63,963 nt of DNA, filler included, from Hyphochytrium catenoides (GCA_900088475.1; 20 parts of 20 records of this genome joined end to end with filler, not necessarily neighbours in it), one strand, 5' to 3'; counted from the first letter of the whole stretch, positions 1-63,963 are shown. Notes: generated from the sequence alone by a model not told the origin. Numbers and translations: made by a program.

Positions 1-11270: not shown

Positions 11271-14200
11271 GCTCCAATATAGGGAAAAGTCCCTTGCCGG
11301 AATCCAGACGCGCCCTTACTCTCTCTCAAGGACTAGGACAACTGTGTTTGGAAGTACCAGTATCGAAAGCCAAGAAGCTTCATACTCTATTCCTCGTTCA
11401 TAATCCGCTAAAATTTTAATTGCAAAAATAGGCTGGTTCTTGGTTCTGTCCGCCGTGTGTCCGATAGTGGCGCTTCTGTGCTCCTTCGGGCAGTGCATCC
11501 TGAAGGGCTTTGGTCATCTTTGATTGTGGACTTATTTGTGGCAGGCAACCAGAGTTAGCCTTGTGGCGGCCTGTTGTCGTGCCGCTGCCAGCCTTCCTAG
11601 AAGAGATGATGTGGTGCTTCGTGATGGAGGAGCTGGAAGTAATGAAATCACCGCTATGGACTACTAACACAGCATCCGTCCAAGGTGCTTGTGTGATAAG
11701 ACTATTCCTCATCGCTAGGAAATGATGCGGATGCGGACGTTGTTGCTTATCCCGTTCTGCTACAACGGTTTGGGATCAGCTTGTCTTCGCTGAGTCTTTA
11801 TAAATTACGAGTACAGGTTCTTCTTATTATTAGCTTTTTTGGTCCAAAAGGATAGAACAAGATATCAGGCAATTATCTCTTCAACTTGTAAACTGCTGTT
11901 GCGATTGGTTTTGTTCCTAGATATGAGCTGGAGCATCTTATCTTGCAGATCAATGAAGACACTTGATTTTTTAATAAGACACAATTCCTTCATTCTTGCT
12001 TGTAATAATAAATCAAAGTTTAGTCCTCCTCACTTCGAGACGTGAACTTGGAAGCAAGTGCACCCTGTGAAGTGTGATTTATAATGAATGTAGAACTACA
12101 GGTAGCCAGGTTGGAACTTCTTGAGTTCTAAGTTATCCATAGAGAATCGTGAAGAAGTAGTCTCAAAATATACTACAATCTGCCAAAGTTCCTGACGTTT
12201 CTACGGTTAAAGAGATCTTAGCCTTGCTTCTGCTTGGTTCTTTTTTATCGTGAGGGCTGTTAGGACGGCGGCTAATAAGAAGAAGGGGCTTCGTAAGAAA
12301 GAGGATAGAAAAAAATATCACGTTCATCGATAGCTTTTTTTCGCTAACCTTTAGTTCCTAGTGGTCGCAGTTGATGTAGACCGAGTAACAGGGAAGCTTG
12401 CCAGCTGCTGGTATATTGTCAGCCATGCTTCCCAGTCGAGGTGACGAGCCACTGAACTCATATCATTCGCCGTCCAGATTCGGCGTAGGGACTTTTGATG
12501 CCATGAATGTGATACGCTGTACCGCAAGCCCTAGCTTGTGACCCCAAGAGGCCAAGGTCGAGTCTATGAGCCTCTTTTATATTGTCAGTCAGTATTACTA
12601 CTCGTAATATTGAGGATTATGTTCCTTGTAAGCAGCACCTGAAGCCCTTTGCCTCCGGTTCTTATTTGAAAGGGGAGGAGGATGGCTTGTCGTGAAGAAC
12701 GTCACTAACCTTCCTGTACAAAAAGACCTAGAAGTAACTGTGCTGTCTTACCTTGAATGATACTAAAGAGGCAGCTCTCTCTTACTACAGTATTAGAGCA
12801 AAAGCATCATCAGAGACCAAGGGACAAGACCAAAAACTCTCCATACCACCCGTCGGCGGTTGCAGCTGCTCTTCTTCTGAGATCACTGTGAACAGCGCTC
12901 TGTACCCATGCCTTAGCGCCGACCAAGCTCTTGCATTGTCTGTCCGTTCTTTCCTCTCGCTGCGAGTGCAATGAATGCCCACTCTCACCGATCATCATTC
13001 TTCCACGATGTCCCACCTTGGACAAAGACAGGCTTCCAAGGTAAGAATTGGTTGGTGGTGGGCCAGGGGTGGGATGGTTGGCGCCTTTTCTCCCAACCTT
13101 TCAGAGTCATTGCTCATAGCTTCGCTAAGCGCCGCGAAGAGATAGCTGCTGTGTCTTTTGAAAAGCGGAAGCTTTCATGTCAGAAGATAGCGTCCAGTGA
13201 GTATAACTGCATTCATGGAAACATTTCCGCTTGATATTTTATCCGCATTTCTTTCAGTACAAGTTAGTTGGGCTCTACTAGGGATTAAGCGTCAATGTGA
13301 GGAATGCTCCGGCTTCAAGATCATAGCTCTTAGGTAGCAGGGCATAAAGCAAGGGCAACCGGGTAAAAAGGGAATCTTGGTAAGGGCATTACGCTATCTA
13401 TTGCGACAATACATGGTTGTCACCTTTCACAAACTTTCTGTGCAGGGCTGGATGTTTTGTGGCAGATTCTTAGTCCGTCTGCCCTCCTCTCCCGCCTTGT
13501 TGAAGCATGGAACCTTGACGAGGGAAGGGAGGAGTGAGAGAGGAGGAAAAAGAACCCCTTCGGTCACGTTTCCTACCCGAACTTTATCCGTCAGTCGGGG
13601 ATCTCAACCTTTTAGGACAAGGACANNNNNNNNNNNNNNNNNNNNNNNNNNNNNNNNNNNNNNNNNNNNTTAATTAATTAANNNNNNNNNNNNNNNNNNN
13701 NNNNNNNNNNNNNNNNNNNNNNNNNTTGTTGGAAGCATGCCTGGTCGGGGGCCAAGTTTTTAAGCCATAGATAATATTAGGTTGAAGTTATCCCATAGTT
13801 AACATTAGCGATTATGACAACCAACATTCAATGGCTTTGGTTGAGAGAAACGAGCTTTCCCAGAGCTTTCTTCTTGCTTTGTGGTCAAACAACAACAGCA
13901 GTCAGCAGCAGCTAGGAACTGAAATGGAGCTAGTCAGGCTTTTACTGGTAGAGACAATCGGTGATGACAGCCTTGTTTGTTGCCCGCCGAGACTTGTTGT
14001 TGGGGGGACAGGACTGAACAACAGAGCTACGAACAGCTATACTGACGCCACCACCATCGAAAGAAGCATCGGCTTGGTTGTTAATAATTGTTGCTGGCAG
14101 CAAGCGACGACTATAAAGCGGCTCGGGATAAGTCTAACGGGTAAATGCAAGAGAAGTTCATTTACGCTGTCCCATTAAGCCTTGATGGTCCATCCTTTGT

Positions 14201-14716
14201 TATCTAACTCTTGATTTGCCCGCAGGTTCATTGTTTCTGCTATGTGTCTTCTTCTCGGTGGAGTCCGTTGCATCTTAATCTCACTTCTTACTACCAGGGC
14301 CATAGTAACCACTTCGTAGTTTTATAGGGGTCACTGTCTTAACAAGAACTGCTTGAGGCTGCTTTTGAATCTTGCTATGCAACTCTGTTCTTCGCTGCTG
14401 CTTCTATCAAATGCAAAGCTGATCCAGAAGAGCTGCTTCAGCTGCTGGCGTCCACTTTTTAGCATGCTCCATTCTTTTCTGTCTGAAGAGCTACTGGATC
14501 ATTTTTGATGTCCTCTCCTACGCCCCTCTCCTCTATCTTTTCATCATGGTCTTGCCTGTTTAGATGCTTAATGTGTTATTCCTTTGGTGAAGAGCACTAC
14601 TAATTTGTCCTAGTTGGGCAGGTAGTAGGAGAGGTTGAACTCCCTCTCTTTGGGATTACCCTCTCCCGCATTATTATAATGACGAACAGAATTTGCGATA
14701 GTTGTCCATGAATGTG

Positions 14717-15922
14717 TCAGAACCTCATTAGAGGAAGAATGTCTCCTTTTACTCGACAATCAACAACATGACGGAGTGCGGCACTTAGAAGAAAAACACA
14801 TTTTTGAAGCTTATCTGCATTCAGCTGCGGGCGCTGCTGCTTCTTAGCCCTCCATTTATTGAACTTGACTTCCTCCATTGTGGCACCAATAAGTTGATTG
14901 AGAGATGAGGGCAAGCTTCGGCGAACGGCTCTAAGCCTATCACCGTGACCGTCTAGGGCAAAGATCGCATTGGCTAGCTTTTTCACCATTGTGCAGCCCG
15001 TGGTCTTGGCGTCTGCCTCTGACAGAAAGCCGTGCTGTGCTGAGTTTAGTTGAGCTATGAGGTGGTTGAACAAGGCACTGTAACTTGAGGGCTCCCCTGG
15101 CTGGCAATCGTCGTTCTCTAATCCTCCTGCATCAAGTGTAGGCTTCGGTGAAGCTGGGGAAGGCAAAGGCGGAGGAAGATATCGTCTATTGCTACTTCTC
15201 ATGAGAATAGAGAAAGCGCTGATTTGTTGGTGGCCACTACCAGCATTAGAATATATCGTTCCTGCATCAGACCCTTCTGTAGGCAGCAAAATGAAGAGCA
15301 CACATTTCAGCCTAGGGCAGCAGACATCGATAAAGTCTGCAAGCTTTGTAGTCAACTTTGCCCGAATAAAATTTTGCCTTGACTCCGGCGTAGAGTCGAG
15401 CCTCACAGGTCCACCAAAGGCCGCTCCAGCTTCCCCACGGTAAGATCCCCAAGCAACGAAGTCACGGAGAGTTTGAAATGTGCATTGCTCGCGGCTGAGA
15501 GATTGTTGAAAGAGATGCTCCATGTGCTGCTCGTCTTCTCTCCGCTCTTCTGTTACTCTTACATCTTCTTCTTCTTCGGTCTGATGTTGGCACGAAGTAA
15601 ACATGCCAGTGCTGCTGCTTGAAGCAATTTTTCTCTTTTTGCTAGGCGGCATCGGCGGCGCCGCCGTGGAAGAAAGCGACAAATAGAAGTCTTGACGCCA
15701 ATCAGAAAAGTCTGGCCCAAAGATAGTCTCAGAGTTCACCAGCAGGTATTCTAGGTTTCGCATTTCAAGGTCCTTTAGGCTGTAGGAGCGACTGGCAGCA
15801 GATCTCTTCTTCATCTGGCGAACCTCTATTATGCAGGACGGAAAGAAAAGCTGAGGTGTAGATTCGGAACTGTACGCATGATGAGGTCCCCCCCTCCTGC
15901 CAGCTGCTCCATCAACCATCAT
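14717..15922 (-). CDS. Intronless hypothetical protein, probably DNA-transposon derived; downstream region degenerate
   Basis: 401-aa ORF of normal complexity with no introns, in a genome whose genes are intron-rich. The motif VKKLANAIFALDGHGDRLR..LP..FNKWRAKK..PQLNADKL recalls transposon-associated proteins. Stop-riddled coding-like sequence continues toward ~14100. The family assignment is from recall only. Confidence 0.45.
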   Translation of the reverse strand: MMVDGAAGRRGGPHHAYSSESTPQLFFPSCIIEVRQMKKRSAASRSYSLKDLEMRNLEYLLVNSETIFGPDFSDWRQDFYLSLSSTAAPPMPPSKKRKIASSSSTGMFTSCQHQTEEEEDVRVTEERREDEQHMEHLFQQSLSREQCTFQTLRDFVAWGSYRGEAGAAFGGPVRLDSTPESRQNFIRAKLTTKLADFIDVCCPRLKCVLFILLPTEGSDAGTIYSNAGSGHQQISAFSILMRSSNRRYLPPPLPSPASPKPTLDAGGLENDDCQPGEPSSYSALFNHLIAQLNSAQHGFLSEADAKTTGCTMVKKLANAIFALDGHGDRLRAVRRSLPSSLNQLIGATMEEVKFNKWRAKKQQRPQLNADKLQKCVFLLSAALRHVVDCRVKGDILPLMRF

Positions 15923-16949
15923 CGCGGAGGCGCCACTAAAAACACTGCTCTTGTTGTTCCTAGTTGTTCTGCTGCTGCTGCTGCAGCGTCTTCTGCAGGA
16001 TGATGATGATCGTGGTGGCAGCGGCTTCTTGTTGCAGCATCATCGCTGCTGCTGCTGCTGTTGTTATTATGGTAGTAGTGACTCGGCAGTAGTGGTGGTG
16101 GTGGGTGGCTGCTGCTAGTTGGAGCAAGCATCAAGCAAGCAACCCTCTTCCTTCGTCTACTCTATCCGTTTTCTTCATCTCTTACTTCTCGTCTTCTTTC
16201 GATGTTCTTCGGTTTCTTCCTTCTTCAGTTCCTCTTCTCGAGTTCTACCTTCTTGCTATTGCCAGCACACAACAGGCCTCTTTTTGGCGGGAACCACACT
16301 CCTCTATCATTAACTATGGGATATCCACCGCCTGTTATTAACTATGGCTTAGCGAAAGTTTCCCAAATCCCGACCGACCGAGCCTCTTCAGGAGGGAAAA
16401 TTTCACTCAAACATACTATCAAGTGCAACACCCTGAGGATTTTTCTGTCATTCAGAACTCAGAACCAAAGATCGGAATAGATCTTTCTAGACAGAGCGCG
16501 GCAATAGTTAGATGTAAGGATGTATAGACTGTACATTGGAGGAAGACAGAGAATGGAAGAGATGGACGAAGGTGACGGTCTTTATTAGAGCTGTCTATTT
16601 CTTGTAGTCAGGTTGTACGAGTGGGGGAACAAGGGACTTATCCAGTTTGTGCAGGTGACTGATGGAGGAACGAGAGAGAGAGAGAGAGNNNNNNNNNNNN
16701 NNNNNNNNNNNNNNNNNNNNNNNNNNNNNNNNTTAATTAATTAANNNNNNNNNNNNNNNNNNNNNNNNNNNNNNNNNNNNNNNNNNNNGGCTACGCTTGT
16801 TACCCTCTCGCCGCCACATCTCCCTTTTGCCGCTCTCCTCCTTTTCCGTTGATGTGCTCTAAGTGTGTCTGCTTTCTCTCTCCTCTCTCTCCTTTCCCTC
16901 GCATCATTTTTCTAGTTCTCTGGCATTTTTCTCTACTCTTCTTGTCACG

Positions 16950-19900
16950 TCAAAATTTTATCCTCTTCCTCGTTACCTTAAGGTCCTCCTCGTTTGGCAG
17001 ACTACCGAGGAGGTTCATCACTCTCTCAAAGTCCTTGTCCGTCAGCTTAAGAGGCTTTTTGAAGAACTTCTTGGTCACCCACGCAGCAAGTAGGTAGCGA
17101 GAGGGCACGTTATAGACCACTAGAAGGCCCATTAATATTGCCAAGTACACCACGATCGTCTTCTTTGGATGAGTCCATTTCCAGATCATTTTAAACTTCT
17201 CAAGCTTGTCTATCGCGATGCAGAGCAAGTTCTGTGCTTCTCCCATGCCGTTCTTAATCTTGAAATAGAGCTGGGATGGAGAGATAAAAGTGCTCTCTTC
17301 TTCGTACTCAATTGCCTGCGAGTCCAAACAAAGGGTGATGGACGAGAGACGGTTAGTTCACCTTTAGTCGTATCGTTATCTCCACAACTACTAGCTATTC
17401 CCGAAGGGTACACCAACGGGTTGCCCCTTTCTATCTCCATTTAATGGCAGGCTTATCCTCTCTCACCTCGTACAAAGCCTTCGAGGCTGCTTTATCTGCA
17501 GCCTCAACCACTGCTCGTGGATCTCTCAGTTCCAGCTGAAGTCGGAGTTTGAGAGTGCCAAGATCTCCCTTTTCGAGACGACGCGGCATCTGAGCGACCA
17601 AAGGATGACGTCGGGCGTAATCGGTATACCTGAGAGAAATCAAGCAAAAGGCAGAATCTCTGCGTAAATGGAAAGCTCTCCTCTGAAAGATAGAAAAGCT
17701 CTTCTATTGTCCAAGCAATTCCACCCTTACATCTCTGCTGCTGATTTCCTGCTTACCATTTGTCTGGGCGGTCCATGATCTGGTACTCCCCTATTATCTC
17801 TTTTTGCTTTCCACCTTTGGTGCTATCCGACACAAGAGACTTCAGAGGAACCTCAACTTGTCCCAAAAAGTCATCTTTTCCAACTTCGTCCTCGTCATAG
17901 AGTTCAAATCTGATAGTAGCAGACAGGTTTCGAGCGGACAACCAAGGATATAGTTAGAGGGTTCACGGCTCTGATTTAGTCGAGCAAGGTTGACTGCATC
18001 AGAGAAGTAGTAGAAGGCATGACGGCTGATGCAAATTTAGGTTTACCGCAGGTTGGAAAAAAGGCTATGAACAGCTCTTACTTAGCGATATTATCATGTC
18101 ACGGAACACAACCTTTGCCCTACTCTCACCTGACTACACCATCCGCATTGCTCCAGTCAACAAGCTGTGGATCTCCCTGCTCTGGAGCAGTGATCGGCTG
18201 CAGAATAGGGTAACGGAAAGCGTTGACATCCACCACACCAGATCCATCAGTTCTTTCCCAAGGCACAACGACATTTTGAAGCGAGCGGTCTGGTTCGTAG
18301 CCTAGGTTCTTGAACTTATCAGTCAGCCATCTACAGGAATGAGAGCGGTCAGGCGAAAGCGTCAGAAAGATGGAGAAAGTCTAAACCTGTCGTTTAAGCA
18401 TCCCAAGAGTTGATGTAAAGCACTTAACAAAGTTGGAGAAAGGACAGAAAGCAGGTTACTCGCTAGACAAAATCTTCTTGCAAGATAAGAAAACAAGCGA
18501 GGAGACATATAGATTCGTAGGTGCATACTTGTTGCTTAGTGCCATAGCGATGGCAGATTGCGTGTCCCTGACGGCTCCACCCCAGACAGGAGAGCAAGAC
18601 TTCTTCACAGATGCAGTTCTACCAATTAGATGCGGCTCCCGTCGTTTGGAATCATAAAAGATCTGTTTTGGTGAGGGTAAATACACCTATGAAAGAGAAT
18701 GCCTTGTTCGTTCTTAGTTACCTTGACGTAAGGATCACTTAGCCCATCCATGTCCGCTGCGATAACGTTCTTTGCTTCGATTGGCATGACCTGAGGTGAC
18801 ATACCATTCATCAGGTTCATCAGGTTAATGAAGCAGAACGAAGAATAGGCTTTGTTGGGAACTCTACTGAGAGCAGATGACGTTGAGAGAGGATTGAGTG
18901 TTGAAATGGCAGGAGATGGTGTCAAACCCTTGGTAGTGGGTAACCCGGGAGCTACAATCAGGAGGAAGTGAGAACGCGGAAGCCGCAGCACAGCTTGACG
19001 TGCGAGAAGGGCAGAATGAGGTAGAGGCAATGGGATGCCCGACAAATAAAAGAACTACCACTAAAGTACAGCCCTTACCCTCAGTGCAGCAATAGGCCTG
19101 TACAGAGAATCATCTAGCTCATCGTCACTTCTAATAAACTCCCAGCCAAAGAAGCCAAAGATCCGCTTGAGCAAGTTCACCGTCAGCATTGCAAAAATTC
19201 CTCCGACTGGGACTAGCAGGAAATGTGCCCCTCTGAAGGTTAGAATGAAGGTGATAACACCAAGCCAAGTGGCTATAGTGACCTCAGGACGGCGCCACTG
19301 CAGGATATTCTGCAATTCTTTGGCTCCGAGCTGAACGGGTGAACGGAAAGGAGGTATCCATGAGAAAGCGGTCAGGACAAGGCATAGGCAGGAGATGCTT
19401 CCCAATAGTCCGGAATAAAGAAACCTTTAATGCGTTTGTTGGGCTAGAACATTCACAAGCCACACGGACGGCAGAACCGCTGAATGAGAAAGTAAGCCGA
19501 ACACGAGAAAAGTCTACCGATGAGACCAGCTAAATACATCATCTAAGAGTCTTTCACTCAGCCAAGATTTTGACGAGAAGGGAGAGAAGAGGGCAATAGT
19601 GATAGGTAGATTACAAGGAGGGCAGGCGGAAAGGGGGCTTTTCAGTCTGCTTACAATCAATGGCTTGACAAACTTGTCCATCCGCTTGATCTGGTGCTTG
19701 ATAATATCAGGGTCGAATTGGTTCCTCCACTCCTCTTTCACGTAGTGTGCGTCAGGGTGCAGCTCAGGCGCAATTGCGGTCTGGAAGCTTTCATGGTAGG
19801 CCGCTGAGATTTGTACCAGCCCTGTCACCTCGTCGTCCTGCCCATAGAGGGGGAAAGGAGTAATGTCAGGTATTGCTGTCAAGCGTATAATAATGAGAAA

Positions 19901-20052
19901 GAGTAGCAGCAGTCGCTACATAACCGGTAAAGGAAAGCACTGGGGAGTCTTGTTCATTGCTATATGCTCACCAGCCTCAGTTCAAACCAGTCGTATCCTA
20001 CGTCTGACCGCAACCCATCGACTCCTTGGACGGGGTCACGAGGGCGAAAAGC
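16950..20052 (-). CDS. MCTP-like multiple-C2-domain transmembrane protein (5' truncated, multi-exon)
   Basis: Exons encode, in order: a C2 end (DWFELRL/TGLVQISAAY), FDPDIIKHQIKR, TM block 1 (ILQWRRPEVTIATWLG...), a C2 domain (IEAKNVIAADMDGLSDPYVK...FELYDEDEVGKDDFLGQVEVPL...GTLKLRLQL), then the PRT_C-like AQNLL..DKLEKFKMIWKWTHPKKT and TM block 2. Confidence 0.85.
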
Positions 20053-20152
20053 NNNNNNNNNNNNNNNNNNNNNNNNNNNNNNNNNNNNNNNNNNNNTTAA
20101 TTAATTAANNNNNNNNNNNNNNNNNNNNNNNNNNNNNNNNNNNNNNNNNNNN

Positions 20153-20447
20153 CATTTTGACGAGCTGGGATCAACAGCTCAGTAGAGTCCGAGAGAAAGA
20201 GCTTCATCCAATGACAGAAGAGATGGCGCTGCTGGTTCAGACAATCGGGAACTTGAGGAGAAAGTGGAAGAAGAGAGGCAAGAACAGCCGTACAACGCTG
20301 GTTGCCTTTATAGCAGAAACACGCGAAAAGAGGAGGAAAAGAGAGAGAGAGAAGACTGCCTGGGACTCTGTCAGGATTGAAAATATAGGCGGGAGGAAGC
20401 CAGCCTTTCTTGTCTTCAGTCGCCAAGCAAAGGATGTAGCCCAGACT
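20153..20447 (-). CDS. Possible exon fragment(s) containing the C-terminal part of an SH3-like motif
   Basis: GYILCLATEDKKGWLPPAYI resembles the SH3 G-W-x-P-x-x-Y signature. It follows a pyrimidine tract and AG. The fragment is short and cut by the contig end. Confidence 0.3.
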
Positions 20448-23145
20448 GAAGAGACAGAACCAATGGTTGGCCACAAAGAAAGGGGTTGGGGGACGGAGAG
20501 AGAGAGAGAGAGAGAGAGAGAGCGTATGAGAGGAAGAAGAAGATAACGGCACTTTCGCCGCTCGTCGTCTGCCTATTAGGCTAGAAGAGTCAAGGATATG
20601 ATGGCAAGGAGGAAGATGACGGGAAAAGATGGAGCAAGGAGAAACCCGATGATTTATATCCTAGTAGTCAGTTGGAGGAGGAGGAAGGAGCTCTAAGAGA
20701 GAAAGAAAATGAAGATAAGAAAGGAAAGACTTGACTGACTGATTGTAACTCTTCATCAAGTCAGGAGAATAGTGTTGATGGCAAGAAAGAAAGAGAGAAG
20801 AAGAAGAAGAATGATGATGAAGCTCCGCATATGCCTCCCCTTACTAGTCAGGAACAGCAGGAAAGAGGGAACAGCGAAGAGGAAGACAAGGAACGAAGTG
20901 ACAGAAGAAGAAGAATATCTCAGACTCTCTCGCAGCATTGTAAGGAGGTTGCAGCTACGAACGCGATTGTCCGGAAGTCAGGAGGAAGAGCAATAAATCA
21001 GAGAAGAGCAAGAAGAGAGAGAGAGGAGAATGCTCCTCTTCAGACCTCTTTCAGTGAGTTTACTAAGAAAGAGCAATCGTGATGCTGGGAAGACGGAAGA
21101 CGGCGGAGAAAGAGGAAGCCTCTTCACTCTTCTCTCATCCTATAGAAAGAAGAAAAGAAGAGGTCTGAGGAAGGAAGGAAGGAAGGAATAGAGATGGCTC
21201 ATACCTCTTCCATGATGGAGGTTCTTCTCAGAACCGCCAGTGATGACCAAAAAAGTGGGAGGAGGGAGACGGAAGACAGTGGTGAGCGGAAGAGAGGCAG
21301 AACTGCTCCAGTCTCTATTATTTTGGCCGTCTTCTTGGTGAGACAAAAGTGAAGCAAGGGAAGAGAGAAGAAATGCTCCATTTCTATCGCATGGAAGGCA
21401 AGAAAAAACGGTGGTGATGGTTAAAGAAGAAGAAAACAGACAGCGAAGACAAGGAAGATAGACAACAGCGGTGCTTTATTCTCTCAATGAGCTCGACACG
21501 CTCGACACGACGAGGACATTAATGAAGAATTAACGGCAGTGGAGAAAGAAGAGGGAGATCTGTTCATCATAGCGTCATCAATAAAGGTCAAAGCATCGCG
21601 GAGAAGGACCATGGAAGGTGGACAAGAAGAAGAGGAAACAGGAAGGAGCAGCGCCAATGAAGACGAGGAAGAAATATGACAAGGTCTGGCTCATTGTCTT
21701 CGCTTCAATCGCTCTTTATTCTCAAGAGACATGTCGAGGTGATGGAAGTAGCGAAGAAAGAGAGATAAAGGATGTCTTATCATCACATTGGAAGAGGAAG
21801 GACGAGCATGATGACGGCTATAGACTGTTCAAACGTTGCCGTTGATAGTCAGTGAGACAAACTAAGGCTCTGCCTCTTCACACCAACATCTCTTTTTGCA
21901 TCCATGAAGAGATTGCGATGCAGACTTTGAATCGTATCCCACTTCAGCAGCTGGACTCTACTCGAGCTTGCATGGTTGGGGCGATGATGATAAGTGGTCT
22001 CGGCGCCACGCCATCTCGTTCTTCTTCTCCTCCTCCGTCTCCTATCGTTATTATTGCCGAAGGGTTTAACTATGCTTCTTCTTCCTCTTCTAATAATGAT
22101 GGTGGCGGAGGAGAGCGAGGTGAGAAGAGTCCAGGACTCTGTGGCTATCGTCTCGTCTCTCGTGTTCTTCTCCCTTCTTCTTCTTCTTCTCCTCCTTCTT
22201 CTTCTCTTACTTCTTAGTTTAAGTAGTAGTAGTAGCTATTATCCCTCCTTACATATATATAGATTTTGTCTTCTCTTCTTCTTCCTCTTCTTCTTCTTCC
22301 CTTACTCCTTCTTCTTCTTCTGCTCCGTCTTCTCCTCCTCCTTCTTCTTCTTCTTCTTCTTCTTCTCCTCCTTCTTCTTCTCTTACTGCTTAGTTAAAGT
22401 AGTAGTAGTAGCTATTATCCCTCCTTAACATATATATAGATTTTGTCTCTTCTCCTTCTTCTTCTCCTTCTTCTTCTCTTCGTCCTTCTTCTTCTTCTTC
22501 CTCTTCTCCTTCTTCTTCTCCTTCTTCTTCTCCTCGTCCTTCTTCTTCTTCTTCCTCTTCTCCTTCTTCTTCTCCTTCTTCTCCTCGTCCTTCTTCTTCT
22601 TCTTCCTCCTCCTTCTTCTTCTTCTCTTTCTACCTTCTTCTTGTTCTTATTCTGTCCCTCCTTCTTCTTTTACTTCTTCCTAGTTATATATAGTAGTAGC
22701 TATAGCAATAGAAGGCCTTAGTACAGGTATAAGAAGAGAGAAAGGCAGATACTGATGATGGTTACGTGCTTCGATAGTCTAGGGACGATAGCGAGTCTGA
22801 GTGTATAGAAAAAGTAGTGACACAGCCGAGGGACGGACGGACGGAAGATAGTCATGGTAGGGACACAGGCGAGGGAAGGACGGAAGATAGTCATGATAGG
22901 GACANNNNNNNNNNNNNNNNNNNNNNNNNNNNNNNNNNNNNNNNNNNNTTAATTAATTAANNNNNNNNNNNNNNNNNNNNNNNNNNNNNNNNNNNNNNNN
23001 NNNNCCTCTGAGCTTCTGCGCCTTTCGTGCTGTCTTTTCTGTCTTTACTTCTCTCTCTCTCTCTCTCCCCTGGTCATCTCCCTTCTCGCGCTACTCTTCT
23101 CTCTATTCATCGTAGCTGATCACTGACTCTCTTTTGCTTCTTTAG

Positions 23146-23318
23146 CCTGTGTGGATGCTTGTCTTCATCTATAACATCATCTTCCCTGTCTCCTACCGTG
23201 CCAACAAGTGCGCCATCAGGTAAGAGCCCTACCTATTAGAACATAGCGCTCCTTCGCCTGTTTCTCTCCGTTCTCTTCATCCACTATTCTCTCTCCCTCC
23301 CCTACTTTCCCTTACCCT

Positions 23319-23364
<46 letters not shown>

Positions 23365-23892
23365 CTCAGGGAATATAACATATACGCATGCGGGTACATC
23401 TGGACTCAGGTCGCGTACAATGGGGTGCTCCGTCACCATACCATCGACGTTGGGATGAACTACGTCCTCTTTTCCGCTGTCTACTGGTCTCTAAATGCTA
23501 TTCCTATCTGGAGACTTCTGCAGGCTGATACTGGTGAGTTTCTCTCTCATCTCTCCTTCTCTCTCTCTCTCTCTTTCTTTCTATGTCTCTTTCTCTCTCT
23601 CTTAAGTTTGCCAGCGGTCAGTGTGTCTCTCCTGCTCTTCTGTCTGCCCAGTTATTTCCATCTTCCCTCTCTTCCTCTATGGAGAACGTCCTTACCCTTC
23701 TTATATTCTTTCCCTCTGTCTGGTTCTGACCTGTGCTTCGTTATCTCTCTAAGAATATTGGCGTGGCGTCGGCAAGAACTCAGTGGAGCTTCAGGCGAAG
23801 CTGAAGCATAACATGGGAGCCAACAACATGGTCTCATCCAATGGACTGCACGTCTTTGTAGAGGTCAGTGTCCCCGGCACCTGTCTTCTCTT

Positions 23893-23925
<33 letters not shown>

Positions 23926-24269
23926 NNNNNNNNNNNNNNCTCTATGTGTCTGTTTTGTCTGACTTTCTCTCTCCCTTCTCCCTCCTCACTGACCCGCATT
24001 AATCTCTGCCTGGCCTTCCACACATCCTCTCCTCACTGCAGATGCACCGCAAGCACATTGTCGACTTTGCTTTTCTTAAGTTTGACAAGCAAATCGGCAA
24101 AGGCGCCTCTGCGGTTGTCTTCTCTGGGTCTCTGAAGAGCCAAACGGCCGTGGCCATCAAGGTCTACACGCCTTATGAGGTCACAGAGAGAGAAGTTGCG
24201 GAGTTCTCCAACGAGGCAGCTCTGTGTGGATCTCTCGTGCACCCCAACATCGTGTCTTTCCATGGACTC
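23146..24269 (+). CDS. Multi-pass membrane (GPCR-like) protein fused to a TKL-group protein kinase, internal fragment
   Basis: Four exons join in frame: hydrophobic helices (PVWMLVFIYNIIF, NYVLFSAVYWSLNAIPIWRLLQADT/EYWRG), then the kinase N-lobe IGKGASAVVF, VAIKVY, EFSNEAAL and HPNIVSFHG. Confidence 0.85.
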
Positions 24270-24369
24270 NNNNNNNNNNNNNNNNNNNNNNNNNNNNNNN
24301 NNNNNNNNNNNNNTTAATTAATTAANNNNNNNNNNNNNNNNNNNNNNNNNNNNNNNNNNNNNNNNNNNN

Positions 24370-25651
24370 AGTACGTCTTTGAAGACTCTGACCCAGCGAA
24401 GATCAGGACAGCTACCTCCTTTCTTACGGAGAACGCCGCGGAATGGTGGTTGGCTAAGTGCAGTGAGCTGAAGAGGGTAGGAGTCGGTTCTCCATTCTAC
24501 GCCTATGACTGGGAGGAATTTAAGAGCATGATGACCCAGGAGTTTGGCGTTAAGAACAAAGACGATCTGATTCGCGACCGGCTTGCCAAGTTATTCCAGA
24601 GGGGCAGGGTAGATGAGTATATCGCAGACTTCCGAAGACTGTGTTACAAGCTCCCTACCATGACGGATGGGGAAAAGAAAAGTCAATTTATAAGAGGGCT
24701 CAGACCTAGAACCAAGGAGAGAGTGATTATGCAGGCACCTACTTCGCTACAGGAAGCGGAGACAATTGCCCTGCAGTACGAAGAATTTCTCTATCAACTG
24801 GAGCAAGATAGGAAGAAGGAATATCCGCGTCCGGACAATCAATATGGCAGAGATCGACCACAGGGCCAACCCAAGGATGCTGATAGGGGTGGTAGACATA
24901 ACAACATGGATGGAAGACATTCCAAAAAGCCACCCGGAGGCAAACCCGGGTCAGAGAGTAAGAAGGAGGCTTACGAGAAAGGACTCTGCTTCGAATGTGG
25001 CAATAGAGGGCATAAAGCTAGGGAATGCCCTCAAAAGGTAAAACCACAGGAAGGAGACAACAAATTTATGTCCATCTCGACCGCGTTTGACGTGGATGAC
25101 GAGATAGTACCCTTAGCGGCCTTGGAAGGTACTATCGACGGGATGCCGGTGGATATACTGGTGGATAGTGGGTCTTCGGTGAACTTTATTGATCCCACTG
25201 TCCTTCCAAAGGGTTTCACGCGTAAGGGGCAACCGCTGGAAGTCACGCTAGGAGACGGGAGTAAGGTCATGGCTGGGCAAAGTTTCAAGAATGTACCCTT
25301 TACGCTCGAAGGGGTCAGTCTGGTGCTCTCCTCAGGACGCCTTATGAAGTTGGACAGGTATAAAGTAGTCCTAGGTATGCCTTGGTTGAGGCAGGTTGAT
25401 CCACTGATCAGCTGGAGGGAACGGAAGATGACTCTAAAGGACTCAGCGGGAGGAAGTACCACCTTCTCTTTCCAGACAGTGCCTAGCAATGGGGGATCAT
25501 TACGACTGCTGACCTGCGAGAAGCTGCAAGAGTTGCTGCAGCAGCAAGAGTTAGCAGATGAAGGCTACCTTGCAGTCATGTCTTCTACGCTGGAAGGTGG
25601 GGACAATCAACCCCAAGGGCTCAGAGAGTTGCTACAGGAGTTCGCCGATGT
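24370..25651 (+). mobile_element. Ty3/gypsy LTR retrotransposon gag-protease fragment, uninterrupted frame
   Basis: Retrotransposon gag (L.QRGRVDEYIADFRRL; FIRGLRP), a CCHC zinc knuckle CFECGNRGHKAREC and an aspartic protease LVDSGSS...VLGMPWL are all in one frame across the contig. Confidence 0.95.
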
Positions 25652-28600
25652 NNNNNNNNNNNNNNNNNNNNNNNNNNNNNNNNNNNNNNNNNNNNTTAAT
25701 TAATTAANNNNNNNNNNNNNNNNNNNNNNNNNNNNNNNNNNNNNNNNNNNNTTCCAGGACATGCACTATGGATGATCAATGCAGTGCAAGAACTAGAATA
25801 TTCAACAGGTCCACAAATAGAAGAGTGAATGCGCGTCTCCGAAGGGCGTTCAGTAATCTACTGATGTTTGATTAGCACTAGTCGTAAAGGTAAGGCGCAC
25901 GGACGTATGGGCGCACGTATGAGGACGCCGCCGCCCTACTTCCAATACTCTCAGTGGCCGACGAGCGAACTTCTACAGTCTAAACATTGCTGCATCAAAT
26001 ACGGAATATTCGAACCAACAGTCATATGGCATAAGCGGCTTTTGCAAAAGAGACAAGGATGATATAAAACTCAGAGCAGCAGCGGGAGAAGAACGCCTCT
26101 TTCTTTGATGCTACTCAGAACTGAGCCTAATGGCCTGTGGATTGCCGAGGTTCACCAGCAGCAGCTTGGCAAGCATTTAGCTCGTAATAAATAGAAGCAA
26201 ATTCGATAGTACCCGTGCGTTGGACAAGCTTCAATGGGTACTTTACGTCTGCAGCGGGCAGAGCTATGAGTGAAGTGTTATGACGCTCGTCTAATCTACG
26301 TACTTGTACAGAGAGGACAGGCGATTGTTGGAGCATTATTGGAAGATTAAAAGAAATCTTGAGCGCTTCGTCTCACCCAACGAGGCGCGGCGGACAGGAA
26401 GCCGCAGCCCACAACAGCAGGAGGAGGAGGCAAATGACACGAACATGCCAGGCCAGCAGCCGCGAGCGAGGGAGAGAGGTCTTGAGATGAGAGCTGAAAG
26501 GCTGTACCGTACTACTGTAGGTAGCGAATTTGCAGCAGAAGAATCTTTTGATTTTTTAGTTCTCACTGAAAGCTCCTAGATCGTCGATACGCTTCTGCCG
26601 AAGAGATTGAGCGCTACTGCAGGAACTCCGCCCCCTTTCTTCGACTTAACGGTTCGCGCAACGGTTCGTCTGCCATGGGCATAAGCGACTATCTTGGGGC
26701 GGCTGAAAGGAGTGCTCAAGCTATTATGGGTGGCTACTTTTGCAGCTAAAAATGATAGGAAGGGATGCACATTAGGTAATCAGAGTCACCCACGCCCATT
26801 GTCGTCCCTGGGCAGTGATGGAGGACGCAGTTCCATTGTGAGACCAGCCACATTCCTAGCTGTGGCCCAGCCCCGTAGTCCTGTCTAAAGATCCACCATG
26901 ATGTGTGAGGCAGCTTTAGCCTTGGCCAAAAATCAGCCTTGACCTACAATCAGCCTCGTTGGCAGCAGCAATCGTCGTCGTCATCATCATCAGATGTCCT
27001 CCTCATCAACATTCACTCAGGAGTCCGCCGCCGCGTGCCATCAATCCGCAGCCAACTCCTGCGTGCTCGTCACTCTTGCTTCTAAATTCATCAACATTTG
27101 GTCTCCTTCTTGCCAGTCCCTCTACAACGAAGAACAAAGATCCGACCTCGTATTCTGTATTTCTATGACGCCTATCGTGCGCGCATTGCTCTCTATGACC
27201 TTGTAATGCTCTTTAAACCAAACTAAAAGTATCCAAAAGGCCAAATCCGCACCGACTTTCCCTAGAAATGAATTCTCTCTGACGTTGGTTCGGCCTTCGC
27301 CCCTCCTAAGAACCAAAGAGGGCGCTCTGGGAGAGATGGGAGTGGGAGAAGAGAGAGAATCAGAAGAAGAACGGAGCCTTTAGAACTCTATGAAGAAGAG
27401 TGAGAAGAGAGAGAACCGGTGCAGAAGAAGAGAGTCTCTGCTGGACAGGTAGAACGACGAGAGAGCCTGCCAAAGAGCAAGGGAGGGGAGAGGACCAAAG
27501 AAAGAGAGCAGGACAGGCGTACCATGTCGTGGTCCCACCAATCATTGCTGTTTGAGGACTGAGCATAGCAGCAACAAAGCAAGGAAGGTGCAGGGGAGAG
27601 AATGGGAGAGGAGCATAGGGCAGGATGATTTTGAAAACGGATAAATAGAACCTCTATTCAGAGATCAGAGAGACCAGGACGGGATAGTGAAAATCAGGAG
27701 AGGAGAAGAAGCGAAAGCCGCAGCGAGAGGCAACTAGGAATAACCCGTCATCATCATCATCTGCTTCGTACAAGGAAGACCGCTCCTAAGCAATCTTTTA
27801 CTTATTAGCCAACACTTTTTTGCCCAACGCTATTTCAGAGAGGATGTCTTCGTTCTTTCAAAAAGACGGCCAACTTTTGGAGCTCAGTCAAACCTCCTAC
27901 CCCAACTGATTGACACAGGAGGAAGAGAGAGAAGAAGTAGACTGACTATTAGGCTCGTCGCGGATGATGGGATGATGGTACATCACTGTACCAGAGAGCG
28001 CCAAATCCAGTTCTTTGGCCGCCTGATGATGGAGAGCACTGTCTGAGCCACGGAAGCACTGATCACTGCAGGAAAAAATACTATTTAGTGTGCCAAGCAC
28101 AACATCCTTGGGCCTAAGATCAAATATAGTGTTATGCCCATCGTTCTAGACAATGGGTTTGCCTGCTTTCTTACTTCATCTGATAGCACCTGTCTAAGCC
28201 AATGTTAAGAAGACGATCTTGTACAGGTAGACCCTAATGGTGGCTACGTAGCAACCGCTGCGATAATAAAGAAGGGGAGCAGATGAAGTATCAATCAATG
28301 TCACCGCTGCATACTGTCATTCTTCTGATCAATGTGGATTTATATCATCGTCTTGATATTCAAACTGGGCACAGCGGCACAGTATGGAAGCTTATCATCT
28401 GTCTGTCACCTTAAGAGCTCGNNNNNNNNNNNNNNNNNNNNNNNNNNNNNNNNNNNNNNNNNNNNTTAATTAATTAANNNNNNNNNNNNNNNNNNNNNNN
28501 NNNNNNNNNNNNNNNNNNNNNCACGGTATGAGCATCGCCTATTGTCCCGCCACTCTACGAAGGCTCTTCCAAAGCCATGCACCTTTGTCGCGAGTTCTTA

Positions 28601-28666
28601 TTCTCTTCTTCCCTTTCAACTCGGCTGCTCCAAGTTACGATTGTCCCAATCTTTGCTCCTTGTTAG

Positions 28667-29417
28667 CTTGACCACCGCAGTACTTATGAGTGTCCGGAAC
28701 ATAGGGAACATCAGTTCATGGCAAACAGTCAGGAGTTTATAAAGGACAAGAAGAACGTGGAGATCTTGTTAGGGCTTCTAGAGGAGCAAGCACCATGGAT
28801 TCGCTATCCTACGATAGAGTTGTTGAAGACATTGCTTTGGAACTCGGTGCGTACAACGCCAATTACCTATACTCCTCAGACTCTCCGGCTTGCTTACCGC
28901 CATCATTGGGGATCTTGTGGCAGAGTGTTAGGTTGCAGGCTGTCATCCTCCAATGTCCTGCCGCAATGATGAAGCTAATGGACGGTACGCTTTTTCTCCC
29001 ATATCGATGCATCGTCCTCTAGAGAGCATGATACTGACTCTTTTATCTAATATGCTACCCTATGTCGCCCAGTCCTGGACGATGATCACGACCACATTCG
29101 TTATGCTCTACTATGTGTACTTATTAAGCTGACGGAGAAGAATCAGGAGCTACAGCAGTTCATGGCGTTCAATGAAGGTTTCGAAAGGCTCTTCCTGATC
29201 ATGCACAGAGAAGGGATGAAACAGGTATGGGAGCTTTAACGGATGTCACAGTTTTTGGCCCGAGATTTCCATTTCACCTCCCCGAACCGCCTTATGCTCT
29301 GCCATGTCGACTTCTCCTTATAGGGAACAGCAACCGTGGCAGACTGTCTCCAGATAGTCAGCAATATTTTGGCCGACAACGATGTGACACAAAAATACTT
29401 CCTTCATAGCCCTTGTG
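28667..29417 (+). CDS. USO1: USO1/p115 vesicle-tethering factor, armadillo head region, internal exons
   Basis: Spliced exons give FIKDKKNVEILLGLLEE..IRYPTIELL, LQAVILQCPAAMMKLMD/VLDD, LTEKNQELQQFMAFNEGFERLFLIM.REG and VADCLQIVSNILADNDVTQKYF, the conserved p115 head motifs. Confidence 0.88.
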
Positions 29418-29896
29418 GTGAGCCCGCTTGATCGTCTTTGCGATAGATACAAGGCTGATGTCGCTTGTCTTTATCCCACAACGCCACTACCGTTCCACCA
29501 TTCCTTTTGCAACTCTGCGCGTGGGTGATGGGACCTACAACTTTCCTCCTCCCCAAATCGCGTGCTTGCCGTTCGAACAGTTGCGAATATGCCAGACCTT
29601 CTCTCTCTTCAGGGCTCAGAACCACCATTGCAGCTAGAGCCGTCTTCTCCCAGATCTGAAGGGCTGAGTAGAGGCCGGTCTATGTCTGTGGACTTAGACG
29701 NNNNNNNNNNNNNNNNNNNNNNNNNNNNNNNNNNNNNNNNNNNNTTAATTAATTAANNNNNNNNNNNNNNNNNNNNNNNNNNNNNNNNNNNNNNNNNNNN
29801 CATGGCCTCTGCGACGAGAAAGAAGTAGGCTAATCGAGGGCGATGAGGACGGGTTGTGGGTATGCAGGAGGTGCACCGAGAATGAAAAGCTCTTAC

Positions 29897-31286
29897 CAGG
29901 CCCACTGCCAGAGATGGCTGTGGCCATGTCAATATAGTCCTCAGAAGCTACGTAGACCTTTATGATCACCAGCGGGGAAAGAGGAAAGTGTAAGCATGAG
30001 GGGGCCCAGGAGTATTGAGGGAAGAGATAGGGCAGGGCAGAAGAATTAATGGAGAGGACTAGAATGGGATAAGCAGGTGATGGGAGCACATTGGACAAGT
30101 GCAAAAGTTACCTCATCTCCAAAGGATCGCAGTATACCTCGAGCTTGGAGTCTCTGTTCCTTTGAAAGTGAGTCGGAGCAGGTCCAAACGGTCATACCGT
30201 GGCCGACCATAGCCGGGGTGTTGGGCATACTCCTCACTACGCGGGTCCCTTCCCCTAACCAGTCCATAAAGGCTAGCAAACAAGGAGCAAAGACAATAGC
30301 AGGAGGTACCCACCAGGAAGGGATTTGTTACGCTTTAGGCAATTGAAGAGAGTACAAAGAGCGTGGATGGGGGCATTACCTTTCTTCTTGATGCCTGCTG
30401 CAATTGAAAGCAGTAAAGCATCATCCTTTAACCTGCCGTGAAGATCTTGCAGAACCTGGGCACCAGTATTTCTCAGAATTTGATTGTTAACTTCAGTTTG
30501 CGGCCATTCTTTTTGCTCGTTCTCACGATCATTTGGTCTTGATCTTCCTTATCGCTCTCCCTCGTCGTCTTTGATGAGCATGTATGTTTCACCACTATAC
30601 GCACCTCGTCCATGGTCTGTGGCTTCACAGCAAAAACAATAACATCTGCATCTTCAACGGCATCCTGCACTTTTGGAGAGACGGAAAGACCCATCTTCTC
30701 AAAGACTTGAAGCCGTGCAGCATTGGTATCTGCTACGTGGATTTTCCTTTTCTTTAAGATGCCCTGCCTGAGGAGACCCCCGATCATTGCCTCCGCCATT
30801 TTGCCTCCTCCGAGAAAGGTTATCTTTGAGATTGCCTTCAAGGAGTCTGACACATCTGACCAGATGAATGAGCAAATGGAAGGAGTGAGAAAAGGGGAAC
30901 AAGGCAATGAGAAGATACCTTGGGGATGTGGGGGATGCAGAGAACAAGACGAAGAACAACGGTCCTCGTAGAAGAAGAAGCTAAGATGGGAAATCGATTA
31001 GCAATGAGAAAGACAGGTCACTGGCAGCCTCGCAATTTTGCGGTACTCTGATCCGTCATGATATAGATATCCCACCTGCAGATGAGTCGCCGGAGGAGCT
31101 TCCTAGGGCTCTACGGTGCCCCATAAGCCCTAACGGTTTTCCTTTGTGCACGTGTAGCTGCTTCCATACAGATATTAAAGCAAAGAATTAACTTGAATAG
31201 AGAAAAGATAGCAAGCAGCGTACCTGCGGGGAAGGGACCAATCGAACCGGCCGCCAGACCTTTCTTACGAGGGAAGAGCAATACAT
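29897..31286 (-). CDS. PYCR: Pyrroline-5-carboxylate reductase with probable mitochondrial presequence (3' truncated)
   Basis: Motifs ITFLGGGKMAEAMIGG, VIVFAVKPQ, LLSIAAGI, VVRSMPNTPAMVGHGMT and DMATAISGSGP. The first exon MYCSSLVRKVWRPVRL is Arg-rich. Confidence 0.93.
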
Positions 31287-32335
31287 CGTGGTCCTATCAG
31301 CCAACAAGGCACTTCTCAGCAGTACTATTTTTCGTTAAAGCGAGCGCAGGGTGAGGGAGGCCGGGACTGGATACAACCCTCACGCAGGTCACGTGCTTTA
31401 GATGTCGCGTCGACACCAGGACAGAAGGGTACCGCTCACCCGTTGAAGTGCTGGGCTGTTTCATACACGAACCACAGTCCTTACGAACACCCAGATTATC
31501 GGATGTTACCGTCGCCCCGCACCTGTCAGTTCCCGGTAACAATGGGCAGCGTAGAATGTCACGCGTAGACTGACTGAATAATGAGCTTCAAGCTTCAATT
31601 GAGCTTCAAGAAATCTCTGCTTTGGATCGCCAGGAGAGATTCTGAAAGGTCAACAGCAAGAGTTCCTTGTTTGTTACAAAGGAACCTCGGTAGCGGTTAA
31701 CGCCCAGAATGCAAGAGTTGTGCGTTGTGCGCGTATGTAGTGTTCGGAGCTTTGAGAGGCGTCGTAGCTGCCAGGCACTGAATAAATTGGGAGGAGAGCC
31801 AGAGCCATTCTGCCATGAGACAGAGAAGGAGGAACTCGGAGGAGAAGAGATTTAGGGAAAGAAAAGGCGAGATAATTTGGCCTCCCATTCTTCCCGCATT
31901 TGTTCAGTACTCCCCCTCGACCTATCCAATGACAGCCTCCAGCCCAAAAAGGAAAGGGTTTTTACGAAAATTGAGGTTGGAGGTCCCTACCAAAATCTAC
32001 CAAAATGGCCAACATGCGCCAAACAATTACAGTCTCTGTTAGACAAGCTCAACCTTTCGAAATTCGGGGCCGTTGGGGAGCGATTCTGAAGCTTCAAGTT
32101 GTGCCGGAGATTACGGCCAAGAAAGCTTCATCTGGAGAAATCCGCGTGCGTGGTCAAAGTATGTGCATCTGCAAAGCTTGTGACGTCCGCAGTTTAGATG
32201 AACCTTAGATGTATATCAGGGAAAACGCGGCCTGTTCTTTGAAGGTAAAGGCTATTCAAGTGGACGGCTTTGGTGTGGCTTGACACTAGCCACTATTTCA
32301 TGGTAAATAGCTGCTTTGATGTCAAGGCGCAAACA

Positions 32336-32920
32336 ATGGCCAAGCGGACCTACCGACGAGGCGCTGCGCCGATTTGGCAGAGTTATGCGGAACAAATCAG
32401 AAATGCAAGCTCTTCAAGTTCTCCAGAAAGTACCTCAGACGGCGAAGAGAGTCCTGATACACAGACACCAAGAATTGCAGTCGTTGCGAGCAGGGTGGAT
32501 CCTACTCCAACATACCCATCCCTACTTCGGCGGAGCTCTACAGCAGGTATTGTCCATATGAGGATCTCACGCCTGTTCGATAGATCTTATGAGCTTCTTC
32601 TTTGACCTAGATGGAGCTATTAAACGAGCGCACGATATGAAGGAGAGCGGGGAATATGAAGCCTTACTGCAGGACATAGAGTATTTACTGGTAAGGGTAC
32701 ATCCTAACATTGTGATCGGCCAAGTCTCAGGTTCATCCTCTCAGGACGGCGTGGTAAAAGAGGACAACGATAAAGTCAAGCTCTCGAGTTGCTCTAAACT
32801 GGCTAAGGCGTTGATGGAACCGAAAATTGGCTTTTTAGCAAGGGCCCACGGGATAATTCCCCGACTCTTCGGATTGATTGGAGTCGCGGTAAAATGCAAC
32901 ATCTCTTTCTCTCTCTCCCT

Positions 32921-32980
<60 letters not shown>

Positions 32981-35688
32981 CTTTGTTTCTCTCTATGTAT
33001 ATATATATGTGGGATGCATCTGGCTCTCTTCAGCTCTTCAAGTCTAGAGTGTTCCTTTAGATCTCTACGGAAGGTAGAACTACTCTCAGATGTTGCGCGG
33101 AAGCACTCTTATTACCCATACAATGAGTCTCCTAAATTGCCCTTAACGGAATACGCACTGATCGGAATGTTACATACAGTCTACGAGCTCAAATGAGGAC
33201 CTTCAGATCCTCATCCTTGCCATCATCCTTTTTCTAATGGAAGACAGGTACGGAGAAGAGACATCCTGCTGGTTGAATAGACTCTGAGATTCCCATGCAG
33301 TCACAATATTGGGTGTCTAGATTCGGGACATATAAGCTGGTTGCTCAGTAAAACGAAGGGACAGATTTTGAAACCAGAAAGTAAGGGGAGCCTTTCCAGT
33401 TCTCCTCAAAGAGGGCCCGGTTTGAAGAAGCGCCAAACGATTTTGAAGAAGAGGAATAAACTCGAGCATAGAGCTTCCTCTCCAATAGCTGGCCTTCTAC
33501 GTGGTAGCAAGCATTGGACTCCAAGTCTCCAAGCTGACGAGGTAAGGTGACCAAGCCTCTTCGTCAGACGATTGGTCTCTTGGTTGACACTCTTTTGCCT
33601 TCGGCTCTAGTAGATTGGAGCTGGGTACATAGCCCTATGCATTCTTGTTCAAGCCTCGCAGTATGAGGTAAGGGCGTTTCACCTGGAGAGTCTTTATCTC
33701 TACTGAGAAATGCAAAAAGGAACTTCCTGACTCCAAAGCCGCGGACCAAAGCGATATGGACAACCTTGCAGACAAAATTGACGTACTCAAGGAAACTTTT
33801 CTGGCAAATGGCGGTCATTTAGTTATTGCGGCAGATGTTAATAGCCGCTGGGAGGAGACGAGACCTATGGTCGTGGAGCTGACCAAGGTACATATCTTTC
33901 CCCTCACTTCTGACTTGGAGTCCAGAGTTTGATGTAAGGAAGAGTTCAATATTAACGCCACTTTCTCTCCTCTCTTCAGGCTGTAGCTTCCTCTCACGAT
34001 AAACAACCAGCGACACTATCACCAGCCCTTGCAAAAGCGCTGAGCATCCTTACATTAGAGTTAAAGCTTTTGGAGAATGTGACCTTTCTGAGTACAAAGG
34101 GCCAAGCAGACCTCACCAGCCAAGGTATGCTTGCAAATCGATTCAATGGGGCTTTTCATAAGTGGTTCTGAATATGCAGTAGGCTTTGGTTTAGCCTGCG
34201 CCACTCTCAGTACACTAACATATTCTCTCTTTACCCTATAGAGGGAACTGTTGGGACTATGCTGAGAATGCTGGAAGTAACAGAACATATCCTTTCCAAC
34301 TCTACTTTTTGCCAAGCTTCATATAGAGTGGAGTCGGCAGTTATCCTTAACCATTTCTCACCTATCCTTTGTCTGACGCAAAAGCATATTCAAGAGCAAG
34401 ATCTTCAGAAATGTAAGTAGACAAAAACCCGTTACTTTGGACCCATGGTATCCTATCCCCGCTGACTTTGATTTACCTAACAAGGCTGGGACATGTCCAA
34501 TGTCGCCATAAGTCTCCTAATCAACTTGACGCATCACAACATGGACGGTTGTCGAAGTGTGGCCGCCAATGAAGGCATCGATATTCTTTTGCGCCTTTGG
34601 GTCTCGTTTAGCAAAAAGATAGAAGCTGGGGATAGAGGGACGGAGAAGGTACGCGACCTCCGCCTATTTCCTTGGTACGTGTTCGCTAACGCGCTCCTTC
34701 TAGAGTCGGTTTGATGTTATCTTGCGGATCTTAAGTGCTTTAGCCAACTGTATGGAGAAAACAAGCGAGAACCGAGAGCGCTTTCAAAGGCTTGGTATAG
34801 TATGCAGTTTTGAGGAAAACNNNNNNNNNNNNNNNNNNNNNNNNNNNNNNNNNNNNNNNNNNNNNNNNNNNNNNNNNNNTGTCTCTGAAAGCAAGATCCT
34901 CACGAGCTGCCAGTAGTTCTCTTGTAAGTATACTTCGTATTTACACTATACCTTTACTGGCGATATGGTTCCTTTCCTTATGCTCCTTTCATTCCGCAGC
35001 TTTCGGCGCCTTCCTTTGCAGCCCAAAGCCTCCTCCGGTATTCCGAGCCCTTTGCCAAGGAGCTCATTACAGGAACGGACAGTATCAAGGATCACGGTCG
35101 GTCACTACGTCCCCATACCGTTCAATATCTCGCGCCTGATACTAACCATACTGGCCTCATCGTTCAGCAGAAGGCGGCTCATCATGGCACCCTGAAGATC
35201 TTCTTGTATCAGCGTATTGTGCTTGTTTCATCGGGTTCTTAATGAGAGAGAATGAAAAGAATGTGAAGGAAATTAGGAAAATGTTGCCGCGGGAGACTTT
35301 CCGTCCACTTATACGCATTCTAGAGGCCTTCGCATCCTTCCAGAGACATGTCGGAGTTCTGACGAGGGACATCCTTGACACAATAGTTAGCCTTATAGAA
35401 GAGCTCAAGGCTTTAGACCCGCAAGCGGCCGACGATGCAGCGACGGACCAAGCAGCGAACGGGTTAGGCAGCAGGGGCATCCCTTCCACGGGGGATCTAA
35501 ATGACGTACAGGCTAAGCTGGAAAGCATCAAGGGACGCCTGCTCCAAGCCAGCGAAACGACGTTTGACCTTGATAAGCTCAAAAGAGAAATAGAAGAAAG
35601 CAGGCGGCCGCCACAAGAGGACGTAGAAGAGGAGCCCTTATCCCAGAGTATAACAATCCCTCCTCCGGTAAGAAGTTTTACAGCGTGA
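32336..35688 (+). CDS. WAPL: WAPL cohesin release factor, multi-exon
   Basis: N-terminal MAKRTYRR, WAPL domain start AHDMKESGEYEALLQDIEYLL, then LLINLTHHN..GC, ILSALANCMEKTSENRE and C-terminal AYCACFIGFLM..IRKMLP..FRPLIRILEAFASFQ. Confidence 0.85.
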
Positions 35689-38113
35689 GTAGAAGATAGA
35701 AAATTGCCGGGCCGATATCAAGCTTTGGCCAAAGTCGCAAAAGAATATGAAAGAAGAGAGAAGCACCTCTTTGACAAACCCAAGAAGGAACCTCAAAAGC
35801 CATATTATTGTCTTAGGAGACCCCTTCACAAGGCGTGGGGAAGGCGACAACCGTGCTTCAACCTACTCCTCCAGCCTCAGCTTTTCACTTGGGGTCTGGA
35901 AAAACATCCGTTACTGCCAGCCCCATCGAAGGGTTGCAGAAACTTGCAGAGGTTCAGGTGTGAAATAAGATTGGAGGATCATAAAGACATCGCCTAACAA
36001 TCTTCATCCTGGTTACTACCACAGCTCTCGTGGACTGGCTTATTTGAAGTTGCCCAAGATTCACAGGAGGCAGAAGTACATACACGCAGAAGNNNNNNNN
36101 NNNNNNNNNNNNNNNNNNNNNNNNNNNNNNNNNNNNTTAATTAATTAANNNNNNNNNNNNNNNNNNNNNNNNNNNNNNNNNNNNNNNNNNNNCTCTCTCT
36201 CTCTCTTCTTTCTCCCTTTTTCTCTCTTTTCCAACCTCACCTTCCTGTTCCCAATGCTCAAAGGATTCACTGATGCTGACCGCTAACGCCTAGATCATGT
36301 AACGGAAAGCAGAGCAGCGGAGGAGAAGTGGCTTGGTCTCTGGGTAATCAATGCTGCTTGTTGGTTGGCAACTGGCGCTCCATGCCATCCGTGGTCCAAG
36401 GATTGCATCCGGCTTCTAGTTGTTAGGACTAGCAAAGCGCGCAGAAAGAAGGATGATGAGTGGAAAGCTCCACGGAGGCCTGACGCAATCTAAGAGTAGC
36501 AGCGATATAAGGATAAAGATGGCGGAGCTTCAGTGTGAACAACAATCTTCAGGAGGCGGTTTATCTTGGTGGTTCCTTTAAAATTAAGAGAGGTCTCCTG
36601 GACTCTCATCGAGAAAATCGTGTAGGGAGTTAGCAGGTTGAGTTAGTCAATCCAATAGGTGGTTCGTGAAGCCCATCTCTCTGTGGACATCGGCATCAGG
36701 TATGGCGGGAGCGAAAGGGTGGATGTGACGAATTGGGAACGAAAGGGTAGATTGAGGAACGTTCTGGGCAACAATCGTTAATAGAGTAGGGTCCTACCCC
36801 ACTAAAGACCACTTGCCACTGAGTCTCTTCCTAGGTTGAGGAGGATAGAGTCGACAGACTCGATCACTTACCTTGAGCTCAAGAAGGCGTTCAATCTGTC
36901 TGTTGGGCGAAGTTAGATGCAGATGCTGGCTATTCTTCTCCCTATGACCTCTGGCATCATCATAGGAGGGTACCTCTTGTTCCTACTCATTCACATTTGT
37001 CTCACCTTTCGGGCAAAACCTTCTAAAGTTGCATCGATCTAGTCTCACCCAACACGAAGCACCTGAGACCCCAAAGAAGAGGCTTTCGCTAACACTTTCT
37101 CAGTCTTGTCGATCCAACGCTATGCCTTCTTTTCTGTATAGACGGTTGAGCGCCAACCTAAGCCCGCTCTTTAAAATAGGCGATTAGGTCTATCGTCGTT
37201 CCTATCCCCGATCTAGGAAAGGACCCATTGGCAAGTTGTCTTCAATGTGGGAAAGGACCTTAGTAACATTGTGTTGGCCTGAGAGGTCCTAGCTCTTATA
37301 AGATGGAGAAGGCACCGAACAATGCCAAGCTGTAGCCAAGGTACTCGCAAACGGTTCTTTGTCCTCAGGAGAGGTCTCACCAAGACAGTACATGCTCCTT
37401 ATCAGGCTAGCGACCGACTGCAGTTCACTTGGAGGTCGGGTAGCTGTTCTACTAGACTGCATTCACTCTCATTTTTCACTCTCTCCTCTGTTAGTACCCT
37501 GTCTTTCCCTCTGTCCGAACCTTTGGCTTGGTATAGGGTCAGGCATTCGGCTTTGGCCTCCCTAGTATGCAGGGAGAGATTATCCATCATGCATGGGTTG
37601 ACTCACTGCTGCTCTCGAGGAAGGATCTTTCACTTGTTGGCCCCTGTACTTGATCAACAAGCTCCTCCATCATACGGCTTCTGACGAGGAACTGGCTCCC
37701 TTTATATAACCCGTAACGCTTCCACCTCCCTCCATAGAAACTTACATGCCTAACGAAGATGACCGACGTTAGCGGCTACTCATAGAAATTAACCAAGGGC
37801 AAGGCCGTTTGCGGCTTTCCATCCAAGGTTGAGGGATGAAATGGTACATTTTATTAGCGGTGGAAGACAGAGCCGTTTCACAGCCGTCCTCCAGGACCTG
37901 CTGAAACTGTCTTCAGGGCCTAAGAAAGCACCTTTGGAGGAGCTTTACTCCTCATCATAGAACCCTAAAATATTCACCTCTCTTTCTCTTCTTCTCCTTC
38001 TCCTCCTCCTCCTCCTCCTTCATTCCTAGCTGTTGCCCTCAAACTATAGTCCATAAAAACAATGCATAGTTCTAGCCCCACCCACTCCGAGTTTCGGGCA
38101 TAAAATAGGGTCC

Positions 38114-38158
38114 TTAGAGCATCTCCACCGGGGGTCTCTATCGCTATCTCTATCGCTA
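38114..38158 (+). mobile_element. Probable terminus of a PIF/Harbinger (Tourist-like) element
   Basis: TTA followed by GAGCATCTCCA matches the canonical Tourist/PIF TIR start and 3-bp TTA target. The contig breaks ~30 nt later, so the other end is not visible. Confidence 0.5.
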
Positions 38159-38258
38159 NNNNNNNNNNNNNNNNNNNNNNNNNNNNNNNNNNNNNNNNNN
38201 NNTTAATTAATTAANNNNNNNNNNNNNNNNNNNNNNNNNNNNNNNNNNNNNNNNNNNN

Positions 38259-51398: not shown

Positions 51399-51994
51399 GT
51401 GGGACAGAGGAGTGGAGATGAGTGAAAAGAGAGAGAGAGAGAGACAAAAAAGAAAGAGACTGAAGAATGTAAGGGATCCTGATGCTTCCTTTGTCTTTTA
51501 ATATATACAGCTTAGGGCTTCCAACGGGTCTAACTTCCCTGCCTCTGCCGTATAGCGAGCACGCGTTGAAAGGGAAGACAAGAGAGAGAGAGACAAGGAG
51601 AGACAGATCCAAGAGAGAGCCGATTCACAAGTCAAATAAATGACAGGGGCAATGCTTGAGAGACAAGAGGAAACAAAGGGAGAGAAGGGAAGAGAAAGGA
51701 GAATGAACGGCTTCTGGGGACCTAGAGAAGCAAGGAGAAAGAGAGATGTAGGAGACAGGCAGACAGGGATGAGAAAGGAAGAGAAACTCCCGAGGCAGGG
51801 AGGGAGACAGAGAGAAGAAAGATCTCTATAGAGTTAAGGGCTGGCAGAGAGAGAAAACTGCCAAGCAGAGAGAGAGAGAGACAGAGAACAGATAAGCCCC
51901 TAGGTCTCGGAACTGGGCTGCAGCACTTCTGACACATAAGGTCTCCCGTCTCGAACAGTGGTCCGTCGCTTTCTCTTTTTTATCTGTGTCTCTT

Positions 51995-52336
51995 CTACGC
52001 CACACTTGCCAGTCTCTCGTCTTCCGCAATGGCCACAAAGAATCCTACAGTCTCCGCCATCAGCATCACGACCACAGCCAAGATAACGGCGGCGATCGCC
52101 AGTAATGCGGACAAGAAAGAGACCAGCAGGGCGCCGGCTGGGATGGCGCAGACGGCTAGAATCATGCACAGCAGAGCGATAGTAGACAGGCAGAAGGCGC
52201 CCAGGGCGGCGTGCATGGCCGCCGCTTTGCCATTCTCTGACCAGTTGGCCAGCCTTTCTGCTGTTTGAGGCTTGAGGAGATAGGAGAACCGTCGTCGGCC
52301 CATGTCGATGTGCGACCTGAAGAGACGGGATAGCAT
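51995..52336 (-). CDS. Small (113 aa) hydrophobic membrane/hairpin protein of unknown function
   Basis: GC-rich coding-like island between microsatellite tracts. The product MLSRLFRSH... has a ~50-aa uncharged stretch (AAAMHAALGAFCL...AVVVMLMA) with a central Pro. Confidence 0.65.
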   Translation of the reverse strand: MLSRLFRSHIDMGRRRFSYLLKPQTAERLANWSENGKAAAMHAALGAFCLSTIALLCMILAVCAIPAGALLVSFLSALLAIAAVILAVVVMLMAETVGFFVAIAEDERLASVA

Positions 52337-52345
52337 CTTTGACCG

Positions 52346-52381
<36 letters not shown>

Positions 52382-53152
52382 GCAGCACCGCGCGCGAGAG
52401 AGAGAAAGAGGCAACACGGGCTTGGGTATGGGAAGGGAAGAGAAAACGGAAGGGAGACGAACAAAGAGAAGCGGAATTTGGAAACTTGACAGATTAGGGG
52501 CAGAGGGGGAAGTCTTGACACCACGACGCTGCCGGTACGAGGTGAGAGAGAGAGAGAGAGAGAAAGAGAAAGAGAGCAGACGAGATGCCTTCGACTACTT
52601 GCGGTCACACACCGAGAGAGACACACGGAGAGACAGACAAAGCGAGAGCTGTCGCTGTTCAATGGCCCAGCGAGCAAAAAGAGATAGTCCTCAGGGCGGG
52701 TCGTCGGATAGAATCCTCAAGGCATCAGCTAAGGTCTCAAGCGCAGGATGGGGAGACAGAAAGACAGGGCAGAGAAAAACAGAGAGAGAGAGAGTGTGTG
52801 TGTGTTTGTGAGAGAGAGAGAGAGAGAATAGGGAGAAACAAAGATCAGTGGCTCATGCTCTGGCAGGACACTCTTAGAGGTGGAGGCAAGAAAGAGAGGA
52901 GTTGGGAGAAGGGAAACAGGAGAAGAGAGAAAGCAAAAGCAAGCAAGAGGCTGACAACGGTGATGTCGGGAGGCCGGGAGTTGAGAGAGAGTGGGCTTTC
53001 CTAGCCGTGGGAAGCTGGAGCAGAAGTGAATCGGTGTCGTGTCCGTTCGTCTGTCTTTTGGTCTCTCTCTCTCTCCTCTTTCTCTCTCTCCCCTCTTTAC
53101 CTCTCTACCTTTGCCGTTATTGGTCTCCAAGTACCTTGGTACATGTATCCTC

Positions 53153-53187
<35 letters not shown>

Positions 53188-53412
53188 GTGTCTCTCTTCC
53201 TCTCTCCTCTCTCCCTCTCTTTCTCTCTCTCTCTTCCTTCCATCTGCCGTTTGATATTTTTGATAACGGATATCGATGATAACCAGAGAATTGATATGTT
53301 ATATCAACGTTTGTCTGCTACTGGGGGTTGTCTCTGCAGTTCGTGGAAGAGTTAGTACAGGGCCATCAGAAGATGAGAAGCATCAAGCACTGACTTTTCT
53401 CATGAGCAAGCC

Positions 53413-53469
<57 letters not shown>

Positions 53470-53726
53470 GCTCTCCCTCTCCCCTCTCTCCCTCTCATCT
53501 CAGCTCGCTCGCTCTCTGCGAGTGCCATCTATTGCTTGTGTCTCTTCATGTACCGAGCTGAGCTGCATGTGCGCTATAGGAGAGTATATTAGGCTAAGAC
53601 AGCCAGAGAGAGAAAGATGCCGGAAGCGGATAGCGAGAGGAAGAAAGCAAGAAAGAGTGAATAATCAGCTTGAAACAGTGAAAGCAAGCGTGAGTGCCCA
53701 AGAGAGAGAGAACCGCAGAGGAGACA

Positions 53727-55841
53727 ATGGCTTCGACTGAGCATGGTGAGCAAGGAGACGTGTTAGAACCTTTGTCAGGAACTGCGGAGCAGAACCTGCC
53801 GACAGAGCCAAGTGAGGAGAGAAAGGGTGCTGAAACAGCAGAAAACACGGTAGCTTCGGCCAACGTTACAGGTCCAGCTGTCTTTGTCTACCTTCTCTGT
53901 CTCTCTCTCTCTCGTACGCCCTCGATCTGTCTCACTCCTGCTGTCTCTCTCTGTCTCCGTCTCTCCCCTCACTGTCTCTGTGTGTCTCTCACTGTCGCTC
54001 TCCCTCTCCCCTTCTCTCTTTCTTTCTCTCTTCTCCATCTACTTCTTTTCATCTATTCCTTCTCGCTATCTTTACCCTTCCGGTCACCTCACCTGTCTCT
54101 GTGAGCCATCGAGAGAGTCTCACACTGCGCCAATTCCCAGGTTTATCCAAGAAAGCTCAGAAGAGGCTGCAGAAAGCTGAGCTGTGGAAGGAGAAGAAGA
54201 AGCAGAAGCTCAAGGAGAAGAAGGAGGCAAAGCGATTACAGCGGGAGGCCAAAGAGAGAGAAGGACCGGAAGATGAGAATGAGCGGCAGCGGCGGGAGCC
54301 CAGTACAGAACCAGGAGGTAAGACGCCTCTCGGCCCTATCCTTAGTACGCAGACCAAAGAGAGAGAGAGACAGAGAGACAGAAAGAGAGACATAGAGGGA
54401 GAGAGAGAGGAACACGAGAGAGAGAGTGACAGAGACACAGAAAGATAGAGAGACACAGAGACACAGAGATACAGAAAGAGAGAGAGACACAGAGACGCAG
54501 AGAGAAAAAAAGAGAGACAGACACAGACACAGACAGAGACAAAGACACACTGGCACAGACGGAGAGAGAGAGACACACACAGAGAGAAGGAGTGAGAGAG
54601 AAAGAAGAGGGCGGTTCGGGAATAGAGAGCCATAAGAGAGGGCGAGCTAGCGTTTCGAAGGTTCCTGTATGAACTCATCTCTCTCTCTCTCTACACAGAA
54701 AGTAGAGAAGAGCGGAGGCGAAAGCGCGAGGAAGAGTTTCAGGAGCGCCTAAAGGATGGATACAGAGTCGTAATAGACTGTGACTTTGAGGAGCAACTCC
54801 ATGAGAAAGAGAAGAGGAGCTTGGTCCAGCAGATGATGTAAGCGTTTGCCAAGCTTCAGCTCATTTGCGGGATCCTCTCACTGTCTTCTTTGCTCTCTTG
54901 CGCGTCGCTTCATACTTCCTTTGCCCTCTTGCCTCTTGCACTTCAAATCTCGTTGTCCCTCATGTCTTCTTGCGTCCATCTGTTTCGCTGCTTCCCACCT
55001 GCTAGTCTCTCCCTCTTTCTCGGGGTCTCTTTCTCTCTAACTTTCTCTTTCTTTCTTTCCCTTGTTCTCTCTCTCTCTCTCTCTCCTTCTCTCTCTCTCT
55101 TCTCGCATTCTCTCTCTCTCTCTTCTCTCGCCTACTTTCACTATCTCTGTGCCGTTTGTTTTGCTTTGCCTTGCTCTCTTATTTCGCGTCTCCTTTATCG
55201 CTTGGTTGCCCTGCGTATGCTGCTCGCCAGGTACTGTCACGGTGCCAATCAGCGGTCCACTGCGCCCAGCCAAATTTTTATCACTAGCCTTAGAGGTCGC
55301 ACAGAGGAAAGACTAAAGAATATTGGAGGATACGCTAACTGGCCGAGAAAGGGAGTAAGAACCAGTTCTTCGACCTCTCCTGCACTTCGCTCTCGTCAGT
55401 GCTGATGATGCCTATGGACATTTTTCTGTGTGCCTTTTTTCTCTCTCTGACCCTCTCCCTCTCTCTCCCTCTCTCTCGCTATCTCTCTCTCTCTCTGTTT
55501 GCGTGGGTTGTGTTGCCCTCTCTCTTTCCCCCTCTCTCTCTCTCTCGGCATTGCATTAATACGTGCACCCGAGCGTTAATGGTCTGCCTTCTATCTCTCT
55601 CTGGTCTCGGTTCTCATATCTCCATTCTCTTAGTCTTGTCTTTACGGCCTGGCCATCGCTCTGTCAAGCACTAAAGTTGCCCCATCTTTCAGGTTCAGTT
55701 CACTTCTGAGTCCTATCTGAAGCTCTTTCCCAAAGAAGATCTAGTCTACCTCACGGCAGACTCCCCGAACGAAATAGAAGACCTAGATTATTCTAAGGTA
55801 TTCTTAGGTTCCACCTGACGGCAGAGTGCCCACCAGCGCGT

Positions 55842-55902
<61 letters not shown>

Positions 55903-56140
55903 TACACACACATACACACACACAGCTTAGCTAATCTCTGGACCGTTCTGACCCACGGCCTCTCCTTCCTGTGTGTCCAGCTGAGCCGTCCCCTTGGTTC
56001 TCCTCCTCACCGTGTCTGTCCTTTCCATCCTTCACCATAGGTGTATATCATCGGTGGGATCGTCGATAGGAATCGCCTCAAGGGTGCCACGTTCAAGAAA
56101 GCTCAGGATCAAGGGATTGGGACGGCGCGGCTGCCCTTGA
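53727..56140 (+). CDS. TRM10: tRNA (guanine-9-N1)-methyltransferase Trm10 (3' truncated)
   Basis: Exons give [53 protein letters not shown] and [15 protein letters not shown]...TARLPL. Confidence 0.95.
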
Positions 56141-56240
56141 NNNNNNNNNNNNNNNNNNNNNNNNNNNNNNNNNNNNNNNNNNNNTTAATTAATTAANNNN
56201 NNNNNNNNNNNNNNNNNNNNNNNNNNNNNNNNNNNNNNNN

Positions 56241-57760
56241 GACCACAGGAGAGAAGGTCTCCTGATAGTCAATACCTTCCTGTTGCGTAAGACCTCGGGC
56301 AACCAGTCTGGCCTTGAAGCGATCAATCTCACAGTCCGAGTTCTGCTTGACCTTGAACAGCCACTTAGAGGTAATTGCCTTCCTGCCTGGTGGCAAAGGC
56401 ACAAGCTCCCAAGTATCGTTGTCAACGAGAGATTGATACTCGGCATCCATAGCTTCCTTCCATCGCTCAGCTTCAGGAGAGGCCATGGCCTCAGAGAAGG
56501 TGAGAGGCTCATCTACATCAGCCGCAGCTGCTGCGGCCATCGCAAATTCCTCCGCCACAAAGTAGGAAGACACCATAAACTCCTTGATGACAGGCTTCTT
56601 CACTCGGCTCGATCTCCAGGGCTCCTTGTCTGATTTCTCTTCTTCCACCGCCGGCTCCTTCTCCTCTTGGACGAGTTCTCCAGGCACCTCAACTGCTGGC
56701 TCCAGAGGCTGCTGTTCTTCATCCTCCAAGAACAGGAAAATATCATCGGCGGGGTAGTTGTACAGCTCCCTACCCTCTATGTGGAACTTCTGTTCATGGA
56801 AAATTACATCCTTGCGGATGACAATCTTCTTGCTGATCGGGTCCATAAGTCTGTACCCACGCTGATGCTCCGGATAGCCCAAGAAGATATAGGGCTTGCT
56901 CCTTGCGTCCAGAGATTCTCGTTGAGTGCTGGGAATGTAACCGTACGCCACACAGCCGAAGACTCTCAAATACTGAAGGGATGGCTTTTTCCCCGTTAGA
57001 GCTTCAAAAGGAGTGTTGCCTTTTAGAAAAGATGATGGGCATCGGTTCCGAATATAAGTGGCAGCTTGAATGGCTTCAGCCCAGAAGACTTTCGGTAGTC
57101 TAGCGTGATGCAGCATGCACCTAGCCATGTCCACCAGGGAGGTTTTTACGTTCTGCTTTCCCATTTTGTTGCGGGTTGTAGGGGGCAGTACTCTGATGCT
57201 CAATTCCATGCTTCTTCAGAAAGTCCTTAAAGCAATTTGAAGTATATTCTCCCCCGTTGTCGCTCACTAGGGTCTTGATCTTCTTCCCAGTTTTATTCTC
57301 CATGAATGCTTTGAACCCCTTAAACTTTCCAAAGACCTCGCTCTTCTCCCGGACGAAGTTCGTGCACGTGTAGCTCGTACTCTCCTCGATGAAGGTCACA
57401 TAGTACCGCTTTCCGCTTAAAGATGGGACTTCTAAGGGGCCTTTGACTTTCGAATGGATCCGTTCCATCAACCCAGCTTCTTGAGGATGGTTGCTGGCCG
57501 GTGATGGTGAGCGCACCATCTTGCCTTGAGGGCATGTAGCATAAGGCTCTTCGTCTCCCTTTTCCTTGGGTAGTACAAGACCTGTAGCTACCTCTTCAAG
57601 CTTCTGAAGATTCTTGGCTCCAAGGTGGCCTAGGCGCTGATGCCAAAGCGCAGTGCTTGCTACTCCCTCCCTGGCTGGGAATGCTGCTTCAGCTTTTTGG
57701 GTGAGAACTCGCCCTTCCAGCACATACTGATGAACTTTACAGAGATGGGTGGCAATGCCT
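56241..57760 (-). mobile_element. Ty1/copia pol fragment (GAG-pre-integrase, integrase, start of RT) with a frameshift near 57145
   Basis: LWHQRLGH, LVSDNGGEY, PQQNGKAERKN / LVDMARCML..FWAEA, LRVFGC, EP.TFSEA..WKEAMDAEYQSL..N.TWELV and RFKARLVARG. The integrase-before-RT order is diagnostic of copia. Confidence 0.95.
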
Positions 57761-57995
57761 GAAGGTTCTGTATGAGCACAATCTAGATGCAATGATAACA
57801 AAGGGACTTGGTATTGATGTGTGTGGAGATTTCTCTATGTCATGACTCATTCCTGAGAGCCTGGTCTGGACTCGAGATCTTTTGCTCGGCCCAGCNNNNN
57901 NNNNNNNNNNNNNNNNNNNNNNNNNNNNNNNNNNNNNNNTTAATTAATTAANNNNNNNNNNNNNNNNNNNNNNNNNNNNNNNNNNNNNNNNNNNN

Positions 57996-59103
57996 GGAGC
58001 TCTCCGGCCTTGATGTACGCCTTCAGCACCTCAGAGCAGGTGATTTTACTGGGCTTCACGCCAGCCTCAGGCATGCGCTGGTACAGGATCTCCTCCACTG
58101 TCTGCAACTGACCCATAGACCCATAGCCTCCCAGGAGCAGGTTGAAGTGCACACCATCCTCCCTCACTCCTAGGGATGGCATGCCCTCACGCAGAAACAT
58201 CTCTGCCTTCTGGAGCTCTCCAGCCTTGATATACGCCTTCAGCACCTCAGAGCAGGTGATTTTACTGGGCTTCACACCAGCCTCAGGCATGCGCTTGTAT
58301 AGGATCTCCTCCATTGTCTGCAACTGACCGATAGACCCATAGCCTCCCAGGAGCAGGTTGAAGTGCACACCATCCTGCTTCAGTCCTAGCGATGGCATGC
58401 CCTCACGCAGAAACATCTCTGCCTTCTGGAGCTCTCCAGCCTTGCTATACGCCTTCAGCACCTCTGCGCAGGTGATTTTACTGGGCTTCACGCCAGCCTC
58501 AGGCATGCGCTTGTACAGGATCTCCTCCATTGTCTGCAACTGGCCCATAGAGCCATAGCCTCCCAGGAGCAGGTTAAAGTGAAAATCAGTTGGCTTCACT
58601 CCTAGCGACCGTATGCCCTCACGCAGAAACATCTCTGCCTTCTGGAGCTCTCCAGCCTTGATGTACGCCTTCAGCACCTCAGAGCAGGTGATCTCATCGG
58701 GCTTCACGCCAGCCTCAGGCATGCGCTTGTACAGGAGCTCCTCCATTGTCTGCAACTGACCCATAGACCCATAGCCTCCCACGAGCAGAGTGAAGTGAAT
58801 ATCAGTTGGCTTCACTCCTAGCGACCGTACGCCCTCACGCAGAAACATCTCTGCCTTCTGGAGCTCTCCAGCCTTGATGTACGCCTTCAGCACCTCACAA
58901 CAGGTGATCGCATCAGGCTCCACCCCAGCCTCCGGCATGCGTTGGTACAGGATCTCCTCCACTGTCTGCAACTGGCCCATAGACCCATAGCCTCCCAGGA
59001 GCAGGTTAAAGTGAATATCAGTTGGCTTCACTCCTAGCGACCGTATGCCCTCACGCAGAAACATCTCTGCCTTTTCCAGCTCTCCGGCCTTGATGTACGC
59101 CTT
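57996..59103 (-). CDS. Pentatricopeptide-repeat-like protein: array of alternating near-identical 36-aa motifs (72-aa / 216-nt unit, ~5 units), open at both ends
   Basis: The whole contig is one open frame. Motif A DIHFNLLLGGYGSMGQLQTVEEILYQRMPEAGVEPD and motif B EITCSEVLKAYIKAGELQKAEMFLREGIRSLGVKPT fit the PPR consensus (F/YN.L...Y...G....A......M...G..PD). Confidence 0.9.
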
Positions 59104-60080
59104 NNNNNNNNNNNNNNNNNNNNNNNNNNNNNNNNNNNNNNNNNNNNTTAATTAATTAANNNNNNNNNNNNNNNNNNNNNNNNNNNNNNNNNNNNNNNNN
59201 NNNAAGCTACTCTTTACGACCAGGTCAAAGGCGCGTGCCTGGTGACACTTCTTCTGGCCCGTCCAACTCTACTTTCTATTTCTACCGAAACATGCTACTA
59301 GTCTTACTCTTGCTACGTATCTAAGGGCCTAAGCTTTGACTCTCTAAAAGCGCAGCTCAATACTTTTCCCTCTAAGTCTAGAACTCTATCTTTCCTATAA
59401 TCCTAGATAAGACCAAAGTAAAAGAACAACCACAAAGAGTCAGATGAAAGAACGTGAGAGAAGTGTTTGATCCTCAACAACTAGAAGCAAAAGCATCAGG
59501 GTATCATTTATTGTAATGATACACTCACGTCGAGACGCCGGAGATGTCCTCTCTTTTCCTTTCTATTTCTCTATCTTCTCGCTCTTTCGCCGCTCCTTGA
59601 TGTCTTTCCCCTCTTGTCCCTCTATCAACCATGAAATTGTGCGAGAGTGCAGAGAGTCACGAGATTTTTTTTCTAGCAAACAAACAAAACCCTTTAGGAG
59701 AGAGAGAGAGAGTCAATATTTGACGTATGCAGCTATCTCTTCTGCTTCTATCTTCTGTTTCTCCTTTCTTCTCCCTCCAAATTGGTAAATTTTCTTTCAG
59801 TAGGGGACACTCCATCTGCCCTCTCTTCTTCCTCCAGTCATCTCGGCCCAGGTGCCTGACGCTTGTCACCGGGAAAAACGTTACATAGAAAGCGAGGGGA
59901 GACAGAGCATGCATGAGTATACGAATGAGAAGGTATGGAAGAGTAGGAAAAGGAACAAAGAAGAAACGGGCATGCTCATTTTTCTTTGCCTGTGGCAGAG
60001 ATAGAAGTAGGAGTGAGGGACAACAAGGTGACATACTAAAGTACGAGTAATGAAAGGCGTGTAGGACAGAGCAAAACAGT

Positions 60081-60570
60081 CAATGGATCCTTAGATATCT
60101 CAGGTGTACGGAAAAATATGGCCGAGCCTTCAGAGGTGGTAGCCCTTGAAGCTATTTGCGGGTACACAGATGCCGACTGGGCGGAAGATCTGGTGGACGG
60201 AAGTCTACCTATGGATTGGTTTTCTTACTAGCCGGAAATGCAATGACGTGGGCATCTAAAAGGCAGAAGTCTGTGGCTCTTTCCAGTACAGAAGCCGAAT
60301 ATGTTGGGGCCAATGAGGCTGCAAGGGAACTCCTTTGACTGAAGTAAGGTGCGAAAGCTCTCGGAGTTGGTATAGACTCTCCTCTAGTCCTTCACGAGGA
60401 CAATCAAGGGCCTATTTCACTAGCTAAGGATGAGAGCCACAAGTGGCGGACGAAGCATCGTGATGTGAAATATCACTTTGTGCGTGAGTGTCTTCAATCT
60501 GGATTGGTTCAGCTTCTCTACTGCCGCACGGAAGAGATGATAGCTGACATGTTGACGAAGGCATTGCCCC
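60081..60570 (+). pseudogene. Degenerate Ty1/copia RT end and RNase H
   Basis: ILRYL..GYTDADWAED / RKSTYG..TWASKRQKSVALSSTEAEY..EDNQG..RTKHRDVKYHFVRE..MIADMLTKAL, with a frameshift and two in-frame stops. Confidence 0.93.
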
Positions 60571-61409
60571 GGTCAATCCCTTCGCCGACATTGTGATGCA
60601 TTCAAGCTGGGAGACCTGTGACGCAAAGAGAAGTTTGTAGCTTAGTGAGTACAGGTTACGCACAGAGGTTACTATGGAGATGTCACTGGTCAACTGTAAC
60701 GGATCAGGAGAGAAGCTGTTGCTTACCTAACCCCAAGGATCTTAGTCAGGTGAGGTCAGAGAACACTCGACCTGTCTATCAAGGGGTGACTACTTGACTC
60801 TGGCGTAGGAAGCCTTAGGCTAGGGTTACCTCTGCGTCTCTTATGGACATACCCGGACTCTCTCATTCTGTAGGGATATTTGCCAACAGTCACTGTGCTG
60901 TGCTGACAAATCTCTTTGTAGACTTGAACTTGGTGAAAGCTTGTATCTCTAACTAAGACTCTCTTTTTAGGAGAGGTCCGATAAATCCCAATGAACCGTA
61001 CTTGAGAAACAGACACCTAGCGTGCAAATGAATCTCCACATAAGTGACTAGCGAGAAAGAACTCTGTGCTACACAGCTCATAGTCTCAACTTTCTTTTCT
61101 CTCTAAAGTAACATGTAGAACAATGTAAACAAGTCGACCCGGATGAATGAAGTTGCGGTAGAAGAGTTAGGAGCGTGAAAATGAGTGGGCATTCGCAAGG
61201 TTAGAAAAGAGTATGGGAGAGTAGTTGCTACAAAGAAGAAGCATTTTCAAGTTATGATAGATACTGTGGAGGGCAGTTGGTGCTANNNNNNNNNNNNNNN
61301 NNNNNNNNNNNNNNNNNNNNNNNNNNNNNTTAATTAATTAANNNNNNNNNNNNNNNNNNNNNNNNNNNNNNNNNNNNNNNNNNNNAAGGAAGAAAGAGAG
61401 GAGACGCTG

Positions 61410-62780
61410 GCTGACCTGACGTGAAGGTCAGCGTCGGTGGAGTGCCTGACGAGGAAGACAAGGCATTGGTGTCAAGAAACAGAGGAGAGACGTCTCCCCG
61501 GTCTGGGAAGCTGATGGTAGACATCACCCCTGCGCCTCCTCCACAGACAGTGGAAGCTCCACCAGAGAAACTCACGCTGATCGGCTGTTCAGAGGGCATC
61601 CCAGGCAAAGCCTAAGAGAGAGAGAGACGGGAAACGCCAATGAGATGGGAGAGAGAAATGACGAAGCACGAGCTAGGAGGTAATTCGAAGAAGAGTATTG
61701 TGGGCCGAGATATGACCTGCGACCCTCGACGTCTCTCTCTCCCTCTTGATCTCTGTCCCTTCATGTTCCTTCGCTCTCTCGCTCTCTCTGTGGCTGTCTA
61801 TGTCTCTCTGTCTCTCTATCTCTTCTCATCGTGTCTCTGTTTATTAGAACTTTCACCTTCAGCGCCTCAACTAACACTGCTGTGCTGGCACTATGAGGGA
61901 TGGCAGCGGTCAGCTCCCCGCGATACATCAGCACGAAGCTGCCCGAGCAGGTCGCACCACAGGTGCAAGTAAGCGTGATGATCTCATCCGTTTGACCCTG
62001 AGATGCCAGGGAACAGAGAGAGAGAGAGAGAACGAGAAGATAGGAGGGGAGGTGTTGGCGAAGAGAGATATCGCGACAGGCAGATAGAGAGAGGGACACA
62101 GCGATAGAGAGCGAGTTAGAGCGAGAGAGAGGAAGGAACATAGAGAGACAGGGAGAGAAGCGAGAGAAAGTGATAGATAAGGCTACAAGGGCCGAAGAAG
62201 AAAAGTTCTTGACGAAAGGACGGGAGTTTGGTCTAGAAGTCTGGGCTGCTGCTGGAAAAGCCCGATGACAGCAAAATGACAGAGAAATTGCAGAGCTGGG
62301 TCACTCGCTAAGAGCAGCGCTTCCCCATTTACCGTCGTCAAAGGATCATCTCCTCTTGGACATTCCCTTAGAGAGAGACAGAGAGCGCTATTAGCTCAAC
62401 AAGATAAAAGATTAGACAGTGTCATATCAATTGACGGGGACCGAGGGAATGTACCTCTAAGTCCACAGGTTGAAAGGTGAAGAACGAAAGAGGAACGAGA
62501 TGCCACGGAGGGAGAGGAAGGAGAGAAAAGCTAGGAGAGAAGGGTCGAAAGACATCATGAACCAAGAGAGAAATCGCTGTACTCCCCAGGTTGTCCAACT
62601 ACCTGGAGGAGCAATCGTGGCCCATAAATCCATCATCGCAGACACATCCTTGGACCTTGCGGGCATCCCACGGCTCTGAGTAATCCCAGCGATAGAAGAG
62701 AGTCCTGCCGTCCACCTTCTGGGCCAGATCTTCCATTGACATGCACGCGCCGTGACCGCTGCAGGCACTCTCACAAGCCA
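61410..62780 (-). CDS. Tenascin/mastigoneme-like EGF-repeat extracellular protein, internal exons
   Basis: CSGHGACMSM..WDARKVQGCVCDDGFMGHDCSSR / ECPRGDDPLTT / GQTDEIITLTC..GSFVLMYRGELTAAI..VEALK / ALPG..VSFSGGASTVC. This pattern is typical of stramenopile EGF-repeat proteins. Confidence 0.85.
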
Positions 62781-63109
62781 CTGGCGGCAAGAACGATCGG
62801 GAGGCGGAGATAANNNNNNNNNNNNNNNNNNNNNNNNNNNNNNNNNNNNNNNNNNNNTTAATTAATTAANNNNNNNNNNNNNNNNNNNNNNNNNNNNNNN
62901 NNNNNNNNNNNNNACATTGAAAGAGAGGGACACAGAGAGAGGAACAGAGAAAGAGTGATACAGCAGCGGAATGCTAATGCGAAGGCCGCAACAGAATGGG
63001 AAGAGCGAAATGACCAGAGTGAAGAGGTGGGGACCAAGTCAGAAGATAACGAGTAAGGAATAGGAGAGTGACGCTAAAAGGGAGACAAGATACGGTAGGG
63101 AAGACCTAC

Positions 63110-63668
63110 AGTGGACAGCGCCACAGTCCACATGTTAGCTTTCCACCCGCCAAAGGCGAGGGAAACATGGACAAGCGAGCTAATCAGAAAACCCAGCATA
63201 TTGGCGATGAAGGTGAATAAAGGAAAGGACGGGATGCGGCTGTTATACTGAGCTAGCCACCACCGCAGCAGAGCTCCTGGCGGACCCCAGGCTGTTGCCA
63301 GCCAATACTGCCTTCTATTGTGTTTAGCATCGGTGAAGGCGAGAATCCAGAGAGAAAGGGACAAACCTCCCAGGAGAAGAAGCTTGATCCAAAGTGCCGC
63401 ATGTCTTCTCTGTGTCTTGCGATGTGAGCTCTCGCATGGGGCAAAAGCCTCCTCTAGCTCGGCAGTTCTAGCTCCAAGCACATCCACGAGGTCTAAGAGG
63501 ACAGAGTGAAGAGACTTGCCGACTGCGGTGGCAGAAGGAGAGGAAGCTGGAGCAATGTCTCCTGTCTTGCTAAGGCCATCAAGTGCCTCTTTAGCGTCTG
63601 CCTGTAGCTAACAGAGTAAAGGAAGGCTGCGTAAGTCACAAATGGACGTGGAAGAGGAGAAGGCGAGA

Positions 63669-63700
<32 letters not shown>

Positions 63701-63904
63701 CGCTGCTGCCAGAGAAGTGCGAGAAAAAAGTCGGAGAGGCATGAAGACATCTGCTAACAGCGCTACCTTCTCAGCTTTGGAAGCTATTAGTCTGATCTCC
63801 GCGACAGGATCCGAAGGCTGGTGTACAAGCCCCAGATGCACGACTAGAGTCCCGCAGTGCGCTCCCAGAGTCAGACAAGACAGGAACACCAGTAGCTGTG
63901 TAGC
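63110..63904 (-). CDS. FEX: FEX (CrcB/Fluc-like) fluoride exporter: linker and second Fluc domain, internal fragment
   Basis: WGPPGALLRWWLAQYN..FPLFTFIANMLG is the Fluc GxxxR / GTF.AN signature. It is preceded by a hydrophobic helix and a hydrophilic linker, and the exons join in frame. Confidence 0.85.
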
Positions 63905-63963
63905 CTATTTGCATGGAGACCCATGTCGGCATGATCAGCAGGCTTGAACGGTTTGTGCCAACC

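What the first reader, a model, noticed from the sequence alone, without database searches (positions are those of the whole stretch)
57996..59103. TALE-like PPR array: near-identical 36-aa repeat pairs that vary mainly at the RNA base-specifying positions
Seen in sequence: the whole 1.1-kb contig is an intronless tandem array with a 216-nt unit made of two alternating motifs. Each motif is 36 aa rather than the canonical 35, and copies are nearly identical at the DNA level. The residues at position 5 / last position run A1 N/D, B1 C/T, A2 T/D, B2 S/T, A3 N/S, B3 A/D, A4 N/S, B4 S/D, A5 N/S. Positions 1-2 also vary (DI, DF, GV; AI, EI, KI), while the helical scaffold changes little. Established knowledge: positions 5 and last (with 2) form the PPR code, where ND=U, TD=G and NS=C. 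Natural PPR repeats are normally highly degenerate, not clonal. Inference: this may be a recently amplified, recombination-shuffled, modular RNA-recognition system, a natural 'designer PPR' analogous to TALE repeats with variable di-residues. Both contig ends break inside the array, so it is longer than shown and may be multi-copy.
Basis: partly seen in the sequence, partly recalled or inferred. Interest (0 to 1): 0.85.

Follow-up and report, generated by a model that had tools for sequence, protein, structure and literature searches.

The report
Repeated, code-variable PPR protein array
This 1.1-kb piece is a fragment of a real RNA-binding-type (PPR) gene built from five copies of a 72-residue double motif that differ mostly where PPR proteins read RNA bases, and it belongs to a large family with no database relatives; similar arrays turn up in other organisms, so it is unusual rather than unique.

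Summary
The minus strand of 57996-59103 is one open frame of 369 codons. It encodes a tandem array with a 216-nt (72-aa) unit made of two different 36-aa PPR motifs, 5.1 copies, no indels. Pfam, NCBIfam, PDB and fold searches all say PPR, and designer PPRs are the best matches.

The units are not clonal. DNA identity is 82-96% and dS is about 0.22. The scaffold is under purifying selection (dN/dS 0.18). Positions 2/5/last and the inter-motif junction evolve at dN/dS about 1.1-1.2, and the enrichment is significant (p 0.0006-0.012). About half of the variable codons lie elsewhere.

The source organism's own runs hold hundreds of short variant contigs, so the family is highly multi-copy. Variants come as cassettes that fail the four-gamete test. 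That fits recombination, but a chimeric assembly would look the same.

No relative above 34% identity exists in any searched collection. However, other natural PPR arrays with near-identical repeats varying at 2/5/last do exist (Symbiodinium, Rhodiola, prokaryote-like metagenome contigs).

Gene ends, targeting, expression in the source organism and RNA binding remain unknown. Verdict: a new variant of a known kind, of moderate interest.

The parts
57996..59103 (-). Open reading frame through the whole piece (369 codons, first codon at 59103-59101, last at 57999-57997). It is a tandem PPR array and is cut at both ends by the contig edges.
59020..59103 (-). Partial B motif (B0, positions 9-36); last residue T
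58912..59019 (-). Motif A1 (36 aa), position 5/last = N/D, positions 1-2 DI
58804..58911 (-). Motif B1 (36 aa), C/T, positions 1-2 AI
58696..58803 (-). Motif A2, T/D, positions 1-2 DI
58588..58695 (-). Motif B2, S/T, positions 1-2 EI
58480..58587 (-). Motif A3, N/S, positions 1-2 DF
58372..58479 (-). Motif B3, A/D, positions 1-2 KI; carries the second junction cassette (MPSLGLKQD)
58264..58371 (-). Motif A4, N/S, positions 1-2 GV
58156..58263 (-). Motif B4, S/D, positions 1-2 KI; second junction cassette (MPSLGVRED)
58048..58155 (-). Motif A5, N/S, positions 1-2 GV
57997..58047 (-). Partial B motif (B5, positions 1-17), position 5 = S; cut by the contig end

Best explanation
The piece is an internal fragment of a P-type pentatricopeptide-repeat (PPR) gene from a large, lineage-specific family in an unidentified eukaryote whose relatives turn up in soil samples. 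Two already diverged 36-aa PPR motifs (A and B, about 30% identical to each other) were duplicated in tandem as a 72-aa unit at least five times. The helical scaffold has since been held by purifying selection. The residues that face the RNA in known PPR structures (position 5, the last position, position 2) and the neighbouring inter-motif loop have been free to change or driven to change. They differ between units as short cassettes. Most likely the protein binds single-stranded RNA one base per motif. A motifs (Asn or Thr at 5; D, S or N last) would read mainly pyrimidines, and B motifs (Ser/Ala/Cys at 5; T, D, N or S last) mainly purines. New specificities would arise by unequal crossing-over or gene conversion among the many near-identical units, as described for restorer-of-fertility-like PPR genes in plants. 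Shown: PPR identity, repeat architecture, coding constraint, site-specific excess of change, high copy number. Inferred: RNA binding, the reading of the code, recombination as the generator, any biological role.
For: PPR identity: Pfam PPR_3 2e-34 and PPR_2 1e-33; TIGR00756 PPR 2.7e-46 with 9 stretches. Best PDB sequence matches are designer PPRs (5i9f, 6.7e-63) and PPR10. Foldseek hits of the AF2 model are all PPR solenoids at probability 1.0. Coding constraint: only 33 codons change amino acid against 47.4+-3.5 expected for the same 68 substitutions placed at random (p=2e-4), with a third-position excess of 32/68. dN/dS is 0.36 overall and 0.18 in the scaffold. Site-specific change: dN/dS is 1.19 at positions 2/5/last and 1.14 in the junction; permutation p=0.0006-0.012; multi-nucleotide codon changes occur at A5, A36, B1, B5, B35 and B36. 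Alphabets at 5 (N, T, S, A, C) and last (D, S, T) largely fit the PPR code: ND=U, NS=C, TD=G, SN=A, SD also predicted (PMC4837458). Variant contigs from the organism's own runs add N and S at the last position, and a third in-frame junction cassette (KPS|LM) on an unchanged scaffold. Multi-copy: 918 and 398 short contigs of two runs of the source organism lie on the piece, 298 and 128 of them at 99% identity or more. Mosaic: 42 of 171 informative site pairs fail the four-gamete test. Analogy: RFL genes show diversifying selection at 5/35 and motif-level recombination (PMC5075784).
Against: dN/dS near 1 at the code sites is equally expected from relaxed constraint on a loop. Thirteen variable codons lie outside positions 1/2/5/last. 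B-motif codes C/T, S/T and A/D are not among the well-defined code pairs. In the AF2 model (single sequence, pLDDT 74), helix a of the glycine-rich A motif is only partly formed. The order of units in a 1.1-kb contig of a family with hundreds of variants may be an assembly chimera: no laid record spans more than about 260 nt. There is no evidence of transcription in the source organism. Only one 231-nt contig (97%) from an RNA-type run of another organism and one 173-nt contig (about 91%) from a soil metatranscriptome were laid. The N- and C-termini are missing, so targeting and catalytic domains are unknown.
Confidence: 0.6

Rival explanations
1. Functional PPR scaffold whose variation is neutral. 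The protein is a real helical-repeat protein (RNA- or protein-binding), but the junction loops and position 5 vary simply because they are the least constrained sites. There is no selection for new RNA specificities and no TALE-like modular system.
For: dN/dS at code and loop sites is about 1.1-1.2, the neutral value. Neighbouring non-code loop positions (B28-29, B33-35, A1, B1) vary as much as 5/last. Helix-b surface sites A20 and A26 also vary.
Against: Residues at 5 and last largely stay within the alphabet used by the PPR code (N/T/S and D/N/S/T, with A and C in B motifs), even with 2-3 nucleotide changes per codon. The same 2/5/last pattern recurs in independent near-identical arrays of other organisms.
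Confidence: 0.2
2. Decaying, satellite-like amplified DNA derived from a PPR gene. It would be a high-copy tandem repeat that is no longer expressed, with the open frame a remnant of recent amplification.
For: Very high summed depth and hundreds of variant contigs. CpG observed/expected is 0.43, as in methylated repeats. There is no transcript evidence from the source organism. P(no stop) under random placement of the 68 substitutions is still 0.11.
Against: Replacement changes are significantly fewer than random (p=2e-4) and third positions are favoured. Scaffold dN/dS is 0.18. There are no indels in 5.1 units. Among the changes listed for the family, the only indel is a 1-nt deletion restored 3 nt later, and none of the 40 listed variants makes a stop. 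Related short contigs occur in RNA libraries.
Confidence: 0.12
3. Assembly artefact. The contig is a chimeric path through a collapsed repeat graph, so this particular series of code residues (and the apparent shuffling) exists in no single molecule.
For: No record spans more than about 260 nt. 514 of the 918 laid contigs fit two places of the piece. Joints that skip 440 or 268 nt, or go back 77 nt, are seen in the contigs. The contig is short and ends inside the repeat at both ends.
Against: This affects only the order of units, not the existence of the family, its motifs or its variants. Each local segment is backed by contigs at 99% identity or more in two runs (298 and 128 contigs), though the best DNA holder may be the data the contig was assembled from.
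Confidence: 0.08

Closest known systems
P-class PPR proteins (e.g. maize PPR10) and consensus-based designer PPRs (dPPR, cPPR)
   Same: Same fold family by sequence and predicted structure. Tandem helix-hairpin motifs with N/T/S at position 5 and D/N/S/T at the last position. Like designer PPRs, the repeats share one scaffold and differ at the code positions (PMC4837458).
   Different: Motifs are 36 aa, not 35. Two different motif types alternate (72-aa unit). The A motif has an unusual glycine-rich helix a (GGYGSMG). Identity to any known PPR is at most 34%. The array is natural and multi-copy.
Restorer-of-fertility-like (RFL) PPR genes of flowering plants
   Same: A rapidly evolving P-class subfamily with high substitution rates at code positions within otherwise conserved motifs, and with motif-level duplication, unequal crossing-over and recombination creating new RNA specificities (PMC5075784). 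Here there is the same site pattern and a mosaic of cassettes.
   Different: In RFLs the similarity is between paralogous genes, and repeats within one protein remain diverged. Here the repeats inside one array are 82-96% identical in DNA. There is no detectable orthology to RFLs. Organism, genomic clustering and organellar target are unknown.
Other natural PPR arrays with near-identical internal repeats found here: Symbiodinium sp. Y106 P0165, Rhodiola kirilowii P0086, P0070 (NCBI record without a name), and metagenome proteins P0145, P0050 and P0061
   Same: Runs of 6-13 repeats with about 74-91% self-identity over a 144-aa window at the repeat offset. Position 2, 5 and/or the last position are among the most variable columns: N/T at 5 and D/N/S at last in most of them; N/S at 5 in P0061; D/G/N/S at last in Symbiodinium.
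   Different: Single-motif periods of 32-35 aa instead of a 72-aa double motif. Unrelated scaffolds (at most 34% identity to the query). Three sit on compact, prokaryote-like contigs and one carries a TIR domain. I found no paper describing them as a class.
TAL effectors (TALE) of Xanthomonas/Ralstonia
   Same: Analogy only: near-identical tandem repeats in which a few hypervariable residues per repeat set nucleic-acid base specificity, with evolution by repeat recombination.
   Different: Different fold family, and TALEs bind double-stranded DNA rather than single-stranded RNA. Pfam gives no TAL effector match. Variation here is spread over a roughly 10-residue junction plus position 5, not a di-residue, and the repeats are far less uniform than TALE repeats.
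PLS-class PPR editing factors (P-L-S triplets; LS-type in Physarum)
   Same: Alternation of motif variants of different type, including 36-aa 'long' motifs (PMC12787238; PMC4758236).
   Different: No 31-32-aa S motif. The period is 72, not about 101-102. Both motifs align along their length to P-type motifs. The C-terminus (E/DYW) is not available.

Membership tests
PPR protein family (Pfam clan of PF01535/PF13041/PF13812) | Significant match of tandem repeats to PPR profile HMMs above the curated cut-offs | tested here: met
   PPR_3 117.9 bits (cut-off 25), PPR_2 115.5 (30), PPR 86 (25), PPR_1 60.5 (23.8). TIGR00756 152.9 bits with 9 stretches. TPR models score far lower.
PPR protein family | About 35-aa helix-turn-helix motifs stacked into an alpha-solenoid | tested here: met
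   36-aa period for each motif. The AF2 model is all-helical with paired helices per motif. Top 40 Foldseek PDB hits are almost all PPR proteins at probability 1.0, but global TM is only about 0.35-0.4 and the model is of moderate confidence.
PPR protein family | Base-specifying residues at position 5 and the last position drawn from the PPR code alphabet | tested here: met
   A motifs: N or T at 5; D or S last (N in family variants). B motifs: S/A/C at 5; T or D last (N and S in variants). Code per PMC4837458. The C/T, S/T and A/D pairs are not well-defined codes.
PPR protein family | Sequence-specific binding of single-stranded RNA | not testable with these tools
   Needs a binding assay.
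PPR protein family | Organellar (mitochondrial/plastid) targeting of most members | not testable with these tools
   The N-terminus lies outside the contig, and no longer relative was found in any collection.
PLS-class PPR editing factors | P-L-S triplets (35/35-36/31-32 aa) followed by E/DYW domains | tested here: not met
   The period is 72 aa = 36+36, with no short motif. The C-terminal domains cannot be examined.
Restorer-of-fertility-like (RFL) PPR clade | Excess replacement change at code positions in otherwise conserved P-type motifs, with recombination between copies | tested here: met
   dN/dS 1.19 against 0.26 elsewhere; p=0.0006-0.012; 42 of 171 site pairs incompatible. This is a behavioural resemblance, and assembly chimerism could mimic the recombination signal.
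Restorer-of-fertility-like (RFL) PPR clade | Phylogenetic membership in the angiosperm RFL clade | tested here: not met
   The best matches anywhere are 23-34% identical generic PPRs from varied taxa.
TAL effectors | 33-35-aa TAL repeat (Pfam TAL_effector) with a repeat-variable di-residue at positions 12/13 | tested here: not met
   No TAL effector family appears among the Pfam hits at E up to 1. Variable sites are spread over the junction and position 5.

The most novel reading that the evidence does not exclude
The organism carries hundreds of near-identical PPR double-motif units that work as a naturally 'programmable' RNA-recognition repertoire. New base-reading strings would be generated continuously by exchange of short junction cassettes between units and genes. 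The repertoire would be used in an arms race against selfish RNAs (organellar elements, viruses or transposon transcripts), making it an RNA-targeting counterpart of TALE or NLR-type diversification. The TIR-PPR protein with the same kind of repeat (P0050) hints that such arrays can be wired to immune-type signalling.
Probability: 0.15. Interest if true: 0.85.

Novelty: new variant of a known kind. Interest (0 to 1): 0.5.

Why it matters
Natural PPR motifs are textbook 'degenerate' repeats (PMC4837458). Programmable PPRs had to be engineered from consensus scaffolds. A natural family that keeps one scaffold and changes mainly the base-reading residues, in hundreds of copies, would show how RNA-binding specificity can evolve quickly by repeat shuffling. 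It would supply a second, 36-aa double-motif scaffold for design. It would also point to an unrecognised conflict (organellar, viral or transposon RNA) in a soil eukaryote. Unrelated near-identical PPR arrays exist in a dinoflagellate, a flowering plant and prokaryote-like contigs. This suggests a recurrent but, as far as my searches reached, undescribed mode of PPR evolution.

Tried and rejected
1. Looked for relatives that would give gene ends or the organism. Word-index protein searches with the whole fragment, with two units and with one unit found only generic PPRs or nothing. An exhaustive HMMER search of 1.84 billion representatives gave a maximum of 34% identity. The exact-protein look-up found nothing. 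Protein-pattern scans of metagenome, GTDB genome and viral contigs found nothing. An exact 22-mer scan of metagenome and viral contigs also found nothing.
3. ESM Atlas gave only generic PPR fragment clusters.
4. Rfam gave no RNA family on either strand, so a structured-RNA reading was rejected.
5. TPR or SEL1-type protein-binding repeat: rejected because the PPR models score far higher.
6. Plus-strand ORFs of 48-66 aa: rejected as repeat shadows, since the minus frame is open end to end and shows coding constraint.
7. Organism guesses: Physarum, because of its rich PPR set and fragmented assembly (PMC4758236), and moss- or dinoflagellate-like codon usage. These could not be tested, because run labels are coded.
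8. Literature searches for described natural near-identical PPR arrays returned nothing relevant.
9. The second half used a wrong frame for the window. It was discarded and redone.

Full report
**What is there.** The piece 57996-59103 is a single tandem array. TRF gives period 216 nt, 5.1 copies, 92% matches and no indels. It is the minus strand, which is open for all 369 codons from 59103 to 57997, so the frame is cut by both contig ends. The plus strand has only 48-66-aa ORFs. No Rfam family matches either strand.

**Identity.** The translation is unambiguously PPR.
- Pfam: PPR_3 2e-34, PPR_2 1.1e-33, PPR 6.5e-25, all far above their cut-offs. TPR models are marginal.
- NCBIfam: TIGR00756 PPR 2.7e-46 with nine stretches.
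- PDB sequence search: the best matches are the consensus-designed proteins dPPR-U10/U8C2 (5i9f, 5i9g; E about 1e-62), then maize PPR10.
- Structure: a single-sequence AF2 model (pLDDT 73.9) is an all-helical repeat. Its Foldseek matches are designer PPRs, PPR10 and mitoribosomal PPRs at probability 1.0. Global TM is only about 0.35-0.4, and helix a of the A motif is poorly formed.

**Architecture.** The 72-aa unit consists of two different motifs of 36 aa each. Motif A is the DIHFNLLLGGYGSMGQLQ type and motif B is the xITCSEVLKAYIKAGELQKAEMF type. A and B share 11 of 36 residues (counted on the output), which is the usual divergence between neighbouring PPR motifs. The array therefore arose by tandem duplication of a pair of motifs that had already diverged. 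Against 35-aa designer motifs, each has a one-residue insertion in or just after helix b.

**How similar are the copies, and where do they differ.**
- Unit pairs are 82-96% identical in DNA. Synonymous divergence is about 0.22, so they are similar but not clonal.
- Twenty of 72 codon columns vary in amino acid and 14 more vary only synonymously.
- The 68 differences from the unit consensus favour third positions (32). They change only 33 codons, against 47.4+-3.5 for random placement (p=2e-4). This is a coding sequence under constraint.
- Nei-Gojobori dN/dS is 0.36 overall and 0.18 for the scaffold. It is 1.19 for positions 2/5/last and 1.14 for the junction (33-36 plus 1-2).
- Permutation of codon columns gives p=0.0006 (2/5/last) and p=0.0016 (5/last) for minimum nucleotide changes, and p=0.003 and p=0.012 for amino-acid states.
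- Codons with two or three nucleotide differences are concentrated at A2, A5, A36, B1, B5, B35 and B36 (also A26 and B29).

The variable zone is broader than a di-residue, though. It is a junction cassette running from B28 to A2, a second one at A36/B1, position 5 in both motifs, and a few helix-b sites (A20, A26).

**Cassettes and mosaicism.** Variants fall into discrete haplotypes:
- the B-to-A junction reads IRSLGVKPT|DI (or DF) in three units and MPSLG(L/V)(KQ/RE)D|GV in two;
- A36/B1 reads D|A, D|E or S|K;
- A20/A26 reads V..Q or M..K.

These splits conflict with one another, and 42 of 171 informative site pairs fail the four-gamete test. That is what recombination or gene conversion among units would produce. 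It is also what a chimeric assembly path through a repeat family would produce.

**The family in the raw data.** Two runs of the source organism (coded organism A) hold 44% and 37% of the sampled words.
- When laid on the piece, 918 and 398 short contigs (about 130-260 nt) align. Of these, 298 and 128 are at 99% identity or more, and more than half fit two places. Summed word depths reach 1e4-1.6e5 and 1.6e2-8e3.
- If the listed low-depth contigs are taken as roughly single-copy (an assumption; no baseline could be laid), the genome would hold several hundred to about a thousand units.
- Forty of the 89 variant sites were listed. They map mostly to replacement changes on the same scaffold and none creates a stop. 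They add Asn at the last position of both motif types.
- A contig present in both runs carries a third in-frame junction cassette, KPS|LM, flanked by unchanged scaffold.
- The only indel among the listed changes is a one-base deletion restored three bases later.
- No record spans more than about 260 nt, so the order of units in this contig is unverified.
- RNA evidence is thin. One 231-nt contig at 97% was laid from an RNA-type run of another organism, and one 173-nt contig at about 91% from a soil metatranscriptome. A second soil metatranscriptome holds 6% of the words. Soil and rhizosphere DNA metagenomes hold 6-7%. Transcription in the source organism is therefore not shown.

**Relatives.** None was found.
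- An exhaustive HMMER scan of 1.84 billion representatives returns 12,974 PPR proteins, but none is above 34% identity.
- Word-index searches with 369, 144 and 72 residues find nothing close.
- Metagenome, GTDB and viral contig scans and the exact-product look-up are empty.

The family is an orphan PPR subfamily, probably because its arrays collapse into contigs too short for gene calling.

**Is a near-identical natural PPR array unprecedented? No.** I screened the 167 retrieved PPR proteins for self-similarity. The median best self-identity over a 144-aa window is 0.33, but several reach 0.74-0.91 at a one-motif offset. These are Symbiodinium sp. Y106 P0165 (35 aa), Rhodiola kirilowii P0086 (35 aa), P0070 (35 aa), and metagenome proteins P0145 (33 aa), P0050 (32 aa) and P0061 (34 aa; best offset 68, i.e. 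two motifs). In these arrays, positions 2, 5 and/or last are among the most variable columns, typically N/T at 5 and D/N/S at last. Lycophyte and fern proteins show duplicated 101-102-aa PLS triplets. The phenomenon therefore recurs across lineages. I found no paper that treats it as a class. The nearest described concept is the RFL clade, with diversifying selection at 5/35 and motif-level recombination (PMC5075784).

**Most likely mechanism.** The fragment belongs to a sequence-specific single-stranded-RNA-binding protein. With the established code (ND=U, NS=C, TD=G, SN=A, SD predicted for G; Asn at 5 prefers pyrimidines; PMC4837458), the A motifs read U, G, C, C, C. The B motifs carry small residues at 5 (S/A/C). 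Hydroxyl residues at 5 go with purines; A and C at 5 are not covered by the defined code. B4 (S/D) would read G, while C/T, S/T and A/D are uncertain. New strings would be produced by unequal crossing-over or gene conversion among the many units. RNA binding, the code reading and any arms-race role are inferences.

**Rivals.**
- Neutral loop variation on a constrained scaffold: dN/dS of about 1 cannot exclude it.
- A silent, methylated satellite-like remnant: CpG observed/expected is 0.43, but the coding constraint argues against it.
- A chimeric contig: this affects only the order of units.

**Verdict.** The piece is a new variant of a known kind: a P-type PPR with a 36+36-aa double-motif unit, unusually homogeneous repeats, high copy number and no database relatives. 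Interest is moderate. The evidence rests on one short, possibly chimeric contig of an unnamed organism, and comparable arrays exist elsewhere.

Noticed in passing
L001:307-4308 and L002:293-4294 (protein P0050): A 1333-aa metagenome protein joins an N-terminal TIR_2 domain (6.5e-16) to at least 13 near-identical 32-aa PPR-like repeats that vary at positions 2, 5 (N/T) and last (D/N/S). It sits on a compact, prokaryote-like contig, 6 nt from a HAD hydrolase gene. A TIR-PPR fusion suggests an immune-type RNA sensor or effector.
   Followed up: partly
L003:2170-4362 (protein P0145): A 730-aa metagenome protein has about 10 near-identical 33-aa PPR repeats with T/N at position 5 and D/N at last. 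It lies on a 5.7-kb contig with small genes and a phage-integrase fragment just upstream.
   Followed up: partly
L004:133-2742 (protein P0061): An 869-aa protein has about 10 near-identical 34-aa PPR repeats of a scaffold resembling motif B here (SLIDAYGKAGDLKRAEEIF), varying at position 2 and last (D/N). Its neighbours (RDD family, TPR/HTH protein) look bacterial.
   Followed up: partly
protein P0165 (Symbiodinium sp. Y106): A dinoflagellate PPR protein has about 10 repeats of 35 aa at about 90% self-identity, whose most variable column is the last position (D/G/N/S). It is followed by a cytochrome b5-like segment (4.5e-05).
   Followed up: partly
proteins P0018/P0167 (Parashewanella curva) and P0070: A gammaproteobacterial protein of about 1300 aa is the second-best hit (1e-75) and has an 85-aa internal period at 83% self-identity. 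P0070 combines a semi-homogeneous PPR array with a C-terminal SET domain (3.8e-18).
   Followed up: no
window 57996-59103: CpG observed/expected is 0.43 despite GC3 of 0.70. Codon choice favours G-ending four-fold codons but GAT and TTT. This is compatible with a methylated repeat in a eukaryotic nuclear genome, and no taxon could be assigned.
   Followed up: partly
window 58609-58612: One family variant in run X1 has a 1-nt deletion at 58609 and a C inserted behind 58612, so the frame is restored within one to two codons. This is consistent with selection for an open frame.
   Followed up: no
window 58912-59019 and the other A motifs: Helix a of motif A is glycine-rich (LLLGGYGSMG) and is only partly helical in the AF2 model, unlike motif B. 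The two motif types may differ structurally.
   Followed up: no
runs X1 and X2: Both runs of the source organism have the same longest contig, 53,978 nt. This may be an organelle genome or another high-copy element that could help identify the organism.
   Followed up: no
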